From NCBI RefSeq assembly GCF_006345805.1, contig NC_043003.1, positions 109,368,001 to 109,432,000 on the forward strand: DNA of 64,000 nt, given 5' to 3'. The position numbers and the translations under genes were made by a program. The notes under the pieces are model-generated. The model did not search any database, was not told the origin of the DNA, and was given only the letters and a program-made list of their open reading frames with translations. Source of the stretch: Octopus sinensis (lineage: Eukaryota). Position 1 is the first letter of the stretch. Every line of letters begins with the position of its first letter. Below, piece by piece: positions 1 to 64,000 of this stretch.

Positions 1-362
1 TGGAGGAAAAGTGGGTGACGCCAGTGGCACAGGAAAAGCTCGTTTTGTGTGTTAGGCCTCACAGGGGCAATGGCGAATGACCGAGACCTTTGGCATTGTG
101 TTGTGCTTGACCAGAAGACTCATCAGACCAAGTAAGATCACAGACGTAGTAGATACTGGTGTCACACAACTGGTACCCATGCCATTGGCACGTAGAAACA
201 CCCATTACTCTCTCAGAGCAGTTGATGTTAGGAAGGGCATCCAGCCAAAGAAGCTATGCCAAATCAGACTGGAGTCTGGTACAGCCTTCCAGCCTTGCCA
301 GCCCTGGTCAAACTTTCCAACTTATGCCAATATGGACAACATAAGTTAAATGATGATGATGA
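1..362 (+). mobile_element. RTE LINE 3' end (ORF C-terminus + 3' UTR + (GAT)n tail)
   Basis: Encodes LGLTGAMANDRDLWHCVVL..KT, matching the end of the RTE ORF at 30360-30870. Continues into ggcacgtagaaacac, aggaagggcatccagc and a gatgatgat tail. Confidence 0.7.
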
Positions 363-390
363 TCTATTTATATAAACTGTATGGATACTA

Positions 391-770
391 TGTGGAGGCA
401 CAATGGCCCAGCGATTAGGGCAGTGGACTCGCGGTCATAGGATCGCGGTTTCAGTTCCCAGACTGGGCATTGTGAGTGTTTATTTAGCAGAAACACCTAA
501 AATTCCATGGCAGTGGGTGGTGACGAACTCTGCTGTACTCTTTCACCACAACTTTCTCTCACTCTTTCTTCCTATTTCTGTTGTACCTGTATTTCAAAGG
601 ACCAGCCTTGTCACACTCTGTGTCACACTGAATCTCCCCCGAGAACTACGTTAAGGGTACACGTGTCTGTGAAGTGCTCAGCCACTTGCACATAAATTTC
701 ATGAGCAGGCTGTTCCAGTGATCAGATCAACTGGAACCCTTGTCATAACTGACAGAATACCAACCACCAA
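391..770 (+). mobile_element. tRNA-derived SINE, family D
   Basis: tRNA-like head gtggaggcacaatggcccagcgattagggcag...gtttcagttccc. Body shared with copies at 2540-2885, 12560-12900 and 55290-55810. Confidence 0.8.
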
Positions 771-917
771 TGGACACTATGGAACTGCTGGTGTATATCC
801 AATAACAGGAGTGTTTCCACTGTATGATGACATCAGGTAGCCAATAACTGCGTAGCATTCTACAAGGTTTTTACCTGAATCTCCTCTTTCTCTCTTTAAC
901 TATATATATATATATAT

Positions 918-1085
918 AATCTCAAGATTAATCAGCCGAAATTGCGAGGATGATCCAGTTCTTGACTAAAGATAAAAGGCTTCAAATGACCCGTCCGTGT
1001 TTTTTTGTATCGTCTATCTGGATGTTTTGTTGTCCCTTTTTGTATCACCTAGTTGTCCGGATTGTTTTGCATTCTTGTCCCATTT
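918..1085 (+). repeat. Unclassified interspersed repeat
   Basis: aatcagccgaaattgc.aggatgatcc.gttcttgact.aagat... recurs at 48247-48370. Confidence 0.7.
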
Positions 1086-1366
1086 TGTATTTTATATATA
1101 TATATATAGCGGCGTACGTACACTTTGTTCTCTTATATTATATATATATGCATACATATATATAATATATATACATATACATGTATATCTATAATATATA
1201 TATATACATACATGCATATATATGTATATATATGTATATCTATAATACACACACATATATTTAAATATATATGAGATTTTTGAGTAAGTTTGAATATATA
1301 TTCATACATATATGTGTGTGTATATATATATGTATATACTACATATGTATGTATGTATGTGTGTGT

Positions 1367-1405
<39 letters not shown>

Positions 1406-1946
1406 TATATATATATATACATATATATAATTAGGGTTAAGCAACAAGTTGCTTAGCCACATACTGAAAAATTTAGAAATAGCAGTCAAAGACCGCTTAT
1501 TTCTATTTACTAACTGTATAGCTCCACATATAACATTTACCTGCAACTCACAAATGCAAAAGAAGGAAAATAACGAAATTAAACAGTCTTCGGTCAGTTG
1601 TGGATGCGTTTCTGGGTTAGAATTAGAAAGAACTCATTCCTGTCAACAGCACAACATTCCATTAGATTATAGATTTGCAAATGCTATTAACCCACCTCTT
1701 GCATCCCGATACTGCGTAATCGGAGATAGAAGAAGATTGTCAGCACAAACCAAATTCAAATTGATGAATGAATTTGTATTTTCCCTCCAAGATTACCATG
1801 TGCGTCACAAAATAGTACCGCAGAAAGAGAACTGTGGTTTGTTATAAGGGAGTGAAAAATTTCATTATTAATAATATAAAAGTAAATAATTATTAATTTT
1901 TAAAATTAATAATTATTAACCCGTTTTTTATTAATATATATATATT

Positions 1947-2295
1947 CTTTCTTTTCTTTTATTCTTTTACTTGTTTCAGTCATTCGACTGCGGCCATGCT
2001 GGAGCACCGCCTTTAGTCGAGCAATTCGACCCCGGGACTTATTCTTTGTAAGCCCAGTACTTATTCTATCGGTCTCTTTTGCCGAACCACTAAGTGACGG
2101 GGATGTAAACACACCAGCTCGGTTGTCAAGCAATGCTAGGGGGACAAACACAGACACAACAAACACACACACAACACATACATATATATATATACATATA
2201 TACGACAGGCTTCTTTCAGTTTCCGTCTACCAATCCACTCACAAGGCATTGGTCGGCCCGGGGGCTATAGCAGAAGACACTTGCCCAAGATGCCG
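1947..2295 (-). mobile_element. SINE family A (5'-truncated)
   Basis: Reverse complement of the family A body and tail, including an internal (CA)/(TA) tract. Confidence 0.85.
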
Positions 2296-2539
2296 AACAT
2301 CAAAATAAGTTTTAAAACTTTATTGTAAGTTTTATTTAGTCCTAATTTATTTATGTTCCACTCTAATTTATTATTGCTATGCCTCACTGGTGAGGCACAT
2401 GTCCTACCTTGGGAAATGCTGTTGTAGATGCTCCTTCATTCAAGAATTATGATGAAGATAGTAATGGCAAGGAAAATTCTAAGGTTGCTGTTGATGCTTT
2501 GTTTGTTTGTTTGTGTGTTTGTTAGTGTGAAGTGGTCTT

Positions 2540-2885
2540 CCTCCCATTAATGGGAGAAGTCCGAAACGTGGTCCTTTGCTATTTGTAAGACCCGCAGAAG
2601 AGAAAGCAGGTCAACCCCTGACGCCGAGAGCATCGATGGATGGATGAATGTGTATCCAGGCTCAGCGGTTGCGTAGGAAGTCGGGGACAAGAAACAGGAA
2701 GAAAGTGTGAGAGAAAGCTGTAGTGAAAGAAGAGTACAACAGGGGTCGCCACCACCCCCTGCCGGAGCCTCGTGAAGTTTTAGGTGTTTTCGCTCAATAA
2801 ACATATACAGCGCCCGGTCTGGGAATCGAAACCGCGATCCTCCGACCGTGTGTCCGCTACCCTAACCACTGGATCACTGCGCCTC
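2540..2885 (-). mobile_element. SINE family D variant
   Basis: Reverse-complement tRNA head (gggaatcgaaaccgcgatcctccgaccg...taaccactgg) plus the D body. Confidence 0.75.
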
Positions 2886-3617
2886 CTGCTGTTGATGCTT
2901 ACCATTGCTTCAGTTGCTATTGCTGGTTATAATGTGATATCAGTGATGCTAGTAATAACGGCAATAATAATGATGATGGTGATGATGACGATGATGATTA
3001 TAGTGATGGTAGTGATAAAACTGGGACAGAGTGACACTTAGATCAATTTGTTATTGATGTTAATTGTTATTGATGTAAATATCTTGTAATCAGTGATGTC
3101 TCCACGAGAAGAGCGCTTATAAAGCATTTATAATTCACACATATAGAAACTTATCTGTCTAACTGTTGATCTATCTGTCTTTCTACCTAGTTATTTTAAA
3201 CCACCTACCTGTCTCAGTATCTACCTGCTGGTCTGTCTATCTGTCTTTCTGAATCTACTTATTTATACGTATTATGATTTATACACATATGTGCACAAGC
3301 ACTCATATATGCACATATGCACACATATGCACACACACACACACATCTGGGAATATGAGTATGTATCTGTGTGAGTTTATATATGTGTGTGTGTGTGTAT
3401 GTATATAATATATATATGTATACGTATCTATATATATATGTATGTACATATATGTATATATATATATACGTATGTTTATAAATAGATAATACTTATATAT
3501 ATATATGTATGCATGGCATCATGTTTTATTTTGATTAATTTACTCCACCACCTACACCACCAAACGGTATATACAGGTGCTTACAATTATCAAGTACTCA
3601 CCCCGAATCTGTATGGC

Positions 3618-3656
<39 letters not shown>

Positions 3657-3703
3657 TGTATTTATATATACATATATATATGTATTTATATATACATATA
3701 TTG

Positions 3704-3764
<61 letters not shown>

Positions 3765-3767
<3 letters not shown>

Positions 3768-5394
3768 TTGCGGCCAAAATGTTCTGAACTGCATGGTTTT
3801 CGTCGAAAAATAGATATAAGTTTTATCAAAGTTGTTTTATGTTCTATAATTTTCACAGACAATAAATACGATATTATTTGTTATTGTCTGAGATTTTAGT
3901 GTAATTTGAGAGAATAATACAAAAGTTATGGATGATTAAGTGATTTACTGCAAAACCCATGGCGGCCAAAATGATCAGAAAGGTTGAAAAAATAACAAAA
4001 TAATCAAAAATGACAGAGAATACTGGAATTATTTAATATTTAGTGTGAAGCCCTTTAGCTTCAATCACACTTTGACATCTTCGACTGCATGAGGAAATTA
4101 AATTTTCAATTTTTGCTAGGTGATCTTATTCCATTCTTCCTGAAGAGCATTCCATAATGCTCGGTTGTTTTAGGATTTCTGGCTTTCAAACGTTCTCCTA
4201 GAATATTCCACACATTTTCAATAGGATTAAGATCTGGGCTTTGAGCAGGCCAATCCATAATAATAACCTTTTCAGCCTTGAGGAAGTTCATGACCACCTT
4301 AGCCTTGTGACATGGGGCATTGTCCTGCATGAATATGGGTGGTCGCTTAGTTGAATTTCTCAGCACAGGCAAGACATGATCTTTTACAAGTTGTTTATAA
4401 ACTCCTGCACTTACCTTTCCATGTAATCGCACCAAAGAGCCCACACCATCTCCAGATATCATTCCCCAAACCATGACACTTCCTCCACCGAATATAACAC
4501 TAGTTTTAAGGCATTTAGGCGACAATTTTTCACCTACTTTTCAACGAATGTACCTTTTCCCATCTGAGCCAAATAACATAAACTTAGATTCATCACTGAA
4601 ATGCACCATTTGCCATTTTTCTTGAGACCACAACACATGTTCGGTTGCAAAGGTAAGACGACACTTTTTATTTTTGGAGCTGATCAGTGGCTTCACTGCA
4701 GGTGCTCTTGCTTGTAGGTCATGTTCAACTAAACGACGAGACACAGTTTTTCGAGATAAAGTTTTCTTCAGTACAATGCTCATTTCCCAAGAAACAGCAG
4801 CAGCAGTTTTAAATCTGTCCTTTTTAACCAACTTTACCATAGCACGATCTTCTCTCTTGGTCGTTTTTCTTGGCCTACCTGTAGACTTTCTTGCTTCACA
4901 TGAACCACAATCATCGAAGACCTTAAGAATACCGTGAACAACACTTTTTGACTTGTTAACAATCTTTTCAATAGACCTAATACTTAAATTATCCTTCTTT
5001 CGAAGCTTAATAATCTGCTGACGAATTGGTAACGGAGTAAGTGACATTATATTAACAAAGTACACTGCAGATATTCTTACTAATGTTTAGTAAACGAACC
5101 ATCACGTAAACAAATTCAAAACATTAGAGTTCGCCAGTTAAATATACTAAAACACGGAGTAAAAGTAAAAGCACCGTTCTGATCATTTTGGCCGCCATGG
5201 GTTTTGCAGTAGTAAATCACTAAATCATCCATAACTTTTGTTTATCCTCTCAAATTACACCAACATCTCAGACAATAACAATTAATATGTATTTATTGTG
5301 TGTGAAAATTATAGAATATAAAAAACTTTGATAAAAACTTATATCTACTTTTCTGGCGAAAACAATGCAGTTCAGAACATTTTGGCCGCAACTG
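3765..5394 (-). mobile_element. Tc1 DNA transposon, full length (1630 bp), about 216-bp IR/DR-type TIRs, TA TSD
   Basis: TA|CAGTTGCGGCCAAAATG...CATTTTGGCCGCAACTG|TA. TIRs at 3765-3980 and 5177-5394, each with outer and inner ggccaaaatg.tc.gaa repeats. Confidence 0.95.
4033..5047 (-). pseudogene. Tc1 transposase, DD34E, disrupted
   Basis: HTH region, GRPRK, FSDESKF, GGGSVMVWG, MQDNAPCH-34 aa-SPDLNPIE. In-frame TGA near 4540 (RYIR*KVGEKL), two 1-bp frameshifts and a TAG near the C-terminus. Confidence 0.92.
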
Positions 5395-5398
5395 TATA

Positions 5399-5466
<68 letters not shown>

Positions 5467-6203
5467 TATATACAGAGAAAGAGAGAGAAAGAGTGCTTGA
5501 TAGATAGATAGCTATACATATACATACGTATACATACATATATCAATATAAATATGATGCAGTTAACAAACAATGAAAAGACCTGAAAAAACAATATATA
5601 GTTAAGTGAAAATGTCATACAAATACAACACAAAGGACATAGACAAACCCATATATAGACAACACAGTTAAACTTTAGCAGTTAGAAGAGGAATAAGGGG
5701 AAAAAATAATCATGAAGATACATTGCTCTTGTCCAACTGAAATAACCCAAAACGAAATAAACGAAAGGATATATATTTGAGGCAGTAAGATATATATATA
5801 AAAAAATAAACTTGAAATATTGGTTTAGGGATGTACCTGTCTGGCATGTGATTTAATCTGAGGCCATGTGTTGATGCTAAAGCAATTATAGTCTGGAAGA
5901 CAAATATTGGCCATTCAAAAACACTCAAGGACTGGTAACTTTTATTTAATCATTTAATCATTTAATATTTTGTGTCAAAATTTTTATCACCTTATCTATG
6001 ACTTGATCACTGAGAATTTCAAGGCAAGTCTGAGAATGTGATGAAAATTTCAAGTTGGAACATTTGAATAATTAAGTAAAGTTTACAATTTTTGTATGTT
6101 TTTTTGGGTGACTAGTGTGTGTCCTTCCATGCTGAAATATTGGATGTTACTCAAACAGATAGAGACACCCAGACAGACAGATAGGTAGGTAGGTAGATAG
6201 ATT

Positions 6204-6253
<50 letters not shown>

Positions 6254-6769
6254 GAAAGAGAGAGTGGGAGAAGAGAGAGAAAGGTAGATAAACAGCTATA
6301 TATATATGTGTGTGTGTGTTGTGTGTATATATATATATTTAGAGATAGATAGATAGATAGATAGATAGAAAAACTGAATGATAATGGAATAGGCATAGAG
6401 AGTGAAAAGGAAAAAGATGCAAAGAAAGAGTAAATGTGGTGTCATGACCAAATTAACAAAATAATAATTGTATGCTAAAGGGTTGTGTGCATTGATGTGT
6501 AGATGGAAGAAATTAGACATTAAAAGAAAAAATGCGGTACAAATAGAATTTCCCTTCTTCAGCTGTCCAAACTAAGGACTTTTTGCAGTTTTAGTGCACG
6601 AGGACAGTACTATATTTGAGTATCATACTACACAGCTGGTAGTGTGAGCACAAGACCAAAGAGGAGATTCGTTTACTCATTCAACACATCTTTACTGTTA
6701 TTGCTCAAGGCAGAAGCTGTGACATTAATGTCACCTCCATGGAGAAACATCAGTTTACTTGGAAACAGG

Positions 6770-7025
6770 TAGGGGTTGGCAACGGGGGTGGGGGGCAGAT
6801 GCCCTTCCTGTTTCCAAGCAAAGTAATATTTCTCCACAACCAGACATGTTTCCTCAGAAGACTGGAAATGAAGGATACTGATTGCATGACTTTGACACTC
6901 ACAACTATCATGCAATGTCAATGCAAGGAGAGAGAAGGGCATCTGGCTGTAGAAAATCCATCTCAACAGATTCCATCCAACCCATGCAGGCATAGAAAAT
7001 TGGACGTTAAAATGATGATGATGTC
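6770..7025 (+). mobile_element. RTE-derived 3' short element (degenerate)
   Basis: gaagggcatctggctgtagaaa...ccatccaacccatgcag...gacgttaaaatgatgatg. Confidence 0.65.
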
Positions 7026-7389
7026 TATAGATTTGTTCATAAATGTGATTGAATGAGTCATAACAGACAAAATAATCAATAGATGTATAAGGTCGATAGA
7101 GGGATAAATAATCAAATAAAATGAAAAATAATCAATAGATGAAAAAGTAGATAAGGAAAAATGAATAATTAATGATGAATATATGGATGGAAGTTTATGT
7201 AAATGATGTATAAAATTGTAGTCATAAAGGGCTAAAAGTTTAATTAGAGATTACAGAAGTAATACAGCTTCATTGAAATGAGTGCCTTCATGGTGTTTTT
7301 GTGGTTGGATGGCCACGTATGGGGTGTTTTATATTTGCAGCATGCCTTAGAGAAGACAGTGACAGCTGAGACTTACATTACCCTGAGTT

Positions 7390-7456
7390 GTCATCATCAT
7401 CATCATCATCATCATTGTTGTTGTTGTCATCATCGTCATCATCATCATCATCATCA

Positions 7457-7494
<38 letters not shown>

Positions 7495-7545
7495 ATCATC
7501 ATCATCATCACAATCACAGTCATTGTCGTCATCATCATTCTCATT
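7390..7545. repeat. (CAT/CGT)n microsatellite
   Basis: Direct inspection. Confidence 0.95.
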
Positions 7546-8174
7546 ATTTTAATGTTCACTTTTCTATGCTTGCATGGGTCAGCTGGAATCTGCTGAGGTA
7601 GATTTTCTTTGGCCAAATGCCTTTCTTGTCACAATGTCTCATCTGTTTCAAAGCAAAGTATTATTCCTTCCACAGCTAGACATATTTTCATGCAAGGTTA
7701 TATAAACCATTTCCATCCTGTATATATCTAAAACACCAGCTTAATGTGCTCGCTCCTTTTTGAAACATTTATCATTTAGAAGACAGTTGGCTGTGTTTCT
7801 ACAACTGCATCCACAGGTTGTACAGAGCTGCTTATGTCTTCATACTTGATGAGAATCCTATCTTAATTTTATGCTGTTTAAAGAGTGTACACTGAGTTTG
7901 GCAAACTTACTACAATTTCAGTAAATGTATTTTTCACTATATATGAGAGGGATGAATTTCATTTAGACATGTGACAAGTGAGTATACATCATAGACAAGG
8001 TTCAAGAAGGCTGAAACACATCTAATGTTATTGTGAGTCACCTCTGGAACGATATTTACTTCACTTCAACATATTTTGTTTTCAACACAGTATGTTTATG
8101 AAGGGATTTTCTCTCAGAGAAAGGTCTCAGCATCTTACCTTTCAAAGGTGTATATATCTTAGGTATAAAATAAA

Positions 8175-8380
8175 ACTAAGCACGCCGGGCGAAATGCTTA
8201 GTGGTATTTCGTTTGCATTACGTTGTGAGTTCAAATTCCGCCGAGGTCGACTTTCCCTTTCATCCTTTCGGGGTCGATAAATTATGTACCAGTTATGCAC
8301 TGGGGTCGATATAATCGACTTAATACCTATGTTTGTTCCCTCTGTGTTTAGCTCCTTGTGGGTAATAAAGAAATAGGTAT
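8175..8380 (+). mobile_element. tRNA-derived SINE, family C
   Basis: gcacgccgggcgaaatgcttag, B-box-like gagttcaaattcc, central ttcatcctttcggggtcgataaatta.gtaccagt. Confidence 0.85.
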
Positions 8381-8579
8381 AAAATAAAAATGGCTAAAAA
8401 AGCACCCATTACATACTATAAAGTGGTTGGTGGCAGGAAGGGTATCCATTCGTTGAAACTATGCTAAAGCAGATACTGGAGCATGATGCAATCCTTGGGC
8501 CCTTTTGATACTGTCAAACTGTTCAACCCATGCCAATATGGAAAGTAGATGTTATGTAATGAAGATGATAATGATCAAG

Positions 8580-8925
8580 GTAATATATACCTATGCTTGA
8601 GGAGACCTTTTGAGTCAAGTACATCAACATCAAAATAAAAATCAAATGGAAATTGTAGTTGTGATAACCGTGCCGGTGACATGTAAAAAGCACCATCCGA
8701 ACGTGTCCATGCCTGTAGCATGTAAAAATCACCAACCAATCATGGCTGTTGCCAGCCTCCTCTGGCCCCTGTGCCAGTCACACGTAAAAAGCATCCACTA
8801 CACTGTAGAAACACTGCCAGCTCGGACTGGAACCTGGTGCAGCCTCCTGGTTTCCCAGACCCCAGTCGAACCGTCCAACTCATGCTAGCATGGAAAACGG
8901 ACGTTAAACGATGATGATGATGATT
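8580..8925 (+). mobile_element. RTE-derived 3' short element with three internal modules
   Basis: Three catgtaaaaagcac-like modules, then gaaccgtccaactcatgctagcatggaaaacggacgttaaacgatgatg. Confidence 0.75.
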
Positions 8926-9084
8926 ACTCAATGATGGGTTCTCAGCTATCTGAAGATACTCATCAGGCTGAAGATATTTGAATGACAGGAAGGTTGCATT
9001 GTCGTTTGGGAATCCCAAGTTAACTCACGGAAAATTTGGATTTTTATTTGCCTTCATAGCGATTCCAGCTGCAAACTGTGGACA

Positions 9085-9241
9085 AGGCATGGCTGTGTTG
9101 TAAGTAGCTTGCTTACAACCACATGGTTCTGGGTTCAGTCCTACTGCATGGTACCTTCGGTCAGTGTGTTTTACTATAGCCTCGGGCTGACCAAAGCCTT
9201 ATGAGTGGATTTGGTAGACGGAAACTGAAAGAAGCCTGTTG

Positions 9242-9289
<48 letters not shown>

Positions 9290-9363
9290 TGTGTGTGTGT
9301 GCGTGTGTGTGTGTGTTTGTGTGTGTGTGAGTGAGTGTTTGTGTGTGTGTGTGTGTGAGTGAG

Positions 9364-9398
<35 letters not shown>

Positions 9399-9433
9399 AT
9401 GTGTGTGTGTGTGTGTGTGTGTGTGTGAGTGAG

Positions 9434-9472
<39 letters not shown>

Positions 9473-9700
9473 ATGCGTGCGTGAGTGAGTGTTTGTGTGT
9501 CTGTGTTTGTCTCCCCATCATCGCTTGACAACTGATGTTGGTGTGTTTACGTCCCCGTAACTTAGCGGTTCGACAAAAGAGACCTATAGGATAAGTACTA
9601 GGCTCACAAAGAATAAGTCCTGAGATCGATTTGTTCGACTAAAGGCGGTACTCCAGCATGGCCATAGTCAAATGACCGAAACATAATAAAAGAATGAAAA
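9085..9700 (+). mobile_element. SINE family A, full length, with expanded (TG)n
   Basis: Head ggctgtgttgtaagtagcttgc...gggttcagtcc, body ggatttggtagacggaaactgaaagaagcc, tail ccagcatggcc..agtcaaatgac.gaaac. Confidence 0.9.
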
Positions 9701-9886
9701 AATATAAGAATATAAAAAAATTTCGTTCAGTTTATTGAACTTTGTTATAGAAAAAGCCAATCACCCTCATCAATAAGTTTCTGTTCTTGAACATTGCTTT
9801 TTTATTCCTAACATGGACTGCTTGAAGCTTACAAACTATCTACATGTTGATCCTTTGATCTTAATGTTACATATCGATATATTGGC

Positions 9887-9937
<51 letters not shown>

Positions 9938-11179
9938 ATATTGTTGCAAGCATTGCTGTGAGGTAAGAAGACTGCTGTCATATGAGTGTGTATGTGTCTG
10001 TGTGTCTGTGTATACATATGTATGTGTGTGTATATATATGTATGTGTCTGTCTGTGTGTGTGTGCGTTTGTGTGTGTGCATGCCCTGCATGAGAGTGTGT
10101 GTGAATGTGGGTGTATATGTTGCTGTGTCTCCTTGCTTCGACTTTGCATGTTAGTTGTAAATGAGTGTGAGTGTCATGCAAGCAGTGTCCTTCGTTTCCT
10201 GTATTTTGTGAAAGCATGCCTTGTAATGGGAGAATATTAGGAAACTTGTCAACAGGTGAGGGTTGGGGCAGGAAGAGGACTTGGCTATAGAAAAATTCAC
10301 CTCAACAACTTCCATCCAACTCATTCATGCCTGAAAAAGTGGATGCTAAAATGATGATGATATTTGTATCTACATACATACCTATTTCTTTACTACCCAC
10401 GAGGGTAGTTTCTCTCTACTAAATTCACTTGTAAGACTTAGGTCAGCCTGGGCCTGGGTGCTGTAGCAGAAGAGACTTACCCAAGGAGCCATGCAGTGGG
10501 ACTGAAACCTAGAACTATGTGGTCAGAAAGCAAATTTCTTGCCACTCGCCCACACTTGCACCTTACACTTCCTCATCTTGGAAAATTCACATACACGCAT
10601 ACGCGCATACACACACATGCACACACGGACACACACACACCACACACACACACACACAAAGCAAAATGTAAAAGCCAATGTAAAACAAATAAACCCACTC
10701 ACATCATAGCTTGAATCTAGGTGATTGGTAAAGAGTCGTTCACTGGTATGGTACATAGACAGCGTTAATGATACAGTGTCAACAATCTTAAGCCAGCCAT
10801 GAAACAATTATACTTTACCAGTACGGTTCATTATTCTTAGGTGATTCCTGCTTTTTCAGATTGAAATTATTTATTTTCTTGTAAACGTTGCGTCTGTTCA
10901 TCAGACCATTGAATAGTTGGAAATGTTACAGTTTTGCAATGACTGAAACAAAGAATTTATTTATGTGAGGGGAGAGAGGGAGTGAAGAAGAGAGAGAGCA
11001 AGTGGGAGAGACAGGAATGGTGGAGAGAGGGAGAGAGAGAGAGAGGTTGAGTGGGTTGGGAGGGATGTTCTTTCCAGAAATTACAGTCTTCTAATTTGCC
11101 AATAAAAGATTAAAAATAAGTGGAATTGATGTAAAAAAGAAATACACCGCCCAGAAAAAAAAAAAAGAAATGTGTATAT

Positions 11180-11213
<34 letters not shown>

Positions 11214-11269
11214 ACACACGTACACAATCTCACACATGGATAAATATACATACATAAATATATATATAC

Positions 11270-11337
<68 letters not shown>

Positions 11338-12104
11338 TATATATATATATATCCATATATATCCATATTCATATATGATATATACATATACATGTGTATT
11401 CTATATATACGCACATATATATACATATGTGTTTATGTGTGCATAACAATTTTACTTGAAGACAAAGCATTATAGTATAATATAGTATACACACTGAAGC
11501 ACATAATAATAGAAATAGTAATGATATATATCAATTGCTACTATTGTAGCTGCTGTTGTTGTTGTTGTTGATTACGTTCTCTTTATCATGATATATACAC
11601 TCATGCACACGCTCACTCACACACTCTCGGTAATAATATATATAAAGGTAACATTCATGTAGAGATTTGGGGAAAATGCTGTTGACCGGGCATCCTGTTG
11701 AAAAATAAATTCACTGTTTTGAGAATTGCATTGAAAATGCAAGCTGAAAGCAAAACCAAAAGTAAAGAATCCCCAAGAATTGATTCTTTCTACAATTAGC
11801 AAAAGGACTGAAATTTTGGAGTAGGGTCCTCTTTGAGAGCATTGACCCCTGTGCTCACCTTGTACTTGTTTTATTGATTTTGAAAAGATGAAAGGCAATA
11901 TCAATTTTGGTGGAATTTGAATGCAGAATATTTATATTGGTGTAGGTATTCACATTTTGAATTTAAGAAAAATCTTGCATATTCTCACTGTTCCATATAC
12001 AGAGGGTATTCCTAATATATATGATGGCTGGTTGATATGTATGTATGTATTAATGTATGTATGTATGTATGTATGTATGTATGTATGTATGTATGTATGT
12101 ATAG

Positions 12105-12135
<31 letters not shown>

Positions 12136-12189
12136 GACAGACAGATAGATATATAGATAGCTATATAGATAGATAGATAAATAGATAGA

Positions 12190-12221
<32 letters not shown>

Positions 12222-12559
12222 TAGATAGCTGTATACATGTATGTGTATGTCTTTGTATATGTGTTTGTCTCCCACCACTGCTTAACTGGTGCTGGTTTGT
12301 TTACATCTGTGTAACTTAGAGGTTCAACAAAAGAGAGTGAGAAATAAGTACCAGGCTTAAAGAAATGACCATTAGAGTCAGTGAGTTTCATTTAACCTTT
12401 CAAAGCAATGCCCCAGCATGGCTGCCGTCCAGTGACAGAAGCAAATAAAAGAAAGTACAAGAAAGGGCACTTGGCATCAAACAACTGTAAATTTGACAAA
12501 CCACCTGAGAGTACACATTCTCCGAAAATATTCTGATTATTTTCCATTGGAGTTTCCCT

Positions 12560-12900
12560 TGGACAACAACTGGCACTCCATCAGTTACGACAATGAGGGT
12601 TCCAGGTGATCCGATCAACAGAACAGCCTGTTCATGAAATTAACATGCAAGTGGCTGAGCGCTCCACAGGCATGCATACTCTTAACATAGTTCTCGGGAA
12701 GATTCATTATGAATCACAGACTGAGACAAGGCCGGCTCTTTGGAATGAGTACTGCTCACTTTTGCCAGTTGAGTGGACTGGAATAACATGGAATAAAGTG
12801 TCTTGCTGAAGGACCTTATGTGCCACTGGGAATGGAACTTGGGATCTTATGATCATGAGCTGAATGCCCTTACCACTGAGCCATGAACCTTCACACTCTT
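12560..12900 (-). mobile_element. SINE family D
   Basis: gagggttccaggtgatccgatcaacagaacagcctg...gccagttgagtggactgg...ccactgagccatg. Confidence 0.75.
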
Positions 12901-13319
12901 CATAGCACATAGAGACAAATGGATATGAGTTACAAGTGTTGCGTTTTGGAGGGATGAACAAAACGACAGAACAGCATCAAAACTTTGGGGTTAAATGTTC
13001 TATTTCCTCATCTTCTTTTCAGGTTTCTTCTTCTCTTATTTTCTTTCTTGTTTCATCCATTTTACAAACCATTGTCAATTGATGATGTCATTTTGTCTAG
13101 GAACGAACAACAGAGATAATCCAGCCGAAACTTTGAATTTCTGCATTTCTCTGTATTTTTCATTTTCCATTATGAATCTGAAGAAGACAAACATATTGAT
13201 GAAATATTGATCAGTTCAATAAACAAAGTCAATCTGTATTTTATTACATATCATATTCTGCTCTTCTAATTGTGTTTTTACCTTTGTGAAGAGTTACATC
13301 AATCATCCTAAACCATTAC

Positions 13320-13365
13320 TATTATTATTTCAATTACTTTATTATCATTATTATTATTATTATTA

Positions 13366-13438
<73 letters not shown>

Positions 13439-13455
13439 GTTATTGTTGTTATTAT
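13320..13455. repeat. (ATT)n microsatellite
   Basis: Direct inspection. Confidence 0.95.
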
Positions 13456-13869
13456 TTGTATAAGTATTAGTATTTGTTTTCTTTCTTCATATTTGTATGT
13501 ACTAAGTAGCTTTCCTTCAAAAAAAATTCTTTAAGGAAAATAAATAGATATAGTTGATATTCAATTGTGTTCCAATTCCGTTTACTTAGAACATTGTGCA
13601 CCCACACAAAACTCATACAAACACATCCTTCCATACACACAAGAAACAATTACTAATGATTTCTGTTTTTTTATTGTTTCTCACTAATTCTTGCTGGAAT
13701 TATTTTTCCTGTTCTTTTTACTTCTTATTGTTTTCTGTTATTTAAATTTTAATCTTTGTTTTTCTGCATTTTTTTTCTTTTTGTAAAAAAAAATTTCTTC
13801 ATTGTTTAAGAAGACAAATCTATGCAAAGATCTGCAGAAAAAACAGAAAGCAACAGCGTAACAATAGCA

Positions 13870-13877
13870 ACTACTGT

Positions 13878-13921
<44 letters not shown>

Positions 13922-13983
13922 TTGCTGCTGCTGCTGCCACCACTACCACCACCACCACACCACCACCACCACTACTACTGCTA

Positions 13984-14015
<32 letters not shown>

Positions 14016-14300
14016 GCTACTGCTACTACTACTACCAGCAACAACAGTAATGTAGAAAACAAAAGCTGCACTTGTGGTATTAATGATATTGACAACAGTG
14101 ATAGCACCATCATCATCATCATCATGAACAACAACAACAATAGTAGAAGAAGAAGAAGAAGAAGAAGAAGAAGAAGAAGAAAAGAAGAAGAAGAAAAAGA
14201 AGAAGAAGAAGAAGAAGAAGAAGAAGAAGAAGAAGAAGAAGAAGAAGAAAAAGAAGAAGAAAAAGAAGGAGAAGAAGAAGAAGAACAACAACAACAACAA
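13870..14300. repeat. Compound trinucleotide microsatellite (ACT/GCT/ACC/AAG/AAC)
   Basis: Direct inspection; source of the poly-amino-acid ORFs here. Confidence 0.95.
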
Positions 14301-14394
14301 CCTGTTTAGAGCATTTAGAAGACCGTAGGCAATTACAATGTTGAAAGCTGATGTCATATTTTTCTCTTTGTCAATATTTGTAATTGTTTTGTTG

Positions 14395-15030
14395 GAAGGA
14401 AGTTGGTGATTGGGTGAAATGCTTGGCTCTATTTTGTCTGTCTTTACGTTCTGAGTTCAAATTCTGCCCAGGTTGACTTTGCTTTTCATCCTTTTGGGGT
14501 CGATAAATTAAGTACCAGTTGCATGCTAAGGTCGATCTAATTCACCTGCCCCCCCCCTCTCCAATAATTTTAGGCCTTGTGCCTAGAGTAGGAAAGAATG
14601 TTTGTAATTGGCGCAATCGTTAGCACGTGAGGCAAAATGCTTAGTGGTATTTCATTCATTTCTGGGCTCTGAGTTCAAATTCTGCTGAAGGTGATTTTGC
14701 TTCTTATCCTTTTGGGGTCAATAAAATTAGTACCAGTTGGTTACTGAGGTTGATATTATTGACTTACCCCTCTTATGAAACTGCTGGCCTTGTGCCAAAA
14801 TTTGAAACCAGTTGCCAAGGCAGCAAGCTGGCAGAATTGCTGGGTAAAATGCTTAGCAGTACTTTGTCTATCTTTGCATTCTGAGTTCAAATTCTGCTGA
14901 AGTCGAACTTGCCTTTCACTCTTTCAGGCATCTATAAAATAAGTACCAGCTGAACACTGGGGGATAATGGAACTGAATTACCCCCTCCCCTGAACTTGCT
15001 GGCCTTGCACCAGAATTTGAAATTAATGTT
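14395..15030 (+). mobile_element. Three head-to-tail SINE family C copies
   Basis: Repeated ctgagttcaaattctgc...catccttttggggtc.ataa..taagtaccag...ggccttgtgcc units. Confidence 0.85.
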
Positions 15031-15464
15031 TGCAATTGCTGTTGTAATTATTGTTGTTGGTATTGTTGTTTCTGTTGTTGTTGATGTCATTTGTTGCTGT
15101 CATGTATATTTCCTCTTTGCTTATTCAACACCTCCTCCTCCTCCTCCCCTCCTCCTTCTCCTCCTCCTCCTCCTCAAAGAGCCATTGTTTATTTTAAGTG
15201 ATCATCTCTGCCACATAGCTCTCTCTGTCTTCCTGGTATTGTCCAAACAGACAATGTACTTTCTTGTATAAAGCACAATGGCTGGGAGGAGTCATCATGT
15301 TCCTTAGCAAATCATGTAACCATTAGTGTAGCAACAGGGTTTCAAGATTTACAGGTTCCTCATCAGGTTCACATGTTTCCTTTAGGTGCCCATGACTTGC
15401 TGAGGGCAGCAGATTCTGACATATTATGCTGTTACAGGCAAAGTACTGATACATACGTGTATCA

Positions 15465-15775
15465 TCATCATAATCGTTTAACGTCTGCCTTCTTTGCTAG
15501 CATGGGTTGGACGATTTTGACTGAGGACTGGTGAACCAGATGGCTGCTCCAGGCTCCAATCTTGATCTGGCAGAGTTTCTACAGCTGGATGCCCTTCCTA
15601 ACGCCAACCACTCAGAGAGTGTAGTGGGTGCTTTTACATACCACCAGCATGGGGCCAATCAGGCGGTACTGGCAATGACCTCGCTCGAATCTTTTTACAC
15701 ATCCCACCGGCACAGGTGCCAGCAAGGCGATGCTGGCAACAATCACGCTCGAATGGTGCTCTTGGCACCCTACTA
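15465..15775 (-). mobile_element. RTE-derived 3' short element
   Basis: catcatcat...tttaacgtctgc...gctagcatgggttggacg...cagctggatgcccttcctaacgccaaccac. Confidence 0.8.
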
Positions 15776-16091
15776 GTGTATGTGTGTATATATGATAAAT
15801 AAGATAAACACAAGTTTGTAAAACAGTTCCTACATGCATTTAACCATTATGGTTGTACAGAGCCCTGAAATAAGGTGTTCCAAGTGCATTTAGATGCTCA
15901 ACTACAATGGAACATCAAGGAACACTATTTTGCATTAAGTTATAGATGACTGTCCCAATGTGTGTAAATATATATGTGTGTACATGCGTGTGTATGCTTG
16001 TTTTATAGGTTTATATAACTAATACACTAAACAGAGAGCAAAGTACATACATATATATATACATACAAACATACATACACACACACGCATA

Positions 16092-16136
<45 letters not shown>

Positions 16137-16179
16137 TATGTATGTATTTATTATATATATATATGTATGTTTACACATC

Positions 16180-17200
16180 TCATCACATGTTGAAGGCTAT
16201 GCACTTGCAATCCAGGAACAGGAGATTGCCATAAAGTACCTGGTGAACAAGTGAAGCAGTAGTGCTCTAGTAATCCCAAGGTGCAACCACATGTGTAGGC
16301 CATGTCATGTTTCTGTGGAAGACATCACACATGTGATTAGCAGCTGTCCTAAAATGTCGTCACGGTACTACTTCCCTATGTGGCACGATGTTGTTGCTAA
16401 AACAATTTACAATGCCATCTGCAAAAAAGACTGTCCTGAAATAAACTTAGAAAATCCCTGTTATGGAATACATTCATAAACACCAACTCAAGGAATACTG
16501 GTGGAATATTCCCATCAAGACTTCTGTCAAATGTAAGCATAACAGGCCAAATATTGTTGTTTGGGACAGGAGGGCACAGGTATGTACCATCGTAGAGGTC
16601 AGCTGCCCTGAAGATATAAATATCTCTTTGAAAAATCAAAGAGAAAGAGGATCTCTATGGACAAATGCATCGAAACCTCCAGCTTCTATATCCAGACTAT
16701 GAATTCATCTTCATACCAATAACAATTGGAGCGCTAGGTTTTGTTAGTAAATGCTTAACCCTTCCGTTACTGTATTTATTTTGAGATGCTCTGTGTTTCT
16801 TTCCATTACTTTAAATATAACAAAGAATTTAGTAAAATAACTTAGTTATCATTCAGCTGATATTAGGAACCTAAATTGTGATGAAGGTTTGGTGGAAGAT
16901 TTTAATTCAGAACTTAAGAAAACAAGACATTTGTACTACAGAGCCAGAGCCAGTTTCAGTCAGGTTGGTAACGAAAGGGTTAAAGGAAATTCTGGATAAA
17001 ATGGGATTTTCAGAAAGAGAAATCAACCAGCCAATTCGTATATTACAAGTGCAATCTGTGAGTGGAACAGTAAAAATATGCGAGACGTTTCTCAAGTTCC
17101 AAATGTGAATTTGTATTAGCTACATCCCAAAGATGGAGCCTTGTATCTTTGTTGGAAACCATCTCCCTCCTCAGTGGAAGATTTATAATAATTAAAAAAT
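16180..17200 (+). mobile_element. R4/Dong-like (RLE-endonuclease) non-LTR retrotransposon 3' part, frameshifted
   Basis: EGYALAIQEQEI; CCHC knuckle CRPC-x8-H-x4-C; HDVVAK; RPNIVVWD...IVEVSCP; PITIGALG; terminal LQVQSVSGTVKICETFLKFQM*. Confidence 0.85.
16759..16979. mobile_element. piggyBac-type MITE (221 bp) with TTAA TSD
   Basis: TTAA|CCCTTCCGTTAC...GTAACGAAAGGG|TTAA. Removing it restores the LINE frame. Confidence 0.9.
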
Positions 17201-17328
17201 AGAAGAGACATATATATCTATAATATCTGTCTATCTATCTATCTATCTGGGTGTCTGTCTATCTGCCTGGCAATCAATCATGCACACACACACACACACA
17301 TGCATGCTCACACACACACACACACACA

Positions 17329-17397
<69 letters not shown>

Positions 17398-17939
17398 TTA
17401 TATATATATATGATTGATTGCTTCCCAATCACATGGTTTTGGGATTTAGTCCCACAGCCTGGTACCTTGGGCAAGTATCTTCTACTGTAGTCCTAAGTTG
17501 ATCAAAGCCTTGTGAGTAGATTTGGATTTAGTAGATGAATGTGAAAAATGTGTGGGGGGAAAATGAACTCCCTCCGAGTATACCGAAAAAAGGAACCAGC
17601 TAATGAGGGGATGGGCAGTTATCTTGGTAAAAATGGTGACTAATGATATGAAAACCAGGAAAGGAGCAAGTCAGTCAGGGATACTCCTTTAGGGGATAGA
17701 AATATCTGATGATATAAGATTCAAATTAGTTATCAGCATATTCAACCTGGTAACAGAGGAGGCATTATGACTCAGCATTGTTTCCTCATAACTTTCAGAA
17801 AAATGTGTGCTTTTTAATGAAATTTTCTACAAATATCTTTCAGATTTGCAGATTATGGTTATTGCAATTTAATGTTCTAAAACAAATGGTAGGTGCACAC
17901 ACATACATAGTGATACACATCATATATATATTTCTTTAC

Positions 17940-18515
17940 TGCCCTCAAGGGACTGGGGACAAACAAGGACAGTCAAACGGATTAAGTCGATTATATCGAC
18001 CCCAGTGCATAACTGGTACTTAATTTATCAACCCCAAAAGAATGAAAGGCAAAGTCGACCTTGGCGGAATTTGAACTCAGAACGTAATGACAGACGAAAT
18101 ACAGCTAAGCATTTTGCCTAGCATGCTAAAGTTTCTGCCAGTTCACTGCAATCACATATACCACACATACACACTCAGAAACGCACACATATACACACAT
18201 GCACATGCACACACATACACACACACACACACATTACTGACACTGTTGGTTAAAACAATGTGGGTTCCATTTGATCTGATCAACAGAACAGCCTGCTCAT
18301 GAAAGGGGCTAAACATAGAGGGGACATACAAGGACAGACAAAGGGATTAAGTCGATTACATCGACCCCAGTGCATAACTGGTACTTAATTTATCGACCCC
18401 AAAAGGATGAAAGGCAAAGTCAACCTCGGCAGAATTTGAACTCAGAACGTAATGGCAGACAAAATACGGCTACGCATTTCACCCGACGTGCTAACGTTTC
18501 TGCCAGCTCACCGCA
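17940..18515 (-). mobile_element. Two SINE family C copies (17940-18150, 18305-18515)
   Basis: ggattaagtcgatta.atcgaccccagtgcataactggtacttaatttatc...gaatttgaactcagaacgta. Confidence 0.85.
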
Positions 18516-18839
18516 CCTTTACACATATATATATCTATAAAATGAAGCTTGAAATTTTAGAAAAACTATATGTGTCAGTGTGTATGTGTGCATGCCCATC
18601 AATTTCTTTTCACATTAAATTCTGATATACATAATCTATACCATCTTAAAGGTATTTTTCTTTCAAAAATTTCATTAAAATATATTCATTTTTCTGAAAG
18701 TTAGAGGAAACAATATCAACTTATGTGAATTATCCAAAATTCCTCTCCCTCATCCTCTCCCCACCGAAATTCTTCATGACAAATTCTGATGTGATTGGAA
18801 CCTACACAATCTGAAAGGTACTCATAGAAAATATTATTG

Positions 18840-19095
18840 AAAAATTAACACCCAGAGATACATTAGTGACATTGAGGAAGCCAAACTGCTTCCATGGGTA
18901 ATGAGCACTTTCAGGGCACATCTTGGAGCCTCCAACAGGACTTGATACCAACTCCAAACAGGCACAACACTGGATTCAAAAAAATATTCTGTTGTTCACA
19001 AGCAAGGATATATGGCCTTCAAAAAGCCTCGATCTCAAACCATTGGATTTTTCTGTTTGGTCCATTTTGGAGACAAGGGTCTCAAGCACTCCACA
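18840..19095 (+). pseudogene. Tc1/mariner-superfamily transposase fragment (maT/DD37D-like)
   Basis: KINTQRYI..EEAKLLPW...WSLQQD...WPSKSLDLKPLDFSVWSILETRV resembles WPPSSPDLNPLDYSVW. No TIRs seen. Confidence 0.65.
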
Positions 19096-19305
19096 TGTTG
19101 TGGTATAGTTCCTATGGCTGGATACCCTTCCTAATGTCAACCACTTTACAGAGTGTGCTGGGTACTTCTTACATGCCACAAGGATGGATGCCTTTATGCA
19201 GCACTGATATGAGTGCACTTTACATGGCACTTTATGAGTGCACTTTATGTGGCACCAACACGAGTGCATTTTATATGGCACTGGCACTATGGGTGACCAC
19301 GATTT

Positions 19306-19348
<43 letters not shown>

Positions 19349-19880
19349 CTTTCTGTTTTATCACTTCTGATGCAAATAATTAAAAGGTTTTACATTGTGT
19401 GCAGGGACCTGACAGCATGAAGAAGCTTATACAAAGATTTGGTACAGCAAGGTACATGAAACTGGGAATGAACGTGTGAGTTGTGCTTAAGTCTACAAAG
19501 AAAATGTGCAAGTATGACACGATGCTTGTGCAATGTTATCATAAATAAAAGACGGAATACAAATGATCTAAGAATGGGGCTTGGTATTTCAAAACATTAG
19601 ATAACATCTGCAAAGGAAGTGATTACACCGTTATGAACATGTGAAATAATTGTGTAACATTTACTGAGTCAAAGTGTGATGCATATTGACTAAGAAATGA
19701 CACGTTGGGAATAGAAAAGAAAAACGAAAAGGAGGTGTGGAAAGAAATGATAGAGTTGAAATCAGATCTTAGAATGGTGGGTTTCATGTGTGAGATAAAA
19801 GAGTAAAAGAGCGTGGAAGCTTACAGTATTGCAGATCTGTGTAAATCAGACAATGATGGAACAATATACATTGAAAAGGT

Positions 19881-19923
<43 letters not shown>

Positions 19924-20579
19924 ACACACACACACAAATGCATGCACATGTGCACACACACAATGTTTAGTAGTTATATAGCTAGCTAGAAATAGAATAG
20001 ATTGGTGGGTTTGATAGGTAGATAGATTGAAATAGCTCTAAAAACGTAGATAGGTAATTAACCTTGTTAATTTGTTGACTCATTAGATAAACCAATGTAT
20101 TCATAAGATACGAGGTAGACTGATAGATAGATAGATAGATAGATGGATGGATGGATGGATGATGGATGGATGGATGGATGGATGGATGGAGGATGGATGG
20201 ATGGATGGATGGATGGATGGATGGATAAGCAGACAGATGAGCAAATAGACTATAAACAGAATTAGTAACTGATAAACAAATAGATGTATTGATAGTTAAA
20301 TAAAGAGCAACAGAGATGATAAAAGATAACAGAGAGGAAAATGAAAACATTCCAACAAACATCATCATTTTCAAAATAGTCAACAGATAGTAGCAGGTGA
20401 AGAACTGGATAATTTAGCTGGTGTCTTTTGGGCTTGTTGTGTTGTTTTATTTATTTATTATTTGTAGCTTATGATTATTAAAACTGAGTGAAACAACATT
20501 AAGTTTGACTACATTTGATTTGCCAAAGAAGAATGACAAAAAGACATTCTCATGAAGAATTTTAATTGTTTGGAATTAT

Positions 20580-20790
20580 TGTTATTGTTTGAGCTGGCAA
20601 AACTGTTAGCACATCAGACAAATGCTTTGTGGAATTTCATCTGCCTCTATGTTCCGAATTCAAGTTTTACCAAGCTCGACTTTGTCTTTTATGCTTTCAG
20701 GATTGAGGAAATAAATACCAGTTGAGCACAAGTTCCCTCCTCTAAAACACTTCAGGGCAGGTTCATTTTGAGCATTCTCATTTGTGAGAT
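20580..20790 (+). mobile_element. SINE family C (degenerate)
   Basis: gagctggcaaaactgttagcac...gaattcaagtttt...aaataccagttgagcac. Confidence 0.7.
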
Positions 20791-20914
20791 CAGTTGAGTT
20801 TATTTCAGATATTCTCATTTTAAAAATCCTCTCTGGCCAATCATTGAGAGGACATTGGTGTTGCCTTGGCAGAGGTTTGTGCTCTCTGAGTACATTTGTT
20901 GTAATTATCATTAT

Positions 20915-21445
20915 TATTAATTCAATGAGCTGACAGAATCATTTGCATTTACTAGTAGGACCTGTGGAAATTCAAGAACCCTGTAGAGAACTCTCGTAAT
21001 TCCAAGCAATGATGATTTTTGTGGGTGTTTTATCTTTACATTTGTACCAATCTTTTTGAGCCATATTGTTAGCTGAGTACTGATATTCCTAAGCATGCCA
21101 ATCACCATTGGCATCACATCCAATCTCTTCATTGCCTCTGTATTTCCTCCTTCAATTTCTCATAGTTCACTTTTCCTTCTTTCTCTTTGATCCTGTTGTC
21201 ACTGGGATATGCTATGTCAATTATCATGTATCTCAGATTTCCGATGTCTGATCCGGTGGTCACACTAAATCATTGCATCCCACTGAATTTTGCAATCTTC
21301 ATCCTCAGTAATTCCCCCTGGGATTTTGTTAATTCATGCCTTTGATCTTTCTTGGCCATAATTTCCACAAAGGATCATTCACTGGATCATTCTTGCCTTA
21401 TTGTCATGTCATCTTTTGTATTCACATTGTGAATATCCTCATCCC
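20915..21445 (-). mobile_element. R4/Dong-like LINE 3' fragment
   Basis: EDCKIQWD..CDHRIRHRK; DVMPMVIGMLRNI...QKSSLLGITRVLYRVLE matches the RLE-LINE C-terminal motif PVVIGALG...LQKxxLLGTARILRKVL. Confidence 0.75.
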
Positions 21446-21489
21446 CACCACCACAAACACCATCACCACCACCATTATTATTATTATTA

Positions 21490-21705
21490 AGATGGTGAGC
21501 TGGCAGAATTGTTAGCATGCTGGGCAAAATACTTAGCAGTATTTCATCTGCTACTACATTCTGAATTCAAACTCCACTGAAGACGACTTTGCTTTTCATC
21601 TTTTTGGTGACAGTAAATTAACAGTCAAGTACTGGGATCGATGTAATCAATTGTCCCCCTCCCCACAAAAATTCGAACCTTGTGCCTATAGTAGAAAGGA
21701 TTATG

Positions 21706-21710
<5 letters not shown>
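21490..21710 (+). mobile_element. SINE family C
   Basis: ggtgagctggcagaattgttagc...ctgaattcaaactcc...gggatcgatgtaatc. Confidence 0.8.
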
Positions 21711-21744
<34 letters not shown>

Positions 21745-22009
21745 TTTTTTTTTTTCCTTCTTTCAAATTTGCTTCCATTTCTTGCCGAGTGTCTTCCCGA
21801 CTCCTAGGGCAAAGAAACTCATAGTATATATTGGTAGGCCATTATTATTATGTACATGATAACACTTCCAATCAGTTAAGATCAGAAGCCACGAGAGCCA
21901 CTGCCTGGTACTGCATCAGGGCATTGTTTATTATTATCATTATCCTTATTATCCTTATTATTATTATTATTATTATTATTAATATTATTACTATTATTAT
22001 TATTATTAC

Positions 22010-22040
<31 letters not shown>

Positions 22041-22099
22041 GTTGTTATTATTATTATTATTGTCATTATTATTATAATTCATGACATGCACAAATGTAT

Positions 22100-22380
22100 T
22101 ACATTCGGAATCAATGTCTTTGATAGTGGGTCACAACCAGCATCCTTAGATTTCTTACAGTCCTTCCTGTTCCTAATACTGTAGATTTCTGATTTAATGC
22201 CACTCTCGTAGTCACACCAATCTCAGTAAGGAAACTGCCAAGTCTGTTGATGATATTACTGAGGGCGACTATCACAGCTGGAACTCTTTCGTAAAAACAC
22301 TCCACAGGCTTCACATTTTCATATTTTCTCCTGTTTTTAACATCACAAACATAATAACACATTCCATTAGACATTGGTGA
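22100..22380 (-). mobile_element. R4/Dong-like LINE C-terminal relic
   Basis: VPAVIVALSNII..LGSFLTEIGV...QKSTVLGTGRTVRNL. Confidence 0.6.
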
Positions 22381-22664
22381 TTCATTTTATCTAAAATATT
22401 GATATAATTCTTATTCATGTACTGACTGAACTTTGAATATTTTTATGAAACGACTGATCTTATCTAGATTGTGTTCATGCCATCAATGTTCAGAACAGCT
22501 TCATCTCTGTCTATTCACACTGAGTTTATTAAAATTCATCACTTAATCCCTGTTCTTACCTGTTTTATTGTTTATATTGTAACCTACATCTATGACTAAT
22601 AATTACTTTTATATTTTTCTTTCAATCAGTAACATTTTTATCAATTCTTGATATGTATAGGCAC

Positions 22665-22822
22665 AGACATGGCTGTATGGTCGGAATCTTGCTTCACAGC
22701 CACATGGTTCCAGGTTCAGTCCCACTGCATGGCATTTTGGGCAAGTATCTGCTATTATAGTCTCAGGCCAACTCAAAGCCTTGTGAGTGGATTTAGTAGA
22801 TGGAAACTGAAAGAAGCCCTTC

Positions 22823-22830
<8 letters not shown>
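22665..22830 (+). mobile_element. SINE family A 5' half
   Basis: ggctgtatggtcgg...ttcagtcccactgcatggc...ggaaactgaaagaagccc. Confidence 0.8.
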
Positions 22831-22853
<23 letters not shown>

Positions 22854-23115
22854 TTATTTGAGGGAATAAAATCCAAAATTTACAAGGAAAAAAATTCAAT
22901 TTAGAAATACTAAATCAAATTTGACACAATATAAAATATATATAAAAAATTAGAAAAAATCCACCTTTTATCAATTCAAAATGAACAATTAAATTACACC
23001 ATCTAGAAAATTACATATGATAGAAATATTGAAATTAAAATGACAATAAAATGTCAATGATTAAGTAAATTGCAAAAAAAATCATAATAAAAACGTGTAT
23101 AATTTGTAGAATAAC

Positions 23116-23159
<44 letters not shown>

Positions 23160-23162
<3 letters not shown>

Positions 23163-23390
23163 AATATATGCATATATACATACATATTTGTACATACCTA
23201 CATATATATGCATATATACATGCATATATGGGTACAGGACAAAAAAAAAAAACGATGAACACAATGAGAAATGAAAACATAAAAGCAAAAGCATAGAGAC
23301 AAACTTTTTTTCGAACAATGAAAAAGACAAACAGAGAAACGAGACATAAAGAATATTCCTCTTCATCAGTTGTCCCTGTTTCATCTACTC
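23160..23390 (-). repeat. Unclassified interspersed repeat
   Basis: Homologous, in opposite orientation, to 38155-38340 (gtagatgaaacag...ctga.gaag.gg.at.ttc...ttgtgttc..cgttttttt.tgtcctg.ccc atata). Confidence 0.65.
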
Positions 23391-23876
23391 TGCGTTTCTG
23401 TGTTTGTCTCCCACCACTACTTGACACCACCTTAAAACATGAAGTTTGTCTCAAAGAACCAGAGATGGTCTCAAACAGGTTAGTATCAACATGGTATGAA
23501 AAACCCCAATCATGAAACATTATTTCATTAAGAATGCTTCTTTTTAGCCTCAGAAATTGAATTTTTTGTAAATGTTCTCACACATTCTAAAGATGAATTT
23601 GAGATAGAAAGGAACAGCATGGTCAGCGATGAGATTCTAAGTATTTTGTCAATTGATTGTGTGAGCAACTTCACTGCATCATAAAGTACCTACAATTTCT
23701 TGTCTCAATGGAATCATATATGGTCTGAGCATAGCAAGTGGGCCTAGTGCCTTTTATTTTTTGGTGTTTTATGTCATAAGTCATTTCCATCATAAATGTA
23801 GAGCTCAGCACAGACATTGAGCTAAGTGCAGGCATGACTGTGTGGTCAAGAAGCTTGCTCCCAAACCATATGGGAA

Positions 23877-24291
23877 TCTTTTCGGTTTGAACAGCAGTTT
23901 TTAACATAATTTCTAGGTAACTTAAAAATGTTAAACTTCATATACTGGTAGAATGTCTTTATAAAACATCTTTTTCTCTTGGCTTTATTGAGAAAATTCT
24001 ATAGTTTGTAAGATATTTGTTGCTTTTTTTCCTTCAATTTCTGCAATTTCAACCAATCACTGACGTGTATTGAGGCAAAAAAAAGCATTCTGTGCCGTAT
24101 GAATATGTCCCTCGTTTAAGAAACAGATTGGGTTTATTTACATTTGTGAAGAAAAACAGATACCCTTCTCCCCACCCCTAACCCTAACCCTAAAATAGAT
24201 TGAAATGCAATAGATCGATACTAGGGTCATAATTATGGGTGACAATTTCATATGACACCGCTAGAAAAAACTGCCGTTCAAACCGAAAAGA
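23877..24291. mobile_element. MITE (about 415 bp) with 26-bp TIRs
   Basis: tcttttcggtttgaacagcagttttt ... aaaaactgccgttcaaaccgaaaaga. Contains (CCCTAA)3 at 24176-24193. No TSD recognised. Confidence 0.8.
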
Positions 24292-24514
24292 CACCCAAAT
24301 GGTTTTCAGTTCAATCGTAGTGTAAACAGAGTTATGTACCTTGCTAGGGAGCACAACAACAAATGATAACATGCTTACAGTATATAGTAGTCAGGTGCAT
24401 TACAATTGGTTGTAAAATGGACAGAAAATGGCAACAAGTTGAATAAACACAGAAAGCAATGATAGCCAAAAGTACTTCCATGGAATAAAATACAAAAGAA
24501 CTGATGAATAGCAG

Positions 24515-24660
24515 ATACAGGTGTGGCTGTGTGGTAAGAAGCTTGTTTCACAACCACATGGTTCCATGTTCAGTTCTACTGGGTGGCACCTTGGGCAAAT
24601 ATCTTCTATAGCCTTGTGAATCGATTTGGTAGATGGAAACTGAAAGAAGCCTGTTGTATA
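24515..24660 (+). mobile_element. SINE family A 5' half, interrupted by a MITE; resumes at 24865-24915
   Basis: Head and body as in other copies; the central tgtgtttgtccccc segment follows the MITE. Confidence 0.75.
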
Positions 24661-24663
24661 TAT

Positions 24664-24864
24664 ATGCTGAAGAGTTCCCAGCTTTAAGAGTATGGCGAAA
24701 GGTCTGGTTGGAGGCCCAACCTTCTGAGTTCTGTTAAAGGGCTTAGAAAGTGTGTAAAAAGTGTGTGATTCTGAGAGAGAAATATGTTGAATAAAATCAT
24801 AATTAACTGATCCTCCTGTATTTTCTTTTACCCAAAGCCAGGAACTTTTCAGCTCCCCCTCATA
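24664..24864 (+). mobile_element. mariner-derived MITE
   Basis: Ends gctgaagagttcccagct / agccaggaacttttcagctccccctcata. Internal KKCVILR.EYVE* transposase tail. Confidence 0.8.
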
Positions 24865-25001
24865 TCTATGTGTGTGTCTGTGTTTGTCCCCCATCACTGC
24901 TTGGTACCTGCTGTTGGCCAAATTGACCCTGTCAGAATTTGAACTCAGAATATAAAGATGGACGAAATGCCACTAACCATTTTCTCTGGTGACATAAAGC
25001 T

Positions 25002-25117
25002 ATAAATGATAGCATCTAAATATGGGGTCGAAAATCCCCGTTTTGGATGGGGCTGTCTCTGACTTTTTCTTTTTCCAAAAGGGATTTCCAACCCAATGTC
25101 CAAATGCTATTATTTAT
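25002..25117. repeat. Short foldback / MITE-like element
   Basis: ataaatgatagcatctaaatatggggtcgaaaatccc is an imperfect inverted match to gggatttccaacccaatgtccaaatgctattatttat. Confidence 0.65.
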
Positions 25118-25134
25118 AGCTTTTTATGTTAAGG

Positions 25135-25345
25135 TGGGGAGTTGGCAGAATGGTTAGCATACCAGACAAAATACCAATAAGCATTTGCTTGTCTTTATAT
25201 TCCAGGTTCAAATTCTGACATGGTTGACTATGCCTTTTATCCTTTCAGGGTCAACAACTAAGTACCAGTTGAAAACTGGAGCTGATGCAATCGATTTACC
25301 CCTCCACTAAAATTTATGGTTTTGTACCTGAATTTGAAACCATTA
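25135..25345 (+). mobile_element. SINE family C
   Basis: ggagttggcagaatggttagc...ggttcaaattctg...taagtaccagttg...aatttgaaacc. Confidence 0.75.
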
Positions 25346-25639
25346 TTTATAAGTTTTTGTGATGTGCTTTGAGATATTCCAGAAAAGAGTTATGTATATA
25401 TATGTAATACGTATGTGCATTTCTGCCTTCTAATTTTTACATCATGTAATAGATGAAGGTGAAGGTGTTACCATCGTATTAGTGGTGTCATTTATTTGTT
25501 TCCAAGTTTCTGTGTAAACATTTCTGGTTATAGGAGAAATATTACTTTGCATGGAAACAGGTGAGAAGGGGCTGGTGAGAGGAAAGGCTATAGAATCCAT
25601 CTGATTTATGCAAGCATGGGAAAGTGAATGTTAAAGCAA

Positions 25640-25726
25640 TGATGATAATGGCAATAAAGATGATGGTGACGATGGCGATAGCGACGACGACGACGACGGC
25701 GGCGGCGGCGGCGGCGGCGGTGGTGG

Positions 25727-25758
<32 letters not shown>

Positions 25759-25825
25759 GTGATGGTGATTGTGATTGTGATGATGATGATGATGATGATG
25801 ATGGTGATGGTGATTGTGATTGTGA

Positions 25826-25887
<62 letters not shown>

Positions 25888-25905
25888 GATGATGATGATG
25901 ATCTA
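25640..25905. repeat. (GAT/GGC/GGT)n microsatellite
   Basis: Direct inspection. Confidence 0.95.
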
Positions 25906-26294
25906 TTTATTTGTTTCATTTTTCATTACCTGAAATCATTGATTACACATGCAATGTTTAAATACAGAGGGTGCTTACAAAGCCCATGTCCAAATTCAAA
26001 TTACAAATTGCTATAACTTTAATTTCAAACATGGCATAGTTTAATAGTTTAATCTCTTTTGAATGATTAAAGGATTTATCATTACTATGCTTTATTAATT
26101 GGTTTTTTTTTTTCAAAATAAACAATTTATAACTAAATTCTTTCAACTTTATTTTATGAGAACATATAAAGACTATTATTTATTTACCTAAACCTTGTTC
26201 TATAGATGACTTGCAGGTAAGGATAACTAATGTTTTGCAGATGATAGTTACTGAATATTAGCTGCATATTTTATTTCAAGAAATTCAGGATCAT

Positions 26295-26640
26295 ATTATG
26301 ATTTGCGTAAAGGTATGGGTTGCTGTACCCAAGAAAACCCGTCCTCCACAGCAGAAGTGTTAATGTTGCTCCCTTGGCCGAAAATGATTGGCCTGTGAGA
26401 GCCCTGTGCCAGTACCTTATCAAAAGTACTCATTCTGGTGTCATGTAAAAATACCAATGCTGGTGCCATGTGTAAATCATCCAGCACGCTCTGTGAAGGG
26501 GTTGGTGTTAGGAGGGGCATCCGGCTGTAGAAATAGAACCAGATCAGACTGGAACTTGGTGCAGTTCTTCTGCTTGATAGCTCTGGTCAAACCATCCAAC
26601 CCATGCCAATATGAAAAACAGATGTTAAATGATGAGGATG
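26295..26640 (+). mobile_element. RTE-derived 3' short element; tail expanded into a (GAT)n tract to about 26990
   Basis: catgtaaaaatacc...gttaggaggggcatccggctgtagaaa...ccatccaacccatgcc...gttaaatgatg. Confidence 0.75.
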
Positions 26641-26697
26641 TTGATGATGATGATGAGTATGACGATGATGATGGTGGTGGTGATGATGATGATAATG

Positions 26698-26749
<52 letters not shown>

Positions 26750-26886
26750 AGATGATGATGATGATGATGAGGATGATGATGATGATGATGAAGATGATGA
26801 TGATGATGACGACGATGATGATGATGATGGTGATGGTGGTAGTGGTGATGATGATGATGATGATGATGATGACGATGATGACGACG

Positions 26887-26942
<56 letters not shown>

Positions 26943-26994
26943 GGTGTGGTGGTGTGGTGGTGTGGTGGTGGTGGTGATTATCATCATGATGGAT

Positions 26995-27640
26995 GTGTGA
27001 AATATTGGTTTTGAATTTTGGCACAAGACCAGCAGGTTTGGCAGAGGGGGTAATACTTATTTTATTGACTCCAAAAGGATGAAAGTCAAAGTTGACCTTG
27101 GCAGAATTTGAACTCAGAACACAAAGACGAATGAGTTGCTGCTGAGCATTTTCCTTAGCACACAAACAATTCTGTCAGCTTGCCCCTTTACAATCTCTAA
27201 TAATATTGGTTTCAAATTTTGACACAAGGCCAGTATCTTTGAGGGAGTGGATAAGTCAATTACCTTGATCCTAGTCCTCAATTGGGGCTTCTTTTATTGA
27301 CCCCGAATGTATGAAAGACAAAGTCAACCTTGGCAGAATTTGAACTCAGAACTTACAGATGGACGAAATACTGCTGAGAATTTTGCCCAGCATGCTAATG
27401 GTTCCACCAACTCACAGCCCCAGATATATCATATATTGGTTTCAAATTTTGGCACAAGGCCAGCAATTTCAGAGGAGCGGGCAAGTTGATTACATCAACC
27501 CCAATGTTCAACTGGTACTTATTTTATTAACCCTGAAAAGATAAAAGGCAAAGTTGACCTTGACAGGATTTGAACTCAGAACATAAAGATGAACGAAATG
27601 CTGCTAACAATTCTGCCAGCTCACTGTCCTGGATGTGTCA
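26995..27640 (-). mobile_element. Three head-to-tail SINE family C copies
   Basis: Repeated ttggtttcaaattttggcacaaggccagc...caaagt.gacctt.gcagaatttgaactcagaac units. Confidence 0.85.
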
Positions 27641-27649
27641 GATATTAAC

Positions 27650-27990
27650 TATAATGGTTCCTGGTTCAGTCCCACTGCATGGAACCTTGGGCAAGTGTCT
27701 TCTATTGCAGTGCCAATGCTTTATGGGTGGATTTGGCGGATGGAAACTGAAAAAAGCCTATCATGTATAAATATGTGTGTGTGTGTGTATGACTGACCCC
27801 TCACTGTTTGACAACCAGTGTTGCTTCCTTTATGTCCTTATAACTTAGCAGTTCAGCAATAGAGAATGATAGAATAAGTGCCCAGCTTAAAAAAAAAAGT
27901 GCTGCGGTTGATTTGTATGACTAAAACCATTTGAGGCAGTTAGTGCTCCAGCTTGGTCACAGTCCAATGAGTGAAACAAGTAGAAGAGAA
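27650..27990 (+). mobile_element. SINE family A (degenerate)
   Basis: ggttcagtcccactgcatgg...ggaaactgaaaaaagcc...ccagcttggtcacagtccaatgagtgaaacaag. Confidence 0.75.
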
Positions 27991-28290
27991 AATAAAAGAA
28001 ATCGCAAGTTTAGATTTCTCTTAAAATGTGACAAATTCTTTCTAAAATTCTTTTCACTAATTAATTACATGATAATTATTCAAAACTAAACTCGTCATCG
28101 TCATCATCATCAACAACAACAACAATATTTAACGTCTGTTTTTCCTGCTAGCATGGGTTGGATGGCTTAACAGGAACTGGCAAGGCCAGGGACTGCCTCA
28201 GGTCCCTTAATCTGCTTTTGCTTGCTTTTTATGGCTTGATGTCCTTCTTAACACCAACTCTTCCACAGCATGTACTGGGTGTGTTTTACT

Positions 28291-28557
28291 TGACACCACC
28301 ACCCACACCTATTTCTTTATTGCCCACAAGGGGCTAAACACAGAGAGGACAAACAAGGACAGATAAACGGATTAAGTCGATTATATCGACCCCAATGCGT
28401 AACTGGTACTTAATTTATCGACCCCGAAAAAAAATTAAGTACCAGTTATGCACTGGGGTCGATGTAATCGACTTAATCCGTTTGTCTGTCCTTGTTTGTC
28501 CTCTCTGTGTTTAGCCCCTTGTGGGCAATAAAGAAATAGGTGTGGGTGCTGGTGTCA
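28291..28557. repeat. Inverted repeat of SINE C 3' halves (arms about 126 bp, 15-nt spacer)
   Basis: 28291-28416 is the reverse complement of 28432-28557, with few mismatches. Confidence 0.9.
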
Positions 28558-28977
28558 CCGTCACCCACACCAATACTTTTTACGTGACATCTTTTACAGT
28601 TTTAAAATTGCATATGGTCTTTACAATAGCAGAGGGTAAGGTACGAGCCTTACAGAATTTAGTTACATATTTTTACATGCTGTCATTGTTTTCATTGCCA
28701 CGGTTATTTTCATCGGCATCACTGTTGTCATCACCATCATAATTAATCATTATTTGAACATCAACTTTTCCATGGGTCAGATGGAATTCCTTGAGGTCGA
28801 TTTTTCTTTTTTTTGTCCTGATGTAGTTCCTGTCATCAAGTTTCTTGTTTTCCATAAAAGGTAATATCCTCTCTTGGCTGAACATGGTTTCATGGAAGAC
28901 TAGAAATAAATGAACGACACAGCTTGTATGATGGTGTTGCATACTGACAGCTATTACATGATGTCAAGGCAAGGAGA

Positions 28978-28982
28978 CACAA

Positions 28983-29071
<89 letters not shown>

Positions 29072-29090
29072 CACACACACACCACACACA

Positions 29091-29144
<54 letters not shown>

Positions 29145-29146
29145 AC

Positions 29147-29224
<78 letters not shown>

Positions 29225-29225
29225 A
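28978..29225. repeat. (CA)n microsatellite within a minus-strand SINE A
   Basis: Direct inspection; flanked by ttcaatttccacc..caaattcactcacaagg. Confidence 0.9.
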
Positions 29226-29559
29226 TGCATACATATGAAAAGTGGGCTTCTTTCAATTTCCACCTCCCAAATTCACTCACAAGGATTTGGCTTGTCCAGG
29301 GCTATAGTAGAAGGCATTTGCTGAAGATGTCACATAGTGCAACTGAAAGCCAAACCATGTGGTTGAGATGCAAACTCCTTAGTTGCTCCGCCTTGCCAGC
29401 AATTATATCTAATCTATATCCTGCCAACGTTCACTTCATCATACATCATTTTGGTGTCAATGAACTAAGTCACAGTTACGGAGTGGGGGGGAGTAATTTA
29501 ACTGCATAACCTTCCTCCAAGTTCTGGCATTAATCTTATGCTACGTTGGAAGCAATTAA

Positions 29560-29663
<104 letters not shown>

Positions 29664-29692
29664 ATCTATCTATCTATCTATTATTATTATTA

Positions 29693-29731
<39 letters not shown>

Positions 29732-30359
29732 TACTATACCAAGGGCTATTCCTATAAGTAAATCCACATGTAAGGGGATACACATGCACCAAATTCAAGG
29801 AAATGAATACAGGTGAAATTCCTGTAAACAAGTCTTAGTCATATATCGTTAATAATTTCATGGTCAGTATGTATCACGAGCTATCCAGCAATCAGTACAA
29901 ACACAACCAGGAAAATATAAATATAAACATCTATTCATGCCATGCAAATCCAATGCATCCAGCAGAGCATAGACAAAAATGTTCACACTTATATAAGAGA
30001 AGGGATTCTCTTTCTTGTTCATCTCAGCCACATGTATATAACCGAAATAGTTCAGCACTGAATACATTCCAGTTTAATATTTATAAATAAAATATAAGGA
30101 TAAAATCTATATAAGATTTTATGAAGTGGCCAGCATGCAAAACCAATTAATGAAAAAATTAATACAAAGTATATATATTTTTTCTTTATATATAAAATGC
30201 ATTATTATATCAAGGGCTATTTCTGTAAGTAAAGCCACACACTGTAAGGGGACCCTAAAATCAAACTACTTCCACAAATATATACACACATAGTGAATTC
30301 GAGGAAATGAATATAGGTATATAGGGGCTGGTTGTGTGAAGCTGGTGTAGGATACAGCC

Positions 30360-30870
30360 GTGAACTCACTTTATTTGTCGGGTCTTCGCAGTCACAGCAT
30401 ATCTCCAGAGGTCTCAGTCTTTCGTCATTGCCTCAGTGAAGCCCAACGTTCGAAGGTCATGCTTGACCACTTCATCCCATGTCTTCTTGGGTCTACCTTT
30501 ACCCTGGATTCCTTTAACTGTTTGGGAGTGGCACTTCTTCACACATCTCACCTCATCCATCTGTAGTACATGACCACACCAGCACAAACGTCTCTCTTGC
30601 ACGCCACATCCGATGCTTCTTATATCCAACATTTCTCTCAGGGCACTTACGCTCCGTCATGTGTGCACACTGACATCATACATCCAGTGGATCGTGCTAG
30701 CTTCATTTCTTTTGAGCCTGCACATGTCCTCCACAGTCACAGCCCATGTTTCACTGCCGTGAAGCATGGCAGTTTGCACACTTGTGTCGTACAATCTACC
30801 TTTCACTCTGAGCGAGACACCCTTTGTCACCAGTAGGGGTAGAAGCTTCCTAAACTTTGCCCAGGCTGTT
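30360..30870 (-). mobile_element. RTE-clade LINE 3' ORF fragment
   Basis: AWAKFRKLLPLL..KG.SLRVKGRLY...MLHGSETW; RRLCWCGHVLQM; GRPKKTWDEVVKHDLRTLG..EAMTKD. Confidence 0.88.
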
Positions 30871-30872
30871 CT

Positions 30873-30904
<32 letters not shown>

Positions 30905-30908
<4 letters not shown>

Positions 30909-31050
30909 ATAAGCTTCTTTCAGCTTCTGTCTAATCTGCTCAGAAGTCTTTGGTTGGTCTGAGACTATAGTAGAAGACACTTGCCCAAGTTTGTTGTAGT
31001 GGGACTAAACTGAAGAGCACATGGTTGGGAAGCAAGCTTCTTAACCATAC
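30905..31050 (-). mobile_element. SINE family A 5' half
   Basis: gcttctttcagcttctgtcta...tatagtagaagacacttgcccaag...gcttcttaaccatac. Confidence 0.75.
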
Positions 31051-32107
31051 ACCCACACATGTGCTTAGGTCTTTTTTAAAAACTACTATTCAAGAATAAA
31101 TTGATGTAAAATCAATACAATTTTCAATTGCTTTGATATGAATAAAATAATTTGGAAAATGTTTGAATTTTTTTTATAATGATTTAATATATCGACACTA
31201 CAAAAATAATCTCAATAGAATCAAATACATCTGAAGTATTCTTACCATTTTAATGATCTAAAACCTATCAAAGTTCAGGTTCCAGTGAATTTTTAAAATT
31301 TTATTGACTACATTAACCTGCTATTAATTTAATTATCAATTTTTATGAAATTACATGACTCTATTTGTTATTATTGTGTAATTAAAAAAAGTCCTGGATA
31401 CACTTTAGCATTTAGATTATTCTGTCAAATGTAATATTTAATTAATCACATTCTTTTGAATTAATCATGCATAATCTTGTAGCCAAGAGATTCCAATAGT
31501 ATGACTTTTTAGAATGACATTGTAGGGTAGATGTGAGAGGCCAGATCTAGGCTGGTTTGACCATAGAACAGGGAGAATATTTAGGTTGGATTAGGTTGGT
31601 TTAAATGCTCAAAGATTAAGCTGCATTTAGTTGTGGGGCTCTGCTTTTGAAGAAACAGGGTTTTGAGGTGTATGGTAGCAATTCTTAGCCACTATTGTTA
31701 CCAGATCTGTTCTGACCCTCAGAGAAATAACACCTGTCAGGATCCCAGTCCTGGGTTAAATAAGATATAACCATCTGAGCCTAGGTATATTGCTATCATG
31801 GGAAGCAGTATGGTGGATGAAATTATTGAGTCAATGGTAAATGTCACAAGAGGCTGAGAGGATGGACAGGCAACAAACTGTTGATGGCCAGAACGACAAA
31901 TTCAATTAGCAAACGACTGCTATCATGTGTAGTTGCAGTATATGCAGATGAAATATTCCAGCTAACAAAAGACCCATGTGATTAAAACCCAAGCCAAACA
32001 TTCATACTATAGTGCATAATGAAACAGGACATCTGGTATGGAAGAGTTGCATTGGTCCAGGTGAGTCACCTAACCAAATGAGAAAAAAGTGTGAGAAAAT
32101 CATTATT

Positions 32108-32550
32108 GGCGCAGGAGTGGCTGTGTGGTAAGTAGCTTGCCTACCAAGCACATGGTTCCGGGTTCATTCCCACTGCATGGCACCTTGAGCAAGTGCCTTA
32201 TACTATAGCCTCGAACTGACCAAAGCCTTGTAAGTGGATTTGGTAGACGGAAACTGAAAGAAGCCTGTCGTATATATGTATATCTTGGGTGTGTATATAT
32301 ATGTATGTATGTATGTGTATGTATATGTTTGTGTGTCTGTGTTTGTCCCCCCAACATTGCTTGACAACCGATGGTGGTGTGTTTACGTCCCCGTAACTTA
32401 GTGGTCCGGCAAAAGAGACTGCTAGAATAAGTACTAGGCTTCCAAAGAATAAGTCCTGGGGTCAATCTTCTCAACTGAAGGCAGTGCTCCAGCATGGCCA
32501 CAGTCAAATTACTGAAACAGGTTAAAGAGTAAAAGAGTAACGAGTAAAAG
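32108..32550 (+). mobile_element. SINE family A, full length
   Basis: ggcgcaggagtggctgtgtggtaagtagcttgc through ccagcatggccacagtcaaattactgaaacag. Confidence 0.9.
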
Positions 32551-33362
32551 TATTGGAATGAGTAAAACTTGCTAAGCTTACATTTCAGGCATCTGTCTGA
32601 AGATGTATGAGGAAGCTGAGCTAAATATTTTGAGGGAGACAGGCAGATGTCCATGCATGCAAGCCCATCCCCCCCTCTCTCTCTCTCTTCATTCCACTGA
32701 TGTTTATCCAAGAGAAATACAACCAACTTGGGCCCATACAGATAGGCACAGCTGTAAGAATGCAGACGGGTAATAAGGATACGGTAAAGAAACTTGTTCA
32801 AGGTCAGCCTTATAACTGTTCTATCACCCTGGACAACTGAAGACTTTCAGAAGCAATTTAAAAATAGTATGTGGAATAAATAAAATGATTGTCAGGTTGA
32901 TACATATCCTCCTCCTCCTCTTCACTTTGCTCCTTCTCTTCATCCTTGTCATCCTCATCATTGTTGTCATCATTTTATTGTCCAGGGCTATAATGGAAGA
33001 CATATGCCCATGGTGCCAACCAACACCATGTCGTTGGGAAGCAAACTTATATATAAGCACAACCATAATTGCGTGTGCCTGTATATTATTAAAAGAAAAT
33101 AAGCCTGGACTTGGTGGGGGAGAAGAAACTCATCCTAACACGAATATGATGTATTTCTTTCTTTACTGTAGAATGCATACATGCGTAACAGAGCCATGTT
33201 ATTACATTGCTGCAGACAATAGAATAAATCACATAATTTATTGCCTACGAGCAGCAGGCTTGGTTAATTACCCACCCTGGTAATGAAATTAGAATTTCAT
33301 TCAGCAAAGCTGTACAGTTAAATGGAATTCCTTGAATCTATGTATGTATGTATGTATGTATG

Positions 33363-33403
<41 letters not shown>

Positions 33404-33664
33404 CTGTCCATCTACCTGTTCGTCTGTCCATCCGTCCATCCATCCATTTATCTATCTATCTATCTGTCAGTCTGTCTATCTGACTATCTGTCTTTATCTG
33501 TCTGTCTGTCTGTCCATCTGTCTATCTATCTGTCTGTCCATCTGTCTATCTATCTACCTGTCCATCTATCTATTTGTCTGTCTGCTTGCATGCATATGTG
33601 CGCATGTGTGTGTGTATGTGTGTATGTGTGTGTGTGTGTGTGTGCGTGTGTGTGTGTATGTGTA

Positions 33665-33698
<34 letters not shown>

Positions 33699-33875
33699 TA
33701 GATATGTAGATAGATATTGATATAATTTCTGTGGGTCAAATCTACTCACAAAGCTTTGGTGTCATGAAGTGGAGTTGAACCCCAAAATATGTTTTTGGAA
33801 TTAAAACTTCTTAATCAGGCTGCCATGCTTGTACCAAATACACACACACACATTAATATATATTTTCTTTTATCT

Positions 33876-34190
33876 TATACTAGCAGTATCACCCGGCGTT
33901 GCTTTAGAATTGGAATTTTTGAAAAGTAAAAATTTTGCATTATGTAGCTTGTTATTCTCTTTAAGTGAACATTTTTCTGGTTGAAATACATGAAAAATGG
34001 CAACAGTCAAAAAATCGTAAAAAATAGGGATTTTCATAGAAAATAGCACCTTTTTGATGTAAATAATTTTTGGTGTTATCATACTCTCAATTTTGGTCAA
34101 CATGCGCTGCAGGGTCTTGGAGGAGATAGTGTTAGTTGAAGGCTACCAAACCTGCCATACACAGACAACTTCAGCTTTATATATATAGAT
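33876..34190 (+). mobile_element. Non-autonomous Helitron/Helentron-like element; second 3' end at 34515-34653
   Basis: Starts tatactagcag...cccggcgttgc and ends acagacaacttcagctttatatatatagat, the terminal style of DINE-1/HINE-like elements. Confidence 0.5.
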
Positions 34191-34689
34191 AATTGGTATA
34201 TGTTCACAAAGTCCAAACGATTAATACGAAAAAACCCTCCAGTCTACATCCCGAAAATTCATTTCTTTGCCGAATTTTTACAATGTTTACGGCGATTCGT
34301 TTTTATATCTTGATTTTTTTATTTTTCATGTAATTTACGCATGCTTGCACGCGTGGTGAACACAGTTCACGTCAAACAGCTGACTGAGTAAAGTTCACTA
34401 TTCAATGTATGGGATAAGACCTAAACAAACACATTATCGATTTTTGCACTTGCGAGATGAATTTCAGAACAGAAATAGCGCAGTTCCATTTTCATTCGCT
34501 TAAACTTTAAGTGACCCATTTTTGGTGGTTCTACACTTTGTTGGCTAGGAGGAGATGTGCCGGGAAGTTAAACACACAGACACACACACAGATACATACA
34601 CAGACACACACACAGATACACACACAGACACACAAGTTGAGTTTTATATATATAGATGTGTTTCATTCATTCATCGGAAGCCATGCTAA

Positions 34690-35010
34690 GTCACTGCTTT
34701 GAAGTATGTAGCTGAACAAATCAACACCAGTACATTTTTGTTTAAGTCTGTTTATCCCTCCTCGCTAGACTGCTAAGTTGCAGGGTTATAAACAAACCAA
34801 CACCGGTTGTCAAGCATGGTGAGAGACAAACACAAATACAAAGACACACACACACACATGCATATACACATGCACACACATACACAGATATATACAACAT
34901 CTATAAAAGGCTTCTTTCAGTTTCTGTCAACCAAATCTGCTCACAAGGCTTTGGCTGGTCTGAGGTTAAAGTTGAAGAAACTTGCCCAGATAACAGAGCA
35001 AGGGACTCTG
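34690..35010 (-). mobile_element. SINE family A (degenerate)
   Basis: ggcttctttcagtttctgtcaaccaaatctgctcacaaggctttgg. Confidence 0.75.
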
Positions 35011-35014
35011 TCAA

Positions 35015-35200
35015 AAGCTTTCTACAGGCCAGTGAAAACCAAGAACAATGGTCTACATTTTGACAGATTTCTTCCTGCAGTTGTCCCACTTGGAAGATGG
35101 TATCAGTGGTAATCTTCCCAGGCACACAATCAAACTGCATCTCATATAGTTTAATTCTATTTCTAATCAATTGGACTATAACTCTCTCTGAAACTTTCAT
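35015..35200 (-). mobile_element. RTE-type reverse transcriptase fragment
   Basis: VIVQLIRNRIKLYEMQFDCVPGKITTDTIFQVGQLQE matches the RT motif QFGF.PG.GTTDAIF..RQLQEK. Confidence 0.7.
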
Positions 35201-35215
35201 AACCTGTGGCTGGTT

Positions 35216-35373
35216 AGGAGTGGCTGTGTGGTAAGTAGCTTGCTTACCAACCACATGGTCCCGGGTTCAGTCCCACTGCATGGCACCTTGGGCAAGTTTC
35301 TCCTACTATAGCCTCGGGCTGACCAAAGCCTTGTGAGTGGATTTGGTAGACAGAAACTGAAAGAAGCCCGTCG

Positions 35374-35409
<36 letters not shown>

Positions 35410-35650
35410 GTGTGTGTGTGTGCATATGTGTGTTTGTGTTTGTGTGTCTGTGTTTGTCCCCCCCAACATCGCTCAACTACCAATGCTAGTGTGTTCACGT
35501 CCCCGTAACTTAATGGTTCGGCAAAAAGACCGATGGAATAAGTACTAAGCTTACAAAGGATAAGTTTTTGGGGTCGATTTGCTTGACTAAAGGCGGTGCT
35601 CCAGCATGGCCACAGTCAAATGACTGAAACAAGTAAAAGAGTAAAAGAGC
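35216..35650 (+). mobile_element. SINE family A, full length
   Basis: All family A blocks are present in order. Confidence 0.9.
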
Positions 35651-35944
35651 AACCTGGTCCAGCTCTCACTTGATCCATGCAGGAAAAGAAAAGGAGATGT
35701 TGAAGCAATGATGATGATGAAGATGATGATGAATGCAAATAGGGGAATACATCCTGCAAGACACCCTCTATGGCACTAACAATTCTATCAGTCCACTGCT
35801 CCAGACTGGCACTTTAATTTGTTCATTCTGAAAAGATGGGAAGCAAAGTGAGTTTCAGCTGGTAAAGAACTTTGGGTTCAAAGCAAGAAAGTTGGAATAA
35901 ATACAGCAAGCAATCCCAACCCAAACACTAATGCTTCTACTAAT

Positions 35945-36365
35945 ATGCCTACTTATATTATGAAGTCACTTGGAATGGATCCAGTGGACATAGAAACCCT
36001 TGCTTCGGATGGCGAACAAAAGTGTGGAGTGGAGTGAAAGCATTTGAAGAGGCCAGGATAACGCATGCCAGACTCAAAAGAGATCTAAGGAAGAATGTTA
36101 TGATCGATACAGTGAATCACAATGGCCTTTTATTGTGTGCACAGTTTGTGACAGACCAAGCCTTTCTTTTGCTGGGCTCAAATCTCATTTGCAAACCCAT
36201 GGAAGATGAACATCCACCAACTATTCTGCTTATATGTCTCCACACACCTTTGAATGCAGTAAATACCAGAAGGATTGCAAATCTAACGGAGGCCTCAAAA
36301 GACATTTTAAGATCCACAAAGATCAGAACTTATCTGAAGCTCTTGCTGATCCAAATCGGATGTGC
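35945..36365 (+). mobile_element. RTE LINE 3' fragment with C2H2-like fingers
   Basis: IMKSLGMDPVDIETLASDG; FECSKYQKDCKSNGGLKRHFKIH. Homologous to 42380-42800 (-). Confidence 0.8.
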
Positions 36366-36373
36366 AATATATA

Positions 36374-36418
<45 letters not shown>

Positions 36419-36430
36419 CGTGTGTGTGTA

Positions 36431-37092
36431 TACAAAGGGAAGTTAAAAATTATCTGCATTTCACTATAACATATCTTTATTATTGGCACACAGCCTTCTG
36501 TGCATGCGTGCTTATAGCTGGTACTATTGTGGTTATGTGATCAAAGTTTGGGCCTGATTGTGCCATTTTCCCTTCTTTCTCTACAGTGTAAGCATGACCA
36601 CTCCACTAACAATGTGCCCCAACGAAGGACAAAGGGCAGTGACCCGATTTCTCTAGTCAAAATGTGGGTCAAGTGCTGAAATTCATTGGAGGCTTTTAGC
36701 ACAATATGGGGACAGTGTACTACCACATAGAAGTGTGCGTGAGTGGATCGAGAAGTTTAAAAGTAGCCTGACAAGTGTGATGCCCGAAGAAGAAGCAGGA
36801 TGTCCATCAATCTCCGCCACTAATGAGAAGATTCAGCAAGCTCAAAAGATGGTAATGGTGAACCGGTTCCCCATTACCATCTCTCGGATCACTGCTCTTT
36901 GTTCTTCTTTGGTGCTCGAGGAGTGACCATACTTACACTGTAAAGCCAGAAAGAAAAATGGTGTAATCAGGCTCAAACTTCAGTCACGTGACCACAATAG
37001 TACCAACTCAAATCATGCATGTGCAGAAGGCAGGGTGACAATAACAAAGATATGTTATGGCGAAAGCGCGGATAATTTTTGACTTCTCCTAT
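36431..37092. mobile_element. mariner derivative bounded by two inverted left ends, with an N-terminal transposase fragment (36594-36866, +)
   Basis: TIR-like tacaaagggaagttaaaaattatc / gataatttttgacttctcct. QRAVTRFL*...AEIHWRL..QYGD...VREWIEKFK is a mariner HTH. Confidence 0.75.
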
Positions 37093-37124
37093 ATATATAA
37101 ATATAAATAAATAAATGTGCCCTT

Positions 37125-37345
37125 TTAAAGCCTATCCAGGGTCATGGGCCTAGTTTCCCGGTTTCTATGGTATATGTGTTCCCCAGCTGGATGGAATGCC
37201 AGTCCATTGCAGCGTTACTCATTTTTGCCAGCTGAGTGGACTGGAGCAACGTGAAATGAAGTGTTTTGCTCAAGAGCAGGAATCAAAACCACAATCTTAC
37301 GATCATGATGCCGACACCCTAACCACTAAGTCATGCGCCTCCACT
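37125..37345 (-). mobile_element. SINE family D variant
   Basis: ttactcatttttgccagctgagtggactggagcaacgtg...cctaaccactaagtcatgcgcctccac. Confidence 0.8.
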
Positions 37346-37396
37346 CCTATGTATATATATATATACATATATACACACACACATACACACACACAT

Positions 37397-37427
<31 letters not shown>

Positions 37428-37471
37428 GCAAATGAAAGATGGAAAATGGAATATACAAAACTTTATTATGA

Positions 37472-37577
37472 ATTATGATAATTGTTTCGACACATCTAGC
37501 ATTGATTCCTCTTGGGTGGGACACTCAACAACTGGTTCAGGAGTATCCGGTGGTGCAGATATATCTCGTCAGATGAT
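37472..37577 (-). ncRNA. Type I hammerhead ribozyme with extended stem II (decayed copy)
   Basis: Minus strand: atcat-CTGACGA-gatatatct[59 nt]agatgtgtc-GAAAC-AATT-ATC-ataat. Mismatches in stem III (C.A) and stem I. Confidence 0.65.
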
Positions 37578-37820
37578 AAATAAACACAACTCATTAAAAT
37601 GACTGTTCCGCAATGTAACTTTCCGTTTTAAGCAGCCAAGACGGAGGAAATATCTTCATTTATACAGAAGAACAAAAATAAAATCACAGACAGCAAAAAG
37701 AGAAGCAAACATGGAATCCAACGAGAAAAGTATTAAAAATAACCATTAACAGATATGGATGTATAAACGCCCTTGGGCAAGCTGCATGGCATGAGTACAC
37801 TCGCTCGTACAAGTATCATA

Positions 37821-38033
37821 CAAAGGGGAGCTGAAAAGTTCCTGGCTTTGGGTAAAAGAAAATACAGGTGGATCTGTTAATTAAGACTTTATTCAACTTA
37901 TTCACCTCTCAGATTATTGCAGCAATCCTTCAGTTTTTTTAAGCCCTGTAAAAGAATTCTGATGGTTTGGTCTCCAGCCAGGCATTTTGCGATACCCTCA
38001 GAGCCAGGAACTTTTCAACACCACTTCCTCATG
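37821..38033 (-). mobile_element. mariner-derived MITE (same family as 24664-24864)
   Basis: ta|caaaggggagctgaaaagttcctggct ... agccaggaacttttcaacaccacttcct. Confidence 0.8.
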
Positions 38034-38455
38034 TGTGTGGTGTGTGTGTGTGTGTGTATATACACATATGTATATAGACACATATATGTATGCATGTATA
38101 ACTCACAAACACATACACACAAATGTATATATATATATATCTATATATAATAACAAACGTGGAGTAGATGAAACAGCTGAAGAAGGGGAATTTTCCTTGT
38201 GTTGTTTGTCCTGTACTCTGTTTTTTCGTTGTTTAAGAAGAATGTCCATTTCCTTGGTTTTGTGTTTATGTTTTCGTTTCTCATTGTGTTCGACGTTTTT
38301 TTGGTGTCCTGCTCCCATATATGCATGTATATATACATGTAGAGGTAGGTTCGTACATATATGTATGTATATATGCATATGTTTTATTTATTAATTTATT
38401 ATTATATGACGGAACGCACGCATCCATTTCTAAGTAAGTTTGTTCTTGATATATA

Positions 38456-38485
<30 letters not shown>

Positions 38486-38487
<2 letters not shown>

Positions 38488-38616
38488 TTATTATATAGAA
38501 GGAGCTTCTACAGGACTAGAACTGTTTCATTCAAGAGAAATCTTCAGGAAGCACCTGAAGATTTCTCTTGAATGAAACAGTTCTAGTCCTGTAGAAGCTC
38601 CTTCTATATAATAAAT
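38486..38616. repeat. Perfect palindrome: 63-bp arms, 5-nt loop
   Basis: 38486-38548 is the exact reverse complement of 38554-38616; loop aagca. Confidence 0.95.
38504..38552 (-). ncRNA. Type I hammerhead ribozyme (candidate) in the left arm of the palindrome
   Basis: Minus strand: gcttc-CTGAAGA-t ttc tctt gaa t-GAAAC-ag ttctagtc ct-GTA-gaagc. Stem I 5 bp; U.U at the base of stem II. Confidence 0.62.
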
Positions 38617-38704
38617 TAATTTTACTCTGCTATGTATTGAGTACCTTATTTACTGTGGTTAACCCCGAATCAACCCGGGACCTACATATATATATATATA
38701 TATA

Positions 38705-38798
38705 TGCAGCCTTCTGGCTTCACAGACCCCAGTTGAACCGTCCAACCCATGCTAGCATGGAAAGCGGACGCTAAATGAAATGATGAATGATGATGATG

Positions 38799-38800
<2 letters not shown>
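38705..38800 (+). mobile_element. RTE-derived 3' tail fragment
   Basis: gcagccttctggcttc...gaaccgtccaacccatgctagcatggaaagcggacg. Confidence 0.8.
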
Positions 38801-38838
<38 letters not shown>

Positions 38839-39334
38839 ATATATCATATATATACATGCCAAATGACAACAATAGCATCCTATGATGTCAAGTGTGCCAT
38901 ATGTTGTATGGTGAGGGGGGTACCCTGTTTGCCGTTTCTTTCACGTGTACTTGAAATAGCATTGCCGTTTGTAATGATGATGCGGCAGGGTGGCAATGCC
39001 GGTTGTGTTGGGGGTGGATGTGATGCTGGTGAGGGGTAAGTGTGTGTGTGGCAGTGATGGTAGTGGTGGTGGGAAGACTATAAAGCAGAAAAGGCTAGGA
39101 GCTGGGGGGTGAGGGGAAGGGCAAAAGAGAAAAGGGACTGAATGTAAAGAAAATAGGAGTGAATGGTAGACCCCAGAGGATGAGGATGTCCTCTGCCTCT
39201 TCCCCTCCTCTTCAATCATTGTACTCTTCTTTTTCCTTCTCTTTCTTTGTTAGTTTATTTTTATTTTTATTTTTATTTTTATTCACATATTTACATATTT
39301 CTCAAAGTAGTGACAGTTCAGGTTACATCTACCC

Positions 39335-39428
39335 AAACACCACCGCCACCACCACCTCCACTATTTTTGTCATTTCTACTTACTACTACTACTACAGCTG
39401 CTGCTGCTGGCACTACCACTACCACCAT

Positions 39429-39459
<31 letters not shown>

Positions 39460-39712
39460 GCTACTGCTGCTGCTGCTGCTAATAGTATCTCCACCACCAT
39501 CACCATCACCACTACTACTACTACTATTACAGTTATTTCTGCAACTGTTGCTATTGCCAGTTGTACCTGTGGTGTCCTGCAGGTGATGATAGATCATATC
39601 AATGTTGATAAGCTCAGGTAAAAGGAATTCTGACATCCCAAAGATTACAGAGAGAGAGAAAGAGAAAGAGAAAGAGAGAGAGAGAGAATAAAAGAGAGAG
39701 AGCGAGAGAGAG

Positions 39713-39745
<33 letters not shown>
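39335..39745. repeat. (ACC/ACT/GCT)n and (GA)n microsatellites
   Basis: Direct inspection. Confidence 0.9.
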
Positions 39746-39748
<3 letters not shown>

Positions 39749-39884
39749 CTGGCATTGCTATCTAATGAAGAAGTTTCACTCTAGTATCTTTCCAGGACTT
39801 CTATCTCCCTAGGAAGATACTCCAACAATGCCAACATCACCCCCACCACTACCACTGCCACTACCACCGCCATCACAACCATCC

Positions 39885-40194
39885 TAACGTTCTGAGTTCA
39901 AATTCTGCTAAAGTCTACTTTGCCTTTCATCCTTTCAGGATTAGTAAAATAAGGGCTAGTTGAGCCCTGAGGTGGATGTGATCGATTGCCTCCACCCTTG
40001 TGCAAAAATTTGAAACCGTTATTACTATTATTGTTGTTTGTTATTTATCTCTCAGACTTATTTCTGTTAGATGGTGAGTAACATTCAGTAGCTTTCTTAA
40101 GATTCTTGCAATCTCAAATAAACAGGCTTTCCCTATGATTCTTACTCTCCCTAATTTGTAGAGAACTTTATGTCACAACCAAGATGTTCTTTCA

Positions 40195-40229
<35 letters not shown>

Positions 40230-40480
40230 TATTATTACTACTACTACTAATTTTATTATTAGCATTGTTGTTTCCAGAATCATTAGAATGCTGAACAAAA
40301 TGTTTAGCGGTATTTTGTCTGTCTTTATGTTCTGAGTTTAAATTCCTCCAGGGTTGACTTTGTCTTTCATGCTTTTGGGGTTGATAAAATAAGCACTGTT
40401 TGAGCATTGGGGTCAATATAATTGACTTGGCTCCTTCCCTCAAACTGCTGGCCTTGTACCAAAATTTGAAACCGTTACTA
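39885..40480 (+). mobile_element. Two SINE family C copies (39885-40020, 40275-40480)
   Basis: gttctgagtt.aaatt...gataaaataag...aaaatttgaaaccg. Confidence 0.75.
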
Positions 40481-40554
40481 TTGTTTCCAGACCATTTAAT
40501 ATTTTTTTCTTACATAGGTACAAAGTGAGAAATTTGTATTGCTAAATGATTGGT

Positions 40555-41110
40555 TGATTATGACCAATCTGTCACTCCATTCACAGATGGTAGGTAAGTG
40601 ATTTGAGGGACAATTGGCTGCTACTTCTAGCAGGTTTAGTGCCCATGTGGAGGTTTGTGAATTGTGTTGTAGTTATTATTTTTGCCCTGGGTTAACGTTG
40701 ATTGAGCAGACTTATGATTAAAGGGATTACAACTCTAACCCTACAATCTTTTGATTGAAGCACAATGTATCTAAGACTACGTCATGAAATGAGTTCTTCC
40801 ATGATAAAGGTAGTAGTTTGTGTGATCTGAGGGATATTTGGTTGTTGTTTCAAGCATGTCATTGTCCATGCAATGGCTCTCTTATAGGCCTTTAATGCTG
40901 TAGTTGATGCTGTTTAGCCCTTGGCAAGTCCTGATTGAGTAAACCTATAATCAAAAGTGCTCCAAGTGTGATCATGTGACCATATAGTCTTTTATTCAGA
41001 GATGGTGTATATCTAGTGCTACAATATCAAATGTCCTTCATGTGGTGTGATTTGAAAAATAATTTAGCTGCTATTTCTTGCATATCCAATAATTGTGTAG
41101 AGTCACCTGT
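40555..41110 (+). repeat. Tandem degenerate units of an unclassified repeat (also 45640-45870 - and 62020-62180 +)
   Basis: Recurring tgattgag.a.ac.tat.at.aaa.g and g.tgtgatttgaggga.a.ttggctgcta.ttctagca blocks. Confidence 0.55.
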
Positions 41111-41256
41111 GTTGCTTCTTGAAAGATCCTTGATCATCACTGATGTACTTAGTAACAGCTTGTAAATATAAACACTAATTGGTTAAGGTTAGTTAAGAAA
41201 TAAGCCAAGTTTGAATTGGGAAATAGTTAAGGCGAGAGAGAAAGAGAGAGAGAGAA

Positions 41257-41288
<32 letters not shown>

Positions 41289-41874
41289 ATGGATAGATAG
41301 ATAGATGGATAGATAGATAGATGGATAGATAGATAGATAGATAGACAGATAGAGATAGAGATAAAGAGAGAGAGAGAGGAATGAGATTAAGAGAGAAAGT
41401 GCGAGAGTGATAGAGCCTGAGAAAGAAACAGAATGACTGAGAAGGAGTGATTGTAAATCAGAGAAAAAAAAGACAAAGAAAAAACAAAACATAGATTGAG
41501 AATTATTGATAGGTTTTCTTCCTGATTCTAAGAAACAAAATTTGAAGAAAAATATTAGGTAAATATGAAAAATAAATAGAAAATTATGATAAAAAAACAA
41601 AGAAAAGAAATTGAGAGATTGTGAGATAGTAATAAAGTTAACAGATGAAAAATAGTGAGTCAGATAAATGATGTAATTAATTCTAAGTTTACTATATATT
41701 TTTTTATTTATTTTTATCCTGCTAATGAGTGAGACCTTGGATAAAAGACAAAATTTGGATATTGCTATGTATGCACCATACTGAGAGACTAATCACTTAC
41801 ATCTTACTTGTCTCCAACTCACTCCTTTCTCTCTCTCTCTTTCTCTTTCTTTTTCTCCCTCTCTCTCTTTTCCC

Positions 41875-41921
<47 letters not shown>

Positions 41922-42050
41922 ACGGAGATGTACTTGCATAGCAAGTAACCTGATCTGAGATCGTCTTGTGTTTCTTAAATGGCTTATAAACACCTTCCAC
42001 AGTGTATACATACATATATATATATATTATATATATAATATAAATGTATG

Positions 42051-42108
<58 letters not shown>

Positions 42109-42299
42109 ATATATATATACCTCTCATGGAAATAGATGAGGGTTGATGATAGAAGGGGCATTCAGTCACATAAAATTGAGTCTCAACCAAAGATTCTATC
42201 TGAACGATGTGAGTATGGAAAAGCAGATGTTAAAACAATATCTATACATACATACATACATACATACACACATATATATGGTGGTTGTCTACTCCTTAT

Positions 42300-43330
42300 G
42301 CAGAGTTTCACCACCTCCTGCACCTACACCTTAGAACCATCATGGCATCTGATGTGGCTTTTTAAACCAGACAATCTTCTGAAAAGACACCCACTGAGAT
42401 TGCACATCCTATTTGGATCAGCAAGAGCTGCAGATAAGTTCTGCTCTTTGTAGATCTTAAAATGTCTTTTGAGGCCTCTGTTAGATTTGCAATCCTTCTG
42501 GCATACACTGCATTCAAAGGTATGCATAGACATAGGCAGAATAATTGGTGCAGGTTTGTTTTCCATGGGTTTGCGAATGAGAATTGAGCCCAGCAAAAGA
42601 AAGGCATGGTCTGTCACAAACTGCACACAAAAAGGCCATTGTGATTCACCTTCTTGATCGTAATATTCTTCCTTAAATCTCTTTTGAGTCTTCCATGCGT
42701 TATCCTGGCCTCTTCAAATGATTTCATTCCACTCCACACTTTTGTTCGCCATCTGAAGCAAGGGCTTCTATGTCCACTGGATCCATTCCAAGTGACTTCA
42801 TAATAGTCCTTACACTGTCCATAAACCTTTTCTTTAGGTTTACGCTGATAGTATTACCTCTCTGCACACTCACCATAAAACAGCTGTTTGGGCATGAGTT
42901 CATTCGCCATTCAAACAATATGGCCACACCATCTCATTTGGTTTCTCAAAATCATAGCTTTAATTGAGGTGATGCCTGCAGATGCAAGGACACCTGTGTT
43001 TGGAGTAAAGGAACTCCATTTAATATTTAAAATGCGATGAAGGGATTTTTGGTGGAATTATTCCATCAATTTAAAATGCCTCTTATAACAAATCCATGTT
43101 TCACAAGAATACAACAGGAATGGTAAGACAAAGGATTTGTAAAGAGCCAGCTTTGTATTGTTATTTATATGTCAATGGCACCAAACACATGACTCCAAGC
43201 AACCAAATGTTTTAGCTGTGCTTTGAATTCACAGATGTATTTCTGTATCAAGATTTCCATCATTTTGTACAGAGCTTCCGAGGTAGATGAACGAATCAAC
43301 AACCTCAAGTAACTTAACCTTAACAAAAAT
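42300..43330 (-). mobile_element. RTE-clade LINE 3' ORF relic with C-terminal C2H2-like fingers
   Basis: VDSFIYLGS; LLYSCETW; FHQKSLHRILNIKW; MRWCGHIV; PKQLFYGE; CAVCDRPC..GLNSH; CSVCQKDC..GLKRH; GLKSHIRCH. Confidence 0.88.
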
Positions 43331-43459
43331 TTAAAAAAATATGTATGTGTCCTTACCTCACAGAGTTCATTTTGTAATTACTGCCAAAGGTGGTCCTACT
43401 CTATATTAAAATAAATTTGTTTGAAATTTTAAGGTGTTTCCATTATTTTGTCCAACCAC

Positions 43460-43514
<55 letters not shown>

Positions 43515-43789
43515 TGTTTGTCACCCACAACAGTTTGTGAATCGATACTACAAAATTCTTTAGATCTTGAAGTTTCTGTCTCTGTAACTCAGCAAAAGAG
43601 ACTGATGGAATAAGTACAAGGCTTAACAAAATAAGTACTGAGATTTGTTCATTTGACTAGAAATTCTTCAAGGTGGTGCCCCAGCGTGGCCACAGCCTAA
43701 TGACTGAAACAAAGAGAAGTTAAAAGATATATCTATATATGTGTGTGTGTGTCTCTATAGATATATGTATCTGTATGTTTATAATATAT

Positions 43790-43908
43790 TTATTTGACCA
43801 TATCACATTGAAAGCACCAGTTCTCATCCGATCACCGAAGTTAAGCAACATCGAACCTAGTGAGTACTTAGATGAGTGACCACTTGGGACACCTAGGTGC
43901 TGTAAGCA
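43790..43908 (+). pseudogene. 5S rRNA pseudogene
   Basis: gaccatatcacattgaaagcaccagttctcatccgatcaccgaagttaagcaacatcg...agtacttagatgagtgaccac.tggga.acc.aggtg.tgta is collinear with metazoan 5S rRNA. Many CpG-type transitions, degenerate box C and a damaged 5' end. Confidence 0.85.
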
Positions 43909-43922
43909 TCTCACACTTTTTA

Positions 43923-44320
43923 GGTGCAGGAGTGGCTGTGTGGTAAGTTACTTGCTTACCAACCACATGATTCCGGGTTCAGTCCCACTGAGTGGCACCT
44001 TGAGCAAGTATCTTCTACTATGGCCTTGGGCCGACCAAAGCCTTGTGAGTGGGTTTGGTAGATGGAAACTGAAAGAAGCCCATCGTATATACATACATAT
44101 GTGTGTGTGTTTGTGTGTCTGTGTTTGTCTCCCAACATTACTTGACAACCGATGCCGGTGTGTTTACATCCCCATAACTTAGCAGTTCAGCAAAAAGACA
44201 CTGATAGAATAAGTACTAGGCTTACAAAGAATAAGTCCTGGGGTTGATTTACTCGACCAAAGGTGGTGCTCCAGCATGACCACACTCAGATGACTGAAAC
44301 AAGTAAAAGAATGAAAAGAA
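43923..44320 (+). mobile_element. SINE family A, full length
   Basis: All family A blocks are present. Confidence 0.9.
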
Positions 44321-44614
44321 TATATCTATATCTACTCACACACTCTCTCTCCCTCTCTCTCACACACACACACATGCACACACACACATACACATGCGTA
44401 CACACACACACACACTTAAAATGCAAAAGTAGAAGCTTCAACATCAAAAGAGTCCTGTAATGGATACAGCCATAAATAATAGCATGTAATATATTGGATT
44501 AATAAAAACTATTGGTCAGGAAAAACAAAATAGAGGCAAAGGCTAGCTGTAGATATGAAACTGAATCTTCTTTACAGAATATATTATATTACTTGCTATC
44601 ATTCATAGCAGTAT

Positions 44615-45075
44615 TTAAGGTGGAAACCTGGCAGAACTATTAGCATGCGAGCTGGCAGACACGTTAGCACACCGGGTGAAATGCTTAGCGGTATTTTGTC
44701 TGCCGCTACATTCTGAGTTCAAATTCCGCCTAGGTCGACTTTGCCTTTCATCCTTTCGGAGTCGATTAAATAAGTACCAGTTACAAACTGGGGTCGATGT
44801 AATCGATCTAATCCGTTTGTCTGTCCTTGTTTGTCCCCTCTGTGTGTATCCCCATGTGGTTAGTAAAGAAATAAGAACTATTAGCATGCTGTACAAAATG
44901 CTATGCTCAATTTTGCCCCACTTTATGTTCTGAGCTCAAATTCTGCAGAAACCAACTATGCCTTTCATCCCATCAGAGTTGATAAAATAGCATCAGCCAG
45001 CTCCTGGGGTCGATGCGATTGCCTTGCTCCTCCCCTCAAAAATTTCTGGCCCTTTATCAAAATTTGAATCCATTA
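44615..45075 (+). mobile_element. Tandem SINE family C copies
   Basis: gagctggcagacacgttagcac...ttctgagttcaaattccgcc...gtcgatgtaatcga, followed by a second degenerate unit. Confidence 0.85.
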
Positions 45076-45235
45076 TTTATAAAGAATCCACTTTGAGACT
45101 CGCTCTTAAAATTACATATGCGTGTGTGTGTGTGTGTGTGAGTGTGCGCGTGTGTGTACGTATGCATGTGTGGAGAGTGAAAGACAGCATGGGAAAGAAG
45201 AGATTGTAATCTATAACATGAATGTGTGTATGCAT

Positions 45236-45305
<70 letters not shown>

Positions 45306-46744
45306 TCACACACACATACTCACACATGCACATACAAATATGTACTCATAGAATTACAAAACCATAGACAAGCAAATACTGCTTTAACATTCACTAATAC
45401 ATACATACAAAGGCAATGTCAGTGATTACATTTAAACTTTGAACTAGGCATATGCTAATTGTAATACTGGTTTGCTGACATTGCACACAGGTCAACCAAT
45501 CACTGCAGGCCAATGGGATATCCAGCATATCATATGAATGGCTGTTTCTTTATTGCCATCAGCTAATAATAATAGAGATATAATCCTAGCTTCTTCTGAC
45601 ATAGCTGTTAAATCAATATGGCTATTAATAACATTGCAGCTTGTGGTGAGCCAATGAAGGAGCTTCTATGTGGTCATTCAATATGCAAGAAATAGCAACC
45701 AAATCTTCTTCCTCAAATGATACCTTACTCTAATGGTACTGGCACATTTGATACTGCAGCACCCTGCATTTCCTGTAGATATGGAAAAAAGAGGGGATAG
45801 TCATGGCTGGTATCCCTCTAATTATTGGTCTGTTGGGTCAGGGCTGACCAAGGGTTAAACAATAACAGCATATAGGATTAGTTAGAGTTTCTATGTGAGC
45901 ATTCAATTTGCTAAAGATTGCCTCCAACTGTCCTTCAAAACTACATGCCTATTTGAACAAAAAACACTTTGGACTCTCTATGACTATGGATAGAATGCCT
46001 AGAAAAGAAAAAAACAGATTGGGTGGTCACAACTGGAATGCTTTTGATCATCTAAATCTCTATTCAACCAGGATTGACTTGGACCTAAACACCACCACCA
46101 CCATCACCACAACTGCCACTGCTGCCATTGCCACCACCACCACCACCACCACCACCACCAACAACAACAACAGCACCTATAGTCATCAGAACATATTGAA
46201 GAGATGGTATTTCTGTTGGCGGCAAGGAGTCAGTCTTTTTCTTTGTTGCTTAATTTGTTTTTCTTTTTTCCAAGGCAAACTTATGCAATTTTATTTTCAG
46301 GGAAATATATTTCTATATCAAGAATATTTTACTGCAATTTCTAGAAATTTATTAAGAAATATATTACAGTGAGTCATGCAAATGTTTTATAGTCCCAGCA
46401 GACAAAATGGTAAATATCTTAGCCTGAAGAATGGTGAAAGAGATGAGCGGAAAGAGCAATTTTATCATGCAAGGGCTTGTTTAATGTCCAAACGAACATT
46501 AAATCTCAATTATGTCGTTTCCAGAAAGATAATAGCATAACATGAAATCTTGAGATTGTAGTTTTTCTGTCTTTGGTAAAGTATATTGTTATATACAAAG
46601 AAGAAAAGTTATGGAGCATGAGTATGAAAGCATAATCAATGATGATTAATTTCAGGTTATATTAATATGACCCCTGGTAAATGTCTATAAATCCTTTATT
46701 CCCTAGGCATCAGAATGTTCAGATAGTAATAGGATTCATATGGG

Positions 46745-47385
46745 GTAGGTGTGGTTGGGTAGTTAAAAAGTTTGTTTCCCAACCACATGGTTTCAGGTTC
46801 GGTTCTACTGTGTGGCATCTTTGGCTAGTGTCTTCTATTTTAACCCCCCAGGACAACCAAAGCTTTCTGGGTGGATTTGGTAAATGGGAATGGAAAGAAG
46901 AGATTGTATGTATATATGTCTGTGTCAAAGAAGAGATTGTATGTATATATGTCTGTGTGTGTGTGTGTATTTTTTCATTCATTTACTTGTTTCAGTCATT
47001 TGACTATGGTCATGCCGGAACACTGACTAATTGACCCCAGGACTTATTTCCGTTTTTTAGGCATAGTACTTCTTATACCATTGGTCTCTTTTGCTGAATC
47101 ACTAAATTATGGGGATGTAAAGACACCAACACTGGTTGTCAGGTGGTGGTGGTGGGTGAACAAACTCAGACATGAAAACAAACACATAGACACACACATA
47201 GATATATACATATATAAATATGACGGGCTTCTTTCAGTTTTCGTCTTCCAAATCCACTCACAAGGCTTTGGTTGACCAGTGGCTATAGTAGAAGACACTT
47301 GCCGAAGGTCTCATGCAGTGGAACTGAACCCAGAAACATGTGATTTTGAAGTAAGCTTCTAACCACACAGCCACACCTGAAGCTA
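46745..47385. mobile_element. Two SINE family A copies, tail-to-tail (46745-46990 +, 46980-47385 -)
   Basis: Head on + at 46745; reverse-complement head ends near 47380. Confidence 0.75.
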
Positions 47386-47498
47386 TGTATATATATATAT
47401 GTGTGTGTGTGTGTTTGTATGTATTAATTATTTACAGAAGATTTTAACAATTAAACTGCAATAAGGTAGTGAACCTGTACCACCTTCTAGTGATGGGA

Positions 47499-47548
47499 CC
47501 AGCAGACCAGCCTGATTTCGGGCTATTTCTGCCTCTCTTCAGTACTGG
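47499..47548 (-). ncRNA. Type I hammerhead ribozyme
   Basis: Minus strand: ccagta-CTGAAGA-g a ggc agaaata gcc c-GAAA-tcag g ctg-GTC-tgctgg. Stem I 6 bp, near-palindromic stem III, GUC triplet. Confidence 0.8.
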
Positions 47549-47722
47549 ACACCTCGTCTGCTAGAGATAGCAGTAGCCCACTTCTGCTTGCAATACATAT
47601 AATTTCATGCGACACACAATCACTGATTTTTCAACAAGCAAAAATGCTAGCTCTATGATCTCTCTGAGAGATCTACATTATAGTTGCACTAACAAGTAAT
47701 GCTAGTAGACACTTCAACATGG

Positions 47723-47862
47723 CTGCGATTTTTTAACCCCAAGAGTACAGATCCTCTGGCTGGTTAATGATGCATAGCTCCCCTGATCGCAATATCTCAT
47801 AAGCAGCTGTGCTTTGTTAGCCAGCTAGAGGAGATGTCCAGTTAGGGGTTAAAAAATTGCAG
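47723..47862. repeat. Short foldback / MITE-like element (about 45-bp imperfect TIRs)
   Basis: ctgcgattttttaacccc...cctctggctggttaa vs ttagccagctagagg...ggggttaaaaaattgcag. Confidence 0.7.
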
Positions 47863-47959
47863 TAAAGTCCATTCAAATGGACAGCTATATTGAAGTGGCT
47901 ATGAACATTACTTATATATAAGTATATTATATATATATATATATAAGTAAAAAGAAAAA

Positions 47960-48190
47960 AAATTCAAGCGAGGTCGTTGCCAGTACCACCTGACTGGCCC
48001 CCATGCTGGTGGCATGTAAAAGCACCCACTACACTCTTGGAGTGGTTGCTGTTAGGAAGGGCATCCACCTGTAGAAACTCTGCCAGATCAGACTGGAGCC
48101 TGGTGCAGGCATCTTGTTCGCCAGCCCACAGTCAAACCGTCCAACCCATGCTAGCATGGAAAGCGGATGTTAAACGATGATGATGATGAT
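47960..48190 (+). mobile_element. RTE-derived 3' short element
   Basis: gcgaggtcgttgccag...ggcatgtaaaagcaccc...aggaagggcatcc...gttaaacgatgatg. Confidence 0.85.
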
Positions 48191-48192
48191 GA

Positions 48193-48249
<57 letters not shown>

Positions 48250-48784
48250 CAGCCGAAATTGCTAGGATGATCCGGTTCTTGACTGAAGATTGAAGGCTTC
48301 GAATGTCCCATCCGTGTTTTTTGTATCGTCTTCTAAATGTTTTACGCTCTTGTCCCAGTTTGTATTTTTCTACATATAATACATATATATATATATATAT
48401 ATATATATGCATGCATACATACATACATACATACATATATATTTGCATTTGGCTAGCATTTTAAGCAAGCAGAAGCAATTATATGATAAATTACTTTTTT
48501 TACCAAGCTCTACATATTCCACAGTTATTTTATTTTTAATCATTACATAATGTTAAATTTATGTAAATTTTTCTCATTATTTTCTAATATTTCTACGAAT
48601 TATTTTTAAAATAGTCATAATATCCTTGATTGAATGCTAAAATAATTGGCAAGACTAGACAGACAATCAAAAACAATCATAGCTGCATTTAATATGCAAC
48701 AGCCAGGATGGGACTACAGAATATCATGCTAAAAGCAATACAAGTAATTCCTCATCAAAGAAGAGTGATCAAAAGAGAAATAAA

Positions 48785-49150
48785 GGATTGGCTGTGTGGT
48801 AAGTAGTTTGCTTACCAACCACATGGTTTTGGATTCAGTCCCACTGCATGGCACCTTGGGCAAGTGTCTTCTACTATAGCCTTGGACCAACCAAAGCTTT
48901 GTAAGTGGATTTGGTAGGTGGAAACTGAAAGAAGCTCACCATATATGTGTGTGTGTGTGTGCTTATCCCCCCCAACATTGCTTGACAACTGCTGTTGGTG
49001 TGTTTTCGTCCTCGTATCTTTGTGGTTCAGCAAAAGAGATCAATAGAATAAATACTAGGCTTACAAAGAATAAGTCCTGGGGTCGATTTGCTCGACTAAA
49101 GGCACTGCTCCAACATGGCCACAATCAAAATGACAGAAAGAAATAAAAAA
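48785..49150 (+). mobile_element. SINE family A, full length
   Basis: All family A blocks are present. Confidence 0.88.
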
Positions 49151-49224
49151 AAACCTGTGAGCTCTGTGCTTCTCAGCATTGACTGAGAAGCACAGAACTT
49201 AAAGAATGTATCAAATGATATTTT

Positions 49225-49630
49225 TTATTAGCATTAGAAAGAGCATCCAACTGTACAAACAATGTCAAGTCAGGCACTGGAGCATGATGCAGTTCTTAAA
49301 CCCCATCAAATCCAGTCAAAACATCTAACCCATGCCAGCATGGAACATAGATGTTAAATCCTGATGATGAAGACTTTTTACCAGAAAGCTACCAAATGTA
49401 TGTAATGAACTAGAATAAAATAACTGCACAATATTTGGGTATCATCATCATTTAATGTCTGTTGTCCATGCTGGCATGGGTTGGACAGTTTGACCAGAGC
49501 TGGCAAGCTGAGGAGCTGTGTCAGACTTGTCTGATATGGCATGACTTTTATGGCTGGATGCCCTTCCAAATACCAACCACTTTACAGAGTGTGATGGGTG
49601 CTTTTACATGGTATCATGGGCATTTTTACA
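49225..49630. mobile_element. Two RTE-derived 3' tails in convergent orientation (49225-49370 +, 49440-49630 -)
   Basis: aacccatgccagcatggaa on + and ccatgctggcatgggttgg on -. Confidence 0.7.
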
Positions 49631-49654
49631 TTGCACTGCACTATTGTAAATGTA

Positions 49655-50210
49655 AATATACACACACACATACATACATACATACATACATACATACATA
49701 CATGCATGCATACATACATACATACATACATACATACATACATACATGCATACATATATACATACATACATATATACATACATACATACACACATACATA
49801 CTTACATACATACATTCATACATACATACATACATACATACATACATACATACATACATACATACATACATACATACATGCATGCATGCATGTATGCATA
49901 CATACATACATACATGCATACATACATACATACATACATACATGCATAGATACATACATACATGCATGCATACATACATACATGCATGCATACATACATA
50001 CATACATACATGCATGCATGCATGCATACATACATACATACATACATACATACATACATACATACATACATACATACATACTTACATACATACATACATA
50101 CATGCATGCATGCATGCATGCATACATACATACATGCATACATACATACATACATACATACATACATACATACATACCTACATACATACATACATACATA
50201 CATACATACA
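49655..50210. repeat. (TACA)n microsatellite with TGCA variants, about 555 bp
   Basis: Direct inspection. Confidence 0.97.
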
Positions 50211-50611
50211 GGGATGTAGAAATACACGGGTTGGTATCTGAGGGTGCTGTAAGGCCACTGGGAATGACAGATCCATGATCTTTGTCAAGGCCTCCCTTTA
50301 GGAGAAAGCTAACTCATATACAAAATCCGTTGCTTTACTCAGCCTAACATCTTACACTTTGCTTCTCCCTGAGCTTCTTGACATTGTTAGTGAGAGTTGT
50401 GGTGTTGTGCAAGCCATACTTGACTCAAAACACTTGAATGAGCATTGCTGACACTGAATGCCTGTCAGCAATGGTCATGCTCATACAACAAGTAGACAGT
50501 CATCATCACACACACACACACACAAGTACACATATATACATACATATATACATACATATATACATACATATATATATGTCATAACTTAAAATTGAATAGA
50601 AGATCTGAAAA

Positions 50612-50657
50612 CCACCTGATGAATGTCCTTAGAAGAGACACGAAACAATTGTAGTGG
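50612..50657 (+). ncRNA. Minimal type I hammerhead ribozyme
   Basis: ccac-CTGATGA-a tgtc cttagaaga gaca c-GAAAC-AATT-GTA-gtgg. Palindromic ACAATTGT stem III; A.C at the base of stem II. Confidence 0.78.
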
Positions 50658-50757
50658 CGAATTTAATTTTATTTAATTTATATAAAATTTTTAATGTATT
50701 GGTTTAAGTCTTTCTTTGTTTGATTTGCATAATAGTGGTTTTGTCTCTAATTAATAT

Positions 50758-50803
<46 letters not shown>

Positions 50804-50824
50804 TATATAGCGAAATCGAAATCG

Positions 50825-51150
50825 AAATCGAATTGAACCAGCCAGGACCCCTGGTCTGGTGGTACGTAAAAAGCACTATCCGACTCGTGGCCGATGCCAG
50901 CGCCGCCTCGACTGGCTTCCGTGCCGGTGGCACGTAAAATACACCAATCCGACCGTGGCCGTTGCCAGCCTCGCCTGGCACCTGTGCAGGTGGCACGTAA
51001 AAAGCACCCACTACACCCATGGAGTGGTTGGCGTTAGGAAGGGCATCCAGCTGTAGAAACATTTCCAGATAAGACTGGTGCCTGGTGCAGCCTTCTGGCT
51101 TCCCAGATCCCCGGTCGAACCGTCCAACCCATGCTAGCATGGAGAACAGA
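50825..51150 (+). mobile_element. RTE-derived 3' short element, young copy with three modules
   Basis: Three gtgg[ct]acgtaaaa.[ag].cac modules, tggttggcgttaggaagggcatccagctgtagaaac and a (GAT)n tail. Confidence 0.88.
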
Positions 51151-51201
51151 CGTTAAACGATGATGATGATGATCTATATACATATCTATATTATCTATAC
51201 A

Positions 51202-51237
<36 letters not shown>

Positions 51238-51306
51238 TACATATATATGGACCATATATATATATATATATATATACACATAAATACATACATACATACA
51301 TATATA

Positions 51307-51337
<31 letters not shown>

Positions 51338-51407
51338 CATATTATATATATTGCTGCTTTGTGTAGAAATTTGGTCACAATGGTACAAAGACATGCTCGC
51401 AGTAACA

Positions 51408-51455
<48 letters not shown>

Positions 51456-52421
51456 ACTAAAAGCTTTCATACACCGGAAGTTATGGTCATTTAATAATGC
51501 AAAATTATTTTACCAGATTGTTCAGTATTTCTGAAATTAATATAAAATAAAAGCAGTGAATTTTATAAGAAATATGGTAATAAAAGGATTAAGTTAAAAC
51601 CTACTTATTGGCAATCCTTATCTCTTAGATGGAGAAAGTTACTGAAAAAAATATATAGTTGCAAAAGTCACACTCAAATATTTAAAACGTATAAATCCAA
51701 ATAAATTTTGTAAGAAAGAAAAGAAAGAAATGAGAAAGGAGGGTGTTATTTAGGAGCAGCATTTTCATTTGAAGCTACTTTCTAACACAGTTTGTTACTT
51801 TATGACAGTTCTATGGGATTTTTATCATAAAATTGTGCTGGCAAAATTGCGAGAGATGAAGGAAGTAATTTAAAGAATGGGGTATATATCTTTTAGCTAG
51901 CTATTTGAGTTAATTTATAAACAAATATTAATTTAAACAACTGCCTATTATTCTGTACAGAACGAATTTAATTAGTGATAAATACAAAGCATAATTATAT
52001 GTGATAATTTTTTTTTGTGCATATGCTAATACATACTGACAAACACACACACATGCACAAATGCACACATACACACACATACAAATGCACAGACACATAC
52101 ACACAATGATGCACACACACAAACACATGTACGTACACAGATATACAATCATGCAAGTGAATACATAAACACACAAACATACAAAAACACACAATCTCAT
52201 TTATGTATACACAAATACACAGGTGAATGGCCAAAGAATAAAAACATGAGCTTCATATGAGATAAGCACAACTACTTGTGTGACTAATTCAATATATACT
52301 TGTTCAAAAGCATTTTAATCTGTTGATATGGATAATTAATTCAAACAAGTGTTATGATTAAAATTATTCTTCCTCTCTCTCCTCTCTCTCACACCCTCTG
52401 TGTGGTGTGTGTATTGAATAT

Positions 52422-52461
<40 letters not shown>

Positions 52462-52479
52462 TATCAATATATCATCATT

Positions 52480-52790
52480 ATTATTAAGCATCTGCTTTCC
52501 ATGCTGGTATGGGTTAGACATTAGATGGTTTGATTGAAGTTGGTAAGCTGGAGGGCTACACTAGGTACCAATCTGATTTGGCAAGGTTTCACAGCTGGAT
52601 GCCCTATCTAATGCCAACCATTCCAAAAGTGTAATGGGTGCTTTTTACATGCCAGTTACGTGATACCAGAATCGGCCATGACTACAATTTCACATGGCCA
52701 GATTGGCTTTTGCCAAAGGTCTCAGCCACTTATCATTGCCTCCATGTGGCCCAATGTTTGAAGGGTGCTTTCTATGGCGATGTGTTTGTG
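52480..52790 (-). mobile_element. RTE LINE 3' end (ORF end + 3' UTR)
   Basis: Minus strand: LQTLGHMEAMIS.*DLW.. runs into ggcatgtaaaaagcaccc and taga.agggcatccagc. Confidence 0.7.
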
Positions 52791-53094
52791 TACATAGGAC
52801 ACCAAGTGTGGGTTTGGAAGTAACTATATGTGGGTACCAACGCGAATAATGTTTTACTTTATTGTATGTTTTATATTGATTTTTTGTTCTATTTTTCTTA
52901 ATTATTCCCCATCTTTGTCTATAAAGTCACAATGGAATCCGTTCCTCTCCATTCCTGCCCAATGGCTTAAACATACTGTCACTAGAACATACTGTCACTA
53001 AAACATACTGTTATTTAAATGAGCTGTCACTAACAATATGCTGTATTAAAACTGAGCAAAACAGAGTTTATTTAACAAGATACTCCTTATAACA

Positions 53095-53198
53095 TCACCT
53101 GAGGAGATGCATCTGAACCAAGGGATGCACTACAATCAGTTGTACTGTATCTCACCCATGAGGGATCAATGCAAGATGCATCGAAACAATTGTTGTGA
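53095..53198 (+). ncRNA. Type I hammerhead ribozyme with 77-nt branched stem II
   Basis: tcac-CTGAGGA-gatgcatct[59 nt]agatgcatc-GAAAC-AATT-GTT-gtga. Intact core, perfect 9-bp stem II base, followed by AATAAA. Confidence 0.8.
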
Positions 53199-53259
53199 GC
53201 AATAAAGTTTCCCATATATGCAATTTTCTGTCTCTCTCATTTGTTATATACAGCTCAAA

Positions 53260-53545
53260 TTTACAGAAAACAAAAGATAAGGACAAGTGAAGGAACAACA
53301 TATTAGTAAGACATATTAGTATATTAGTAAGAGACACAGGAAGAATGGAAAGATGTTTTGAGCTTACAATCTTTGATAGAAAGGATTGAGAGGTAAAAAA
53401 AGGAGAGAGAATGAAAATAAATGGAGAGAAAAAGAATGTGTAAAGATTAATGGTTCAACATAACGAAGACTTTTCCATTCTTCCTGAGCGTCAAGCTAAT
53501 ACACCTGCTTGTTGTTCCTTCACCTGTCTTCATTTTTGTTTCCTG
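53260..53545. repeat. Inverted pair of a degenerate interspersed repeat (53260-53390 + / 53455-53545 -)
   Basis: aaatt.acag.aaacaaaa.at.a.gaca.gtgaaggaacaac...caggaagaatggaaa is present on opposite strands. Confidence 0.65.
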
Positions 53546-53554
53546 TAATTTTGA

Positions 53555-53723
53555 ACTACACACACACACACGCACACACATACACACATACACACATACA
53601 CACACACATATATATGTATGTATTTATATAAATATATATATATACATATATATATACATATATATATATATATGTATATATATAAATATATATACATATA
53701 TATATATAATATATACATATGTA

Positions 53724-53812
<89 letters not shown>

Positions 53813-53813
53813 A

Positions 53814-53848
<35 letters not shown>

Positions 53849-53895
53849 CATCCATACATATACATATATATTTATGAATATATATATATATACTT
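53555..53895. repeat. (CA)/(TA)n compound microsatellite
   Basis: Direct inspection. Confidence 0.95.
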
Positions 53896-54160
53896 ATAAA
53901 AGTTCAATTAGAGGTTAAAGAAGCCTCATTAATGGATAATAATATCCAATGAATTTACTGGTTTCTTACCTATTATTTATTTTGAATATTAGATTTAATA
54001 TTAAAAAACAGGTAATTAAATAAACTGAGGTTTATATTTATTTAAGAAAAATAAGAAAATAGAGATAAATCAATTGATTATTATATTTATTAATTACAGA
54101 AATAAACATACTCTCTGACAGCTGTTTCAATTCAGACTATAAAATTAATTAAAATAATTA

Positions 54161-55244
54161 TCAGGTCATCCTATAAGTTCTGTCCGATTTTACCATTTTT
54201 AAAATAGAATGAAATTTAATAGTATTTTCGAATGTCTAATGGGAAAGAATGCTTGAATGAAAGAACTTGCAGAAGATGGTTTACAAAATTCAGAAGTGGA
54301 GATTTCAGCCTTGAAAATGAAGATCGAACAGGACGTCCAGTTGAATTTGATGATAAGCTCCTTGAGGAATTACTTGAAGAAAATCCTGCATTATCAGTTG
54401 TAGAATTGGCAATAAAGCTTAGTTCAAGCCATACAACTGTTCATCGTCATCTTCAACAACTTGGAAAGGTTCCTAAACTTGGAAAATGGGTGCCGCATGA
54501 ATTGTCCGAAAGCAACCACAAATCCCGATTTGACATCTGCTCTTCTCTCCATTCTTGCAAACTCATTTCACCCTTTTTGGATAGACTTGCGATTGGTGAT
54601 GAAAAATGGATCTTCTATCGAAATGTTAAACGTTGTAAACAGTTGCTTGGTAAAAGGGAAAAAGCTCAACCACAACTGAGAAGGAAACTTCATGGAAAAA
54701 AGATTCTTCTCTCTATCTGGTGGGATTGCAAAGGAGTAATTCACTTTGAATTGTTATCACCTAATGCAACAATCAATGCTCAAGTCTACTGTCAGCAATT
54801 AGAGTGTTTGAACCAAGCTTTGGAGGAAAAAGACCCGCTTTAGTGAATCAAAAAAGAATGATGTTTCATCAGAGCAATGCATGTCCCCACACTGCAAAGA
54901 TCACATCACAGAAGATTGAAGAGCTTGGTTGCAAAAAAATTCCTCATCCACCTTATTCACCTGACCTTCCTCCTTCAGACTACCATTTGTTTCGTAGTTT
55001 ACAGAATCATTTATGGGACATAACTTTCGCAAGCCAGGAGGATGTCGAAACTGATATTTCAGAGTTCTTCGCTTTGAAACCAAAAGAGTTTTACATTGAT
55101 GGGATTAAAAAGTTTGTAAATAGATGGAAGGAAGTCATAGATAATCAGGGAAAGTACATTCATGATTAAATTGAAATTTAATATAACATTTGATTACTTG
55201 TTTTCTTTATTCAAAATTCAGACAGAACTTATGGGATGACCTGC
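54161..55244 (+). mobile_element. mariner transposon (about 1.08 kb, 5' internal deletion)
   Basis: TIRs tcaggtcatcctataagttctgtccgattt / aattcagacagaacttatgggatgacctg. Confidence 0.9.
54232..55169 (+). pseudogene. mariner (DD34D-type) transposase, defective
   Basis: WFTKFRSGDFSL..E.R.GRP, WVPHEL, GDEKWIFY, HPPYSPDLPPSDYHLF. Frameshift near 54830, second catalytic D replaced (HQSNACPH), first HTH missing. Confidence 0.9.
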
Positions 55245-55289
55245 ATGATGCAGGAGGAAAGAGTTAGAAAAAGTTGTGGCAAAAGAGTC

Positions 55290-55810
55290 AGCAGAAGTTC
55301 GCCATTATCTTCTGCTGGAGCCACGTGGAGCTTAGGTGTTTTGCTCATAAACACACACACACCGTCCTGTCTGAGATTCGAACCCGTGATCCCTTGACCG
55401 TGAGTCCGCTGCTCTAACCACTAGGCCATGTACCTCCACGATGGTCGTATGGTTATGAATAAATATTTTTATGGAGTCATATACTACTGGCACTTTGTCT
55501 GTTATAACGACAAGGGTTCCAGTTGATCTCATCAATGGATTAGCCTGCTTGGGAAATTAACATGCAAATGGTTGAGAACTCCACAGGCATGCGTACCCTT
55601 AATGTAGTTCTCAGGGAGATTCAGCATGACACAGATTGCGACAAGGCTGACCCTTTGAATTACTGGTGCAACTCATTTTTGCCAACTGAGTGGACAGGAG
55701 CAACATGAAATAAAGTGTCTTGCTTAAGGACACAACACATCACTGGGAATTGAACTCATGACCTTACGATTGTTAGCCAAATACCCAAACCACTAAGCCA
55801 CATGTCTTCA
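55290..55810 (-). mobile_element. Two SINE family D copies
   Basis: gattcgaacccgtgatcccttgaccgtgagtccgctgctctaaccactaggcc; gaattgaactcatgaccttacg...accactaagcc. Confidence 0.8.
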
Positions 55811-55904
55811 TGCATAGAAGTCATATACACCTTGTTTAATATGCAAAGTTCAAGGCTGACCAAGATACTCTAATGACCAGATGATATTTATTTTTCTACA
55901 TAGT

Positions 55905-56400
55905 TTCGATGACTGGCATCCGTGCTAGCAGGGGGCAAAGAGCACCATACGAGTGTGATCGTTGACAGAACGGCTATTCGAGTATGATCGTTACCAGCAT
56001 CGCCTTACTGGCACTTATGCCTGTGCTAGTAGAGTGCCAAGAACACCATCCGAGCGTGATCGTTGCCAGAGCAGCCAACTGGCACATAAAAGGGCACCAT
56101 TCGAGCGTGATTGTTACCAAAGTCACTTCACTGGCACCTGTGCCAGTGGCACGTGTAAAAAGATTTGAGCGAGGTCATTGCCAGTACTGCCTAACTGGCC
56201 CCTGTACAGGTGGTTTGTAAAAAGCACCCACTACACTCTCAGAGTGGTTGGCATTAGAAAGGGCATCCAGCTGTAGAAACTCTGCCAGATCGAGACTGGA
56301 GCCTGGTGCAACCGTCTGGTTCACCAGCCCTCAGTCAAAATCATCCAACCCATGCTAGCATGGAAAGCGGGCGTTAAACAATGATGATGATGATGATGAT
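55905..56400 (+). mobile_element. RTE-derived 3' element with expanded internal modules
   Basis: Repeated gagcgtgatcgttgccag units, then gtaaaaagcacccactacac...catgctagcatggaaagcgg. Confidence 0.8.
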
Positions 56401-56409
56401 AATGATGAT

Positions 56410-57612
56410 AGTCTTCCTTGTAGTCTACACACTTCTTTCATTGATGTTGCAGTCCTTGGATCCCATTAGTGAAGATGCTCTCATCTTGTTGGTCAAGATA
56501 GTATTCATTAGCAGATATGATGTCATCATCTCCGTGATACTGCTTTCCAGCCAATTGTTTTCTCATGTTGGGAAAGCGATGATAGTGAGATGGGGCCAAA
56601 TCAGGAGAATAAGAAGGATAATCAACCAGTTCAAAGTCACAGCTGCCACATTAGCCATTTAATCCAAAGACTTGTGTGATGGAGCAGTGTTCTAACGAAA
56701 CAAGACTCCTTTCATCTGTTTTCCTTGACATTTGGTCTTGATAGCCTTTTGTAACCGCCTCAGCAAGTTAGCCTTGTAGTCTCCATTGATGGTGTAGTCT
56801 TTTGAAGATAGTACACACAATGTCTATTGCATTCCAAAAACCGAGGCCATCACCTTTCCAGCAAATGAAACAACCTTGGTTTTTCTTGGAGAAAGTGATG
56901 AAAGGGTGTTTCCACTGCATGGATTGTCTCTTTGTCTCCGGCTAAAAATGATGGACCCAACACTCATTTTGGTTTAGGAAACGTTCAAGGAAACTAGATG
57001 GCTCTGTCTCAAACAATGTCAGATTTCACTGTGACAAGATCAGCCAGGTGTGCCTTTGATCAGGTGTCATATGTGTCACTCATCAAACTGAAACCTTTGT
57101 CATGCCAAGTTCATTGTGCAGAATACTCTCAAATCTCTCACAGGATATGCTTGTAGCATTGGCTATTTGAGTTACAGTCAATCACCTGTCATCCATCACC
57201 ATGAGGAGAACAGGACCAACGGGACCAATGTTTTCCTCAGTGGTGACAGTTGAAGGACATTCAGACATCAGGTCATCTTCAAGACTCTCCCTTCCTCTCC
57301 TAAATTCAGCTGCCTATTTTTGCACTGTTGATAGAACTGAAGTACCATCACCCAATGTCAGCATGAATGTCCTTTGGAGTTAAACCCTTTTTCTGCTGGC
57401 ACTTAATAACACCATGATGCCAAGTTTTGTTCATTTTTAAGAGAAGTTGTTACTAGTTACTTTTGAAGTGTTCTTTGAACAATCAAATGTCAGTTTACCT
57501 GGAAAGAAACAATGCAGTTATTAAGAAGAAGAAGTGAAATAAATGCATGCATGATTTCACAGCTTTAGCATCAATCCTTCAAAGTCTGCCTATGAACTTT
57601 TCAGCCCCACCA
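56410..57612 (-). mobile_element. Decayed mariner transposon, near full length
   Basis: Minus strand: AAEFRRGRESLEDD; ECWVHHF*PETKRQSMQWKH; AGKVMASVFW; YSPDLAPS; KCVDYK. Left TIR ggggctgaaaagttcataggc. Confidence 0.85.
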
Positions 57613-57664
57613 CCACCACCACCATTGTATTTTTTTCGACTTGCTTCATGAAATTAAATCAAAT

Positions 57665-57915
57665 ATGGCATCTAAAAAGCACCAACCGATCGTGGACATT
57701 GCCAGCCCCCCCCCCCCCTGGCACCTGTGCCGATGGCACGTAAAAAGCACCTACTACATTCACGGAGTGGTTGGTGTTAGGAAGGGCATCTTGCTGTAGA
57801 AACACTGCCAGATCAGACTGGAGCCTGGTGCAGCCGCCTGGCTTCCCAGACTCTGGTCAAACCGTCCAACCCATGCTAGCATGGAAAGCGGACGTTAAAT
57901 GATGATGATGATGAT
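57665..57915 (+). mobile_element. RTE-derived 3' short element
   Basis: ggcacctgtgccgatggcacgtaaaaagcacc...ttaggaagggcatc...ggacgttaaatgatg. Confidence 0.85.
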
Positions 57916-58929
57916 AATTTCCATGTCCATCTATCCAGCCATCCATAGAAAAATGCATATATATGTACATACATGCATGCAAACATGCATATATGTATGA
58001 ATACATAAATACATGCATGCATGCATAAGTGTGGTCATGCATACATGCAAAAATTCAGGCACATGTAGATGCATGCATTCACACATGAATCCATGCATGC
58101 AAGCATAAATGCATACATATAAAGTCATACAAACTATTGATTATTGCATGCTTTATGTAATTCAAGGGAATTCTCCCAAAGTCATTTATTTTTATTCAGA
58201 ATGGATCTAAAAGAATATTATATGGAGATCGGCAACTTGTGGTAACCTGTGTATAATCAATGGTTCATTGTTCTTTTTAGTTACATGCGTGTGTATGTGT
58301 GTGTGTGTGTGTGTATTTGTGTGTATGTGTGTATATATGTGTGTGTGTGTTTGCATGTATGTAAGTATGTATGTATGTATGGTGTATGTATGGTGTATGT
58401 ATGTATGTGCGTATGTATGTATGTATGTATAGTGTATGTATGTATGTATGTATGTATGTATGTATGTATGTATGGTGTATGTATCTGAAGGGTGAGTGAA
58501 GAAGAGTCAGACGACCAAAATACAAAGGATTTATTGCTGAATATGGAAGATTGAGAATGTGGTAAAAGCTGGTCTCAGGATACTGAAGCACTTGAATGAG
58601 ATGGCATAGGGTCTGCAACATACCATCTTGCTTTGAAACGTGTGAGGGTTGGTGGCAGGAAAGGTATCTGCTTGTCGAAATTCCACCTGGTCCATGCAAA
58701 CATGGGAAAGCGGAAGATGAAACAATGAGGAAATATGGAAATAAAAAAGGACTATGAGAAACAAGTCAGAGTAACTAGTTGAATAAAATAAAAGCATATT
58801 AGATACTGATTTCTAGAGATGGTAGGACAATTACTTGGTAGCAGTTGGGACCAATACCAAATGACAGACGGAGATAATATCCCTCCAGATGCATATATTT
58901 ATATATACTTTATTTAAAAGCAGCAAGAA

Positions 58930-58967
58930 CTGTCCGACGAACGGGAACGTGAAACTCAGAGTAACAG
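58930..58967 (+). ncRNA. Hammerhead-like fold with variant core CCGACGA
   Basis: ctgt-CCGACGA-acg ggaa cgt-GAAA-ctc a gag-TA-acag. All three stems pair; U4 is replaced by C. Confidence 0.62.
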
Positions 58968-59077
58968 GTTTTGTTGAATTTTCTGCTGCTTTAAATAAAG
59001 CATATTACTCTACCACTGGTATTTGAGTACTCTTTTTCCCAGCTTGTATCACATTTATGCGTTTACTCCAGTATATT

Positions 59078-59116
<39 letters not shown>

Positions 59117-59288
59117 ATCTCTATATATATGTATATAATAAGCAGCTTGATTAAATATATATGGCCAATATGTGTTTACACACACACACTTATATATACA
59201 CACACGCATATAAATACACATACACACCTATACGTGCAAGCACACACACACACATACACATACATACGCATACATTTATGTATGTTTG

Positions 59289-59331
<43 letters not shown>

Positions 59332-60788
59332 GTGTGTGCACATAAACATAAAATACTTGTATATATAAAATATACATTCATACACATATTCTGATATCCA
59401 AAAATATTCTCTGTTTAAGGTAAATATTTGTCATGATAGGCGTGAAATGTAAGAGGAAGATAAGTAAAATTACACCTCCCAAATCCATTTAAACACACAC
59501 ACACACACACACACACATACATATGCACACATACATGCATATATACAGATACATGCATACACACACATACACATTCACATATGCATACATACATGCACAC
59601 ATGCATGCACATGTACACTAACACACACACAGACACATGCATACACACATGCATCCACACACATACACATACACACATGCATACACATACATGCACACAT
59701 ATGCACACTAACACACAGACACATGCACACACAACACAGACACGCACACACACACACACACAATAAAACACGCACAAATCTCACAGATCTTACCCTTGAA
59801 CCTTCTCCTAGACAGAAAGCTCTTTACATCTGGGTCCTGAGTGTGAGAATCTATTAATATTTCAGAGTTTGTCCCTATAATCCCCATTATGAGATTGGCA
59901 ACACTTCCTCAACATAACATTTCTCACACCTTCATCTCAACACTTGCAAAGCTCTTTATTCAGCATATTCTGCAGCACATGTCAGTTCATGGCTTGGCAT
60001 AGCTTTTCTATTGCATAGTGCTGTAAAGCATAGTACGGTGCAGTGTACTACAAAATAATGACCAGGGAGCACAGGGGAGAATATTTAGGGGTACCTGTTG
60101 CTTAAAAAAACTCAAAAACCTTTTTATAAAGTAGGCACTAATTTATTTGATGCAGGTATGAATAATTCTTATTTAAATTTTAATGATATTTTGAAATTAA
60201 TTTATTGACTTACAACATCAAAATATGCATTAAACTATTAAGTTTTTATGCAGCAGAAAACTCTGAGTACCTCCTTGCCCAACACCACTTCTTGCTCTTG
60301 GTCATTTGTTTATTTTATCATAGTACTCACTTTTAATAAAGTTAACACTAATATATTTGATGTTGCTAAGAAATTTTATTTAAATTTTAATGATATTTCT
60401 AAATTGAACTTTTTGGCTTATCACATCACTCTTAGGTTTTTATGCTGCAGGAGACCCTGAGTATTTAGTTCCCCCCTTTTCTGCTTTCTTTCCCAGCTAT
60501 TAATTCATGTTATCATAATGCTGCTCTATTTTATTTTCTCATTGTGACATCTTTTAGTAATGGTTAAACCATGTTTCACTAATGAGATCTAATAAGCCAG
60601 AAACATATCTGCAGTTGTCACTAAACTGGTAAAGTTCAAACTCACTTCCACACTGCATTCTATTTTCTAATTTATATTGATTGATTACAATTCTGGAGTT
60701 GACTTTCTCTGCCTTTTCTTAGAAATAGTTTTAAGATATTTACATCATTTACATTTGACAGATATTTGTCCTCATCTTGTTTGTTGTT

Positions 60789-60834
60789 AACACAACGATT
60801 CAGCTGATATACCCTCCAGCCTTCATCAGGTGTC
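60789..60834 (-). ncRNA. Minimal type I hammerhead ribozyme, mutated copy
   Basis: Minus strand: gacac-CTGATGA-a-ggctg gagggtatat cagct-GAAT-C-GTT-gtgtt. GAAA is changed to GAAT. Confidence 0.6.
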
Positions 60835-60883
60835 TTGGGCAAATTTCGAACCTGGGTTCTTATTCCTATGGTATTTTTCAATG

Positions 60884-60914
<31 letters not shown>

Positions 60915-60915
<1 letters not shown>

Positions 60916-61445
60916 GAGTGAGAGAGCAGTGCATGCCATCAAAGTGACACTGGGGTAAATATATGAAGCCCAGTATACCCATTATGACTACCCATCTGAT
61001 AAGGGTACACTAGGCACGTGAATCACAACCATATGCGTGTGACATGGTGATCTCATATCAAGATAAACAGCACATGACCTTGCAGGTGGGGCCAAGTTAG
61101 AATTTTCTTCTGGTCGAGTAACCCATCCCACTCAAAAGGTTCCTGAATAAGGGTTGTTTAAGGATGTTGAACGAAACACCCATGTTTCCAGAGGTGAAAT
61201 ATTCAAACCCCTAAGAATCCCTCTCAACCCATGGCTATGATGTTTCCCCACTATTTCTGCACCTGATCAGAGATGCGCATATCGTCAGCCATCAAGGGAC
61301 ATACTCAACTGGTTAAGGTCAAACAACTGACAAGCAAATCTGTGGTATTGAGCAGAATATTTGCTGTAGGCCATCTTTTATACCAAGACAAAACAATGTA
61401 CATGATAACACTTCCAATCAGTTAAGATCAGAAGCCACGAGAGCC
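60915..61445 (+). mobile_element. Unclassified retroposon-like repeat; its tail also occurs at 21850-21925
   Basis: Shared tgtacatgataacacttccaatcagttaagatcagaagccacgagagcc, flanked by (ATT)n. Confidence 0.65.
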
Positions 61446-61614
61446 ATTATTATTATTATTCAGGTCACAACCTGGAATTGAACTCAGAATCTCGGGGTTA
61501 GTAGCCTGCACTCATAACCACTATGCCATATATCAGTCAAATGTAAATAATGTAAATAATATAAATAATGTACATAATTCCTCATCTCTTGAATATAGAA
61601 CAGTTTGAAAATAG

Positions 61615-61757
61615 TTGTTTTTCTTTTACTTGTTTCAGTAACTGGACTGCGGCCATGCTGGAGCATCACCTTGACAGGTCAAACAAATTGTCTGCAGGAC
61701 TTATTTTCTTTTTAAAGTTTAGTAATTGTCCTAACAGTTTCTTTTCCCAAAATTTCT

Positions 61758-61811
<54 letters not shown>

Positions 61812-61960
61812 TGATGGGCTTCCACATAACTTCCCTCTATTAAATTGAAGTATTCTTTCACAAGACATCCATTGGCCAAGGGCTACAGAAGACACTTGGC
61901 CAGGGACTGGACCTTGCAGTGGAACTGGACCTGAAACAAACTTCTTAACCATACAGCCAT
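61615..61960 (-). mobile_element. SINE family A (degenerate)
   Basis: ttacttgtttcagtaactggactgcggccatgctggagca...gaagacacttggcc...cttaaccatacagcc. Confidence 0.75.
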
Positions 61961-62234
61961 AGAAATAATATTTTTCTTGTCACTATGGATGCATGGTATG
62001 TTGTTGTTGTTGTTGTTGTTTAGTACCAGATCAGCGTTGATCAAAAGCATTCCAGTCATGAGTCTTCTGCCATTTTGTACATCTAAGAATCTAAGACTAC
62101 ACTGGTCATGTGACCTTTTATTCTTAAAGAGCAGTAGGATGTGATTCGAGGGAGACATTGCTGCTATATTTAGCAAGTTGAAAACATAACTTCAGTACAT
62201 GTTTTTAGTTTTGCCAACTTCCAATGCTAGATCC

Positions 62235-62503
62235 CCACCACCACCACCACCACCACCGCCACCGCCACGCCACCGCCACCGCCACGCGCTGCCGCCGCCG
62301 CCTCCGCCACCGCCGCCGCCACCGCACCACCGCCACCGCCACCGCCACCACCACCACCACCGCCACCGCCACCGCCGCCGCCGCCGCCACCGCCGCAACC
62401 GCCACCGCCACCACCCACCACCACCGCCGCCGCAGCAGCCACCGCACGCCCGCCACCGTCATCACCGCCACCGCCACCGCCACCACCACCACCACCACCA
62501 CCA

Positions 62504-62534
<31 letters not shown>

Positions 62535-62891
62535 GCCACCGCCGCCGCCGCTGCCGCGCCTCGCCTCCGCCACCCACGCCGCACACCGCCACCACCGCCA
62601 CCGCCACCGCCACGCCACCGACACCGCCACCGCCACCGCACCACCGCCACCGCCACCGCACCACCACACACCGCCACCGCCACCGCCGCCGCCGCCACCG
62701 CCACCGCCGCCACTGCCACCGCCACCGCCACACCGCCACCGCCACCGCCACCGCCACCACCACCACCACCACACCACCGCCACCGCCACCGCCACCCGCC
62801 ACCGCCACCACCGCCACCGCCGCCACCGCCACCGCCACCGCCGCCACCGCCACCGCCACCGCCACCGCCACCACCACCACCGCCACCGCCA

Positions 62892-62926
<35 letters not shown>

Positions 62927-63425
62927 ACCGCCACCACCACCACCACCACCGCCACCACCACCGCCACCGCCACCACCGCCACCGCCACCACCACCACCAA
63001 CACCGCCACCGCCACCGCCACCGCCACGCCACCACCGCCACCGCCACCGCCACCACCACCACCGCCACCGCCACCGCCACCGCCGCCACCGCAACACCCA
63101 CCACCACACCGCCACCGCACCGCCACCGCCACCGCCACCGCCACCGCCGCCACCGCCAACGCCACCGCCGCCACCGCCCCACCGCCACCGCCACCGCCGC
63201 CACCGCCGCCACCACCACCACCGCCGCCACCGCCACCACCACCACCGCCACCACCGCGCCACCGCCACCACCACCACCGCCGCCACCGCCACCACCACCA
63301 CCAACCGCCGCCCCCGCACCACCACCCACCACCACCGCCCCGCACCACCAACCACCGCCGCCACCGCCACCACCACCACCACCACGCCCAGCCGCCACCG
63401 CCACCGCACCAACACCACCACCGCC

Positions 63426-63457
<32 letters not shown>

Positions 63458-64000
63458 CGCCGCACGCCTCCGCCACCGCCACCGCCACCGCCACCGCCAC
63501 CACCACCACCACCACCACCACCTCCGCCACCACCACCACCACCGCCGCCACCACCACCACCGCCGCCACCCCACCACCACCGCCACCGCCACCACACCAC
63601 CACCGCGCCGCCACGCCACCGCCGCTCCGCTCGGCCACGCCACCGCCACCGCCACCGCCACCACCACCCACCGCCACCACCGCCACCACCACACCACCCA
63701 CCACCACCACCAACACCACCACCACCACCACCACCGCCACCACCACCGCACCACAATCATACCACCATCACCACCACCACCACCACCACACCACCAACAA
63801 CACCACCACCACCACCACCACCGCCACCACCACCGCCACCACCACCACCGCCACCACCATCACTACCACCATCACCACCACCACCACCACCACCACCACC
63901 AACACCACCACCACCACCACCCCGCCCACCACCACCGCCACCACCACACCGCCACCACCATCACTACCACCATCACCACCACCACCGCCACCACCACCAC
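62235..64000. repeat. GC-rich (CCACCG/ACC/GCC)n low-complexity tract, running off the window
   Basis: Direct inspection; the 3/6-nt period is broken by frequent 1-nt gaps. Confidence 0.95.

What the first reader, a model, noticed from the sequence alone, without database searches (positions are those of the whole stretch)
53095..53198. Hammerhead ribozyme with a large structured domain inserted in stem II, supported by covariation
Seen: a complete type I HHR core (CUGAGGA...GAAAC-AAUU-GUU, stem I UCAC/GUGA) whose stem II spans 77 nt. It has a perfect 9-bp base, an internal 8-bp helix (53123-53130/53145-53152) with an apical stem, and a CCC/GGG mini-hairpin. A homolog on the minus strand at 37472-37577 aligns without gaps; by hand I count 56/77 identical. 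The differences preserve pairing: G-C to A-U in stem II, A-U to U-A in the inner helix, C-G to U-A in stem I, plus several G.U-compatible single changes. Flanks are also homologous (upstream at.t.aatgag.tgt; downstream aataaagttt...tcatttg.ta). Established: Penelope-like element termini carry minimal HHRs with a palindromic stem III loop, but stem II is normally a short hairpin. Inference: a lineage of retroelement HHRs that has kept an extra branched RNA domain under selection, possibly for tertiary contact, protein/RT binding or regulation of cleavage. I do not recognise this architecture as described.
Basis: partly seen in the sequence, partly recalled or inferred. Interest (0 to 1): 0.88.

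Follow-up and report, generated by a model that had tools for sequence, protein, structure and literature searches.

The report
Octopus Penelope hammerhead with branched stem II
This is a real hammerhead self-cleaving RNA motif at the tail of a Penelope-like jumping gene of an octopus; its second stem carries a conserved 59-base branched extension that standard ribozyme models miss, and cutting activity is untested.

Summary
Window 53095-53198 (+) has a complete type I hammerhead core, a 4-bp stem I, a 2-bp stem III with a palindromic loop, and a 77-nt stem II. The copy at 37473-37576 (-) aligns without gaps, with 56/77 stem II bases identical.

It belongs to a dispersed family of at least several hundred copies, probably thousands, with at least 3 subfamilies, ending in (TA)n tracts. 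Longer copies (L122, L124) show it is the 3' end of a degraded Penelope-like element. [quoted passage not shown]

Between subfamilies the core varies only at N7 and H17. The base of stem II shows compensatory changes, and the stem III loop stays palindromic (GAUC/AAUU), which fits dimer-type cleavage.

The 59-nt insert never changes length. It is as conserved (81-86%) as the catalytic scaffold, while the neighbouring UTR is not alignable. Inside the insert only a 6-8 bp helix is kept. That helix shows wobble-type changes, not significant covariation. The apical stem is specific to one subfamily.

Rfam finds no hammerhead here. Intact-core long-stem-II hammerheads number about 2,800 in this genome and outnumber short ones. 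The scan flagged the same kind before on other DNA of this genome (s1-107161, s1-117714).

Verdict: a new variant of a known kind.

The parts
52848..53250 (+). Subfamily A copy of the element. It is a 5'-truncated 3' end of a Penelope-like element: about 250 nt of 3' UTR, the hammerhead, then a ~52-nt tail ending at a short TATATA tract.
   Evidence: Colinear BLAST extent of L001 against other copies (1254-1656 in L001, which is window 52848-53250). Alignments.
53095..53198 (+). Complete type I hammerhead motif, 104 nt.
   Evidence: R1 130 bits; strict descriptor hit.
53095..53098 (+). Stem I 5' strand (UCAC). It pairs with 53195-53198 (GUGA).
   Evidence: Family pairing is 94%.
53099..53105 (+). 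Core C3-A9 (CUGAGGA). N7 is G here, C in subfamily B and U in other copies.
53106..53114 (+). Stem II base, 5' arm (9 bp with 53174-53182; G10.1-C11.1 is 53106-53182).
   Evidence: Family pairing is 91%, with GC<>AU and UG/UA<>CG changes.
53115..53173 (+). 59-nt insert in stem II. It contains inner helix 53122-53129/53146-53153, apical stem 53131-53135/53140-53144 (specific to this copy and subfamily A), mini-hairpin CCC/GGG 53155-53157/53162-53164, and the conserved tracts AACCAGUUGU and CCCACCCAUGAGGGAUCRAUGC.
53183..53194 (+). G12-A13-A14, then stem III (A15.1-U16.1, C15.2-G16.2) with palindromic loop AAUU, then H17 = U. The predicted cut lies between 53194 and 53195. AACAAUUGUU is a 10-nt palindrome.
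   Evidence: predicted domain-swapped dimer, ddG about -11 kcal/mol.
53201..53206 (+). AATAAA, conserved 4-11 nt after stem I in all three subfamily consensus sequences. It may be a poly(A) signal.
37428..37829 (-). Subfamily B copy of the element, 5'-truncated about 253 nt upstream of the hammerhead. It ends in a (TA)n/(TG)n tract.
37473..37576 (-). Decayed hammerhead of copy B. The core is intact, but stem III pair C15.2-G16.2 and one stem I pair are broken.
   Evidence: (105.8 bits).

Best explanation
The motif is the 3'-terminal hammerhead of a Penelope-like retrotransposon (PLE) lineage of an octopus. The protein motifs of the longer copies place that lineage in the Hydra clade.

The short copies, including both in this window, are 5'-truncated products of target-primed reverse transcription into (TA)n tracts.

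The ribozyme is an ordinary PLE 'minimal' hammerhead: a 4-bp helix I and a 2-bp helix III with a palindromic loop. It is therefore expected to cut only when two copies pair through helix III, or with help from the element's protein. This is inferred.

Its helix II is different. The loop has been replaced by a 59-nt module that folds, by prediction, into a three-way junction. The junction consists of an 11-bp base, a 6-8 bp helix with a variable tip, and a small CCC/GGG hairpin. It is joined by strongly conserved unpaired tracts.

The source elements have kept this module at fixed length and with about 83% identity, while the adjacent UTR diverged. It is therefore most likely under selection as part of the conserved 3' module: about 45 nt, the hammerhead, an AAUAAA and a ~55-nt tail.

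My inferred role is a folding scaffold and/or binding platform for the element's reverse transcriptase (RT)/endonuclease (EN) protein, next to the site where reverse transcription starts.

Shown: motif, family, element type, conservation pattern. Inferred: cleavage, dimer mode, role of the insert.
For: Core and stems:
- The core and helices are complete.
- Between subfamily consensus sequences the core varies only at N7 (G/C/U) and H17 (U/C/A, never G).
- Stem II base pairs 14-86 and 15-85 change on both sides.
- The stem III loop is GAUC or AAUU, both palindromic.
- Cofolding gives the domain-swapped double hammerhead with ddG of about -11 kcal/mol.

Family and insertion mode:
- All 150 scored R1 hits score at least 96 bits and nearly all are gapless.
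- A 21-base insert pattern occurs 258 times against 0 in the control.
- About 10 of 100 loci are head-to-head inverted pairs, a PLE hallmark.

Element type:
- Copies are 5'-truncated to variable extents.
- The motifs present are PADKT, RMQWK and CxCx5C, and there is no CxxC inside GIY-YIG. These match the Hydra-clade diagnosis in PMC8557442, section 11.
- A homolog, P0006, aligns to a bona fide PLE RT (E 2e-5, YxDD region) and has a weak C-terminal GIY-YIG hit.

Conservation of the insert:
- Insert identity between subfamilies is 81-86% with no gaps. The scaffold is 84-89%, the proximal UTR 55-74% and the far UTR 48-57%, both with many gaps.
- All three consensus sequences fold to the same stem plus two hairpins.
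- Two of four diverged relatives do the same.

Parallel in a studied PLE:
- In PAc (the studied Poseidon PLE of the green anole) the hammerhead lies about 85-90 nt upstream of the RT start site and cuts only with the element's protein (PMC11167929).
Against: - No cleavage data exist. The public runs were available only as contigs, which cannot show RNA ends.
- Inside the insert there is no significant covariation. Changes are one-sided or wobble, the helix shifts register, the apical stem is unpaired in most copies, and CCC/GGG loses a pair in subfamily B.
- Only 3-4 independent subfamily lineages were compared.
- Other hammerhead families in the genome carry unrelated inserts of 50-76 nt. Short and long forms with the same stem II base coexist. 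Loop II may therefore simply tolerate cargo.
- No intact autonomous copy of this lineage was recovered.
- PAc work found cleavage dispensable for insertion in vitro.
Confidence: 0.6

Rival explanations
1. Neutral cargo. The 59-nt block is a passenger sequence that landed in loop II, a position where the hammerhead tolerates almost anything. It looks conserved only because the subfamilies share a recent ancestor or exchange their 3' module by template switching.
For: - There is no significant covariation inside the insert.
- Other families carry unrelated inserts of many lengths.
- Short and long forms share one stem II base.
- Engineered hammerheads accept aptamers on stem II (own knowledge).
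Against: - The insert is as conserved as the catalytic scaffold and has no indels, while the adjacent UTR is not alignable between the same subfamilies.
- Unpaired tracts are the most conserved parts.
- The same fold is predicted for all three consensus sequences and for two diverged relatives.
Confidence: 0.2
2. Relic ribozyme. The hammerhead no longer cuts. The whole 3' module, insert included, is kept only as the recognition and priming region for the element's reverse transcriptase.
For: - PLE minimal hammerheads cut poorly in vitro (PMC4209133).
- In PAc, catalytic mutants still insert, and no reads end at the cut site (PMC11167929).
- Most copies are single, so no dimer partner lies in cis.
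Against: Between subfamilies the core changes only at the two positions that are free in active hammerheads (N7, H17 never G). The helix III palindrome is also kept through a two-base change. This points to selection on ribozyme geometry.
Confidence: 0.12
3. DNA-level element. The conserved tracts in the insert act as promoter or factor-binding sites of the terminal repeat (for example a Pol III B-box-like GATCRATGC), placed in a loop where they do not disturb the ribozyme.
For: - GATCRATGC fits the B-box consensus GWTCRANNC in all subfamilies (the consensus is from my own knowledge).
- Earlier scan notes report tRNA-type promoter boxes in other PLE end modules of this genome.
- PLE terminal repeats carry promoters (PMC11167929).
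Against: - I found no A box by eye in the subfamily B consensus, and ARAGORN finds no tRNA-like fold.
- The match is post hoc (about 2% chance in 77 nt).
- G.U pairs in the kept helix at consensus level fit an RNA of this strand.
- A conserved AATAAA suggests Pol II transcripts.
Confidence: 0.08

Closest known systems
Minimal hammerheads of Penelope-like elements (Cervera & de la Pena 2014, PMC4209133)
   Same: - Type I topology
- Helix I of 4-5 bp
- 1-2 bp helix III with a palindromic loop, implying dimer-dependent cleavage
- G10.1-C11.1
- Location in the terminal region of a PLE
- Many variable copies per genome
   Different: - Helix II there is a 6-8 bp hairpin. Here it spans 77 nt with a predicted three-way junction.
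- The usual unpaired base between A9 and G10.1 is absent.
- Rfam hammerhead models and R1-independent descriptors with capped loops miss it.
Hydra-clade PLEs (Craig et al. 2021, PMC8557442)
   Same: - C-terminal GIY-YIG
- DKT instead of DKG
- RWK-type motif
- CxCx5C linker
- No CCHH pair
- (TA)n targets
- About 3 kb length
- Found in molluscs
   Different: - That paper reports 'canonical' hammerheads readily detected in Hydra families. This octopus lineage has the long-stem-II form.
- Clade placement here rests on motifs in degraded ORFs, not on a tree.
Naiad 'HHR_half_core' cases (Craig et al. 2021)
   Same: The two halves of a hammerhead core are separated by far more than the descriptors allow (35-50 nt there), in PLEs that insert into (TA)n.
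   Different: - Those were not shown to have pairing stems, and they sit in N-terminal-EN elements.
- Here all three helices and both core halves are in place.
Metazoan non-LTR retrozymes (Cervera & de la Pena 2020, PMC7229834)
   Same: Type I hammerheads in short non-coding repeats related to PLE termini.
   Different: - Retrozymes are tandem arrays giving circular RNAs.
- This family is dispersed: 5'-truncated single copies or head-to-head pairs.
- A different long-stem-II family of this genome does form ~598-nt tandem arrays.
Engineered allosteric hammerheads (aptazymes; own knowledge)
   Same: A structured RNA domain grafted on stem II of a hammerhead.
   Different: Those are artificial, with a ligand-binding aptamer and a communication module. 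Nothing here shows ligand or protein control.

Membership tests
Hammerhead ribozyme, type I | Core CUGANGA ... GAAA with G10.1-C11.1, A15.1-U16.1 and H17 not G | tested here: met
   At subfamily level the core varies only at N7 and H17.
Hammerhead ribozyme, type I | Three helices around the core, with helix I open-ended | tested here: met
   Stem I is 94% paired, the stem II base 91% and stem III 93% over 106 copies. Slid controls give 28-47%.
Hammerhead ribozyme, type I | Match to a curated Rfam hammerhead model | tested here: not met
   No hammerhead family appears even at E <= 10. The miss is explained by the 77-nt stem II.
Hammerhead ribozyme, type I | Mg2+-dependent self-cleavage 3' of H17 | not testable with these tools
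   Only contig-level public data were available.
PLE minimal hammerhead | Very short helix III with a palindromic loop, allowing a dimeric active form | tested here: met
   ACAAUUGU / ACGAUCGU. The dimer is predicted.
PLE minimal hammerhead | Helix II a simple 6-8 bp hairpin, with an unpaired base 5' of it | tested here: not met
   Stem II spans 77 nt with an internal branch, and there is no extra base after A9.
PLE minimal hammerhead | Sits in the terminal region of a PLE | tested here: met
   In L122 the order is RT/EN remnants, 365-nt UTR, hammerhead, tail, (TA)n.
Hydra-clade PLE | C-terminal GIY-YIG without the CCHH pair, with a CxCx5C linker | tested here: met
   L122 frame with CSCREKSKC, then NLVYKCTV..YVYIGQT, with one Cys only. 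It aligns to the GIY-YIG of L101.
Hydra-clade PLE | DKG changed to DKT, and an RWK motif in the N-terminal region | tested here: met
   PADKTSN is present. RMQWK (L122) and RMKWK (L124) are RWK-like, not exact.
Hydra-clade PLE | Insertion into (TA)n; element of about 3 kb or less | tested here: met
Hydra-clade PLE | Groups with Hydra families in an RT/EN phylogeny | not tested
   No reference Hydra sequences were on hand, and the ORFs are degraded.
Non-LTR retrozyme | Short tandem repeats, each with a hammerhead | tested here: not met
   Copies are single or head-to-head and 5'-truncated.

The most novel reading that the evidence does not exclude
Long, structured helix II domains are a general and overlooked class of retroelement hammerheads. 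In this octopus they outnumber the ordinary short form. Each lineage has its own 50-77 nt module, which serves as the docking or switching site for the element's protein and makes cleavage protein-dependent. If so, PLE clades reported as lacking hammerheads (such as Naiads with split 'half cores') may carry them too.
Probability: 0.3. Interest if true: 0.75.

Novelty: new variant of a known kind. Interest (0 to 1): 0.6.

Why it matters
The role of hammerheads in Penelope-like elements is still unknown, and searches rely on descriptors that cap the size of helix II.

This lineage shows that a hammerhead can keep a 59-nt branched domain in helix II across many copies and several subfamilies. Such forms escape Rfam, and in one animal genome they are commoner than the textbook form.

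Three things follow:
- It gives a natural counterpart of engineered stem II aptazymes.
- It offers a concrete RNA handle for testing protein-assisted cleavage in PLEs.
- It is a reason to re-examine 'hammerhead-less' PLE clades with open-ended descriptors.

Tried and rejected
- **Rfam.** The gathering threshold and E <= 10 around both copies gave no hammerhead, only chance snoRNA/miRNA-like hits. An Rfam scan of 20 PLE loci returned only microsatellite-driven miRNA false positives.
- **Public reads.** Every run was held as contigs. They show that family members occur in runs guessed to be RNA, but nothing about ends or cleavage.
- **Partner search through GIY-YIG (PF01541).** There were 150 hits. 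I fetched 21 loci, including an intact 765-aa PLE (L101). None has an R1 hit, and L101 does not match L122 by tblastn. That abundant PLE family is not the partner.
- **Pfam on the L122/L124 ORF pieces.** Nothing was found. The link to PLEs came from motifs and from homologs found by HMMER.
- **A discrete ~410-bp non-autonomous element.** I dropped this idea after longer B copies appeared.
- **tRNA-like origin of the insert.** ARAGORN finds nothing.
- **A shared 77-nt length across unrelated families as a sign of constraint.** Rejected, because other lengths are equally populated.
- **Extended stem I.** It is possible in subfamily B only, so it is not conserved.
- **Further genome retrieval.** The diverged relatives could therefore only be read from the printed rows, and four of them were folded.

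Full report
**1. The observation**

Window 53095-53198 (+) reads as a textbook type I hammerhead except for helix II. Its parts are:
- UCAC (helix I, 5' strand)
- CUGAGGA (C3-A9)
- a 9-bp helix II base, 53106-53114 with 53174-53182, with G10.1-C11.1 at its foot
- 59 nt of extra sequence
- GAAA
- a 2-bp helix III (A-U, C-G) closed by AAUU
- U17
- GUGA (helix I, 3' strand)

RNAfold gives the stem II domain -29 kcal/mol, z = -3.5 against shuffles. It shows an 8-bp inner helix, a 5-bp apical stem and a CCC/GGG hairpin.

The minus-strand copy lies at 37473-37576 and aligns without gaps.

Rfam reports no hammerhead in the window at gathering score, nor within E <= 10 around either copy.

**2. It is a large repeat family**

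- A DNA search of the window's own 2.7-Gb genome gave 40 scored hits at 79-86% identity, nearly all full-length and gapless.
- A covariance model built on 20 copies (R1) gave 150 scored hits. All scored 96 bits or more.
- A 21-base pattern from the insert occurs 258 times, against 0 for the reversed control. It is present in 39% of my well-preserved sample. The family therefore has at least several hundred copies, and probably thousands.
- Clustering 87 distinct full-length copies gives three main subfamilies. B has 65 copies at a mean 7% from consensus. A includes the window's plus-strand copy. C is the third.
- Copies end about 55 nt after the hammerhead, in (TA)n or (TG)n tracts.
- About 10 of 100 loci are head-to-head inverted pairs joined at truncated 5' ends. 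This is the arrangement described for Penelope-like elements, PLEs (PMC8557442).

**3. What element it belongs to**

At first the copies looked like a discrete ~400-bp element. A larger sample of subfamily B changed that. Copies are 5'-truncated at many points, and some extend more than 1.3 kb upstream.

Two loci (L122, L124) share 2.5 kb at 82% identity, ending in the hammerhead. The translated frames of L122 hold broken remnants of one long ORF, in this order:
- an N-terminal region with RMQWK and PADKTSNIYIVDIELY
- reverse transcriptase (RT) remnants (VNFLD...KP...YINVASNHPP)
- a CSCREKSKC linker
- a GIY-YIG endonuclease (EN) core (NLVYKCTV...YVYIGQT) with a single cysteine

After the ORF come about 365 nt of UTR, the hammerhead at 6911-7014, a tail and (TA)n.

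Pfam sees nothing in these pieces. HMMER against 1.8 billion proteins finds 924 relatives of the N-terminal piece. One of them, P0006 (806 aa), aligns to the RT core of a bona fide PLE from this genome across the YxDD region (L101: RVT_1 + GIY-YIG; E 2e-5). It also has a weak C-terminal GIY-YIG hit.

The motif set matches the published diagnosis of the Hydra clade of PLEs (PMC8557442 section 11). The matching features are DKT for DKG, an RWK-type motif, CxCx5C, a C-terminal GIY-YIG without the inner cysteine pair, (TA)n targets and a ~3 kb length. I did not build a tree.

The very abundant L101-type PLE is not the partner. It has no R1 hit and no protein similarity to L122.

**4. Is the ribozyme under selection?**

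Individual copies decay after insertion, so the informative comparisons are between subfamily consensus sequences.

- The catalytic core differs only at N7 (G, C or U) and H17 (U, C or A, never G). These are the two positions that are free in active hammerheads.
- In the stem II base, 15-85 is G-C in A and A-U in B. Pair 14-86 is U-G, U-A or C-G.
- The helix III 'loop' is GAUC in A and AAUU in B and C. Both keep ACNNNNGU self-complementary. CpG decay could contribute to this change, but it is fixed in the B and C consensus.
- Cofolding two molecules gives the domain-swapped double hammerhead with an intermolecular 10-bp helix III. It is about 11 kcal/mol better than two monomers.

These points fit a working dimer-type PLE hammerhead (PMC4209133). 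They are not proof of cleavage.

**5. Is the insert a selected structure?**

*For:*
- Its length is invariant in A, B and C.
- Identity between consensus sequences is 81-86% without gaps. That is about the same as the catalytic scaffold (84-89%). The 45 nt upstream are 55-74% identical and the remaining UTR 48-57%, both with many gaps.
- All three consensus sequences fold to the same design with high pair probabilities. The design is an 11-bp base with one bulge, a 7-8 bp helix (28/29-34/36 with 51/53-58/59) and a small CCC/GGG hairpin.
- The most conserved parts are unpaired tracts (AACCAGUUGU; CCCACCCAUGAGGGAUCRAUGC).

*Against:*
- Over 106 distinct copies the core of the inner helix is more than 90% paired. 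Its changes, however, are G-U/A-U/U-G type, with a shift of register between A and B.
- The three middle pairs of the apical stem are unpaired in 76-89 copies.
- Pair 61-70 of the mini-hairpin is lost in about half the copies.
- The shuffle control is beaten for the whole structure, but this is driven by the hammerhead stems and by relatedness.

My reading is that the insert is constrained, but its fold is supported by conservation and thermodynamics, not by significant covariation.

**6. Wider context in the genome**

I counted hits with identical flanks (CTGANGAG ... CGAAACNNNNGT) while varying the gap:

| Gap | Hits | Control |
|---|---|---|
| 75 nt | 389 | 0 |
| 60-74 nt | 2,414 | 21 |
| 2-30 nt | 1,377 | 55 |

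Intact-core long-helix-II hammerheads are therefore commoner here than ordinary ones.

The 75-nt list contains A, B and C. It also contains diverged relatives with recognisably similar inner sequences (GAUGY...RYAUC, CCC...GGG). Two of the four that I folded give a stem plus two hairpins.

Other families carry unrelated, AT-rich inserts. One of them forms ~598-nt tandem arrays.

Short hammerheads exist with the same stem II base as long ones. Long and short forms therefore differ by one block in loop II.

My local loci also hold 50- and 65-nt versions (L121, L030). The window itself has an ordinary minimal hammerhead at 50607-50662 with the same GAAACAAUUGUAGUG.

Earlier notes of this scan (s1-107161, s1-117714) describe long-stem-II hammerheads on other DNA of this genome, named there as Octopus sinensis.

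**7. Mechanism**

- *Shown:* the motif, its family, its place at the 3' end of a PLE, and the conservation pattern.
- *Inferred:* the RNA cuts after GUH as a dimer or with protein help. The helix II module is part of the conserved 3' module, which holds an AAUAAA 4-11 nt after helix I and ends about 55 nt later, where the genomic copies stop.
- *Parallel:* in the only PLE studied in vitro (PAc, Poseidon of the green anole), the hammerhead lies about 85-90 nt upstream of the internal RT start site. It cuts only when the element's protein is present and is dispensable for insertion (PMC11167929).

By analogy I propose that the branched helix II is a folding scaffold and/or docking site for the RT/EN protein. 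The rivals are neutral cargo, a relic ribozyme and a DNA-level promoter element. The promoter idea rests on GATCRATGC, which fits a B-box consensus, but no A box or tRNA fold was found.

**8. Novelty**

The searchable literature gives helix II of PLE hammerheads as 6-8 bp (PMC4209133). It-8 bp 'long' in viral hammerheads (PMC13725137). It notes only unresolved 'half cores' 35-50 nt apart in Naiads (PMC8557442). Papers on metazoan retrozymes and on octopus do not mention such forms. One relevant paper that I recall (Lünse et al. 2017, RNA Biology) was not in the library.

I class this as a new variant of a known kind. The ribozyme and the element type are known. The large conserved helix II module, and its abundance, appear undescribed.

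**9. Limits**

- No raw reads were available.
- Clade assignment rests on motifs in broken ORFs.

Noticed in passing
window 50607-50662 (+): An ordinary PLE-type minimal hammerhead (short stem II, same GAAACAAUUGUAGUG). It sits in a ~200-bp fragment flanked by (TA)n tracts. R1 scores it at 32 bits.
   Followed up: partly
G000:C1:70560472-70568940 and C1:95522396-95534961 (rows): A different long-stem-II hammerhead family (starts CTGAAGAGAAAAGAAGTTTCGG) sits in tandem arrays with a period of about 598 nt, like retrozymes.
   Followed up: no
rows, e.g. G000:C1:209363551-209363583: Short hammerheads share their stem II base with long ones (GACCCAGAAUGGGUC versus GACCCAGACUGC...GCAGGAUG...). Long and short forms therefore differ by one ~60-nt block in loop II.
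   Followed up: partly
L121:1184-1262 (+) and L030 (-) near 319: Two further hammerhead candidates with 50-nt and 65-nt stem II, palindromic stem III loops (CAGCUG, CAUAUG) and a 5-bp stem I. The first lies next to a PLE GIY-YIG on the opposite strand.
   Followed up: partly
window 53164-53173 and the same place in all subfamilies: GATCRATGC in the insert fits the Pol III B-box consensus GWTCRANNC. No A box or tRNA-like fold was found. The match is post hoc and could be chance.
   Followed up: partly
window 53201-53206; subfamily consensus sequences: AATAAA is conserved 4-11 nt after stem I in all three subfamilies, about 40 nt before the element's end. It may be a poly(A) signal that hammerhead cleavage would remove.
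   Followed up: no
window 43790-43908 (+): A 5S rRNA match (73 bits, full length) with several non-canonical pairs. It could be a gene, a pseudogene or a 5S-derived repeat.
   Followed up: no
window 54232-55169 (+): Remnants of a mariner/Tc1-type transposase (Transposase_1, HTH_48, weak DDE_3).
   Followed up: no
window 52965-53012 (+): Copy A carries a private tandem triplication of a ~16-nt unit (AACATACTGTCACTA) in its 3' UTR part. Other subfamily A copies lack it.
   Followed up: no
L101 (G000:C6:12730300-12734700): An apparently intact PLE of another family. ORF1 is 274 aa. The second ORF is 765 aa with RVT_1 + C-terminal GIY-YIG. The 3' UTR has five TGATGACGTC (CRE-like) repeats and ends in (TA)n. 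My descriptor and R1 find no hammerhead.
   Followed up: partly
L007, L009, L012, L024 upstream flanks: Four copies are joined directly, at their truncated 5' end, to the same unrelated repeat (…CCAGTCAAACCGTCCAACCCATGCCAGCATGGAAA…). This may reflect template switching during insertion.
   Followed up: no
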